A program made the position numbers and the translations under genes. DNA of 32,000 nt. Source: Candidatus Heimdallarchaeota archaeon B3_Heim (GTDB lineage Archaea; Asgardarchaeota; Heimdallarchaeia; Hodarchaeales; Hodarchaeaceae). Under the pieces are notes generated by a model. That model was not told the DNA's origin. It did not search any database and saw nothing but the letters and a program-made list of their open reading frames with translations. Below, piece by piece: positions 1-32,000 of this stretch (positions within the stretch are counted from its first letter, which is position 1; every line of letters begins with the position of its first letter). The stretch is taken from the NCBI GenBank assembly GCA_003144275.1, contig NJBF01000019.1, forward strand, positions 30,001 through 62,000, in the 5' to 3' direction.

Positions 1-897
1 TTAAAAAATCCTTTGATTTTATCACCTCTTGCAGAAATTACTATCCCCCCCTTTCGTAGGATTTGTGCAGAGTTTGGAGCAGTAACTATAAGTGAGATGA
101 CCTACGCAAAGGGCATATTGCATAAAAATCCAAAGTCATTAAGAAGGATCACTCGAGCAGAAACTGAAGAAAAGTACGGCATACAATTGCTAACCAATAA
201 CCCAGACGACTTAGTGAACACAATTGAGCTCATTGAGTCAGAAAATCTTTCTGATTTTATAGAACTAAATCTAGGGTGTCCTAAACCTAAAATCACAAAT
301 GCGGGACTCGGAGCATACCTTTTAATTGTACAAAATCATATTTTGCTGAAGGAATTGCTTGAAATCGGAAGTACGAGCTCAAAATTACCATTTGCAGTAA
401 AGATCCGGGCTGGTTTTAATGAAATTACTTATCCTGAAGTAATAAAAATAGCAGAAAAAGCTGGTGTGTCTTTTATTACCTTTCACTCTCGTCTCGCAAC
501 CGATAATTACCAAATTCCTGCGAAATGGGATTATTGGGAACAAGCAGTCAAATATTCGACCATCCCGATAATAGCGAATGGGGATATTCGATCTTATGAT
601 CATGCGTGTCAAGTAATTAACCAATTCGGAGTAAAAGGTGTTGCAATTGGGAGATCAGCTCGTGGAAATCCTCAAATCTTTCAAAAAAAGCCACAAATAT
701 CATCACAATATACATATGATCGTTTAATACAGTATATGGAGAATACAGAATATTTTAATCTTTTTAATTTACGAGTACAGTCTTCTGATTTCTTGAAACA
801 TTTCCGCTATGCAGCAAACGCACGAAAAAATATTCTCTCAATGAATAAGCCAAGAGAAATCATTGAATATACTCGAGAAATGTTAGGGGAACATTAA
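1..897 (+). CDS. dus: tRNA-dihydrouridine synthase (Dus family), 5'-truncated by the window edge
   Basis: Contains ILSPLA, TISEM, IQL, the catalytic NLGCP motif, VKIRAG, HSR and IANGDI. The frame is open from base 1 (LKNP-LILSPLA), so the true start lies upstream of the window rather than at TTG 13. Confidence 0.9.
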   Translation, partial: LKNPLILSPLAEITIPPFRRICAEFGAVTISEMTYAKGILHKNPKSLRRITRAETEEKYGIQLLTNNPDDLVNTIELIESENLSDFIELNLGCPKPKITNAGLGAYLLIVQNHILLKELLEIGSTSSKLPFAVKIRAGFNEITYPEVIKIAEKAGVSFITFHSRLATDNYQIPAKWDYWEQAVKYSTIPIIANGDIRSYDHACQVINQFGVKGVAIGRSARGNPQIFQKKPQISSQYTYDRLIQYMENTEYFNLFNLRVQSSDFLKHFRYAANARKNILSMNKPREIIEYTREMLGEH

Positions 898-1012
898 GGC
901 GCTAGTAATATAAAGCATAAAATTCAAAGGAGACTAGAATCAATATCTAGTAGAACCTTTATCAGACGACTGACAAAAAGTTTTCTAATGATCCATGTAG
1001 GAATTAACCTCC

Positions 1013-2191
1013 GTGCCCATAAATCTCAATCATGAAGCTCAAGTTGAATGGGACAAATACTTAGAGGCCTCCTCTATAGAAGAACAAATCGCACATCTTG
1101 AACGATTTGTGGGGGTTGTCGTAAAGCATAAAGGGGTTGAAAACCATCTAAGGATGGCTAAACAGAAATTAAAACGCTTAAAAGCCACCCAAGAAAAAAT
1201 GCGTCAAGCAAAGAAAGGTTCAGGAGAAAGATGGTTAGTTCCTAAGGGTGAAGATGCACAAATTGCAATTATTGGAACTGTAAATGCAGGGAAATCATCT
1301 ATTTTGAATTCTCTGTCTCGTTCAGATTCTGCTGCAAAGGTTGGTGCTTATCCATTCACGACAGTTAAGCCTGAAGTGGGATCGACATCAGCCAGAGGAG
1401 CACGATTACAACTCGTTGAACTTCCTGCAATTGTTGAGGGAAGTGTCCGCGGAGAAATGTCTGGAAAATTAGTTTTAGCAGGAATTCGCAATTCAGATTG
1501 TGTAATATTAGCCATCGATTTAACCCATAATCCAGTTGAACAGCTGAAACTTATTTTAAAGGAGCTTTCTGTCGGAAAAATACGATTAAACACTGAAAAA
1601 CCATCAGTGAAAATTGAAAAAGTAGGATCAGGGAATATTCAGGTTTTCAATTCTCATCATTATGAAGGTAAAGGAAATGATGAAATTACTGAAATTATGA
1701 GAACAAAGGGTTACATGAATGTTATCGTGAGATTTCATGGACCCACAACTGTAGATCAATTTTTTGATGCTTTGGATTATACAATAAGTTACCTTCCTGC
1801 AATAATTTTTGCTACAAAGGGAGATGTGAAAGGATCGAAATTAAATTATTCAACACTGATGGAATATATTTCTACGAATAAATTACCATTAGAGATAATT
1901 CCCGTGTCTAGCTCTAATAATGAAGGATTTGATTCCATAGAAGAAACAATTTTCAATAAACTCAATAAAATTAGGGTATTTACTAGAAACAATGTTGGAG
2001 ATATTTCAGAGCGGCCAATAATTCTTGACAAAGGCAGTACAATAGAAAATGCTATCGAAGTCTTATCAAAGAAAATGTTAAGATTTTTTCGATTTGCACG
2101 TGTATGGGGAAAATCTGCAAAGTTTGATGGTGAAAAAATAGGATTAGATCGGATTTTAGAAGATGGTGACGTCATTCAAGTATTTGCGTAA
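1013..2191 (+). CDS. DRG/OBG-family GTPase with C-terminal TGS domain
   Basis: N-terminal KHKGVE helix, G1 GTVNAGKSS, G2 YPFTT, and TGS tail FARVWGKSAKFDGEKIGLDRILEDGDVIQV. GTG start. Confidence 0.92.
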   Translation: MPINLNHEAQVEWDKYLEASSIEEQIAHLERFVGVVVKHKGVENHLRMAKQKLKRLKATQEKMRQAKKGSGERWLVPKGEDAQIAIIGTVNAGKSSILNSLSRSDSAAKVGAYPFTTVKPEVGSTSARGARLQLVELPAIVEGSVRGEMSGKLVLAGIRNSDCVILAIDLTHNPVEQLKLILKELSVGKIRLNTEKPSVKIEKVGSGNIQVFNSHHYEGKGNDEITEIMRTKGYMNVIVRFHGPTTVDQFFDALDYTISYLPAIIFATKGDVKGSKLNYSTLMEYISTNKLPLEIIPVSSSNNEGFDSIEETIFNKLNKIRVFTRNNVGDISERPIILDKGSTIENAIEVLSKKMLRFFRFARVWGKSAKFDGEKIGLDRILEDGDVIQVFA

Positions 2192-2521
2192 CAAAAATCA
2201 CGATAAAAATTCACGAAATGTTAGGAACTTCTTTCGTCTCTACAAGGGGAATTCTGACAGACTTAAGTTTTATTCACTTTAATGACCCTACCCGTTTAAG
2301 ATCAGTTGTATTACATATTAACTCAATTCTGTTATCAGAATATTAAAAAGTGTTTAAAAAATGAATGGTATTACTTGCGAAAATTCCGCAATTACAAAGA
2401 ATATCTCACAAAAGCGATAAGTTGCCCTAACTTTTTTTGCCGAATACTAATAGAGTGAATACGTTGAATATACTAGCATTGATGAAAAAATTGAGATATA
2501 CATCGTCTTTCAGGGATTTTA

Positions 2522-5272
2522 ATGGTAAATAATAGGCATTCTGTTGATACACGTACATTGATGGCTGACTTAGGAGTAAAAGATGATTTCGGTTTATCAT
2601 CTGAAGAAGCCTTTCGCCGTATAGGGAAATATGGTTTGAATGAGTTGAAAAAAAGCGATAGTAAATCACCTATTACATTATTTCTTGAGCAATTTGCTGA
2701 CCCTTTAGTAGTGATTCTTCTCGTGGCCCTCGTTATTTCAATAACAATAGGTATTTTTTCCACACATGAAGATGAAAAACTCGAATATTTCATTGATTCC
2801 GCCGCAATCTCAGTCATTGTCCTATTCAATGCCTTTTTTGGTTTTATTCAAGAATATAAAGCTGAAAAGTCTATAGAAGCCCTTAAATCTATGGCAGCTC
2901 CGTTTTCAACAGTAGTTCGGGACGGAAAAAAAGTACGTATTGAAGCCACCCAACTAGTTCCTGGAGATATCGTATTTCTTGAGGAAGGAGATAAGATTCC
3001 TGCTGATGGAAGATTACTTCAATCTCTTGCCCTTAGAATCGATGAGAGTATGTTAACAGGTGAATCCTTTCCAGTTGCCAAGAATGTAAATGCCAATGTA
3101 TCTAAAGATGCCCAAATAGCAGAAATGCTGAATTCTGTGTTTAGTGGAACTAATGTTTCCAGAGGACGGGGTCAGGTTATTATTACGCAGACAGGTATGA
3201 AAACTGAGTTTGGTAAAATCGCTCAGGGTTTAATGGAAGACACCAAAGAAGAAACCCCATTGCAACAAAGATTAGGCATTTTAGGCAAATATATCGGTGT
3301 TGGAAGCCTTGCAATATGCGCAGTCATTTTTACTATTGGAATAATTCTGGGTAGGGAAGCTCTTGAGATGTTTATCGTATCTGTCGGCCTTGCAGTAGCC
3401 GCTGTACCTGAAGGTCTTCCAGCAGTTGTTACCCTCTCATTAGCTCTAGGAGTACAGAAGATGAGTAAGAAAAATGCAATTATTCGACGATTACCTTCTG
3501 TTGAAACTCTTGGCTCTACTACAGTCATATGTTCCGATAAAACGGGGACATTAACGATGAATAAAATGACTGTTAGAAAAATATTAACTGTAGACGCTGA
3601 ATTTGATGTTACAAAAAAGCTAAAATTAAATAGTGCAGTAAATGAATTGCTAGTGATTGGGAGAGAGTGTAATAATGCCCAAATTGGTGAACAGCGGACT
3701 GAGAAAGCTGTTGGAGATCCGACAGAACTAGCCTTATTGAGGGTGGCTAAAAGATTAAATCTAGCCAAATCTTCCCTTGAACGAGTATTTGAGATTCCTT
3801 TTGATTCTGATTCAAAAAGAATGAGTGTAGTTGTAAAAGATTCGAGTGAAATATATTCGGTATTAATGAAGGGTGCTCCTGACGTCCTTATTACGATTTG
3901 TACTCATTATTTAACGAATGGAAAAGTGAAACCCCTAGAAGAAAGCGCACGTGTAATGTTAGAGGAGCAGGAACAGAAAATTGCTACATTGGGTTATAGA
4001 ATGCTCGGAATGGCATCGAAACAAATAGAAAAGGAACAAGCTGAATTACATATATTTTCTGAGGATAATGAAGAGATAGAATCAGGAATGATTTACATTG
4101 GAGCCGTTGCAATAATGGATCCTCCAAGACGAGGTACAAAGGAAGCAATCGCTACTTGTAAGCAAGCTGGAATACGACCTATAATGATTACTGGAGATCA
4201 TTTGAAAACAGCTATGGCTGTTGCCTCTGAAATTGGATTAATTGAAGAAACAGAATCCAATATTGCATTGGAGGGACACCAATTATCAAAAATGTCGGAT
4301 TCAGGATTATCCGAAAAAGTGAAGGAGGTAAATGTGTTTGCCCGGGTTTCTCCAGAACATAAACTAAGACTAGTAACGGCATTAAAGGGTAACAATCAAA
4401 TTGTTGCAATGACTGGTGATGGTGTTAATGATGCACCAGCATTAAAAAGAGCTGATATTGGTGTTGCGATGGGAATCTCTGGGACGGATGTTTCCAAGGA
4501 AGCATCAGACATGGTATTAGCTGATGACGATTTCTCGACAATCGTCAGTGCGATCCTTGAAGGAAGAACTATATATGATAATATGCGTAAATTTATTCTC
4601 TATTTGCTCTCCTGCAATGCTGGAGAAATAATGGTAATGTTATTGGGTATGATTCTTACCTCTATTCTTTTCCAAGAACCCATTTTACCTTTGCTTGCGA
4701 TTCAAATTTTATGGGTAAATTTAGTTACAGATGGTTTACCTGCCTTGGCCCTTGGATTAGATCCACCAGATGCAGATGTCATGATTAGAAAACCTCGTGA
4801 TCCTGACGAACAAATATTAACTAAGAAATCAATATATTTTATCATCTATTCAGGTGTTATGATCGGAATTGGTACACTAATATTGTTCTTCTTATATTTA
4901 TGGCCTAATCTTGTGAATGGTGTGGCACCTACCCCTGAAGAGATAATTTATCCCAGAACAATTGGTTTCACTATGCTTATTATATTTCAAATGGTTATGG
5001 CCTTGAATATTCGGAAAGAAGAGCATTCTTTGATTGGGAAAGAATTCTTTAGAAATCCTTACCTGCTGTTAGCTATCTCAAGCTCTATTGCTCTTCATTT
5101 AATGATTCTATATCTTCACCCTCTTCAAATAATATTTGATACAACAGGTTTAGGACTACTCGATTGGTTTGTAGTTATTTTTGTTGGCAGTATATTAGTT
5201 CTTATTGATGAGATACGTACATTTCTTGCTAAGAATGTTCCACAATTACACTACTTAGCAGGATATTGGTGA
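2522..5272 (+). CDS. P-type Ca2+-transporting ATPase (P2A, SERCA/PMR1-like)
   Basis: TGES, PEGL, phosphorylation motif DKTGTLT, KGAP, MITGD, GDGVND and the M6 motif WVNLVTDGLPA; about 10 hydrophobic segments. Confidence 0.95.
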   Translation: MVNNRHSVDTRTLMADLGVKDDFGLSSEEAFRRIGKYGLNELKKSDSKSPITLFLEQFADPLVVILLVALVISITIGIFSTHEDEKLEYFIDSAAISVIVLFNAFFGFIQEYKAEKSIEALKSMAAPFSTVVRDGKKVRIEATQLVPGDIVFLEEGDKIPADGRLLQSLALRIDESMLTGESFPVAKNVNANVSKDAQIAEMLNSVFSGTNVSRGRGQVIITQTGMKTEFGKIAQGLMEDTKEETPLQQRLGILGKYIGVGSLAICAVIFTIGIILGREALEMFIVSVGLAVAAVPEGLPAVVTLSLALGVQKMSKKNAIIRRLPSVETLGSTTVICSDKTGTLTMNKMTVRKILTVDAEFDVTKKLKLNSAVNELLVIGRECNNAQIGEQRTEKAVGDPTELALLRVAKRLNLAKSSLERVFEIPFDSDSKRMSVVVKDSSEIYSVLMKGAPDVLITICTHYLTNGKVKPLEESARVMLEEQEQKIATLGYRMLGMASKQIEKEQAELHIFSEDNEEIESGMIYIGAVAIMDPPRRGTKEAIATCKQAGIRPIMITGDHLKTAMAVASEIGLIEETESNIALEGHQLSKMSDSGLSEKVKEVNVFARVSPEHKLRLVTALKGNNQIVAMTGDGVNDAPALKRADIGVAMGISGTDVSKEASDMVLADDDFSTIVSAILEGRTIYDNMRKFILYLLSCNAGEIMVMLLGMILTSILFQEPILPLLAIQILWVNLVTDGLPALALGLDPPDADVMIRKPRDPDEQILTKKSIYFIIYSGVMIGIGTLILFFLYLWPNLVNGVAPTPEEIIYPRTIGFTMLIIFQMVMALNIRKEEHSLIGKEFFRNPYLLLAISSSIALHLMILYLHPLQIIFDTTGLGLLDWFVVIFVGSILVLIDEIRTFLAKNVPQLHYLAGYW

Positions 5273-5411
5273 AGTAAAAGCCAATAAGGAGTTATTATAG
5301 AATTTACTAATTATATCAACGAGTTATTATCTAAGCAAAGAAATTTAATCGACACTCGTGGTACATTTTGACATGCGTTATTCGAAGATTCTCTTTACAA
5401 AGGTGGAATAA

Positions 5412-6902
5412 ATGGTTTCAATTAGAAGGATCCGCGTATATCGTTTTTTTAATGCAAGTGTATTTTTCTTATTAACACTCCTGCAAATGATTATAGTGTC
5501 TTGGATTTCTATCAGTCAAGTTCCAGATGAAGGATCAGATTTCACTTTCGCAAAAATTCTCGGTTTTTACATTTCAATTAATCCATTTTCAGAATTACGA
5601 TTCACTGCAGTTCTGGTAATCCTCACAGGAGGATTACAAATCCTATTATTAATCTTCTTAGTAAATGTTGTTTTTTCTAACAAGAATATGATACAAATTT
5701 TCCCACTACCCAAGAAAGGTATGGCTCACTTACCAGAAGAAGAAGAGCTAGTTAATAAAACAATAAATATTGTTTCAAATGTCGCAGAACGAACAAAAAT
5801 CAAGGTCAAAAAGATATTTGTTTATCGAAAAAGCGTACCTAATGCGTTTAGTCTGGATTTGATCCCAATTCCATTTTTGCGAAGACCTTATATCGTATTA
5901 AATACAAATGTGCTAGAAATTCTTAGTGATAATGAGATTGAAGCAGTTGTAGCACATGAACTTGCCCATGTTAAACATGGGGATAGTTTGTTTCGGCTAA
6001 TCTTGTCTATACCTCGTTTATTTCTTAATCTTGCTTATTTATTCATTTATCTCCAGGTTCTAACCGGTATCCAAAATTCACTGTTTGAAACATTTCGATT
6101 AATTGATGCAATAGAGAGAACATTATTTTTGGGATTAATATATTTAGTTATAGCAATACTAACAAAGTTTACTGTAAGGTTCTTGTATTCAGCAAATAGG
6201 CAGGCTGAATTTTTGTCTGATTATTTCGCTGCACAAGCAGTCGGATCCAATATCTTGATCAACTCGTTGATCCATCTGGGTCAAAGAAGTGAAACAATGC
6301 AAATCTTATCTCACGAGATTGAATGGCTAAATGGTTTAGCAGGAGAAAAAAAACCTTCAGCTGATTTTATGCGTAATATAAATCATCGATTCCCTCGAAC
6401 TCAGTTAAATGAGGATGTAGCCAGAGAAATGGCTCCAAGGATTTTTCTCGAGGAAAAGCTACATAGCTTAATGACAGCCTATGGATTAAAAATAGACCTA
6501 GATTATCGAGATCAGCTAATATCGCAGGCTGTTCCTTCATTACTGGAAAAAAGAATGAAGTTTTTCGAATCGATGGTTGAAAGTGATGAAGTCCTCACTC
6601 CGACTAAATTGAAGGAAAAGACAATTGATTGGAGAAAGTTTGATTCAGACGAAAGTTATTACTTAGAAGCAGAAGAACTTGATAATTTTATTGTTACATT
6701 ACTTTCTCATCCTCAAAAAATGGTATTTGAGCATGAAATCCTACAAACTCCAGAGAAAGATAGTGATCACCCAAGTTTCAGGACAAGAATCCTACAAATA
6801 TATAAAATCTTTCATCCACAAAATTACAGCAAGATTCTTGATGAGATTCTAAGTCAACAACCTGACACCACAAATTCTGAAGATATAGTGTCCAACAATT
6901 AG
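5412..6902 (+). CDS. Membrane zinc metalloprotease, M48/HtpX family, with extended C-terminus
   Basis: PNAF, EIEAVVAHELAH (HExxH), third-ligand motif RQAEFLSD and a late HPSFRTRI; several TM segments. Confidence 0.85.
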   Translation: MVSIRRIRVYRFFNASVFFLLTLLQMIIVSWISISQVPDEGSDFTFAKILGFYISINPFSELRFTAVLVILTGGLQILLLIFLVNVVFSNKNMIQIFPLPKKGMAHLPEEEELVNKTINIVSNVAERTKIKVKKIFVYRKSVPNAFSLDLIPIPFLRRPYIVLNTNVLEILSDNEIEAVVAHELAHVKHGDSLFRLILSIPRLFLNLAYLFIYLQVLTGIQNSLFETFRLIDAIERTLFLGLIYLVIAILTKFTVRFLYSANRQAEFLSDYFAAQAVGSNILINSLIHLGQRSETMQILSHEIEWLNGLAGEKKPSADFMRNINHRFPRTQLNEDVAREMAPRIFLEEKLHSLMTAYGLKIDLDYRDQLISQAVPSLLEKRMKFFESMVESDEVLTPTKLKEKTIDWRKFDSDESYYLEAEELDNFIVTLLSHPQKMVFEHEILQTPEKDSDHPSFRTRILQIYKIFHPQNYSKILDEILSQQPDTTNSEDIVSNN

Positions 6903-6904
6903 GA

Positions 6905-7939
6905 TTAAAAATATAATACCTTTTCTAACATATTAAGGATTAGTCGTTCATTTTCGGGTAAGAGAAATAATTTGACATTATTCATTCTGCGTAAATGGCC
7001 GAGTAGAGGTTTTGTCAGTTGTAAAGTTTGACGCCTAGGTGTTACAATGATTCTAACATCGTTAAATTTTCTTAAAATAGGTAAAAAGTCTCTTCCAGAT
7101 GTTGCTAATAAGTCAGATATCAGTACAAGTGTTTTTTTTCTGCTAATGACAGTAGAAAATTCTTTTTGAGCATTTAACAAAGCAGAATAAATATCAGTTT
7201 TTCCACCTGAGCTTAGTTTTATCAATTTTTTCACAATTCGAGTACTTGAATCGTGCCTATCTTTCATACTCTTAATTACAGACGGTCGTGTGTCAAAACT
7301 AATTATGCCCAGATCTTTATTTTGTAATGCTAAGCTGAATATTATTGCTGAAATAATAATAAATCTCAAGTGCTGAATAACGGAATGACTCTTATCAATT
7401 AGTAGGACTACTGTTGCTTTCCTTTCTTTTCGTTCCTCACAAACAACATGTGAGTAGTTTAAATTTTTATCCCCTGAAACCAAGAATTTAGTTACAGTTT
7501 TTTCGACATTCCATTTTCTCCCTGGCATATATGGTATTCGGATAGGATATCTTGAACGATCAATGCTATGAAATAATGATTCAGAGTGTTTTATCATCCT
7601 TGGGATTAGTTTTCGCATCAATTTTTTTTCAATTGAGGGATCTAGATGATCTTTTATTTGAAAAACTAGAGTGCTTGATTCTAAAACAAGATTAGAGTTG
7701 AAATTTTCCATCTGTATGACGTCTGCCACGACGTGAGGATATGATTCAGCTAGAATTTCAACTGCATGCAAATTTCGCGATTTGAGTGCCTGTTCTGTAA
7801 ATTCGATAGTTTTCGAAGTATCAAGCTTTTGCTGAAGTCGATATTCAAGGATAGTTTCAATCAGATCATACTGATGAGTAGGGGGAGATAATTTAATTGT
7901 GTGTTCTGATACCGCGGGCTCTCCGTCCCGCTTTTCTAG
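6905..7939 (-). CDS. VWA (MIDAS) domain reading frame, CoxE-like; probably the -1 frame portion of an AAA-VWA fusion
   Basis: MIDAS motif LLIDKSHS...GGKTD...ISD. The frame is open from 7948 to the stop at 6905, with no ATG/GTG/TTG upstream of TTG 7771 (59 start-less codons). Confidence 0.8.
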   Translation of the reverse strand, partial: LEKRDGEPAVSEHTIKLSPPTHQYDLIETILEYRLQQKLDTSKTIEFTEQALKSRNLHAVEILAESYPHVVADVIQMENFNSNLVLESSTLVFQIKDHLDPSIEKKLMRKLIPRMIKHSESLFHSIDRSRYPIRIPYMPGRKWNVEKTVTKFLVSGDKNLNYSHVVCEERKERKATVVLLIDKSHSVIQHLRFIIISAIIFSLALQNKDLGIISFDTRPSVIKSMKDRHDSSTRIVKKLIKLSSGGKTDIYSALLNAQKEFSTVISRKKTLVLISDLLATSGRDFLPILRKFNDVRIIVTPRRQTLQLTKPLLGHLRRMNNVKLFLLPENERLILNMLEKVLYF

Positions 7940-7945
7940 TTTTTT
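7884..7945 (-). promoter_or_regulatory. Candidate -1 programmed ribosomal frameshift signal (slippery heptamer plus downstream stem-loop or pseudoknot)
   Basis: Minus strand reads CCA AAA AAC TAG AAAA GCGGG ACGGAGAG CCCGC ... TCTCC. Heptamer A_AAA_AAC at 7945-7939, 7-nt spacer, stem 7931-7927/7918-7914. Confidence 0.65.
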
Positions 7946-8796
7946 GGTCTATTCTCAAAAAAAACCTCGCCAGCTATCTCATGTAAACACTCTTCGACTG
8001 ATCGAGAAATATCAAGCTGTAGTTTAATTTTACCAGAGTAAACTGCATTGATTGCTTGAATTATTTGTTTATCTTGGTTTTCTTCATTCATCAATAATTG
8101 TGTTAACTGAATAGCTGCTCGAATACTTGCACCACGTTCGAAATCAGTATTGGAACGAGTTTTTTCAGTGAATAATACACATTTGTGTATTAACTCATCA
8201 TCAGCACAATTAGTCCTTAATTTGACTATTTCCTCCGCAATTTTTCCAGTTTTATGTGTTAAATGGATTCTAATGCATCTATCAAAAAATGCTTCAGGTA
8301 ACGGATTAGTACCAATATATTCTGAAGGATTAAGGGTAAAAATTGTATAAAAATCATCTCTTGCCTTAATATTTATATATTGTGGAATTTCAATGGATCT
8401 TTCGCTGGAATCCATTGCAGAAAGTGCTCCATTAATTGATTCACTTGGCGCACGATTGACTTCATTAAAGAAGAATAATCCTCCTTTTGACATTGCCAAT
8501 GTTAGAGGACCTAGTATGAAAGATTTTTCTCCAAAACCTGATTCGATGACTAAAGACGGATCAAACCAACCACGAAGCTGTGTAATTGTTAGATTTTCAT
8601 CTCCATCAACTCTGTAAAATGGCCTTTCAAGGGCAAAAGCAATGGTTTTTGCTAGTTCTGTTTTCCCTGTTCCTGATTCTCCTTCTACAATAATACTGAT
8701 ATTTTGATCTATAGCCTTCAAAATAAGAATAATATGATCATCTAAATCAACTAAATTCTCTTTACACTTGTTAAGAATCATCTGTACTTGCATCAA
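7936..8796 (-). CDS. MoxR-type AAA+ ATPase (CoxD/CbbQ/NorQ/GvpN-like)
   Basis: Walker A GESGTGKT, Walker B-like FFFNEVNR, TLNP, LPEAFFDR and sensor II ASIR. GGTGA Shine-Dalgarno (SD) before TTG/ATG. Confidence 0.88.
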   Translation of the reverse strand: MMQVQMILNKCKENLVDLDDHIILILKAIDQNISIIVEGESGTGKTELAKTIAFALERPFYRVDGDENLTITQLRGWFDPSLVIESGFGEKSFILGPLTLAMSKGGLFFFNEVNRAPSESINGALSAMDSSERSIEIPQYINIKARDDFYTIFTLNPSEYIGTNPLPEAFFDRCIRIHLTHKTGKIAEEIVKLRTNCADDELIHKCVLFTEKTRSNTDFERGASIRAAIQLTQLLMNEENQDKQIIQAINAVYSGKIKLQLDISRSVEECLHEIAGEVFFENRPKN

Positions 8797-8837
8797 GTCA
8801 CCCAGAATTTTGGTTTAAGCTAATTTATAGAATTTTT

Positions 8838-10784
8838 TTATTCAAGATCTAAAAAACTTTTTTTCAGGGAGACTAGTGCTCGATCTACATTGTAATCAAT
8901 CCATCCTTCAGATTCTAATTCTTTCATTAGACGTTCTGCAAATACAAGTTGAATTGCGACAGTTTTAGCCAATTCTTCTACTGAAGCCTGTTGGATATCT
9001 TGGAGAACAAAGAGTATCGCATATTTTGGATTTTTGGACAGATTTATCTTCAGAACTTCAACAGCTTGTTTATACTGTTCAGATTCCTCTTTCAGTTTTG
9101 TTACCTGACGATTAAGAGCTTCATTTTCCCCATTACTCTTTGTAATTTCATTCTTGAACAAATTAATTTTCTTATCTAATCTTTTATTTTCCTTATTCGC
9201 TTCAGCAAGCTGGAGTCCTAGACTCTTAATTTCTACATCGTATGTCTCTTTTTGTCGCTCAAAAGCCGCAGTTTTTGTTCTTGAACCATCAATCTCCTCC
9301 CTCAAATTTTCATGTTTCTCTCTGATGGTATCTAATTCCTTCATTGCTTCAACTACTTCCAAATTTTTTGTTTTGAGTTGAGTCTCCTGTTCGAGTATAG
9401 AAGACTTTTGTTTTTCAAAATGTATCTTTAAATTAGCCAGATTTTCCCGAGATTCATTCAAGGCTTTTTCTATTACGTCAATTCGTTCATCCTTACCTTG
9501 GATTTCCACTTGTAAGTCTTCTGTTGAGGTTACAAAAGCTCGATTTTCAGTACGTAATTTATCTTCTGCTTCTTTTGCTTCTTGAAGTCGCAATTGAATT
9601 TTTTCAATAAGTGCATCCTTATCGTCCATTTCTTGCTGTGTATGCGTTAAATTGCCTTCCACTTTTTCCCTGGAAGACTCACTTGATGCAAGTTTTTGTT
9701 TAAATTCGACTTTCTCTTTTTCTTGTAATTCAACCTGATTTTCAAGATCACTTAATCGACGATTCAGGTCTTCATTTTCCTTGATCTTCTGGTCAAGCAA
9801 AACTCTAGATTCAGATAATTCTTTTCTAATAGTTAAGGCGTCTTCAGTAGTTTCTCCTGAATCAATTAACAGATCTTCATTCTCTTTCTCCAATATTTGA
9901 TTTCTTTCTTCTAAATCAGTCATAGCAATTTTAATTTCGCTAATTTGTGAATTCAGAACTTTTTTATCCTCTAGCAGATCATCCGATTGTTTAGAAGATG
10001 CTTTTTTTACTTTCTCAATTTCATTTTGAACAACTGTTTTGAGATTTGCTATCTCGTCATTTAGCTTAATGTTTTGTTCTTTTAGAATGATATTATCTTC
10101 TGCATGACTAGTAAGAACTTGTACTTCCGAGTTCAAGTTTTCTACTTCTATATCCTTGTTTCCTATTACTGTCTGTAGTTCCTCAATTTCTAAACGTGTA
10201 GTCATCAATGTATTACCTATGACCTCATATTCCGCTTCAATTTTGTCCCTTTCTAATTTTGCCTGTTTCAATTCTCTTTGAGCTTCATCAAGTAGCTCTT
10301 GAATACGATTTATCTCTTCTAATTGATCTTGATATTTTTCAGATGTTGACCCAGTTTTTGAATTTAAAAGAGAAATTTCTGCTTCTTTTTGTTCTAATAA
10401 GATTTCCAAATTTTCAATTTTTTTTTCAAAGGGTGACGAATCTGTTGCTTGCTGACTTAAAGATTTAATCTCATTCTGCATTCTTTGAAGTTCAGATTTT
10501 GCTATAAGCGTTGAATCTGACTCTGGTTGCACAAGGTCAATATTATCAATGTCTTTCATCCCTCTTTTAGAAAATTCTGTATGTGCTTCCTTATTTAAAA
10601 TAATGATTTTCTCTTTTAAGCTTTCTATGACTTCTTCTACATCTTGCAACGTATAATAGGATTTCGGTCGTGATTGAAGTTTATTTACACTGCTTTTCAT
10701 TTCAGAGGAAATTTCATGTTCCAATCTTCGAGCTTGTTGGGCAATACTTCTTATGAAAGCAAGTTTGGGATTGTTACTGGCCAA
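8838..10784 (-). CDS. Long coiled-coil protein with C-terminal winged helix-turn-helix
   Basis: About 500 aa of E/K/L/Q-rich heptads and no Walker motifs. C-terminus KYAILFVLQDIQQASVEELAKTV...MKELESEGWIDY looks like a wHTH. TTG start with upstream GAGGG. Confidence 0.7.
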   Translation of the reverse strand: MASNNPKLAFIRSIAQQARRLEHEISSEMKSSVNKLQSRPKSYYTLQDVEEVIESLKEKIIILNKEAHTEFSKRGMKDIDNIDLVQPESDSTLIAKSELQRMQNEIKSLSQQATDSSPFEKKIENLEILLEQKEAEISLLNSKTGSTSEKYQDQLEEINRIQELLDEAQRELKQAKLERDKIEAEYEVIGNTLMTTRLEIEELQTVIGNKDIEVENLNSEVQVLTSHAEDNIILKEQNIKLNDEIANLKTVVQNEIEKVKKASSKQSDDLLEDKKVLNSQISEIKIAMTDLEERNQILEKENEDLLIDSGETTEDALTIRKELSESRVLLDQKIKENEDLNRRLSDLENQVELQEKEKVEFKQKLASSESSREKVEGNLTHTQQEMDDKDALIEKIQLRLQEAKEAEDKLRTENRAFVTSTEDLQVEIQGKDERIDVIEKALNESRENLANLKIHFEKQKSSILEQETQLKTKNLEVVEAMKELDTIREKHENLREEIDGSRTKTAAFERQKETYDVEIKSLGLQLAEANKENKRLDKKINLFKNEITKSNGENEALNRQVTKLKEESEQYKQAVEVLKINLSKNPKYAILFVLQDIQQASVEELAKTVAIQLVFAERLMKELESEGWIDYNVDRALVSLKKSFLDLE

Positions 10785-10933
10785 GGTTCTGAACCCTCTA
10801 TTTTATTTAACGAAATACGATAATTACAAGTAATATCAAAATAATTTACTATTACTTTAGGTTTTAATCTCTATATTGATGATTTTACTTTTTAAAATAA
10901 CGGTTTAATATCTATTGAAAAATGAAGAAAAAA

Positions 10934-11509
10934 TTACTCGGGAGTATCTTTCTTTGGAATCATATTCTCTTTTAACTGCTCTAGCTCTTTTTGAAAATCT
11001 TTGAAACGACCTTGATAGAGATTTAAAAACACCAAATCAAGTTGAGAAGAGCCCGTTTGAGGATCATAACCAATCATAGTTAATAATTTAAAATTTTTCT
11101 GCTGAATAGATTTTAAGAAATCAGGTAGTGCTTCTAAGTTTTTGCTTACAGCATCAAGAACCTTTAATGCACTTTTTTCATTGGTTGTGAGATTCTGCGT
11201 AAAGGATTCAACTTGAGGGAGAACAATAATCCGTAAACGACTACGAATTTCATCTTTTGTCAAAGTGGAATCGATTGCTAATTTTCTCACCCAATCGACA
11301 ATCGTATCAAAATTACGTAAACCATTTTTCTGCAATTTTATCCAGTTTAATAGAGTTTCTAAAACATCTTCTATAGTACCTAATTGTTTATAAGCCTCAT
11401 CAGGCTTTTCTAACGGTGTATCTATTTGTGATTTAAGTAATGACAGTGAATCAAAAACTTCTTCAAAATAATCTTGATAGGATCTTGTTTCATCATCTGG
11501 GTTACCCAT
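10934..11509 (-). CDS. Hypothetical helical protein (191 aa)
   Basis: ATG-started ORF filling the gap, with plausible amphipathic-helix composition; no motif recognised. Confidence 0.65.
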   Translation of the reverse strand: MGNPDDETRSYQDYFEEVFDSLSLLKSQIDTPLEKPDEAYKQLGTIEDVLETLLNWIKLQKNGLRNFDTIVDWVRKLAIDSTLTKDEIRSRLRIIVLPQVESFTQNLTTNEKSALKVLDAVSKNLEALPDFLKSIQQKNFKLLTMIGYDPQTGSSQLDLVFLNLYQGRFKDFQKELEQLKENMIPKKDTPE

Positions 11510-11661
11510 GGTAGTTTCACATCTTTATTGCGGATAAAAGAAAGTAAATTTAGACAGTAGCCTCTTTCTACGAAATTCTAGGACATTGAACATTTAAGTC
11601 TATTCATACTTTATTTTCCTAAAGAGGTGATATAGGGGATTATATGATAAAAATTATAAAT

Positions 11662-14043
11662 TTACATCAATTTAGTTTGGATTAAAGGAACTTGGCCAAT
11701 AGATATACAACCATCTCCACATGGGATTTGTTTGTGATAGATGGGAGTGTATTTTTTACCCGCACTTATTATATTTCGATAAAATTCAGAAAAGATAGCT
11801 TGATTATAGCACACTCCCCCAGACATACCAATATTGTGTATTCCATGTTTATCCGCTATTAGAATTGAAACTTCTGCTATTGTCTTTGCAAGGGCTTTCT
11901 CTGTTGCAGCTGCTAATAAATATTTGTTCTGGTTCTTTTGAATTCTATCCCAAATTTCCCTTAAAAGATGTTTAGTCTGAATTTCAATTGCACCTTGATT
12001 GTTTTCTCTATATGGTATTTCTAGTTCTAACTTTGAATAGTTATTCTTTTTCCTTGCAAATGATTCAAGTTTTATCGCTGGCTCCCCTTCGTAAGTACGA
12101 TACTTAGTTACACCAAGCATAACACTGAAGATGTCGAGAACACGACCACAACTTGATGTTATGTTATGTCTTGGAATATTCTGGGTTTTAATCTGCTTCT
12201 TCATTGAACTAATTAATAGAGAATAATTTTCCAAACTAGTTATCCATTTTAACCAGGGAAGTGAATTAATGCTTGTAGTTATCTCCTCAGGAGACATGAT
12301 TGAAAGAAGATATGCTAATAACCCTCGATGAGGTTGTTTTATTGCTAAGTCCCCTCCAGGGATGGCTAATGGTTCTAGATGTGCTACTCTCTTGAAATCT
12401 GAGAAATTTCCCATTAATATTTCTCCTCCCCATATAGTTCCATCAGTTCCATAACCTGTACCATCTAACGTTGCACAAATAACATTATCCTCAGGACTCA
12501 CACCTGCATCAACGGCTAAAGCGCTTAGATGGGCATAATGATGTTGAAATTGGTAAAACTTAATTCCGTTTTTTTCAGCCCATTCCTCTCCAAGGGTAGT
12601 AGAAGAGAACTGTGGGTGTAAATCGCCACCTATACCTTGAATTTTATTAACTCCGAGTAAAGATTTCATATGTTTTAAGCTGGATTTGAGAAATTCTATA
12701 TTTTCTAACGTACTAAGGTGACCAATATGTTGAGTTGAAAAAATTCTATTGCCTACTCCAATAGAACCAACAGAATGCATTTCTGCTCCTAACGTTATCA
12801 CTGTAGGATGTATGTTCTTCCAAGACAGGGATATTGGTTCAGGAACATACCCTCTACTTCTCCGGATAATTAATGGATATTTATGGTCATTGAATGTATG
12901 AAGGCGTAATACACTATCATCAATACGTTGGAAGATTTGTCTATCATGTAATAAAAAATAATCTACGATAGAAGACAGGTTTTTTTGGATTTGATCATTT
13001 TTAATTAGTATCGGCAAGTTGGAGGGGTTACCAGAAGTCATCACTAACGCTGGATCATTTATCTTCTCAAATAATGTAATGTGTATCCCCGCATACGGAA
13101 ATAACACACCAATATTGTGTAAATTTGGTGAGATATGCTTCGATAAGGAGTATTTGTCATTTTTGTTTAAAAGCAGAATTGGTCTCATATGGGTATTAAG
13201 ATATTTTGCCTCAAGTTTTGAGCAATGGGCGAATTGTTGGGTAGTTTGTCGATTTTTAGACATCACCGCAAAGGGCTTTTCTCCTCTGGCCCCCTTCCAA
13301 TCACGTATTTTTAGGATGGGGTCATCACTCAATGTTCTACATGCAATATGTGTACCGCCAATTCCTTTAATTGCGATTATCTTACCTTCATTAAGAAGTT
13401 TTGACGGTAAACTCCAATTTCTCCTGAATTCTTCAGATGAAAGTACTAGATTCCCCTTATTATCTAGTAGTTGGTATTGAGGCCCGCAATCCCAGCAACA
13501 GGTTGTTTGAGCATGAAACCGTCTATCGCTAGGATTAGTATATTCTGCTAAGCAATTGGAACATAATGGAAATTCATCCATTACAGTTCTAGGCCTATCA
13601 TAAGGTAAGGAGGTAATAACAGAATACCTTGGACCGCAGTCTACACATGATGTAAATGGGTAATTGATTCTTCGAGGATCAAATCCCATTTCGTCTATAC
13701 ATTTGTCACATATCGGTAAATCTGGGGGAATATATGATCCTTCATTCCCACGAGTTAACGTGCTTTTAGCAATTCGAAAACTATCAAAATTCTGCACATC
13801 TATAGCTTCAAAGTCTAAAACAGATTCAAATTTTTCATATCTAGCAAGAGCAGGTTTATTATGTTGTATTTCATAAATAAACGTGTTTATCTGCTCTCTT
13901 GACCCTTTTATTTGTATTTCTACCCCTGCGTCTCCTCTATTGAGGACAAATCCCAACAATTTGTGTTTTACAGCAAGATTGTAGACGAATGGTCGGAATC
14001 CGATACCTTGAACCACACCATTTATCATGATTTGACAGTACAC
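11662..14043 (-). CDS. hypF: [NiFe]-hydrogenase maturation carbamoyltransferase HypF
   Basis: Acylphosphatase-like start GVVQGIGFRPFVY, zinc fingers CDKC/CVDC/CSNC/CWDC, RRFHAQ, KGIGG, QHHYAH, DGTGYG and PCGDGCISIGQ. GTG start with GAGGT SD. Confidence 0.97.
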   Translation of the reverse strand: MYCQIMINGVVQGIGFRPFVYNLAVKHKLLGFVLNRGDAGVEIQIKGSREQINTFIYEIQHNKPALARYEKFESVLDFEAIDVQNFDSFRIAKSTLTRGNEGSYIPPDLPICDKCIDEMGFDPRRINYPFTSCVDCGPRYSVITSLPYDRPRTVMDEFPLCSNCLAEYTNPSDRRFHAQTTCCWDCGPQYQLLDNKGNLVLSSEEFRRNWSLPSKLLNEGKIIAIKGIGGTHIACRTLSDDPILKIRDWKGARGEKPFAVMSKNRQTTQQFAHCSKLEAKYLNTHMRPILLLNKNDKYSLSKHISPNLHNIGVLFPYAGIHITLFEKINDPALVMTSGNPSNLPILIKNDQIQKNLSSIVDYFLLHDRQIFQRIDDSVLRLHTFNDHKYPLIIRRSRGYVPEPISLSWKNIHPTVITLGAEMHSVGSIGVGNRIFSTQHIGHLSTLENIEFLKSSLKHMKSLLGVNKIQGIGGDLHPQFSSTTLGEEWAEKNGIKFYQFQHHYAHLSALAVDAGVSPEDNVICATLDGTGYGTDGTIWGGEILMGNFSDFKRVAHLEPLAIPGGDLAIKQPHRGLLAYLLSIMSPEEITTSINSLPWLKWITSLENYSLLISSMKKQIKTQNIPRHNITSSCGRVLDIFSVMLGVTKYRTYEGEPAIKLESFARKKNNYSKLELEIPYRENNQGAIEIQTKHLLREIWDRIQKNQNKYLLAAATEKALAKTIAEVSILIADKHGIHNIGMSGGVCYNQAIFSEFYRNIISAGKKYTPIYHKQIPCGDGCISIGQVPLIQTKLM

Positions 14044-14194
14044 ATACTTACCTCAATATTGAGATTGATTGATGGGGTATCGGACAGAGTAATAACTGCT
14101 TCCAACAGACTTCCTTTGAAAAATAGGCCATAATATTTTTTACTCCCTCATTTTTCCTCTCTCTCATCCAATTATTCGGATGGTTCCCCCTACA

Positions 14195-14452
14195 ATGTGC
14201 CTAGCCATACCAGCACAAGTGCAAGAATTCTTAGAAGACTATCTTATCATTGCAGATTTCGGTCGTGGAGTGAAAAGAGAGGTAAGTATTGCATTATTAG
14301 GCGAGGAACTTCAAATTGGGGATTGGATTCTCATTCATACGGGTTATGCTGTTTCAAAAATGTCTCCAGAAGAAGCACAGGAGACATTAGATCTTTGGGA
14401 GGAGCTTTGGAAATCAGAAGAAGAGAGAAATAACTTTCTGCAACAATCTTAA
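14195..14452 (+). CDS. hypC: Hydrogenase assembly chaperone HypC/HupF
   Basis: MCLAIPAQV...GDWILIHTGYA. Start moved from 14180 to ATG 14195 so that Cys2 is the N-terminal residue, as this family requires. Confidence 0.95.
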   Translation: MCLAIPAQVQEFLEDYLIIADFGRGVKREVSIALLGEELQIGDWILIHTGYAVSKMSPEEAQETLDLWEELWKSEEERNNFLQQS

Positions 14453-15498
14453 CAAACACGAGGTATTGGTTCACCAACAGGTTTATCCAATATTCTATGC
14501 CCGCCTATAGTAGTTTTAAGAAATACCTGTCCTTTCCGAGAGCTTTTTGCTCTTCCAATAATCGCAGCATTATTACCTAAAGGATTAGATTTTATTAAAT
14601 TCAAGACCTTATCAGCATCTTCTGGATGAACAGCGATGATCGCTTTTCCTTCACAGGAAACATGTAAAGGATCAATTCCAAATATATCTGAAATAATTTG
14701 GACATCATCAGAAATTGGAAGAGACGTCTCATCTAGCCAGATCGATACATTCGATTTTTTTGCCCATTCAGTTAAAACGCCTGTTAAGCCTCCGCGAGTA
14801 GGATCTTTCATTGCATGTATACGATATTGTAAGATGGGTTGAATAAGGGGTTGTAATGGGGCAACATCAGATTTTAATTCTGTTTCAAACTCAATCCCTT
14901 CTCTAGTCACAAGCATTGCAAACCCATGATCTCCAAGCGTGCCTGTCGTTATTATAATATCCTTTGGTTGAATTGAACTGTCAGTTATTCGTTGTCCCGA
15001 TGGTATCTCTCCCAGGCCCGTAGTGTTTATTATTAATCCAGTTTCATCCATCGAACCTAAAGGCATGACTTTGGTATCACCTGCGACTATTCCAATCTTA
15101 AATTTTTCAGTAATTTCCGATATTGTATCAATAATATTGGCTAGAACATCGAATTTCAGCCCCTCCCTTATTACTAGTGCCAATGTCATTGCAATAGGTC
15201 GAGCTCCCATCATAAGAAGATCGTTTATGGTACCAGCTGCAGCTAATGTACCAATATTCCCTCCACGGAAGAATAATGGTGAGACAGTAAAAGAATCAGT
15301 CGTTAGTACTAAATCGATTGACCTGTTGGGTAAAGGGATAATCGCTCCATCATCGAAAGATTCGACTCCAACCCCCTCATCAGAAATTTTCTTTATTTTA
15401 ATACGATTTGTTATGAATTCAAGGAGGGTATCCATTTTCTTTCCTCCCTGTCCCATATCAAGTTCCACAATTTTGTAATTAAAGTTGTCCAATATCAA
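14449..15498 (-). CDS. hypE: Hydrogenase maturation protein HypE
   Basis: TTDSFTVSPLFFRGGNIG, GTINDLLMMGARP, GDTKV, KDPTRGG, CEGK and C-terminal PIPRVC. TTG start with AAGGAAGG SD. Confidence 0.96.
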   Translation of the reverse strand: MILDNFNYKIVELDMGQGGKKMDTLLEFITNRIKIKKISDEGVGVESFDDGAIIPLPNRSIDLVLTTDSFTVSPLFFRGGNIGTLAAAGTINDLLMMGARPIAMTLALVIREGLKFDVLANIIDTISEITEKFKIGIVAGDTKVMPLGSMDETGLIINTTGLGEIPSGQRITDSSIQPKDIIITTGTLGDHGFAMLVTREGIEFETELKSDVAPLQPLIQPILQYRIHAMKDPTRGGLTGVLTEWAKKSNVSIWLDETSLPISDDVQIISDIFGIDPLHVSCEGKAIIAVHPEDADKVLNLIKSNPLGNNAAIIGRAKSSRKGQVFLKTTIGGHRILDKPVGEPIPRVC

Positions 15499-15651
15499 TT
15501 GCCTTCCTTATGAGCATCAACGTTTACTTGAAATCAACTAGTATCGATCTACTAATCTAAATATCGGAAAAATACTTTTAATAATTCTTATGTGCTTCTT
15601 TACGTACATTATTTCAAGAAGTTGGCTTCATGCATAAGGAGGAATATGTAA

Positions 15652-17220
15652 GTGACTCCCAAACAATATGACACAGTGATCTATAATGGGCATATAGAAA
15701 CATTTGACGATAATTTAAATACTGCACAGATGGTTGCGATTACCAATGGTAGATTTAGTTATGTTGGAGACCATAGTGAAGAATTGATCAAAAATGCAAT
15801 CAATTCCATCAATATCAAAGGAAAAACTGTCCTCCCCGGGTTTATTGACCTCCATACACACCTTTGGACTGAAGCTGACATAATAGATATCGATTTAACT
15901 GAAATTTCTACATATAAAGAAACTTTGGACAAAGTAGAAATCGCAGTTAAGTCAAAAAAACCTGGAGAGTGGGTCTTTTTTTCTGGTTGGGATGAGTCCT
16001 TTTGGTTAGATAAAAAAGAATTTCCCACATTAAAAGATTTGGATAGGATAAGTCAAGACAATCCACTTTACATGAAAAGAGAAGATGGGCATCTCGTTGT
16101 TGTAAATTCACTAGCACTAAAGCAGTTGCCAGTTTCTTTAGAGCATAAAGGGGTAATGAAAGATGATGAAGGACATCCAACGGGAGTTTTAAAAGATGTT
16201 TGGCTTAATCTCACCCCTTATTTCCAAGATCTTATTTCTGAAAGTATTAAAGCCTCATGTAAAATTGCTGCATCTGTAGGAATAACCGCTGTTGTTGATA
16301 ATCTCACCATCGTGCCAGAGGGACAACAAAATATCTTGAAAGAATATTTTGAGCTAGATATGAACGATGAAATACCAATACGAGTATTTCTAAATCCAAC
16401 TCGTGATTTAATGGAAGATCATGTTAAAAAAGGGGTTCATCGAAATCAAGGGAAGAATAAAATACGATATTCGGGGTACAAAGGTTTTTTTGATGGTGCA
16501 TTAGGATCTCATACAGCTATGTTAAGTTTTGAATATGCAGATATGGGTGGTAAGGGTGATAAGTTTCTAGATGAGGCTGAGCTGGCATCGCAGGTTAAAT
16601 TCGCAGAGGAAAATGAGTGTACACTATGCATTCACGCAATTGGAGATCAGGCTATAGAAAAATTGCTGGATTGCTTTGAAGAAGGGCTAACTAATGCAGG
16701 AAATGCCTTTACAAAACAAAAACATAGAATCGAACATGCGGAAATGATAACTGATTCTCAAATTGTTCGTGCTAACAAGTTGAGAATTATACTGTCAATG
16801 CAGCCTAATTTCTTGAAGTGGCAATATCCTGGAGAATTATATGAGCAGCGGCTCGGCCGAGATAGAATATATTCATTAAATCGCTTTAATAAAATTTTGC
16901 AGCTAAGGGCCAATCTGTCATTCGGTTCAGATAATATGCCCCTTTCTCCATTATATGGGATACATCAATCAGTCAATTTCCCCTCAAAAGATACCCAGAT
17001 CTCTGTTGAGGAGGCAATTAAAGCATATACCATTAGTAATGCAGTAGCTCTCTCAGTAGAGCATGAATTAGGTAATATTATGAAGGGCAAATATGCTGAC
17101 CTTATTATTTTGGAGGAATCACCATTTACAATTAACTCCAGTGAGATAAAGGGATTAAAAATTGAACAAACTTACGTAGAAGGATTATGTGTGTACGATG
17201 GAACTTCAAATCCTATGTAA
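15652..17220 (+). CDS. Amidohydrolase 3 family (YtcJ-like) metal-dependent hydrolase
   Basis: LPGFIDLHTH, FDGALGSHTA, HAIGD, HRIEHAE, GSD and GKYADLIIL. AGGAGG SD. Confidence 0.9.
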   Translation: MTPKQYDTVIYNGHIETFDDNLNTAQMVAITNGRFSYVGDHSEELIKNAINSINIKGKTVLPGFIDLHTHLWTEADIIDIDLTEISTYKETLDKVEIAVKSKKPGEWVFFSGWDESFWLDKKEFPTLKDLDRISQDNPLYMKREDGHLVVVNSLALKQLPVSLEHKGVMKDDEGHPTGVLKDVWLNLTPYFQDLISESIKASCKIAASVGITAVVDNLTIVPEGQQNILKEYFELDMNDEIPIRVFLNPTRDLMEDHVKKGVHRNQGKNKIRYSGYKGFFDGALGSHTAMLSFEYADMGGKGDKFLDEAELASQVKFAEENECTLCIHAIGDQAIEKLLDCFEEGLTNAGNAFTKQKHRIEHAEMITDSQIVRANKLRIILSMQPNFLKWQYPGELYEQRLGRDRIYSLNRFNKILQLRANLSFGSDNMPLSPLYGIHQSVNFPSKDTQISVEEAIKAYTISNAVALSVEHELGNIMKGKYADLIILEESPFTINSSEIKGLKIEQTYVEGLCVYDGTSNPM

Positions 17221-17266
17221 CAACCGTTCTGAACTATCACTCTTAATGGAGAAATGATGATTAGAA

Positions 17267-18262
17267 ATGCAACGAAAAAAACGAGTACTGCTAACACATA
17301 AAATTCCAGAAATTGGTATCGACCTTCTGAAGAAGCATTTTGAGGTTGTTATATTAGATTCTGAAGGTTCATTAGATATCCAATTGAATAAAATCTTACC
17401 TACCGTTGATTATCTTATCTCTCTTTTATCAGTAAGGATAGATAACAATCTATTAAGAAAGTTTCCAAATCTTAAGGGAATTGCTAATTATGCTGTCGGT
17501 TACAATAATATAGATATCAATGCTGCGATTGAATGTGGTATACCAGTAACGAATACTCCTGATGTTTTAACCAATGCAACTGCAGATCTAACGTGGGGAC
17601 TAATTCTAGCAGTTACACGAAGAATTGTTGAAGGGGATAAAGAATGTCGTCAAGCTACATTTTCAGGATGGGCACCTGAGTACATGTTAGGATATGAATT
17701 ATCTGGGAAAACCCTGGGGATCGTGGGAATGGGGAGAATTGGTACAGCCGTGGCAAAAAGAGGGACTGGCTTTGATATGAAAATTTGTTATCATTCTCGA
17801 ACGAAGTCAAAGGATCTGCCCGAATCAATGAAAGCAGTGCATCTTCCTGATTTAAAAACATTCTTAGAATCTTGTGACATCGTAAGTCTACATGTACCAT
17901 ATACAGACAAAACTCATCACTTTATTGGGGAAAATGAGTTGAACTGGATGAAGAAAAACGCCTTTCTAATTAATACATCTCGTGGGAAAGTGATTGACGA
18001 AGTAGCGTTAATTAACACACTAAGTGAGAGTAAAATTGCTGGTGCAGGTCTAGATGTCTACTATAATGAACCATTAATACCCAAGGGGTTACGTGAATTA
18101 AATAATACGGTACTAACTCCCCACATTGGATCTGCAACAAAACAAGCTCGCGAAGCAATGGCAATCATGGTCGCAGAGAATATTATTGCAATCGAAAAGG
18201 GATTAATACCCCCCAATTTAATACCTGAAATGAAAAAAGAGATTTTGAAAGGAAATCATTGA
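17267..18262 (+). CDS. gyaR: D-isomer 2-hydroxyacid dehydrogenase, glyoxylate reductase/D-glycerate dehydrogenase-like
   Basis: AVGYNNID, TNTPDVLT, GIVGMGRIG, LINTSRG, GLDVYYNEP and TPHIGSAT. Substrate is inferred. Confidence 0.85.
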   Translation: MQRKKRVLLTHKIPEIGIDLLKKHFEVVILDSEGSLDIQLNKILPTVDYLISLLSVRIDNNLLRKFPNLKGIANYAVGYNNIDINAAIECGIPVTNTPDVLTNATADLTWGLILAVTRRIVEGDKECRQATFSGWAPEYMLGYELSGKTLGIVGMGRIGTAVAKRGTGFDMKICYHSRTKSKDLPESMKAVHLPDLKTFLESCDIVSLHVPYTDKTHHFIGENELNWMKKNAFLINTSRGKVIDEVALINTLSESKIAGAGLDVYYNEPLIPKGLRELNNTVLTPHIGSATKQAREAMAIMVAENIIAIEKGLIPPNLIPEMKKEILKGNH

Positions 18263-19950
18263 ACTTTACTTAGATTTCCTTTACAATAGGGGCAAACTCT
18301 GATGCCAGTTTTTCCGATGTCATCATAACAATTCGCACAAACCATTCGTGAACATTGATCACATTGGTAAGCAGAGTCAGTTGAGGGATGCTGCTCATTG
18401 TCTAATTGACAGAAGAAAGATTTTCTTTCATCAGGGAAAAATTTGTGAGAATCGGACTTCTGCTCTACTGGTGTGCCACAATTCTTACAGAAACGACTAT
18501 CTGACTTCAAAGTGTCACCACAGTTTTTACACCATTTAGAATTTGCAGGAGTTGTCGCTTTAGGTGTACCATAGTCACGCCCATGAAGTTTAGCCCCACA
18601 ATTTGTACAAAAGACATCACTAGGCCTGTAAACCGCTTTACATCTATGACACTCAGTCTTTTGAGGTGACGGGGCCGTAGTAGTTGTAGCAGTCTGTGTT
18701 ACTGCTGAACCTGTACTCGTGGCTGCTGCACTTGCACTTTTCTTAGAACTTCTTCGTTGGACTACCGCAATTATGAGAACGAGGACAGCGATAAAGCCTA
18801 TAACGAATAAAACAGGCCTTGCATCCTTCCAGTGGTCTTCGTATGTCACATCTGTATTATACCGAACTTCAAACGAAATGTCTACAGATTCTTCAGAGTT
18901 GACAAATGGATTCATATATATGAAGAAATACCAGGTGCCATCATAGGGCACTGTAAATGTTCCAGATTGTCGATCGTCGACATCCTCAATAAATAAACCT
19001 GGGGGGTCAGCTGCAGAGAAATCAATATTGTCCGTGGCAACATAATCCACCATAAAATCTATCTGAATCGGTGAAGTGGTCGGGTTGTACCATACTAAGT
19101 ACCAATCCTGGGCGTAGGTAACCACAAAGGTATTCTCATAGGGGTCAGAGCCAACGTAGGAATCCTCGGGTATTATTGTCTCCCAATTGTTCCAACGATT
19201 AAGAGCATTTGCATCAGCAACAAAAAATTCTATATCACCGCCTGAGGTTACGTTAAATTGGAAGGTTAATACAGAACCTGGCTTTAAAAAGTACCCAATG
19301 TATTGATAGTCATGATCAGCCTGAACGATCATACTCTCGGAATAGCTACCAGTAAGGTCTTGATCTTGCGGTAAATTCTCAAACGGTTGATCCCAAATAA
19401 GAAACGTCACCGTGGACGTTGCTTCGACGCTATAATCGATTATTTGATCTTCTTTCATCGGTTCCCGTTCATACCAATATTCATTATACCAAATAGTTTG
19501 TGTATCTTGATATGTGACTGTTCCACTTTCATTACTACTAGCAAATGGATAAGGAATGAAAGCCATACTAATCATTGGTAGAATTACGAGTAATGCGATG
19601 ATACCAAGAACTGCGCCACCACCCCAATAAACAGGTGCATAATACCATCTTCGGTATGGATATCCCCACCACCAATTCCAATGCCACCATCGACGATACC
19701 ATGGCCGATAATAACCGCCCCAATAACGTCGATGACGTCTACGATGATAGTTTCTTCCTGGACGAGATCGTGGGGCACGAGAAACAGTTCGACGAGAACC
19801 TGTGCGACCAAAGGGCCGACCTGATCTTCTTACTGATCCTACTCTGAAGCTTCGACTTCCACCTCGGAAACCTCCACCTCTAAACCCACCACCACCTCGA
19901 AAACCGCCCCCTCCACCGCCTCGAAATCCACCGCCACCGCCACGAGGCAT
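18256..19950 (-). CDS. Two-TM membrane protein: RGG/Arg-Trp-Tyr N-terminus, acidic ectodomain, double zinc ribbon and RING-like C-terminus (564 aa)
   Basis: Start moved from 20001 to ATG 19950, which has a GAGGAGG SD inside the end of the upstream gene. TM1 AVLGIIALLVILPMISMAFI, TM2 VLFVIGFIAVLVLIIAVV, and seven CxxC pairs after TM2. Confidence 0.85.
   Translation of the reverse strand: MPRGGGGGFRGGGGGGFRGGGGFRGGGFRGGSRSFRVGSVRRSGRPFGRTGSRRTVSRAPRSRPGRNYHRRRHRRYWGGYYRPWYRRWWHWNWWWGYPYRRWYYAPVYWGGGAVLGIIALLVILPMISMAFIPYPFASSNESGTVTYQDTQTIWYNEYWYEREPMKEDQIIDYSVEATSTVTFLIWDQPFENLPQDQDLTGSYSESMIVQADHDYQYIGYFLKPGSVLTFQFNVTSGGDIEFFVADANALNRWNNWETIIPEDSYVGSDPYENTFVVTYAQDWYLVWYNPTTSPIQIDFMVDYVATDNIDFSAADPPGLFIEDVDDRQSGTFTVPYDGTWYFFIYMNPFVNSEESVDISFEVRYNTDVTYEDHWKDARPVLFVIGFIAVLVLIIAVVQRRSSKKSASAAATSTGSAVTQTATTTTAPSPQKTECHRCKAVYRPSDVFCTNCGAKLHGRDYGTPKATTPANSKWCKNCGDTLKSDSRFCKNCGTPVEQKSDSHKFFPDERKSFFCQLDNEQHPSTDSAYQCDQCSRMVCANCYDDIGKTGIRVCPYCKGNLSKVQ
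19830..19947 (-). repeat. Low-complexity GC-rich repeat encoding (G)nFRGG units
   Basis: Translates as RGGGGGFRGGGGGGFRGGGGFRGGGFRGGSRSFR; repeated CCACC/CCGCC motifs on the plus strand. Confidence 0.9.
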
Positions 19951-19954
19951 TTTT

Positions 19955-20923
19955 TTATTCCTCCTCGGGTGTGGCGGACGTTTCGCGGAATACAAGGTCA
20001 CGAGAAACGGCTGCGAGTAGACAAATTATTGCTATAACTGAGAATAACAATCCACCAAAATCAATTTGAGTACTAGAAACACGTAGGACATCCATCAGAA
20101 TGAAAGAAACAAAGAATAGCCATTCTACTATAATTCCTAACAGACCTAATAAAGTACCAATAGCATGCCAATTCCGATTGACTTTAATCATCTTATAATC
20201 TGCATATGCCCATTGGAAAATTGCATAAATGCTTACAAGACCAAGAACGATAAATAAGACCCCAAAGATTGACAAAGAAAGCCATAAAAAGTTAAATTGA
20301 CCTTGGATATCTGTATATCGGATCCAAAAACTAGCCCCACGAACCTCAAAAAGATAGTACGTGGCTGTGAAACCCCCTTGGCTTGCAATCGGTGCTTTTA
20401 GGTAACCAACAATACCTATAAGGGGAGCAAAAATCCCGAAAAATAGGTATAACACCGACATAAGAATGGTAAAACTATAATTTGCAAATCGTGGATTAGA
20501 AACAGGTATGAGGCCTTTTTGGTCTTCATACTTTTCAGGTAAAAAACCCCAGCAATCAGTTATCGTAGCAACTCCGATAACTTCATTATTTTCTACAACA
20601 GGAACGACTGATACATCTAAATCTCTCATACGAGCAAAAGCATCGGATACTGTTGTACTTTTTGTGACTGGGTCAATTGTGTACATAATCTCGGTTACTT
20701 TTGACTTATCCACAGATAACCCTTCTGCAACCAAGCCAGTTACAATATCAAAATCAGCTATGACGCCCTGATACATATTATCGTCATCAAGGACAACCAA
20801 ATCAGGAATTCCTTTTTCCTTCATTTTTAATGCCGCTTCTTGTACTGAGGCATTGGCTGAAATTGTATCATACTCATCATCAATTGTTAAATCTTGAATT
20901 AAGAACTCTTTTTCTTTTGACAA
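19955..20923 (-). CDS. CBS-pair domain fused to a four-TM membrane domain
   Basis: Two CBS motifs (IPDLVVLDD...GVIADFDIV; VSVVPVVEN...GVATITD) followed by four hydrophobic helices. TTG start with GGAGG SD. Confidence 0.85.
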   Translation of the reverse strand: MSKEKEFLIQDLTIDDEYDTISANASVQEAALKMKEKGIPDLVVLDDDNMYQGVIADFDIVTGLVAEGLSVDKSKVTEIMYTIDPVTKSTTVSDAFARMRDLDVSVVPVVENNEVIGVATITDCWGFLPEKYEDQKGLIPVSNPRFANYSFTILMSVLYLFFGIFAPLIGIVGYLKAPIASQGGFTATYYLFEVRGASFWIRYTDIQGQFNFLWLSLSIFGVLFIVLGLVSIYAIFQWAYADYKMIKVNRNWHAIGTLLGLLGIIVEWLFFVSFILMDVLRVSSTQIDFGGLLFSVIAIICLLAAVSRDLVFRETSATPEEE

Positions 20924-21154
20924 TGTGAAAACAAACCTCCAGCGGAAAGCATAGTTTCATTTCCAAATTAACTGGAGGTGAGGATATAAAGATTTCATTT
21001 ATGGAACATATCCCGAGATGAAAAAGTAACTTAGTTGTGGAATAATGTGAGGAATTCATAAATGAATTATTGGAGAATGGTTATCAAAGACATTCTAAGT
21101 GGATGGTAGATTTTTGTTATTTCGAAGAGATAAAAAACTGTGGAAGAGAAGTAA

Positions 21155-21307
21155 GGAACTATTTGTACAATTAGCAAAGTGAATACAATTGTTATTTCTT
21201 GGGTAGTCACCGTTCCAGTAACTACAGTACTTGGAGCAATTATCTGGTTTGTTGTTGATTGGGTATATGTTGCATTGAGTTTCGGAATGGTTTCTCTTCT
21301 CTTTTAA
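21155..21307 (+). pseudogene. Remnant 3' end of a PiT-family inorganic phosphate transporter-like gene
   Basis: Frame reads ...KVNTIVISWVVTVPVTTVLGAIIWFVVDWVYVALSFGMVSLLF*, resembling the PiT terminal helix IxxSWxxTxP. Its stop shares TTAA with the cdc6 stop, and an in-frame TAA lies at 21152. Confidence 0.55.
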
Positions 21308-22587
21308 TCTCCGTTCAACAAAGATCCAAGGGAAGTGATAATTTCCTCTGTCGGTAAGTCACGAATCCTTATGGTTGAAATTCGTCCTAAAGACCGACCA
21401 TTAGTATGACGATTTTCCACTTCTTGTTGAATTAAACCAAGTCGGCCTAAATCCTTTAGATATGCCCATACTTGTGTTTGCCGTCTACTACGTATACTTG
21501 CTTCTTCGCACACCCTTTCGTATTCTCTTTTTACCTCGGGAGTAGTTACAAATGACTGATTACAAACCGAAAGAAGACGGGCAATACTGAGCAACACAAG
21601 TTTTTGGTGGGTGTTTAAATCATCAATTATTGATTTTTCAATTGGTAGTACTTCCACGACTGCCCGTCTAACGTGCTCTGTACTAAGTTTTTTTTCTCCC
21701 TCAGCTTCACAAATTTTTGCTGTTCTCCAAAGAAGTTCAATAGCAAATCTAGCATCACCTTTTTCTTCAGCGAGACTGGCAACTGTATCTAGCAGCTCAT
21801 CGCTATAACTATCTTCACATAACCCCTGCTCTGCTCGGGTTGCTAGTATATCGAATAGTTGATACCGAGTGTATGGGGCAAATGTAATATAGTTGCGACC
21901 TAAAGATGAAGCGGTAGAAGTATCTAAATAATAACGGAAATTTTTATCCCGAGTAATCGTGAGAAGATTAAAACGGGACTCTAAACGATCCTGAGAAAGT
22001 TCGAATTCTTCTCTAATAATAGGTGATTCTTCTAATCGGGAAAGAGAATAAAGAAAATCAGTCCTTTCCTCAGGTAACAGGTAATCAATTTCGTCTAAGA
22101 CAAGGAGCACTGTTAAGTTCTGTTCGTATAGTAAGAGAGTGAACATTCGTAATAATTCATCAACACTGAACCCTCTCAAGGGAAATCCTGACACTAGATA
22201 TCTGAGGACGGTTGTTAGAATGAGATGTGGAGTTTTAGTCTTCCTACAATTCATATGAAAATATCTAAATCTCGGCTCTCCATGATTACGATTTTTAGCA
22301 ATATAAGTTGTCAATTCATTTCCAAAAGCATGGGAGATGACAGTTTTCCCAGTCCCCACTGGTCCATAAAGAATTACTTTCTTTGAGGAAGCAGTCGGAC
22401 TCGTGATGATAGATTTAAAATACGAAACAAGGGCTTTCATTTCATCTTCCCGATGCCAGATAGAATGAGGTGTATATGAAGATGTAAACACTTTTTCTCC
22501 TTGATTTACATCACCATCATCTTCGCGAAAAACTGTTGGATGAGAACCAAAAAGATCTGAAAATGAGTAATTATTATTGGTATCCAT
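21304..22587 (-). CDS. cdc6: Orc1/Cdc6 replication initiator
   Basis: VF...YTP...HRE, Walker A GPVGTGKT, Walker B LVLDEID, FAPYTRYQL, GDARFAIELL and C-terminal winged helix ending GRSLGRISTI. Confidence 0.95.
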   Translation of the reverse strand: MDTNNNYSFSDLFGSHPTVFREDDGDVNQGEKVFTSSYTPHSIWHREDEMKALVSYFKSIITSPTASSKKVILYGPVGTGKTVISHAFGNELTTYIAKNRNHGEPRFRYFHMNCRKTKTPHLILTTVLRYLVSGFPLRGFSVDELLRMFTLLLYEQNLTVLLVLDEIDYLLPEERTDFLYSLSRLEESPIIREEFELSQDRLESRFNLLTITRDKNFRYYLDTSTASSLGRNYITFAPYTRYQLFDILATRAEQGLCEDSYSDELLDTVASLAEEKGDARFAIELLWRTAKICEAEGEKKLSTEHVRRAVVEVLPIEKSIIDDLNTHQKLVLLSIARLLSVCNQSFVTTPEVKREYERVCEEASIRSRRQTQVWAYLKDLGRLGLIQQEVENRHTNGRSLGRISTIRIRDLPTEEIITSLGSLLNGD

Positions 22588-23279
22588 TTTTTCAACTCGA
22601 ACAGAATTAAGTCGGGTTCAATCAGAAAGTTACCTTTTAATTCGGTATTAAGTGAATATATTGTCGCTTCGTAAAAAAGTCTTAAGGACACAATTATTAA
22701 AATCAAATAGTAACTAAATATGGATTAACCGCAGATAGATAGTTGAGGAGTAAGTATAAGTGATTTAGAGTCAGGAGAATTCCCGTAGTGTGTTGATGTT
22801 TGTGGATTTTCTTTCATAAATAGAGTTCAACGAATTTTTACGGAATTTTTGTCAGAACCACCAGATGAGATATCTAAAAACAATTACTAAGATTCTTCTC
22901 TGCGATATTCTAGATAATTCTTATTCAATAGAGAGTAAAATGAAAGTGATCAACTAGGACTTATTCTAAAACTACCTCTTGGAGTGAGAGTGACTTCTTC
23001 GAAAATGACAAAAATAAACCAGAATATCTATTTAACTGTATAGTTGCAAATATATGAACGAAATCCTGTAATTACCGCTTTACTTGCGGGGATAACTACT
23101 TGAAACTAAATCTTTGTTCTTCTCTTCCAAAGATCAGCCATATTTATTTTGATTTACCTAGTAGAGTCCATTGAATTACGATTAAGCAAGGAATCATTTA
23201 GATAATATGCTCTGTTTAGTTAAAACGATGTGTGAATCATATCTTATCATATCATATGAAATCTACGGTGTGATCTAGG

Positions 23280-24365
23280 ATGCCACCCCGCAAGAAAAAA
23301 TCAAACAATGCTAAGAATGAAATTGTTGAGGAAGAAGGTGTGTTGGAAAGTGCAATATCAGAAAATTCCACCTCTGTTCCTAATGTAGCTACTAATAAAG
23401 AAGCATCAACTGGGAATATTGATGAACTTCCAGGTATTGGCCCTGCAACCGCAAAGAAATTGAGGGAATCAGGCTTTGGAACATTGGAATCGCTCGCTAC
23501 GGTGAGTATTGGTCAATTAGTTGCAGTAGGTAATCTTGGAGAAGCTACTTCAAGTAAAATTATCCAAGCAGCGAGAGATGCACTTAATTTTGGTTTCGTT
23601 TCTGCAGATGAAATATTAGAACGTCGACGAAACATGTTAAAGATTACTACCGGTTCAGCATCGCTGGACGACCTATTTGGTGGTGGAATTGAAACTAGTG
23701 CAGTTACTGAACTTTATGGGGAATTTCGGACTGGAAAAACGCAATTAGCTCATCAATTATGCGTTGCTGCACAGCTACCCCGTGAATTAGGTGGATTACG
23801 TGTTGATGGACCAATTAAAGTAATTTATATCGATACTGAAGGTACTTTTCGGCCTGAACGTATTCTAAATATGACTAAGAGATGGGAAGGTGATTTGGAT
23901 GTCAAACAGGTCTTAAAAAACATTATGCATGGCCGTGCATATAATAGTGACCATCAAATGGTTCTAGCTGAAAAAGCAGCTCAAGATAGTCAAACAGAGC
24001 CAATCGGATTGGTCATAGTTGACTCATTAATTGCACATTTTCGTGCGGAATATATTGGCCGAGGAACATTGGCGAGTAGACAACAAAAATTGAACCAACA
24101 CATCCATACTTTACTTAAAATGGCCGAAGTCGGAAATATGGCCGTCATTCTCACTAATCAAGTCCATTCTAAACCAGATATGTTTTTTGGTGATCCAACT
24201 TTGCCTGTTGGTGGACATATTGTAGCTCATGCAAGTCAGACTCGTGTTTACCTTCGAAAATCCAAGGGTGAACGCCGGATTGCTCGAATTGCCGATTCAC
24301 CTCTTTTACCTGAAAATGAAACAGTATTCGCTATCACTGGCGATGGTATTATCGACGTGAACTAG
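23280..24365 (+). CDS. radA: DNA repair and recombination protein RadA (Rad51 family)
   Basis: HhH LPGIGPATAKKL, GEFRTGKTQ, YIDTEGTFRPER, RAYNSDHQ, LTNQV and DSPLLPE. Confidence 0.97.
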   Translation: MPPRKKKSNNAKNEIVEEEGVLESAISENSTSVPNVATNKEASTGNIDELPGIGPATAKKLRESGFGTLESLATVSIGQLVAVGNLGEATSSKIIQAARDALNFGFVSADEILERRRNMLKITTGSASLDDLFGGGIETSAVTELYGEFRTGKTQLAHQLCVAAQLPRELGGLRVDGPIKVIYIDTEGTFRPERILNMTKRWEGDLDVKQVLKNIMHGRAYNSDHQMVLAEKAAQDSQTEPIGLVIVDSLIAHFRAEYIGRGTLASRQQKLNQHIHTLLKMAEVGNMAVILTNQVHSKPDMFFGDPTLPVGGHIVAHASQTRVYLRKSKGERRIARIADSPLLPENETVFAITGDGIIDVN

Positions 24366-24374
24366 CTATTTCTC

Positions 24375-24420
24375 GGTTTTTAGGGAGGCATCAAGTTTCC
24401 TTAAAAACCACCTTTTCTTT
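24375..24420 (+). terminator. Hairpin plus pyrimidine tract downstream of radA
   Basis: GGTTTTTAGGGA (24375-24386) pairs with TCCTTAAAAACC (24398-24409) with one G-U, followed by CCTTTTCTTT. Confidence 0.5.
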
Positions 24421-24652
24421 CTGAATCAGGCGTTGCCTGTCCCTATTATGACCTTTATTTGAATATTGAGGTCAATACGTCTTGAGAGAAAGGTTTGAAC
24501 GATTTTTCACATACTTCCATAACACCCGGTGTACCATACCGAGTGTATATTGTGGACTCCAGAAAACCGAAGTGCGCATTCTTCTTTCGGAATCCTTAAA
24601 TTTACGTTGTTTTGGGAGTAATAAATTGAAAAGAATAAACTGAAGTGAGTTA

Positions 24653-25354
24653 ATGCAGTTGCATCCAAAAAGTATGTTGAGTTTGTTGTGCGTTATATTG
24701 ATGCTAAACACACCGTTCATAACGATGGTTAAATCTGTAGAATTAGAATATACTATTAGCTCGGGAGATTCCTTTACTTATCAATTTTTAAACTCCACAG
24801 TTCCAGAAGGTATATCGATGACGAACCTTACAGGAACATATACTTCACTTCTTGCTATAGGGTCAAATATGACCATTACTATTACAGAAGTTACGGACTT
24901 ATCTTGTAAAGTGATTAAGAGTTATGAAGTAATTGATATTGAAGGTAGCATTGTATTTACTATTCCTCGGATGTAATATCACCTAATTCGACCTACAATT
25001 GATAATAAATCATATTGGCTAGAAATTATGGAAGTAGAATCTCCAGATTGGAATATGTCGCTACTAGGGGACTATATTACTTATACTCAAGATTATTCTA
25101 ATGCAGCAAGTTGGCCTAAATATCAAGAAGAAAAATGGAACTGGAAGACAGGAATATTGGACTATTATTATAAACGGATAGCATTTACTCAAGGTGGATA
25201 TCTAAACAGTCCAACTGTGACGGAATATCAGCTACGTAGAACAAGTCTTACTTCAGAATCTTCGAAGACAAACATCTCGTATGGGTTAATGGGGACTATC
25301 TCAGGAATTGTTCTACTCATATTATGGAAGAGAAATAGAATGAAATCTGGATAA
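24653..25354 (+). pseudogene. Secreted/C-terminally anchored surface protein interrupted by one in-frame TAA (24974-24976)
   Basis: The two listed ORFs share a frame and the 17 codons between them are open (YHLIRPTIDNKSYWLEI). Signal peptide-like N-terminus; TM plus basic tail (KRNRMK) at the C-terminus. Confidence 0.75.
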
Positions 25355-25356
25355 TT

Positions 25357-25887
25357 ATGGCAAGAAACTCCCCCTCATTTCTTATTACAGGCCCTCATAA
25401 GGCAGGAAAATCTACCCTGTGCTTAGATATTTTGAATCATGTTCAAACGCGTGAACTCTCTACTGGTGGGGTTATTACACTCCAAAACAATGTAAGATGG
25501 TTTTACCTAATTCAAAGCAAAAAGAAAGTGTTATTTGAGGCCAGAAATCACGAATCATCGGTTTCAATTGGGAAATTTCGTATTAGTGAGGAAAATTTAC
25601 AGCTTGCTCTGCAACACATTGCACAAGGACTGGATTGTGAATACCTCTTCATCGATGAAATTGGCATTCTGGAGATGAGTGGAAAAGGATATTTTCCTGT
25701 ACTTGAAACGGCCCTTACTCGACCTCAGGGGAATATAATAGTTATTCGTGAATCGATCTTTGATAATTTTCTATCTGAATTTAGTTTAAAATTCGATTAC
25801 GAAGTGCTTCGATGTAGTTTTGGTAAGAACAAGTCTCTCTTGAACCAAGTGAAAAGAAAAATAGATAAGAATTTTCAGGAGAAGTAG
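25357..25887 (+). CDS. Nucleoside-triphosphatase, THEP1/NTPase_1 family
   Basis: LITGPHKAGKST, TGGVIT, IGKFRI and LFIDEIGILE. Confidence 0.82.
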   Translation: MARNSPSFLITGPHKAGKSTLCLDILNHVQTRELSTGGVITLQNNVRWFYLIQSKKKVLFEARNHESSVSIGKFRISEENLQLALQHIAQGLDCEYLFIDEIGILEMSGKGYFPVLETALTRPQGNIIVIRESIFDNFLSEFSLKFDYEVLRCSFGKNKSLLNQVKRKIDKNFQEK

Positions 25888-25967
25888 ACTCACCAGTTGT
25901 AAACCTTTACAAAATTGTTTAATAAGAATTTAATCTTCTAAAATCCCAGTTATGGAGTCCATTCCCT

Positions 25968-27482
25968 TTGGTCACAGAAAAATACATAGGTGCTATTGAT
26001 CAGGGTACCACAGGCACAAGATTCATGATTTTTGATCACGAAAGTAATTTGATTAGTTCGCACTACAAAGAACATCAACAAATCTTTCCTAAACCTGGGT
26101 GGGTAGAGCACGATCCTCTGGAAATATGGAAAAATACGGATTTTGTTATACAAAAAGCCCTGCAATCTGCTAAGTTATCTATTGATGATTTAAAGGCCAT
26201 TGGTATTACAAATCAGCGAGAAACGACAGTTGTTTGGAATAAAAATTCTGGAAACCCGATTTGTAATGCCATCGTCTGGCAGTGTACTCGTACTAATGAC
26301 ATCTGTGAATCGTTAAAGAGGGAAGGATTAGAAGATGAGATCAAAGCTCGAACTGGTTTAGTTACAGCAACTTACTTTTCGGGCCCCAAAATTCAATGGA
26401 TCTTAGATAATGTAAGTAAATCACGCTCAAAAGTTACAAATCAACAGCTTCTTTTTGGTAATATTGATACATGGATTCTATGGAATTTAACTGGAGGGAT
26501 TAAAGGTGGAGTTCATGTCACAGATTTTTCAAATGCATCTCGTACAATGTTGATGAATTTAAAAACATTAAAATGGGATGATGAGCTATTAGAAATTTTA
26601 AAAGTTCCTCGATCTATGTTACCTGATATTCGTCCTTCTAGCGATTCAAATATTTATGGATACGTATGGAAAGCCGAAGGAGAAGGTCCCCCGATATGTG
26701 GTGACTTAGGAGATCAACAAGCAGCCTTGTTTGGGCAAACTTGTTTTGAAAAGGGAAATGCAAAGAACACGTACGGAACTGGTAACTTCCTTCTTATGAA
26801 TACTGGAAAAAATATAGTTCAATCGAAATCAGGATTAATTACAACGGTTGGTTATGGAATTGGTAACGAAATCACCTATGCGTTGGAAGGAAGCATTGCG
26901 ATAAGTGGAGCAGCTGTACAATGGTTAAGGGATCAATTAGGTTTTTTTTCAACAGCTAAGGAATCTGAGGAATTAGCATCTTCGGTTCAAGATAATGGAG
27001 GAGTGTATTTTGTTCCCGCATTTGTTGGACTATTTTCCCCCCATTGGGATATAACTGCGCGTGGAACAGTAGTGGGACTAACTAGAGGAAGTAACAAAGC
27101 ACATATCACCCGTGCTGTATTGGAATCTATCGCATTTCAATCTGTAGATGTTTTCAATGCCATGGAAGTAGATAGTAAAGTTAAGTTGTCTAATTTAAGA
27201 GTAGATGGAGGAGCATCAAAGAATAGCTTGTTGATGCAATTTCAAGCGGATATTTTGGGGATTGAATGTATTCGACCAAGAATTGAGGAAACCACAGCTT
27301 TAGGAGCCGCATACGCAGCGGGGTTAGCTGTAGAATACTGGCAGGATTTAAAGGAGCTAGAGGAAACATGGGCTGTTGATAGGATTTTTAAGCCGAGAAT
27401 GAGTGAGGATGAACGTAAAAAACACCTTCACTATTGGAATAAGGCGGTAACGAAAGCCAAAGCATGGGTAGATCCTAGTTAG
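25968..27482 (+). CDS. glpK: Glycerol kinase
   Basis: AIDQGTTGTR, PGWVEHDP, GITNQRET, DFSNASRTML, GDQQAALFGQ, KNTYGTG, ALEG and VDGGAS. TTG start with GGAG SD. Confidence 0.97.
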   Translation: MVTEKYIGAIDQGTTGTRFMIFDHESNLISSHYKEHQQIFPKPGWVEHDPLEIWKNTDFVIQKALQSAKLSIDDLKAIGITNQRETTVVWNKNSGNPICNAIVWQCTRTNDICESLKREGLEDEIKARTGLVTATYFSGPKIQWILDNVSKSRSKVTNQQLLFGNIDTWILWNLTGGIKGGVHVTDFSNASRTMLMNLKTLKWDDELLEILKVPRSMLPDIRPSSDSNIYGYVWKAEGEGPPICGDLGDQQAALFGQTCFEKGNAKNTYGTGNFLLMNTGKNIVQSKSGLITTVGYGIGNEITYALEGSIAISGAAVQWLRDQLGFFSTAKESEELASSVQDNGGVYFVPAFVGLFSPHWDITARGTVVGLTRGSNKAHITRAVLESIAFQSVDVFNAMEVDSKVKLSNLRVDGGASKNSLLMQFQADILGIECIRPRIEETTALGAAYAAGLAVEYWQDLKELEETWAVDRIFKPRMSEDERKKHLHYWNKAVTKAKAWVDPS

Positions 27483-28209
27483 AAGGGACTTCGACAGCTT
27501 CGGCTAATTCGATTACCGAATTAAATATCTTAGAGGGATTAGTTAATTTTAATATTTTTGAGGAGGCATAACCCGTTGTTAATCCAATTGTTGTGATACC
27601 AAGATTATTACCGGCAAGAATATCCCCTCCTAGATCACCAACAATTGCGCACAAATATTTCTGTTCTACAAGGTCAAATGATCTGATGAATTTTTCAATT
27701 CCCGCCTCCTTCGATTTTCCAAATTCTCCCTTAGCCAGAATATTTCTTTCTGGTATTATGTTACTGTTTTGAAAGTATTTAAATAAGAAAGTTAAGATTT
27801 TTTTACGAGAAGTATAACTAATAATCCCAATTTGAACTCCTAGTTCCTTCAGTTTAATTATCCCTTTAGTTGTCCCCTCTGTTGGTTTCGCAGAAGAGAA
27901 ATACTTCGAATGATTCTGTGAAAGATACCAAATTGCCTTTAGAGATCGAATAATACCAAATCCCATTTTTCGGGAAACTTGGTAGGAAGCCTTTATAATT
28001 TTCCATCTCACATTAGCATCTCCAGGTACTAATTTAGCCTCGATTATCTCACTCGCTAAGGAAATTGTTTTGATATGGTCTGTACCAAGATAATCAGCAA
28101 TTAGTCCGAAATAAAATGATTTTGTGTCAACCAATGTGCCATCGAAATCAAAAAGTATAGCTTTAAGTGATACAGGAGTTGAGTTAGACATATGATTCGA
28201 TTCCATCAA
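27475..28209 (-). CDS. HAD-superfamily phosphatase (phosphoglycolate phosphatase-like)
   Basis: Motif I LFDFDGTLVD, IISYTS, K, and motif IV VGDLGGDI. The true start may be ATG 28191. Confidence 0.85.
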   Translation of the reverse strand: MMESNHMSNSTPVSLKAILFDFDGTLVDTKSFYFGLIADYLGTDHIKTISLASEIIEAKLVPGDANVRWKIIKASYQVSRKMGFGIIRSLKAIWYLSQNHSKYFSSAKPTEGTTKGIIKLKELGVQIGIISYTSRKKILTFLFKYFQNSNIIPERNILAKGEFGKSKEAGIEKFIRSFDLVEQKYLCAIVGDLGGDILAGNNLGITTIGLTTGYASSKILKLTNPSKIFNSVIELAEAVEVPSN

Positions 28210-28423
28210 CTAGTTTGATAATAAGCTGGTAAGGAAAAGCTGTTTTTCATGAAAACCGTTTATTATCTTCCACATAGAGCAATTTTTTGTGTGATCTTAA
28301 AGGTTGGTGTCTTTTAGTTTTATTAATCATTTCTGAGATCTGTTTTGTTACTAAAACTTCAACTCAATTATACCCTTTAAAAAAACATCAAGTTTATTGC
28401 ATTGATGAGAAAATGGCAAAAAC

Positions 28424-29380
28424 ATGCAGTTTGATTTTTCTAATCTACTAAATGGACTATCAAAGCTTCATACGAAGATTTGGGATTCTCATGTTCACAT
28501 ATGGAGCGCTGATGCCTTTGAACCATTGTTAAAGATTGGTAGGAAATATGGTGTGCATCATTTCATGGGGATCGCTGCGCCTGATGTAAAAAAAACTTTA
28601 GAAGAGGATGGACACGACGATCTTATCACGTTTGCCTATTATCTCCCGATTGATGCATTTGCCAAACATGAACCAGAGAGGATACTCACTGCTATTGAAG
28701 AAGCGCACTCGGAAAATTACTCAATGGTTAAGGTATGGTTTGGTCCTAGATTCCTTGATTTTTTTGAAGCAGATAAACCATTTTCTCTTAATCTCCCAAT
28801 TTTCGATCCAGCTTTTACATTAATTGAAGATTACCACATTCCAATGGATATTCATGTTGCTGATCCAGACATCTGGTATATCACAAAATACCAAGACGTG
28901 GAGCGATATAGATCAAAAGAGCAGGCATTGAACGAGTTTCGAGAAGTAATGAGAAATCATTTGTCTTTGAAATTAATTAGTGTTCATTTTCATAGTCTCC
29001 CAGAGAATTTAAAACAAGTTACTCAGGATTTATATGATTTTCCAAACCTCTACATTGACACGGCCTCAACCAAATGGATGATTAGGGAACTAGGGAATAA
29101 TATCGAGCGTACAAAGGAATTCTTTGAACAACATTACAAAAGGATACTTTTTGCAACAGATATTTCCGTTGGATGGGAAGACCGAGACGAAAAATATCTA
29201 GCTACTCGTTATTGGGCACAGAGGTTATTCTGGGAAAGTAACCACCAAAAAATTGAACTTCCTTTTCCTGATGAGGATAATCCAAATTCCCCGACATACA
29301 TTAATGGCTTGAATCTTTCAGATAAGATCTTGGAACATTTTTACTGGAAGAATGCCGAAAAATTCTTTAATTTAAGCTGA
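28424..29380 (+). CDS. Amidohydrolase 2 family TIM-barrel metallohydrolase
   Basis: WDSHVH, MDIHVADP, SVHF, YIDTAS and LFATD. Confidence 0.8.
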   Translation: MQFDFSNLLNGLSKLHTKIWDSHVHIWSADAFEPLLKIGRKYGVHHFMGIAAPDVKKTLEEDGHDDLITFAYYLPIDAFAKHEPERILTAIEEAHSENYSMVKVWFGPRFLDFFEADKPFSLNLPIFDPAFTLIEDYHIPMDIHVADPDIWYITKYQDVERYRSKEQALNEFREVMRNHLSLKLISVHFHSLPENLKQVTQDLYDFPNLYIDTASTKWMIRELGNNIERTKEFFEQHYKRILFATDISVGWEDRDEKYLATRYWAQRLFWESNHQKIELPFPDEDNPNSPTYINGLNLSDKILEHFYWKNAEKFFNLS

Positions 29381-29385
29381 CAAAA

Positions 29386-30432
29386 GTGGTTAGAATTAGA
29401 ATGACTAAAGGTTTTAATATTGTACAAATCGGTTTAGGTCCAATGGGTAAACTTATTACCAGTTTGCTAATTTCTCGTAAAAATATCAATCTTCTAGGGG
29501 TTGTAGATATCGATCCTCAGCTTGAGGGTCAATTATTAAGTGATGTTTTGGAAAATTCATCAGCTCCTCAAATTAAAATCGAAAAGAGCTTCAAACCAAT
29601 AGTGGCTAGTACCCAAGTTGACGTTGTTATCGTTGCCACGACATCCTCCTTAATAAGTGCTGCATCTACTATCAAAGAGATAGTCTTAGAGGGGGTTAAT
29701 GTCATATCTATCTGTGAAGAGCTTTCTTATCCATATATTAACCACCCAGAATTGTCACAGGAGTTAGACAAATTGGCAAAGGAAAAGGGGTGTACTATTG
29801 TTGGAACGGGTATTAATCCAGGATATTTGATGGATCTATTACCAATAGTATTAACAGCTCCCTGTCAAGAAGTAGAAAAGATATCTATTACACGAATGAT
29901 GAACTCATCTAAAAGAAGGGAACCTTTTCAAAGAAAGATTGGTACGGGCTTGTCACCGAGTGAGTTTCAAGATAAAATTAAGAAAAAAGAAATAACTGGT
30001 CATGTAGGGTTAAAAGAATCAATTCAGATGATTATCGGAGCATTAGGTTTACCTTACGGAAGGACTGTAGAATCACTTCCAGAGCCCATACTTGCTACAC
30101 AGGATTTTATGACTTCCTATGGTAAATTAATTCAAAAGGGGGATGTTTGCGGCTTAAAAAGTAACGCTACTCAAATAAATTTGGATAAAGGAGAAATTTT
30201 CATCTCAATGGATTTTATTGCCTTCGCTGGGGATCATGAAGAGTATGATAGTGTTAATATACAAGGAACGCCAAATATCAATCAAAAAATAATTGGAGGC
30301 GTACATGGTGATCTTGGTACAGCAGCTATGGTCGTAAATTTAATTCCACAGACATGTAATTTCAGTGAAGGACTCTATACAATGAAAGATATTCCCGTTC
30401 CTCGTAATACTAGCAATGTGTGGAAAGGATAA
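29386..30432 (+). CDS. NAD(P)-dependent dehydrogenase, 2,4-diaminopentanoate dehydrogenase (Ord)/DapB-like family
   Basis: QIGLGPMG, VISICEEL, GTGINPG, KIGTGL, GHVGL and GGVHGDLGT. The start may be ATG 29401. Confidence 0.78.
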   Translation: MVRIRMTKGFNIVQIGLGPMGKLITSLLISRKNINLLGVVDIDPQLEGQLLSDVLENSSAPQIKIEKSFKPIVASTQVDVVIVATTSSLISAASTIKEIVLEGVNVISICEELSYPYINHPELSQELDKLAKEKGCTIVGTGINPGYLMDLLPIVLTAPCQEVEKISITRMMNSSKRREPFQRKIGTGLSPSEFQDKIKKKEITGHVGLKESIQMIIGALGLPYGRTVESLPEPILATQDFMTSYGKLIQKGDVCGLKSNATQINLDKGEIFISMDFIAFAGDHEEYDSVNIQGTPNINQKIIGGVHGDLGTAAMVVNLIPQTCNFSEGLYTMKDIPVPRNTSNVWKG

Positions 30433-30895
30433 TTAAAAATATTACAGAATTACTAATCTGATAGCAAATAATTTTACTACGGTATTTACATAAAAGTCTC
30501 ATTGGACTTCCAGATGGCTGAATGAAGTGATGCCTTTGGCAACCACGACTAAATTTGCCAGACAATACAGTGAAACTGCATTCTGGACAGGATGAGTCAC
30601 ACATCCGCTATCGGGAAAAAACTAGCTCTCCCCGAGAACTAGCTTTCAAGGGACTACTTGAAACACATCTAGTTTTGACATCTACAACATCAATAATTTT
30701 CAACATATTTGGGCCAATACTCTCTTGCCTTTGACGGGTAACTCGTCTAACGTAGTTACAAGAGATTATGACCTTGGAGCTAAGGAAGAATTTTTTTCAT
30801 CACCTCAAGGTTGAAGATGTAAGGGAGGGAGACCTTTTAAGGTTGTGAAAGAGAGAGGTCAGCGAATACGAAAAAAATCACTTTATCGGACAAAA

Positions 30896-32000
30896 ATGAC
30901 CATGGATGAATCGAATGAATCCAAATTACGAAAATATGGGTTAGAATTTATTAAGGATTTAGCGAAGGATAGAAAGATAGCAATTCAAACATTGGGAGTG
31001 TCATTCAGTGGATTCAAAAATGACCTACTGAACCGATCGAATATCATCACACGACATGAAGATCGAGTATATGTTGATTCATTGTTGAAATCACTTGATG
31101 ACGATGTTAATAGGTCTATCGAGAGCCAATTAACACGTATTACAATGTCTTCATTTAATTGGATAAAAAATATGTTAATCCAAGATGTTACGTTCGATGA
31201 CACAGGTGCAAACGAAAAATTCACCAAAGACGACCAAGAAAGGCTAAAAAATCAAACTAATGATCTATCCCGATTGAATCATTTAAATGAATCCTTACAA
31301 GAGCAATTAAAGATTAAAGAGAAAGAGTACGGTGATATTGACGCAAAATTCGGCAGCTATCAGAAAGAAATGCAAAATCTTATAATTGAAGAGAAGACCA
31401 AGAATGAAAATTTATCATTTCAACTGGAAGAAGCTTTAAACGAATTGCGTGAAAAAACAAATAAATTAGACAATAAAGGTGAAAATTTCGTTACGTTAGA
31501 AGAGAAAAATGCCTCCTTACAAATGGAATTAATTGAAAAAACAGCTGAGATTTCACGATTAAACTCTTTTGCGGATTCTCAAGCATCAGAAGCCATGGAA
31601 ACTTGGGCAAGCGCATATTCTGAACAACAGGAAGAATATCAGAAGCTTTTCTATGAGCAACAAGAAAAATACAAGTTTAAAGAAGAACAGTTCCAGGTCT
31701 CATTGACTAAAGTTAAACACGAGTATGAAGAATCAGCTAAAACGCGTCTAAGAGAAAACACCAAACAATTCCAAGCAGAAATAGAAGAACTACAAGCTAA
31801 ATTGGTAGAAGCTCAAACAAAGAAAGCTGATATCTCGAAAGAATTGCACTTTCAAATTACGGAATTATCTGCAAGAAATGCTTTACTGGAAGACAAAACA
31901 ACAAAAATGGATAAACAGATTCTGGAGTTATTAGAGCTAAATGACAATATATCCAAAAATATAACCGATTATATAATAGAAATAGATAAAGTAAACGCAG
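30896..32000 (+). CDS. Large coiled-coil protein, 3'-truncated by the window edge (absent from the ORF track)
   Basis: Manual translation from ATG 30896 (MTMDESNESKLRKYGLEFIKDLAKDRK...) is open for 368 codons to the window end; E/K/Q/L heptads after about aa 105. Confidence 0.85.
   Translation, partial: MTMDESNESKLRKYGLEFIKDLAKDRKIAIQTLGVSFSGFKNDLLNRSNIITRHEDRVYVDSLLKSLDDDVNRSIESQLTRITMSSFNWIKNMLIQDVTFDDTGANEKFTKDDQERLKNQTNDLSRLNHLNESLQEQLKIKEKEYGDIDAKFGSYQKEMQNLIIEEKTKNENLSFQLEEALNELREKTNKLDNKGENFVTLEEKNASLQMELIEKTAEISRLNSFADSQASEAMETWASAYSEQQEEYQKLFYEQQEKYKFKEEQFQVSLTKVKHEYEESAKTRLRENTKQFQAEIEELQAKLVEAQTKKADISKELHFQITELSARNALLEDKTTKMDKQILELLELNDNISKNITDYIIEIDKVNA

What the first reader, a model, noticed from the sequence alone, without database searches (positions are those of the whole stretch)
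6905..8796. Candidate programmed -1 frameshift fusing a MoxR AAA+ ATPase to its VWA partner: one gene, two chaperone subunits
Seen: the AAA ORF ends ...AGA CCA AAA AAC TAG, so a canonical X_XXY_YYZ heptamer (A_AAA_AAC, 7945-7939) sits directly before its stop. The -1 frame is the VWA frame and is open to 6905. It is closed by a TAG at 7951-7949, so the two frames overlap for only ~10 nt, and the heptamer lies inside that overlap. The 59 codons upstream of the annotated TTG 7771 have no ATG/GTG/TTG, yet read like protein: a charged/Pro linker (LEKRDGEPAVSEHTIKLSPP) then amphipathic helices. TTG 7771 lacks a clear SD, whereas most neighbouring genes have one. Established: A_AAA_AAC is a known -1 slippery site. 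Frameshifted chlD-type chelatase genes yield both a short AAA and a long AAA-VWA subunit, and MoxR ATPases work with VWA adaptors (CoxD/E, CbbQ/O, NorQ/D, RavA/ViaA). Inference: this locus makes a 286-aa AAA and a ~630-aa AAA-VWA fusion at a ratio set by recoding, building a hetero-hexamer that carries its own adaptor. I know of no such report for a MoxR-type system or an Asgard gene.
Basis: partly seen in the sequence, partly recalled or inferred. Interest (0 to 1): 0.92.

Follow-up and report, generated by a model that had tools for sequence, protein, structure and literature searches.

The report
Frameshift site joining ATPase to VWA
In a Hodarchaeota (Asgard archaeon) genome, what looks like two neighbouring genes, a NorQ/CbbQ-like AAA+ ATPase and a VWA/MIDAS protein with no start codon, is most likely one recoded gene: some ribosomes slip back one base at a conserved A_AAA_AAC site before a hairpin and so make a short ATPase and a long ATPase-VWA protein.

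Summary

- **Site.** On the minus strand the AAA_5 ORF (8796-7936) ends CCA AAA AAC TAG. The -1 frame is open from 7948 to 6905 and has no ATG/GTG/TTG for 59 codons.
- **Conservation.** All 35 orthologous loci examined keep the same layout. These are 20 Hodarchaeota, 14 other Heimdallarchaeia and one further Hodarchaeales contig, at 28-95% protein identity. Each has the -1 offset and an in-phase A_AAA_AAN heptamer inside the short overlap. Most have a hairpin 7-8 nt downstream.
- **Hairpin.** It is the invariant GCGGGA/UCCCGC in Hodarchaeota and is built from rare CGG and CCC codons. In the sister family it is a different stem that covaries.
- **Coding.** The start-less stretch evolves as coding sequence, with pN/pS 0.08-0.18.
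- **Assembly.** Contigs from three independent studies carry the same A6.
- **Natural fusions.** In-frame AAA-VWA fusions of 613-649 aa exist. One genome instead has a short AAA gene plus a separate fusion gene.
- **Background.** A scan of this genome finds only this pair and its paralog with such a cassette.

The closest precedent is the frameshifted chlD gene; the closest fold match is NorQ/NorD. This scan has already noted similar slip sites in bacterial MoxR-VWA pairs. I rate it a new variant of a known kind.

The parts
7936..8796 (-). Zero-frame ORF: a 286-aa AAA+ ATPase of the MoxR class (CbbQ/NorQ/GvpN-like). Walker A is GESGTGKT (residues 39-46). Walker B reads FFFNE (N111-E112), with Asn in place of the usual Asp. 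This is the short product.
   Evidence: AAA_5 5.5e-17, AAA_3 3.3e-11. (GvpN 73 bits, below the cut-off); the AAA half of a natural fusion superposes on NorQ/CbbQ with TM 0.80-0.86.
7939..7945 (-). Slippery heptamer A_AAA_AAC, in the phase X_XXY_YYZ of the zero frame, directly before the TAG stop at 7938-7936.
   Evidence: an in-phase A_AAA_AAN heptamer is present in all 27 family-1 loci analysed in that call, and adds 7 more. A_AAA_AAC is among the recognised A-rich shift heptamers (PMC3711429).
7949..7951 (-). TAG that closes the -1 (VWA) frame just upstream of the heptamer. It limits the two-frame overlap to 10 nt.
7932..7938 (-). 7-nt spacer (TAGAAAA) between the heptamer and the hairpin. 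It includes the zero-frame stop.
   Evidence: the spacer to the invariant stem core is 7 nt in all 17 Hodarchaeota loci that have the hairpin.
7914..7931 (-). Stimulatory hairpin: GCGGG (7931-7927), an 8-nt loop, then CCCGC (7918-7914). In most orthologs the stem is 6-9 bp (GCGGGA/UCCCGC plus extensions).
   Evidence: -10.1 kcal/mol, z -2.4 in the window; -11 to -18 kcal/mol in most orthologs. (core invariant in 17 loci, loop variable). (always the rare codons CGG and CCC).
6905..7948 (-). -1 frame, 347 codons: a disordered linker (residues 1-23), a helical domain (24-128) and a VWA domain with an intact MIDAS motif (D185-x-S187-x-S189 at 7396-7382, T251, D279). After the shift it gives a trans-frame product of about 630 aa.
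   Evidence: invariant columns. (AF2 pLDDT 83). (best fold matches are NorD, then the Rea1/MDN1 MIDAS domain).
7772..7879 (-). Start-less part of the helical domain (residues 24-59, two predicted helices). It lies upstream of the only candidate start, TTG 7771-7769, and is under purifying selection in the VWA frame.
   Evidence: pN/pS 0.08-0.18 for residues 27-59, against 0.12-0.19 for residues 60-346. (helices 24-38 and 44-56). (no conserved start codon among orthologs).
8838..10784 (-). Upstream gene on the same strand, 41 nt before the AAA ORF: a 648-aa coiled-coil protein with a weak C-terminal MarR-like wHTH hit. It is probably in the same operon and is a candidate client or partner.
   Evidence: conserved in this position in all Hodarchaeota loci (41-95% identity). 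A coiled-coil gene also precedes the pair in L072.

Best explanation
This is one recoded gene. Ribosomes translate the AAA+ ORF and reach A_AAA_AAC (7945-7939) while the GC hairpin 7 nt downstream sits at the mRNA entry channel.

- Most ribosomes read on to TAG and release the 286-aa ATPase.
- A fraction slip back one base. The tRNAs re-pair on AAA AAA, and translation continues in the -1 frame through a roughly 20-residue disordered linker, a helical domain and a MIDAS-containing VWA domain. The result is an AAA-VWA protein of about 630 aa.

By analogy with the single NorD that Kahle et al. show engaging the NorQ hexamer, and with the frameshifted chlD gene, the short and long forms would co-assemble into one AAA+ ring. 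The adaptor would then be covalently tethered, and the frameshift efficiency would set its dose.

Shown by sequence comparison: the cassette, its conservation, coding constraint in both frames, the lack of a start codon, and the existence of natural fusions. Inferred: that slippage happens on the ribosome, its efficiency, co-assembly, and the cellular client. The client may be the conserved upstream coiled-coil protein; the function is otherwise unknown.
For: 1. **Offset and heptamer.** All 20 Hodarchaeota loci and all 14 loci of a sister Heimdallarchaeia family keep the -1 offset, an in-phase A_AAA_AAN heptamer inside a 10-88 nt overlap, and a zero-frame stop 0-18 nt after it. The L072 pair does the same.
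2. **Hairpin at PRF spacing.**
   - In 17 Hodarchaeota loci the core GCGGGA/UCCCGC is invariant 7 nt after the heptamer, while the loop varies freely.
   - It always uses CGG (7% of Arg codons here) and CCC (17% of Pro codons), although synonymous sites elsewhere are near saturation.
   - In the sister family a different two-tier stem sits 8 nt downstream. It is 89.8% paired, against 25-58% in slid controls, and 5 pairs show compensatory changes.
3. **No conserved start.** One ortholog has no start codon in 110 codons. The start-less residues 27-59 have pN/pS 0.08-0.18, like the rest of the protein, and fold as two confident helices.
4. **A6 is real.** It is reproduced in contigs from three studies with no indel. 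Two of the orthologs lie on closed chromosomes.
5. **Natural in-frame fusions.**
   - They are 613-649 aa long.
   - Two of them keep an in-frame A-run in the AAA/linker junction region (A8 in P0003, A7 in P0004).
   - One genome encodes a 277-aa AAA next to a separate 638-aa AAA-VWA gene, a two-gene way of making the same two products.
6. **Genome-wide outlier**.
7. **Precedents.**
   - The frameshifted chlD gene, with 10-63% shifting on A7-A11 in E. coli reporters (PMC3711429).
   - The archaeal fucA1 gene, which shifts on A-AAA-AAT (PMC8211752).
Against: - There is no RNA or protein evidence. No RNA run holds the locus.
- Within Hodarchaeota the stem core never varies, so covariation cannot be scored there. 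Support rests on the codon-usage anomaly and on the sister family.
- In the window itself the hairpin is the weakest of the set: 5 bp, an A.G mismatch, -10.1 kcal/mol.
- Three Hodarchaeota loci lack the hairpin and have A10-A11, and one has A13. These fit transcriptional slippage as well or better.
- In the sister family an in-frame ATG about 20 codons after the slip site is present in 13 of 14 loci and could allow separate initiation.
- Two Hodarchaeota orthologs have an ATG upstream in the -1 frame.
- The Walker B Asp is replaced by Asn across the family, so ATPase competence is not certain.
Confidence: 0.8

Rival explanations
1. Transcriptional slippage. RNA polymerase adds one A in the A-run, so a fraction of the mRNAs encode the in-frame fusion. 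The ribosome reads normally.
For: - A-runs of A9-A13 occur in five orthologs (L007, L014, L018-L020). The three loci without an intact hairpin (L018-L020) have A10-A11. This parallels Thermus dnaX and the poly-A chelatase genes (PMC3711429).
- Natural fusions carry an in-frame A7 or A8 run in the same junction region, consistent with a one-A difference from the split forms.
Against: - The window has only A6, and most orthologs have A6-A7. That is shorter than the runs cited for slippage (An with n above 7; PMC3711429).
- A hairpin conserved at 7-8 nt downstream, in two sequence-unrelated versions, is the signature of a ribosomal stimulator. It has no known role downstream of a polymerase slip site.
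- All A6 and A7 runs are in the exact codon phase that tandem tRNA slippage needs.
Confidence: 0.11
2. Two ordinary genes. The VWA protein starts independently at TTG 7771, at a non-canonical codon, or by termination-reinitiation. On this view the -1 offset is a relic of an ancestral ATGA-type overlap.
For: - The -1 offset is what a 4-nt ATGA overlap gives.
- In the paralogous family, several lineages do have a conserved SD-like AGAGG plus ATG about 60 nt downstream, or an ATGA overlap.
- The sister family has a semi-conserved in-frame ATG.
Against: - TTG 7771 falls inside a conserved helical domain and would remove two confident helices.
- The 59 codons before it are under the same purifying selection as the rest of the protein.
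- Candidate starts occupy different positions in different orthologs or are absent.
- This view does not explain the in-phase heptamer, the rare-codon hairpin or the fixed spacing.
Confidence: 0.06
3. Artefact or decay: a homopolymer sequencing error in a plain fusion gene, or a recent frameshift mutation (pseudogene).
For: A single extra A would restore one frame, and natural in-frame fusions exist.
Against: - The same state occurs in 35 loci from many studies, including two closed chromosomes.
- Contigs from three independent studies show no indel.
- Both halves are under purifying selection.
Confidence: 0.02
4. The hairpin and the adjacent homopolymer act at the DNA or transcription level, for example as a terminator for antisense or convergent transcription, and not in decoding.
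For: On the plus strand the same hairpin is followed by a T-rich run and is picked up as terminator-like. A convergent gene lies downstream of the VWA gene in both families.
Against: - The site is 1 kb inside the VWA gene, far from the end of the convergent gene.
- To my knowledge, hairpin-dependent termination has not been established in archaea.
- This view does not explain the codon phase of the A-run, the nearby zero-frame stop or the missing start codon.
Confidence: 0.01

Closest known systems
Frameshifted chlD ('magnesium/cobalt chelatase') genes (Antonov et al. 2013, PMC3711429; Antonov 2020, as cited in PMC9227772)
   Same: One gene yields a short AAA+ subunit and a long AAA+-linker-VWA subunit. 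The shift is usually -1, on an A-rich slippery site with a downstream RNA structure. In-frame fused relatives exist. Such genes are also found in archaea (Methanocaldococcus, Methanococcus).
   Different: - The ATPase family differs: AAA_5, NorQ/CbbQ-like, with no Mg_chelatase domain. BchD-ChlD TIGR02031 scores 30 bits against a cut-off of 500.
- The VWA is of CoxE/NorD type.
- No CobN/ChlH large subunit was found in the 94%-complete genome.
- The run is a short A6-A7 with a fixed hairpin, not a long poly-A run.
- The lineage is Asgard.
NorQ-NorD and CbbQ-CbbO (MoxR-class AAA+ hexamer with one VWA adaptor; PMC13036017, PMC9976466)
   Same: These are the best fold matches for both halves: NorQ/CbbQ at TM 0.80-0.86, and NorD as the top hit for the VWA part. 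The MIDAS motif is intact. The gene order is AAA then VWA.
   Different: - Those pairs are separate polypeptides. Here the VWA part has no start of its own and would be covalently joined to one ATPase subunit.
- The NorD-like N-terminal domain is replaced by a roughly 100-residue helical domain.
- No nor or Rubisco genes lie nearby.
- Walker B reads NE, not DE.
Saccharolobus solfataricus fucA1 (the only experimentally shown archaeal cellular -1 PRF; PMC1616953, PMC8211752)
   Same: It is archaeal, uses an A-AAA-AAT-type heptamer in a short two-ORF overlap, and has a flanking stem-loop.
   Different: fucA1 makes a single functional enzyme, and its zero-frame product is a fragment. Here both products are plausible functional subunits, and the site is conserved across at least two families of a class.
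dnaX (tau/gamma) of E. coli and Thermus
   Same: An A-rich heptamer plus a downstream hairpin set the ratio of two subunits of one AAA+ assembly. Some lineages use long A-runs and transcriptional slippage instead.
   Different: In dnaX the shifted product is the short one. Here the shift extends the protein. No upstream SD-like stimulator is seen.
Midasin (Rea1/MDN1)
   Same: It has AAA_5-type modules and a C-terminal MIDAS domain in one polypeptide. Rea1/MDN1 MIDAS structures rank just after NorD for the VWA model.
   Different: Midasin has six tandem AAA modules and a very large linker. The high sequence E-value (5e-24) is a sum over its six modules. The best single module scores 32 bits, no better than bacterial MoxR 2r44 at 35 bits.

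Membership tests
Programmed -1 ribosomal frameshift cassette | An X_XXY_YYZ heptamer in the zero-frame phase, lying inside the region where both frames are open | tested here: met
   A_AAA_AAC at 7945-7939. An in-phase A_AAA_AAN heptamer is present in all 34 family-1 loci scripted, and in L072.
Programmed -1 ribosomal frameshift cassette | A stable RNA structure 5-9 nt downstream of the heptamer, conserved as structure | tested here: met
   - The spacer is 7 nt to an invariant GC stem in 17 of 20 Hodarchaeota loci.
- The stem is built from rare codons.
- In the sister family the spacer is 8 nt to a covarying two-tier stem.
- The hairpin is absent in 3 loci that have A10-A11.
Programmed -1 ribosomal frameshift cassette | The downstream frame is coding right from the shift site and has no initiation site of its own | tested here: met
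   There is no conserved start. pN/pS is 0.08-0.18 in the start-less residues 27-59. The linker residues 14-26 are less constrained (0.4-0.8). The sister family has a semi-conserved ATG about 20 codons in, so this row is weaker for that family.
Programmed -1 ribosomal frameshift cassette | A trans-frame protein is detected and depends on the heptamer | not testable with these tools
   No RNA or proteome data were available (one search lists DNA contigs only).
MoxR-class AAA+ ATPase (CbbQ/NorQ/GvpN subgroup) | A single AAA+ module of AAA_5/AAA_3 type with Walker A, Walker B, sensor and Arg-finger motifs, and a NorQ/CbbQ-like fold | tested here: met
   - Pfam AAA_5 at 62 bits and AAA_3 at 44 bits, both above their cut-offs.
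- Fold TM 0.80-0.86 to NorQ/CbbQ for the homologous fusion.
- Walker A is intact. Walker B is NE instead of DE, which is atypical.
- No NCBIfam equivalog cut-off is reached; GvpN scores 73 bits against 267.
MoxR-associated VWA/MIDAS adaptor (NorD/CbbO/ViaA/CoxE type) | A VWA fold with the MIDAS motif DxSxS...T...D, encoded next to the ATPase | tested here: met
   VWA_CoxE and VWA_2 score above their cut-offs. D185, S187, S189, T251 and D279 are invariant in 26 sequences. NorD is the top fold match.
fs-chlD / class I chelatase I-D motor | A ChlI/ChlD-type ATPase domain (Pfam Mg_chelatase; TIGR02031) | tested here: not met
   There is no Mg_chelatase hit for either half or for the natural fusions. 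TIGR02031 scores 30 bits against a cut-off of 499.6.
fs-chlD / class I chelatase I-D motor | A CobN/ChlH large subunit in the genome | tested here: not met
   PF02514 was not found in the 94%-complete genome. Controls gave hits in 5 reference genomes.
Midasin | Six tandem AAA modules in one chain with a C-terminal MIDAS domain | tested here: not met
   There is one AAA module per product. The per-module similarity is no higher than to bacterial MoxR.

The most novel reading that the evidence does not exclude
Recoding may be a lineage-wide design principle for MoxR-VWA machines in the archaea closest to eukaryotes.

- Two paralogous AAA-VWA pairs in the same Hodarchaeota genome carry PRF cassettes built from different parts: A_AAA_AAN with GCGGGA/UCCCGC, and U_UUU_UUA with CCCGAG/CUCGGG.
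- The resulting single-chain AAA_5-linker-MIDAS proteins would be simple, one-module relatives of the midasin architecture.
- If so, Asgard ribosomes respond to eukaryote/virus-style heptamer-spacer-hairpin signals, and covalent AAA-MIDAS tethering predates midasin.
Probability: 0.1. Interest if true: 0.85.

Novelty: new variant of a known kind. Interest (0 to 1): 0.66.

Why it matters
- **Evidence for archaeal recoding.** A 2021 review lists only one experimentally shown cellular -1 frameshift in Archaea (fucA1). This locus offers a much better conserved case, with a textbook heptamer-spacer-hairpin signal, in Asgard archaea. Their translation apparatus is of special interest because of their position next to eukaryotes.
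- **MoxR-VWA biology.** These chaperone-like systems are always described as two proteins that must find each other, for example one NorD on a NorQ hexamer. Here the adaptor would be made only as an extension of an ATPase subunit, so the frameshift efficiency, not binding, would fix the stoichiometry.
- **Annotation.** Gene callers split the gene and give the VWA part arbitrary internal starts. As a result, a conserved helical domain is truncated in the databases.

Tried and rejected
- **H-type pseudoknot** (loop GGAGA with TCTCC 25 nt downstream, from the companion note). Complementarity between the loop and the downstream sequence is no better than in shuffles in any of 17 orthologs, and the nearest relative already breaks it.
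- **Special kinship to midasin.** The E-value of 5e-24 is the sum of six AAA modules. The best single module scores 32 bits, against 35 bits for bacterial MoxR.
- **Rfam.** No family matches 7700-8100.
- **RNA evidence.** No RNA holder is listed. Only Logan DNA contigs were available, so neither expression nor the A-count in transcripts could be examined.
- **SD argument.** About half of the window's ORFs have an SD-like motif, so its absence before TTG 7771 says little.
- **Conserved GGTGA in the sister family as an SD for a nearby ATG.** That ATG is out of frame and 24 nt away. The motif is part of the outer stem.
- **Sigma-70 promoter scan.** Nothing above the shuffle level, and the scan is not suited to archaea.
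- **Complex prediction of AAA with the VWA part.** Not run. A hexamer does not fit the size limit, and the result would not bear on the frameshift.
- **Literature.** Searches for Asgard or MoxR frameshifting found no report of this locus type.
Full report
**Observation.** The minus strand reads ...GAG AAT AGA CCA AAA AAC TAG.
- The AAA ORF is 8796-7936 and encodes 286 aa.
- The heptamer A_AAA_AAC is at 7945-7939.
- The -1 frame is closed by TAG 7951-7949 and then open for 347 codons to 6905.
- Its first ATG/GTG/TTG is codon 60, TTG 7771.
- Pfam assigns AAA_5/AAA_3 to the first ORF and VWA_CoxE/VWA_2 to the second frame.
- NCBIfam gives only sub-threshold GvpN, MadB and BchD-ChlD similarities.

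**Is the A6 real?** Logan contigs from four runs were laid on 7700-8200. Contigs from three different studies bridge the site at 95-99% identity. They carry substitutions elsewhere but no inserted or missing letter. No RNA run holds the locus.

**Orthologs in the same genus.** A six-frame search of 60 relatives found the VWA frame in 19 other genomes of the genus, at 48-95% identity.
- The match begins at query residue 1-2 in most of them, which is right at the A-run.
- The open frame is always only 345-368 codons.
- Scripts show that all 20 loci have the same -1 offset and an A-run of 6-13.
- Each A-run contains an in-phase A_AAA_AAN heptamer inside the overlap.
- The zero-frame stop lies 0-18 nt after the heptamer.
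- Candidate start codons are scattered or absent; L007 has none in 110 codons.
- Record titles name the organisms as Candidatus Hodarchaeota / Heimdallarchaeota MAGs. Two are closed chromosomes, CP070760 and CP070695.

**The hairpin in Hodarchaeota.** In 17 of the 20 loci an invariant core GCGGGA...UCCCGC starts exactly 7 nt after the heptamer.
- The 6-8 nt loop differs in nearly every species.
- Folding energies are -8 to -18 kcal/mol, with z-scores mostly between -2 and -5.
- Because the core never varies, covariation cannot be scored within this genus.
- In the VWA frame, however, the arms are always CGG and CCC. These make up 7% of Arg codons and 17% of Pro codons in this 36%-GC window.
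- Synonymous sites between these species are near saturation, with pS 0.5-0.8.
- The residues encoded by the arms (RD..PA) are missing in the two loci that lack the hairpin. The constraint is therefore on the RNA, not the protein.
- The three loci without an intact hairpin have A10-A11.

**A sister family.** Fourteen loci from another Heimdallarchaeia family, at about 30% identity, keep the -1 offset, an in-phase A7 and a 19-28 nt overlap.
- Eight nt downstream lies a different two-tier structure: an outer GGU/ACC stem and an inner stem of 4-8 bp.
- 89.8% of its cells are paired, against 25-58% when the 3' partners are slid.
- Five pairs show changes on both sides.
- A further Hodarchaeales contig (L072) has an A8 run, a stop, and an 8-bp stem of yet another sequence.

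**The start-less stretch is coding.** Between close species, residues 27-59 have pN/pS 0.08-0.18, indistinguishable from residues 60-346 at 0.12-0.19. AlphaFold with the 26-sequence alignment gives pLDDT 83. Residues 1-23 are disordered and residues 24-128 are helical. Two of those helices lie upstream of TTG 7771, which therefore cannot be the natural N-terminus.

**Natural fusions.** Database searches return in-frame AAA-VWA proteins of 613-649 aa.
- P0003 (618 aa) aligns with both halves, at 40% and 32% identity.
- It carries an in-frame A8 in the linker just after the AAA domain, reading GGA CAA AAA AAA GCA.
- Its gene sits directly after a frameshift-type pair.
- In another genome a 277-aa AAA gene is followed by a separate 638-aa AAA-VWA gene. 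That is the two-gene way of making the same two products, as with ChlI and ChlD.
- The fusion model has pLDDT 89 and shows an AAA domain, a short disordered linker, a helical domain and a VWA domain.

**What the proteins resemble.**
- Foldseek places the AAA half on NorQ and CbbQ, with TM 0.80-0.86.
- The VWA part is closest to NorD, then to the Rea1/MDN1 MIDAS domain.
- The MIDAS residues are invariant.
- The Walker B aspartate is Asn across the family.
- In NorQD, a single NorD engages the NorQ hexamer through a finger in the central pore (PMC13036017).
- The midasin sequence hit is a six-module sum and indicates no special kinship.
- No CobN/ChlH gene was found in the genome, and no Mg_chelatase domain is present. 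This is therefore not a chlD gene.

**Background rate.** In the whole genome only this locus and its paralog combine three features: an in-phase heptamer, no start codon within tens of nucleotides, and a stable hairpin.

**The paralog.** The paralogous pair (G000 C80, locus L021) ends ...T_TTT_TTA TAA. A CCCGAG/CUCGGG stem follows after 7-9 nt.
- In five other Hodarchaeota genomes the same arrangement holds.
- The only nearby ATG of L021 is TTG, CTA or CTG in those genomes.
- In other families of the class, this paralog has a normal SD-like motif plus ATG, or a +1 offset.

**Known precedents.**
- Frameshifted chelatase genes give a short AAA+ and a long AAA+-VWA subunit. They occur in bacteria and in methanogenic archaea, and they shifted at 10-63% on A7-A11 in E. 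coli reporters (PMC3711429, PMC9227772).
- The only archaeal cellular -1 PRF shown experimentally is fucA1, on A-AAA-AAT (PMC8211752).
- Searches found no report for MoxR-type or Asgard genes.
- This scan's own notes list similar slip sites in bacterial MoxR-VWA pairs. I did not test those notes.

**Verdict.** The best explanation is a conserved programmed -1 ribosomal frameshift (about 0.8). Transcriptional slippage is the main rival and is probably the mechanism in the few long-A-run lineages. Co-assembly of the two products and the system's client remain inference.

Noticed in passing
L021:1336-2448 (own genome, G000 contig C80, about 66630-67750), with L073-L076, L092 and L028: A second, paralogous AAA_5/VWA_CoxE pair in the same genome has its own PRF-like cassette. 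The ATPase ORF ends T_TTT_TTA TAA, followed by a 7-9 nt spacer and a CCCGAG/CUCGGG hairpin (-13 to -20 kcal/mol), with a -1 offset. The nearby ATG is not conserved in five other Hodarchaeota genomes (TTG, CTA or CTG). In other Heimdallarchaeia families the same paralog has a normal SD-like motif plus ATG.
   Followed up: partly
L072:1946-5857: One Hodarchaeales contig carries a frameshift-type AAA/VWA pair (A8, a stop, and an 8-bp hairpin CTTTATAG/CTATAAAG). Directly behind it lies an in-frame 618-aa AAA-VWA paralog whose linker just after the AAA domain contains an in-frame A8 run. Three Arf/Ras-like small GTPase genes follow.
   Followed up: partly
L022:1898-4653 (minus strand): One genome of another family encodes a 277-aa AAA gene with no A-run at its end. 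A separate 638-aa AAA-VWA fusion gene follows immediately. This is a two-gene equivalent of the two products proposed for the frameshift loci.
   Followed up: partly
L018, L019, L020 and L014 (junction regions): The three Hodarchaeota loci that lack an intact hairpin have A10-A11 runs. One locus that has the hairpin has A13. This suggests a switch to, or a contribution from, transcriptional slippage in these lineages, as with dnaX in Thermus. Assembly error in these long runs was not excluded.
   Followed up: no
window 8461-8466 (minus strand; residues N111-E112 of the AAA ORF): Walker B reads FFFNE. The usual aspartate is Asn in this family (Gln in one fusion), while the catalytic Glu is kept. 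The effect on ATP hydrolysis is unknown.
   Followed up: no
window 8838-10784 (minus strand) and 5412-6902 (plus strand): A 648-aa coiled-coil protein with a weak C-terminal MarR-like wHTH hit lies directly upstream on the same strand. A membrane M48 peptidase lies convergently downstream. Both are conserved in these positions in all Hodarchaeota loci. The sister family has different neighbours (a zinc-ribbon protein and a YdjM-like membrane protein).
   Followed up: partly
window 7914-7945 (plus strand): Read on the opposite strand, the hairpin followed by the complement of the A-run scores as an intrinsic-terminator-like site. This is probably a by-product of the cassette.
   Followed up: no
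window 7959-7966 (minus strand): A T8 run lies 13 nt upstream of the heptamer, and T6-T9 runs are conserved at this place in Hodarchaeota orthologs. It encodes the conserved Phe-Phe of the ATPase C-terminus. Oligo-T is an archaeal termination signal, so partial termination here cannot be excluded.
   Followed up: no

Follow-up and report, generated by a model that had tools for sequence, protein, structure and literature searches.

In Candidatus Heimdallarchaeota archaeon B3_Heim, the open reading frame of an AAA-type ATPase runs into a reading frame for a VWA domain that lies one base back and lacks a start codon near its beginning. This raises the question of how the second frame is translated, and what part is played by a GC-rich hairpin that lies just beyond the junction. 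The window, i.e. the whole stretch of DNA that was analysed, comprises 32,000 nucleotides (contig NJBF01000019.1, positions 30,001 to 62,000), and all coordinates below refer to it. An earlier sequence-only reading had named a slippery heptamer, its spacer, a stem, a GGAGA loop and a TCTCC motif 25 nt further on, and all of these letters and coordinates were correct. The features of the locus are the following:

7936..8796, minus strand: 0-frame ORF of an AAA_5/AAA_3 (MoxR/GvpN/midasin-like) ATPase, 286 aa, ending ...PKN-TAG
7949..7951, minus strand: TAG closing the -1 (VWA) frame upstream
7939..7945, minus strand: slippery heptamer A_AAA_AAC in the X_XXY_YYZ phase of the ATPase frame; its A6 core is invariant in the alignment
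7932..7938, minus strand: spacer TAGAAAA, 7 nt, of which 7938-7936 is the 0-frame stop
7914..7931, minus strand: putative stimulatory stem-loop, GCGGG (7931-7927), loop ACGGAGAG (7926-7919), CCCGC (7918-7914), identified by conservation, folding and genome-wide rarity
7884..7888, minus strand: TCTCC, 25 nt after the stem, proposed 3' strand of a pseudoknot stem 2 and judged here to be a chance complement outside the element
6905..7948, minus strand: -1-frame ORF, a variable linker followed by a VWA domain with MIDAS motif

By inspection of the minus strand, the 3' end of the ATPase ORF reads AGA CCA AAA AAC TAG. As the TAG at 7951-7949 closes the -1 frame, any shift is limited to positions 7948-7939; the two frames overlap only there, i.e. 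in the A-run, and the -1 frame then stays open to 6905. In the -1 frame, ATG, GTG or TTG first occurs at 7771, after 59 codons and within conserved coding sequence. A fusion read from 7939 after the shift is predicted to have ~630 aa. A run of eight T at 7957-7964 on the same strand, 12 nt upstream of the A heptamer, forms an in-phase U_UUU_UUU (GUU UUU UUU GAG). A T5-T8 run coding for conserved Phe-Phe is retained at this position in relatives, a -1 slip on it would meet UGA immediately, and it is probably just coding sequence.

The ATPase matched the Pfam families AAA_5 (E 5.5e-17) and AAA_3. In a search of solved structures its best relatives were AAA modules of eukaryotic midasin/Rea1 (E 5e-24, 88 bits; residues 1027-1181 of chain 6hyp_A and 1074-1228 of chain 5jcs_s), with MoxR 2r44, NorQ and CbbQ next and far behind (E 1e-4 to 7e-8). 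The GvpN model scored 72.8 bits, below its threshold. The VWA part matched VWA_CoxE and VWA_2 (E about 1e-9) and carries an invariant MIDAS motif (DxSxS..T..D) preceded by a linker that varies and contains indels; against the structure database the single sequence had no match, and a profile found generic VWA domains only (E about 1e-3). Identity with the chelatase subunit ChlD/BchD was considered and rejected: the ATPase fails the family models, with no Mg_chelatase domain among its Pfam matches and 30.4 bits for the BchD-ChlD model TIGR02031 (cut-off 499.55), and a search of the 94%-complete genome, in which controls were positive, found no CobN/ChlH (PF02514). These profile matches place the protein with the MoxR-type AAA_5 ATPases, and an AAA_5/AAA_3 ATPase adjoining a MIDAS-bearing VWA part is the layout of MoxR-type AAA+ proteins with a VWA partner. 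Midasin (Rea1/Mdn1) combines six tandem AAA modules and a C-terminal MIDAS domain in one chain. That six-module layout was not found at this locus, which has a single AAA module and whose strong similarity to midasin is local only. ATPase and MIDAS-bearing VWA part together make up a one-module AAA-MIDAS layout in an Asgard archaeon.

Orthologs were found in 20 of the 21 other species of the genus (within Heimdall/Hodarchaeales), with VWA identities of 48-95%; together with the locus itself they make up the 21 loci of family f1, and here as in all ortholog counts below the related species are non-independent samples. Near-identical loci occur in metagenome-assembled genomes labelled Candidatus Heimdallarchaeota and Candidatus Hodarchaeota. 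The VWA frame was -1 relative to the ATPase frame in all 21 loci and opened only 10-88 nt before the ATPase stop, the overlap lying around an A-run. In 17 of them no start codon of the VWA frame is met until 38-572 nt beyond that stop, within conserved coding sequence, while a possible in-frame start near the junction exists in four (L004, L009, L016 and L023). Independent initiation of the VWA ORF was rejected because 17 of the 21 loci have no start codon near the junction. Across the genus the pair is flanked upstream by a gene for a 648-aa coiled-coil protein on the same strand (8838-10784, minus strand) and downstream by a convergent gene for an M48-family membrane metallopeptidase (5412-6902, plus strand), which ends 2 nt from the VWA stop.

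A class-wide search found the ortholog in 27 of 31 genomes of a sister family, f3, with VWA identity of ~30% (the coiled-coil and M48 genes were not seen in the f3 flanks that were fetched). In a phylum-wide sample of 301 Asgard genomes, orthologs at E ≤ 1e-22 were confined to families f1, f3 and f6. The junction is readable in 26 f3 loci; every one of them has an in-phase NGA AAA AAA, and its 0-frame stop follows within 3-9 nt. An in-phase A_AAA_AAN heptamer is present in 21/21 f1 and 26/26 f3 loci, and a -1 shift is needed to reach the VWA frame in all 47 loci of the two families.

That the break falls in a homopolymer would be expected of a sequencing error, or of a recent pseudogene of a once-fused gene. 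Both are contradicted by the 47 loci of two families that share the -1 requirement and whose ORFs are intact and conserved on either side. Moreover, contigs from two independent metagenome studies (X1 and X2) span positions 7700-8200 with 9-12 substitutions and zero indels; these two are the ones that cover the whole site, since X3 has no depth at about 7850-8060 and X6 none at about 7920-8140. The comparative data thus refute an error or pseudogene, to which we assign practically no probability. The earlier claim that the break is not an artefact stands, borne out by the recurrence of the layout in 47 loci of two families and by independent assemblies without indel.

The hairpin itself is exceptional in its genome. 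The 18-nt patch has 15/18 G+C (genome, 36.1%), and GCGGG-N6-8-CCCGC occurs a single time in 3.95 Mb; the hairpin is more than chance would give. Genome-wide, a perfect all-GC 5-bp hairpin follows the heptamer at 5-9 nt in 3 of 9,511 runs of six or more A; the other two such sites are C71:121 (minus strand) and C81:3453 (plus strand). Folded in isolation, the hairpin has -10.0 kcal/mol, with a core-pair probability of 0.88. The 81-nt region as a whole showed no extra stability against dinucleotide shuffles (z = 0.04), a value that is uninformative because such shuffles retain the GC patch. No Rfam family matched at E ≤ 1 within 7700-8100.

Coding constraint offers little explanation for the stem. 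Its arms are read in the -1 frame as Arg-CGG, Asp-GAC and Pro-CCC (peptide Arg-Asp / Pro-Ala), codons whose shares of their families are 8.3%, 19.7% and 16.7%, respectively, in 1,203 long ORFs of this genome. All hairpin-bearing orthologs use all three, whereas neighbouring residues of the linker differ and include indels. The R-D-x-x-P-A peptide is absent from the two loci that have no hairpin, L021 and L022, and is thus dispensable. Rare codons that are kept within a variable linker, a dispensable peptide and a motif unique in the genome together argue for selection on RNA structure, and we infer that the hairpin is real and selected at the RNA level.

Within the genus, 18 of 21 species retain the heptamer in phase, its distance of exactly 7 nt from the stem and the letters of the stem itself, while the flanks vary; the only invariant columns of an 82-nt ungapped alignment of these 18 are the A6 core, spacer column 22 and CGGGA/CCCGC. 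The heptamers are A_AAA_AAC, A_AAA_AAU or A_AAA_AAA, always in X_XXY_YYZ phase. The spacer varies in sequence but is 7 nt long in all 18 hairpin-bearing orthologs, and in 16 of them the 0-frame stop comes 0-3 nt after the heptamer. GCGGGA-N6-UCCCGC is the consensus hairpin; in 16 of the 18 an A-U pair closes the loop at 6 nt. In this genome and its 95%-identical relative, G replaces U at the sixth pair, which leaves 5 bp and an alternative inner C-G pair (-10.0 kcal/mol). The stem is thus a short one, and in relatives it has 6-7 bp. Energies range from -10 to -14.4 kcal/mol (-11 to -14.4 kcal/mol outside these two genomes) and core-pair probabilities in context from 0.88 to 1.0 over the 18 hairpin-bearing loci. 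RNAalifold found this hairpin and no other structure. Stem cells are paired in 92.9% of cases, four pairs never vary, and the outermost pair is GC in seven orthologs, AU in three, GU in two and unpaired in six. The core stem is invariant in the genus and so shows no covariation there; support of this kind lies in the outer pair and in the sister family.

In f3 the structure differs: GGU..ACC enclose a 7-bp stem whose sequence is unrelated to that of f1. Among 23 distinct sequences, 90.9% of the stem cells are paired (27-58% in slid controls); compensatory changes occur at 7/7 inner pairs, and none of 500 shuffles reached the observed covariation score. A stem at the equivalent place is thus maintained by compensatory evolution. 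Its main helix begins 13 nt after the heptamer, which exceeds the classic 5-9 nt, or 8 nt when the GGU/ACC pairs are counted. The GGUGA bases after the f3 stop form the outer helix and encode Gly-Asp; a role as Shine-Dalgarno sequence for reinitiation was rejected, as most loci have no in-frame start at usable distance.

A paralogous AAA-VWA pair of the same genome (L013; contig C80, about 66.6-66.8 kb) has a corresponding arrangement with a U-run: GAU CGU UUU UUA UAA (U_UUU_UUA), an 8-nt spacer, a hairpin of 7-8 bp (UCCCGAG-N6-CUCGGGA) and a -1 frame open into the VWA part. Given this site and its hairpin, the idea that L027, a distant paralog type, has merely an ATGA overlap of start and stop was dropped.

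Colinear in-frame AAA-VWA fusions of 618-643 aa were found in three cases, in Odinarchaeota (P0001, 621 aa), in Hodarchaeales (P0002, 618 aa, with identities of 40% for the ATPase and 32% for the VWA part) and in family f6. The last of these (L045) was also considered as an ordinary two-gene pair, which was rejected because its 643-aa ORF is an in-frame AAA-VWA fusion. At the junction of each fusion, an A6-A8 run encodes Lys-Lys. A Hodarchaeales contig (L055:1-3357) carries a frameshift-type pair, GAA AAA AAA UAA UAA followed by an 8-bp hairpin (CUUUAUAG-AAA-CUAUAAAG), and directly after it an in-frame 618-aa AAA-VWA fusion. The junction of the latter contains an in-phase A8 run, at which a -1 slip would truncate the product after 17 codons, as in dnaX. 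Two Arf-family small GTPase genes adjoin these genes.

The f1 loci also provide a natural series of mutants. The hairpin is lost in none of the 17 loci with A6-A9 runs, while it is lacking or damaged in all four with A10-A13: it is absent from L021 (A11) and L022 (A10), has lost its 5' arm in L029 (A10) through a 6-nt deletion relative to the near relative L008, and is weakened to -6.6 kcal/mol by a mismatched stem in L017 (A13). These changes represent at least three independent events. In chlD cassettes, A-runs shift in E. coli with an efficiency that scales with run length (PMC3711429), and loss restricted to long runs would be expected if the hairpin makes up for the shortness of a slippery run.

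The same length effect could be read to mean that the A-run alone shifts, the hairpin being kept for RNA processing or stability, as a pause or attenuator, for protein binding, or as an antisense terminator on the plus strand. On that strand, positions 7914-7945 (the palindrome followed by TTTTCTAGTTTTTT) do score as an intrinsic-terminator-like site, which is probably the unavoidable mirror image of a hairpin next to an A-run, and the nearest plus-strand gene, that of the M48 peptidase, ends 1 kb earlier. On the coding strand, 3-4 T follow the stem in several orthologs, while no T-run follows it in the copy of this genome. A fixed 7-nt distance to an in-phase heptamer and hairpin loss only where the A-run reaches ten or more are both signatures of a ribosomal stimulator; in addition, f3 has an independent covarying stem at the equivalent place, and the U-run paralog has a stem as well. 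We therefore regard a hairpin kept for such other purposes as decidedly unlikely.

The four orthologs with A10-A13 runs and no good hairpin could also suggest that the frame changes by realignment of the RNA polymerase on the A-run during transcription. Runs of such length support efficient polymerase slippage in other systems (PMC5009743). This genome has only A6 and most of its relatives A7. Runs of six or seven A are short for productive slippage. Polymerase slippage moreover depends neither on codon phase nor on a hairpin at 7 nt, yet both are conserved, and we consider a transcriptional origin of the frame change improbable, though less firmly so for the variants with long A-runs. A ribosomal shift whose efficiency is set by the hairpin would account for these features.

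The form of the element was a separate question. Pseudoknots are common -1 frameshift stimulators, and the sequence-only reading had proposed an H-type pseudoknot in which GGAGA of the loop pairs with UCUCC 25 nt downstream. The 5-bp complement exists, and the loop lengths are sterically possible. However, when the downstream 60 nt were shuffled, 14.5% of the sequences gave a helix of at least 5 bp between loop and downstream sequence (p = 0.145), and the stem-2 columns were paired in 40% of cells in 18 orthologs, compared to 42-47% in slid controls. The best such helices in other orthologs have 3-5 bp at scattered distances, all with p > 0.1, and none is conserved in position. The 95%-identical relative has C>A at 7884 (UCUCA) with no compensating change in the loop; the same substitution, with loop and stem unchanged, was found in contigs of three runs from three studies (X1, X2 and X6, the X6 contig covering 7884). 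In the lowest-energy hairpin of this genome C7925 pairs with G7919, closing GGAGA in a 5-nt loop, which excludes stem 2. In 16 of 18 orthologs the loop moreover measures no more than 6 nt. Stem 2 thus occurs no more often than expected by chance, is not conserved among orthologs and is disrupted in the nearest relatives, so that a pseudoknot is very improbable, and the data favour a plain stem-loop. Of the pairing predicted for orthologs, stem 1 proved conserved and the f3 stem covarying, while the stem-2 columns remained at control level; accordingly, the proposal that the structure is the stimulator holds as likely for the hairpin 7 nt 3' of the heptamer, not for its pseudoknot form.

The locus thus combines the sequence-level features of a canonical -1 programmed ribosomal frameshift cassette: a phased heptamer, a structure at 5-9 nt, selection on it, and a -1 ORF without start. 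On these grounds we consider it likely that the GC stem-loop at 7931-7914 of the minus strand is the 3' stimulator of such a cassette. Ribosomes translating the AAA_5 ORF would come to A_AAA_AAC, where tRNA-Lys occupies the P site and tRNA-Asn the A site, while the base of the hairpin, 7 nt downstream at the mRNA entry channel, would resist unwinding. A fraction of them would re-pair one base back (AAA AAA) and read CUA GAA AAG CGG GAC ..., continuing through the variable linker into the VWA/MIDAS part to yield the AAA-VWA fusion. Unshifted ribosomes would stop at the adjacent TAG and release the 286-aa ATPase alone. By analogy with known systems, the free ATPase would be the product of most ribosomes and the form with a VWA/MIDAS arm that of a minority; both products may co-assemble in one MoxR-type ring that carries VWA arms.

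The closest described system is the frameshifted chlD of Mg and Co chelatases (Antonov et al. 2013, PMC3711429; Atkins et al. 2016, PMC5009743; Kuznetsov et al. 2022, PMC9227772), in which frameshifting on A_AAA_AAR joins the AAA+ and VWA halves in bacteria and archaea (Methanococcales). The logic is the same: an A_AAA_AAR-type run where the AAA+ and VWA modules meet is the site of a -1 shift, a single gene yields an AAA-only short form and an AAA-VWA long form, a structure lies downstream, fused in-frame homologs are known elsewhere, and archaea are among the hosts. The ATPase family differs, being AAA_5/AAA_3 (midasin/MoxR-like) rather than Mg_chelatase, and while the chlD structure is, according to a published review, not strongly conserved in sequence, stem letters and 7-nt spacing are here invariant across the genus (18/21 species). 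A_AAA_AAC is also the proposed shift site of the haloarchaeal virus HCTV-2 (PMC5009743).

In E. coli dnaX (tau/gamma), A_AAA_AAG is followed by a stem-loop 6 nt downstream (PMC5009743). The two loci share a heptamer of Lys codons and a simple hairpin without pseudoknot, and we liken to the present case the two products of the single AAA+ gene dnaX, which enter one complex at a set ratio. They differ in that the shift truncates the dnaX protein but would extend the protein here, in that no upstream Shine-Dalgarno-like enhancer is evident here, and in that the host is an archaeon. An AAA_5 ATPase coupled to a MIDAS-bearing VWA domain is also found in CbbQ-CbbO, NorQ-NorD, CoxD-CoxE and RavA-ViaA, as well as in eukaryotic midasin/Rea1; the partners of the MoxR-class pairs are encoded by separate genes, whereas here they are predicted to be joined by recoding.

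Among cellular archaeal genes, the -1 frameshift of Sulfolobus solfataricus fucA (Cobucci-Ponzano et al. 2006, as reviewed in PMC8211752) likewise has an A-rich slippery site and a putative downstream stem-loop, but its frameshifted form occurs in few strains of one species, compared to two families and about 47 species here. A 2021 review (PMC8211752) covers a single cellular gene, fucA, in detail and names just a few others, e.g. the Methanococcales chelatase, as presumed cases. Searches of the literature on MoxR/VWA frameshifting and on Asgard archaeal frameshifting yielded no description of the present case.

It is conceivable that the trade-off between hairpin strength and A-run length makes the cassette a tunable set-ratio device, which fixes the number of VWA/MIDAS arms per midasin-like AAA_5 ring, and that the single-module, recoded Heimdallarchaeia protein is a surviving relative of the ancestor of eukaryotic midasin; as a joint proposition we regard this as unlikely. 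For the hairpin itself the analysis gives a clear testable prediction, a stem-loop and not a pseudoknot, and adds no new principle. Programmed -1 frameshifting in archaeal cells rests on very few cases, and the locus would add a textbook cassette that is conserved in two families, in about 47 species of Heimdallarchaeia, a class of the Asgard group, the archaea closest to eukaryotes. A set of natural mutants, in which the hairpin is gone where the A-run lengthens, accompanies it, as does a covarying stem in the sister family. What would be a single recoded gene is split by annotation pipelines, which list an ATPase gene and a 'VWA' gene that has no start. Read as a single gene, the locus would extend the logic known from chlD, one gene for a motor and for the motor with its adaptor, to the MoxR/midasin-like ATPases.

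Follow-up and report, generated by a model that had tools for sequence, protein, structure and literature searches.

A two-pass Asgard membrane protein with an RGG tail, a GOLD-containing ectodomain and a RING-like finger: a candidate precursor of the membrane E3 ligases of eukaryotes

The origins of eukaryotic membrane trafficking and ubiquitin signalling are being sought in Asgard archaea, and the Hodarchaeales are among the closest relatives of eukaryotes. In the 32,000-nt stretch of Heimdallarchaeal DNA that was analysed here (the window), one gene (18256..19950; this and all features below lie on the minus strand) encodes a 564-residue two-pass membrane protein with 93 homologues, in which an RGG tail is joined to zinc-binding modules, and the question it raises is what such a protein would do at an archaeal membrane. 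The reading frame is real in that the protein is the translation of window positions 18256-19950, with its stop codon at 18256-18258. Its ATG at 19950 lies 5 nt past the stop of the upstream gene and 10-16 nt downstream of a Shine-Dalgarno-like GAGGAGG (19960..19966), which falls within the end of that gene. We preferred this ATG to the GTG that opens a longer ORF at 20001, because the Shine-Dalgarno-like sequence precedes the ATG and homologues begin with MPRGG, and because with the GTG start the gene would run into its upstream neighbour. As for expression, four 151-nt contigs in one sediment metatranscriptomic library match parts of the gene at 95-100% identity, and one further contig comes from another run, probably of DNA; given that these shares are small, that most of the gene is uncovered and that DNA carry-over is possible, we do not take them as a sign of transcription.

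The N-terminal tail (108 residues) contains 27 Lys/Arg, no Asp/Glu and 25 Trp/Tyr/Phe. It opens with a (G)nFRGG repeat holding five RGG (residues 3-31; 19858..19944), continues as a basic Ser/Arg linker (residues 32-74; 19729..19857) and ends in an Arg/Trp/Tyr/Pro-rich juxtamembrane tract with a conserved RPW...YRPWYY.P.Y.GGG pattern (residues 75-110; 19621..19728), so that both the FRGG repeat and the Arg-rich, Trp/Tyr-rich segment pointed out in the sequence-only reading are present on the translation. By its clustered RGG/FRGG motifs and its Gly/Arg-rich, acid-free composition, the tail classes as a GAR/RGG box. No other of the 11,634 ORFs of at least 60 residues in the 3.95-Mb genome carries three or more RGG, and at least two are kept in 64 of the 65 N-terminally complete family members, which bears out the conservation on which the earlier reading depended. 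All 65 of these members share the PFGRTG motif of the linker (invariant columns P46 F47 G48 R49 T50 G51 in the homologue alignment). The uniqueness of the RGG tail in the genome and the invariance of the motifs across homologues indicate that these features exceed chance, and the conserved FRGG tail represents a rare archaeal case. More distant members have the same architecture with an Arg/Ser/Gly- or Lys-rich tail devoid of RGG, and a TPR fusion (P0096) that is likewise without the RGG tail retains the Arg/Trp/Tyr tract.

Hydropathy scans place TM1 at about residues 111-133 (19552..19620) and TM2 at about residues 379-398 (18757..18816), the latter being followed directly by QRRSSKK. The Ser/Thr/Ala-rich cytoplasmic linker (residues 399-432; 18655..18756) varies among homologues. 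The loop between them (residues 134-378; 18817..19551) comprises 245-248 residues, with 43 Asp/Glu, 8 Lys/Arg and no Cys. Each of these elements had been named beforehand and could be located in the translation. The accompanying proposal, based on the positive-inside rule, that both termini are cytoplasmic is also supported, since it fits the distribution of charges. The loop is placed outside the cell by secreted Loki fusions, in which a signal peptide and a C-terminal anchor accompany the same domain beside WD40 repeats. In the AF2 model (pLDDT 88.9) this extracellular, acidic all-beta domain is predicted to consist of an outer beta-sandwich into which a GOLD domain is inserted (core at residues about 199-308; 19027..19356), and the suggestion that the loop is a GOLD-like beta-sandwich is thereby supported. 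The likeness to the p24/EMP24 family (PF01105) concerns the fold: the Pfam model EMP24_GP25L gave weak matches only, in 3 of 79 members, and the type-I p24 architecture is absent. The top Foldseek rows for the loop (birnavirus VP2) were discarded as artefacts, with an rmsd of about 16 A. Language-model look-alikes, scoring at most 0.84 and to be taken as leads only, point to archaeal GOLD proteins, with APD proteins at rank 38. In a profile search of the loop against 1.84 billion representatives and in a word-index search, those matches that were checked, or whose source gave a name, were archaeal and had no RING families.

Four CxxC pairs follow the linker (residues 433-495; 18466..18654), together with a conserved GRDYG...TTP connector. 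They had been read as a double zinc ribbon, and the Pfam model DZR (PF12773) agrees, matching at 37.6-45.7 bits against a cut-off of 27.3 (E 2.4e-9 to 7e-12); all eight ribbon cysteines are invariant in 25 homologues. Isolated or low-complexity Pfam matches to Meckelin, New_glue, GLEYA, HypA, FYVE, PHD and C1 were set aside, and an NCBIfam search of the protein gave nothing meaningful.

The protein closes with a two-zinc, RING-like finger cassette ending in an invariant Gln (residues 507-564; 18259..18432). A count on the translation confirmed the spacing given before, C514-x2-D517-x12-C530-x2-C533-x4-C538-x2-C541-x11-C553-x2-C556, with C514 at 18411; there are thus eight metal ligands at RING-compatible distances, and 22 of the 58 columns are invariant across 33 sequences from two protein families. 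The predicted fold is strand-strand-helix, in which ligands 3 and 4 sit in the hairpin, ligand 5 ends strand 2 and ligand 6 opens the helix. Among the best 50 of 48,161 chains compared, about 40 are RING or U-box domains, all of them weak matches, and nothing in the PDB reached E <=0.001 when the C-terminal model was searched with Foldseek. Sequence matches of the finger in the PDB are nearly all RINGs, the top one being aS34 (E 0.0078, for the PDB only). Pfam RING models stay below their cut-offs for this protein (zf-UDP, 19.6 against 27.1 bits; zf-RING_4, PF14570, 15.3 against 27), with best E-values across 39 family tails of 7e-5 and 1.5e-4, respectively; PF14570 matches all 39 tails below threshold. 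In finger paralogues of the same genome, ligand 2 is Cys, Asp or His and ligand 6 is Cys, His or Asp. Under a cross-brace arrangement these two ligands share one site, and the four cysteines of the other site never vary. Also invariant are the Leu of C-Q-L-D, the Pro of C-P-Y-C and the Lys that follows the final Cys, which occupy the E2-contact and linchpin positions of active RINGs. Alignment, model and match lists together support the prediction that the last 58 residues are RING/U-box-like and not a plain zinc ribbon, as the sequence-only reading had anticipated. Neither of the computational outcomes that would have spoken against that reading, plain ribbons at the C-terminus or an RGG tail lacking in homologues, turned up.

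The homologues, sought as a phyletic survey had been suggested, are all Asgard (Hodarchaeales, Loki, Thor, Hermod), and the literature searched contained no paper on the family, which is no proof that none exists. Tail, both TMs, loop and double zinc ribbon are conserved from Hodarchaeales to Loki. The finger was found in the sampled Hodarchaeales lineage, with one borderline match elsewhere; most family members are devoid of it, among them those of Loki, Thor and LC_3, which keep everything else. Judged by this distribution of sequences, the finger is a mobile, lineage-specific and recent add-on cassette, and it therefore cannot be the core function of the family. The same cassette terminates Cache-HAMP sensors and a WD40-TSP3-TM protein, a placement that would fit a signalling-output role.

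What does accompany the family is the upstream gene (19955..20923; PF00571, E 7e-15), which encodes a CBS-pair protein with, by reading of its sequence, four hydrophobic spans. Each of the four full-length homologue loci compared, from two Heimdall-labelled genomes, one Loki genome and LC_3, has a CBS gene coding for 327-335 residues directly upstream, at a spacing of 0-6 nt or with overlap, and other neighbours differ between the loci; the pairing recurs at one distant short family member. The two genes are probably co-transcribed.

Components of a ubiquitin system, for which a check had been proposed, are present in the genome, with 4 matches for E2, 2 for ubiquitin and 5 for ThiF/E1, and a paralogue bearing two such fingers adjoins a Ubl(...GG)-E1-E2 cluster on C57. 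One E1 gene lies at C10:25748-26797 and one ubiquitin gene close by at C10:25309-25551; the Ubl of the C57 cluster is at C57:6696-7025. The C10-type E2 found no match in the sampled genomes (0 of 6) of family f13, which holds most of the full-length members found (28/40). A complex predicted for the C10 E2, one of the four, and the finger scored 0.00 against a mark of 0.32, a result to which we give no weight either way.

The ectodomain points in a further direction. The second row of an ESM-atlas search is a eukaryotic cluster in which 81% of members carry PF16041 and 65% PF16040, i.e. the APD1-4 type; it aligns over 202 of 253 residues (TM 0.58 by query, 0.44 by target, both models being predicted). 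GOLD-only atlas rows align about 110 residues, whereas the APD cluster aligns both lobes, and the APD luminal domain is the sole full-length look-alike of the two-lobed ectodomain outside the family among the predicted models of the atlas. PF16040 matches at the same place in 61 of 79 family loops (E <=1; best E 5.9e-7). The protein studied here (P0001) has a weak match at residues 204-236, its 15.8 bits lying under the cut-off of 27, and relatives reach 26.9 bits and, in G094, 28.1 bits; PF16041 matches weakly in 4 of 79 members. When 201 Asgard genomes were scanned in six frames, PF16040 matched 11 times, twice over the Pfam cut-off; eight of the matches fall on genes that resemble the family along the entire loop, and one more (G094) falls on a short relative. 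The same model had no match in 14 control genomes.

We propose that the protein is one of the two subunits of a membrane module that is conserved in, and specific to, Asgard archaea and encoded by two genes, the other subunit being the CBS protein, and that in the finger-bearing lineage this module acts as a receptor-type E3 ligase, a reading to which we would give slightly less than an even chance. The ectodomain would bind a surface or external ligand, by analogy with GOLD domains that bind cargo or lipid, the CBS partner would add nucleotide or energy-state input, and the RING-like finger would recruit to the membrane an E2~ubiquitin(-like) conjugate from the E1/E2 system that the genome encodes, whereby the module would, as we infer, become a receptor-type E3. 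The finger-less ancestral core, as in Loki, Thor and LC_3, would then be a ubiquitin-independent membrane adaptor, in which the RGG/aromatic tail and the zinc ribbons may form a cytoplasmic binding platform for RNA, protein or anionic lipid. If, however, the finger and ribbons are just protein- or nucleic-acid-binding modules, in the manner of the MAT1 RING or of aS34, the protein would be a non-catalytic adaptor also in the finger-bearing lineage, i.e. a p24-like cargo or surface receptor or scaffold that signals via its CBS partner without ubiquitin transfer. This is a serious contender, if on balance a doubtful one. It is consistent with the many members that keep all else without a finger, with the ribosomal aS34 being the finger's top solved sequence relative, with the failure of any RING Pfam model to pass its cut-off, and with the strongest structural signal being that of the p24-type GOLD domain. 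What speaks for catalysis instead is that the finger keeps the residues with which active RINGs touch E2 (Leu after ligand 1, Pro after 7, Lys after 8), that it occurs in a lineage having E1, E2 and ubiquitin, and that a paralogue sits in the Ubl-E1-E2 cluster.

Eukaryotic RGG boxes bind RNA, and a conserved RGG tail that is unique in its genome may conceivably serve the same end, with the zinc modules docking on the small ribosomal subunit, of whose head the finger's best PDB sequence match is a part; the protein would then tether RNA or ribosomes to the membrane and localise or control translation. We regard this as improbable, given that distant members keep the architecture without RGG, that the Arg/Trp/Tyr tract suits anionic lipid as well as RNA, that no translation genes are linked to the locus, and that the aS34 match is weak and its orthologues confined in reports to Thermoprotei. 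Still more improbable, to the point that we would be surprised by it, is that the C-terminus is simply a third and fourth zinc ribbon with a NOT4-like spacing due to chance, and the APD likeness that of any generic beta-sandwich. Zinc-ribbon-rich proteins are common in archaea, and the RING and APD match statistics are individually weak; however, the invariance of the finger columns across two protein families, a predicted fold that is not that of a ribbon, match lists dominated by RING/U-box domains and the confinement of ligand substitutions to one cross-brace site all argue against simple ribbons, just as the singling out of this family by PF16040 genome-wide, with no control matches, and the alignment of both APD lobes argue against a generic likeness.

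How, then, does the protein compare with known systems? The kinship to NOT4 that had been suggested did not hold up beyond spacing (PF14570 as above; NOT4 5aie, E 2.3). The CNOT4 C4C4 RING likewise has eight ligands and identical x4, x2, x11 and x2 spacers, but the Asgard finger has Asp as ligand 2 (all others being Cys as in NOT4), a second pair of C-x2-C in place of C-x-C and a first long spacer of 12 in place of 13, and Pfam detects no RRM or other NOT4 domain in the protein. The other relative, aS34 (9fhl_a), is a RING-like component of the 30S subunit in Saccharolobus solfataricus with two zincs, and it contacts h33/uS3/uS14 of the head; no E3 activity is known for this ribosomal protein, and its orthologues have been reported from Thermoprotei alone (PMC11698992). 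Unlike the Asgard finger, aS34 is a free 72-residue protein with a degenerate third ligand pair, and the match statistics are weak. In p24/TMED proteins (5azw, 5gu5, 7rrm) and SEC14L2/SPF the GOLD domain is not nested in a second beta-sandwich as it is here, and the Asgard protein is without the coiled coil, type-I topology and COPI/COPII tail of p24/TMED; the family would be a case, conserved across several Asgard classes, of an archaeal membrane protein that displays a p24-type GOLD domain to the outside.

Ubiquitin operons of Caldiarchaeum and Asgard archaea, reportedly described by Hennell James in 2017, Spang in 2015 and Hatano in 2022, are said to include a small RING E3. As here, an archaeal RING-type finger occurs in a genome with ubiquitin, E1 and E2; the RING proteins of those operons are small and soluble, whereas the present one is membrane-anchored, has an ectodomain and lies outside a ubiquitin operon. 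That the Hodarchaeales cassette also ends surface sensors of the Cache-HAMP and WD40 kinds suggests a possible coupling of membrane sensing to ubiquitin-like modification.

This leaves the APD ligases. A published list of proteins combining RING, DUF4792 and DUF4793 has entries from plants, Dictyostelium, fly, fish, human, mouse and Leishmania (PMC8169666). With plants, Amoebozoa, animals and kinetoplastids covered by the literature read, APD ligases probably date back to the last eukaryotic common ancestor. It is conceivable, if unlikely in our estimate, that the Asgard protein is an archaeal equivalent of these pan-eukaryotic membrane RING ligases and perhaps related to their ancestor; sequence and models make it a candidate for such a precursor. 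If so, a membrane receptor-type ubiquitin ligase would predate eukaryotes and could tag membrane proteins for entry into the ubiquitin-ESCRT pathway of Asgard archaea, and the RGG/PFGRTG tail would contribute an interaction of RNA or condensate type, for which no archaeal membrane protein is known. The likeness could also stem from shared GOLD ancestry or from convergence. The finger is a recent addition in one archaeal lineage only, so that the TM-luminal-TM-RING layout may have arisen twice. The finger types also differ, being C-D-C6 in the Asgard protein and, by Pfam annotation, C3HC4_3 in APD; this RING model (PF13920) is not among the matches of the Asgard protein at E up to 1. The RGG tail, the double zinc ribbon and the pairing with a CBS gene set the latter further apart. 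What the two share, in Arabidopsis APD1-4 (PF16040, PF16041 and RING) as in the Asgard protein, is an anchor, a beta-rich luminal or extracellular domain, a second anchor and a cytoplasmic RING-type finger, and to this the family would add a specific likeness, in sequence and predicted structure, to the APD luminal domain.

The gene under study (18256-19950, minus strand) starts at an ATG at 19950 within the open reading frame 18256-20001; this ATG lies 5 nt beyond the stop of the upstream gene (19955-19957), is preceded by GAGGAGG at 19960-19966, and yields a product of 564 aa (P0001) in which every element listed by the sequence-only reading was found. An N-terminal tail of 108 aa (27 Arg/Lys, 0 Asp/Glu, 28 Gly, 25 aromatic) opens with (G)nFRGG repeats containing five RGG (residues 3-31), and two hydrophobic spans (TM1, residues 111-133; TM2, 379-398) enclose a Cys-free loop of 248 aa in which 43 residues are acidic and 8 basic. 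TM2 is immediately followed by QRRSSKK, four CxxC pairs match the Pfam double zinc ribbon (PF12773, residues 433-495) over its cut-off, and an eight-ligand finger, C-x2-D-x12-C-x2-C-x4-C-x2-C-x11-C-x2-C, ends the protein (residues 507-564). The RGG cluster is no compositional accident: the 3.95-Mb genome, translated in six frames, contains 11,634 ORFs of 60 aa or more, and this one alone has at least three RGG; the local rise in G+C (0.43 versus 0.31-0.38) is due to Gly/Arg codons. RNA-library fragments of the gene are present, which do not demonstrate its transcription. A convergent 2-hydroxyacid dehydrogenase gene (17267-18262, plus strand) overlaps its 3' end by 7 nt; two Heimdall-labelled genomes (L017, L018) show synteny for this neighbour and an amidohydrolase gene on the same side, and one of them (L017) also for Orc1/Cdc6 on the opposite flank.

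A word-index search returned 93 relatives, all in Asgard MAGs: those from Hodarchaeales/'Heimdall' are 52-78% identical at full coverage and about 550-565 aa long, those from Loki, Thor and Hermod 33-40% identical and about 485-500 aa long. Every member of the family alignment has the tail, the two TMs, the loop and the double zinc ribbon, and the seemingly low-complexity sequence contains invariant blocks (PFGRTG, RPW, YRPWYY.P.Y.GGG, GRDYG...TP). PFGRTG occurs in all 65 N-terminally complete members and at least two RGG in 64 of these 65, so the RGG tail is conserved in homologs and the objection that it might not be falls away. Because it is invariant, the RGG/PFGRTG/aromatic tail would be a specific docking site rather than mere disorder, with RNA, protein or lipid as candidate partners. 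Distant relatives keep the tail-TM-loop-TM-zinc ribbon layout with Lys/Asn- or Arg/Ser/Gly-rich tails, and a Loki protein (P0096) has zinc ribbons and TPR repeats instead of the RGG part, retaining the Arg/Trp/Tyr tract beside TM1. Full-length matches among 201 sampled Asgard genomes fell mostly into three GTDB families (f1, 8/9; f13, 28/40; f26, 2/3), with none in other families of the class to which the window belongs (for example f2, 0/22).

The charge pattern of P0001 agrees with the positive-inside rule, and Loki proteins with an N-terminal signal or anchor and a C-terminal anchor carry the loop domain (38% identity over 240 aa) adjoining WD40 repeats. Judged from these two features, the loop is extracytoplasmic, which upholds the two-pass topology proposed earlier. 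Its AlphaFold2 model, from 79 loop sequences, is all-beta (pLDDT 88.9), and upon exhaustive structural comparison with 48,161 PDB chains, model residues 72-181 (about 199-308 of the protein) superposed on eukaryotic GOLD domains, as the suggestion of a GOLD-like loop had anticipated. Since the strands flanking this stretch on both sides build a second sandwich in the model, the GOLD domain is nested. Such an ectodomain would bind a surface or external ligand. The same GOLD-in-sandwich arrangement occurs in secreted, C-terminally anchored proteins with WD40/beta-propeller repeats in Loki MAGs (P0082-P0089, P0298).

A CBS-domain gene encoding 327-335 aa lies directly upstream of the family gene in two Heimdall-labelled genomes, one Loki genome and LC_3, with a spacing or overlap of 0-6 nt at these four loci and otherwise varying neighbours; a distant short member in another Heimdall-class family is also abutted by one. 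The partner in the window (19955-20923, minus strand) has a CBS pair (PF00571, E 7e-15) followed by four hydrophobic spans, read by eye. Given this conserved gene order, the two proteins probably form a two-subunit membrane complex, whose CBS partner would sense adenine nucleotides or a related metabolite.

The finger was found (E <=1e-6) in all nine genomes sampled from the family/genus to which the window belongs, in 2-11 copies each, and elsewhere among the 201 in one genome; Loki, Thor and LC_3 members stop right after the double zinc ribbon. Very similar ribbon-plus-finger cassettes terminate Cache-HAMP membrane sensors (cassette identity 63-74%), 118-aa stand-alone, DUF7664 and DUF6884 proteins and one 1,650-aa protein, and more diverged copies occur in winged-helix repeat proteins and in one LRR, one TPR and one WD40-TSP3-TM protein. 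This spread, together with the lineage restriction, makes the finger a mobile output or adaptor module specific to its lineage, and it cannot account for the core function of the family. Cache-HAMP sensors ending in one zinc ribbon and the same finger (P0090-P0093, P0305-P0307; Hodarchaeales MAGs) suggest, by their domain order, a sensor-to-finger signalling architecture.

Across 33 sequences, the last 58 residues of the protein, which make up the finger, contain 22 invariant columns, including C-Q-L-D, H, P, Y-x-C-x2-C-x-R, C-x2-C, C-P-Y-C-x-G-x-L and a terminal Gln. The AF2 model (pLDDT 74) has strands at 527-530 and 536-538 and a helix at 539-547; ligands 3 and 4 sit in the hairpin, ligand 5 ends strand 2 and ligand 6 lies in the first helical turn, a predicted placement that is the RING register. 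Against all PDB sequences the finger profile gave 46 weak matches, nearly all of them RINGs, the best (E 0.0078, whole module) being aS34 of the Saccharolobus 30S subunit, a two-zinc protein likened by its authors to RING E3 domains (PMC11698992). The strongest internal argument comes from same-genome paralogues, in which the D517 position is Cys, Asp or His, the C541 position Cys, His, Asp or Ala, and the four Cys of the other zinc site are invariant: the two variable positions would share one zinc site under a cross-brace, not under sequential ribbons. In RING-E2 complexes, the E2-contact and linchpin residues stand where the finger has its invariant Leu (following ligand 1), its Pro (following ligand 7) and its Lys (following ligand 8). 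The finger is predicted to be RING-like rather than a set of simple zinc ribbons, and is quite likely a RING-superfamily domain of its own subtype. The likeness to NOT4 is confined to spacing: NOT4 appeared among the PDB matches at E 2.3, the NOT4-derived zf-RING_4 matched 39/39 tails, all under cut-off, and we do not read the finger as a NOT4 family member.

As had been surmised, ubiquitin-system genes are present in the genome, with four UQ_con matches over cut-off, two ubiquitin and five ThiF, grouped on contigs C10, C86 and C57. The C10 E2 retains the Phe and Ser-Pro-Ala motifs of RING contact, and on C57 a 586-aa two-finger protein adjoins genes for an E1, an E2 and a protein of 109 aa with a Gly-Gly terminus. 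Circumstantially, this context favours an E3 role, in which the finger would recruit E2~Ub(l) and modify proteins at the membrane in the window's lineage. The main rival is that the protein acts as a non-catalytic adaptor. An E2 of the C10 type occurs in 41/61 sampled Asgard genomes and, within that sample, in 0/6 from f13, the family in which most of the full-length, finger-less members were found, and 0/6 from f10. The ribosome or RNA tether of the sequence-only reading is less probable, hinted at by the weak aS34 match of the finger and by the RGG analogy.

The C57 cluster (G000:C57:5018-10539, outside the window; loci L003, L015, L024) also holds a zinc-finger protein; its 586-aa protein combines winged-helix-like repeats with two fingers of the target's type and weakly matches E3_UFM1_ligase (E 0.0015), and the cluster may encode a Ubl conjugation system, UFM1-like or other. 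A 448-aa protein (G000:C10:30860-32206, minus strand), bordering the ubiquitin-E1-E2 cluster, starts, by eye, with a C-x2-C-x11-C-x2-C-x4-C-x2-C... finger, to which the finger profile gave no score.

RING proteins with DUF4792 and DUF4793 are listed for Arabidopsis, soybean, Dictyostelium, fly, zebrafish, human, mouse and Leishmania (wheat RING survey, PMC8169666), and APD1-4 are described as RING E3 ligases in Arabidopsis pollen development (Luo et al. 2012, as cited in PMC4036515); the Asgard ESP papers that we read mention neither APD nor the P0001 family. In an ESM atlas shape search, a eukaryotic APD cluster (PF16041 in 81%, PF16040 in 65% of members) came directly after the family's own, with a TM of 0.58 by query and 202/253 residues aligned to the loop, versus about 110 residues for every GOLD-only row. 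A six-frame scan of 201 whole Asgard genomes with PF16040 (APD1-4_N), a eukaryote-derived model, gave 11 matches at E <=0.001, two of them above cut-off; eight lie in genes that the family survey of this sample had matched across the entire loop and one more (G094) in a short relative, and 14 control genomes gave none. Shorter relatives in other Asgard families (L062, 904-2145, minus strand, 413 aa; L063, 734-1903, plus strand, 389 aa), each with one zinc ribbon and a tail rich in Arg/Ser/Gly, match it better than P0001, at 28.1 and 22.3 bits over nearly the full model; the gene adjoining the former resembles a group II intron reverse transcriptase/maturase. Single full-length members score 26.5-26.9 bits against a cut-off of 27, and four of the 79 loops match APD1-4_M too. 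P0001 itself, at 15.8 bits, falls far under that cut-off and is not classed as an APD family member, yet 61 of the 79 family loops match PF16040 at the same position (best E 5.9e-7), and we consider it probable that the ectodomain is homologous to the APD luminal domain.
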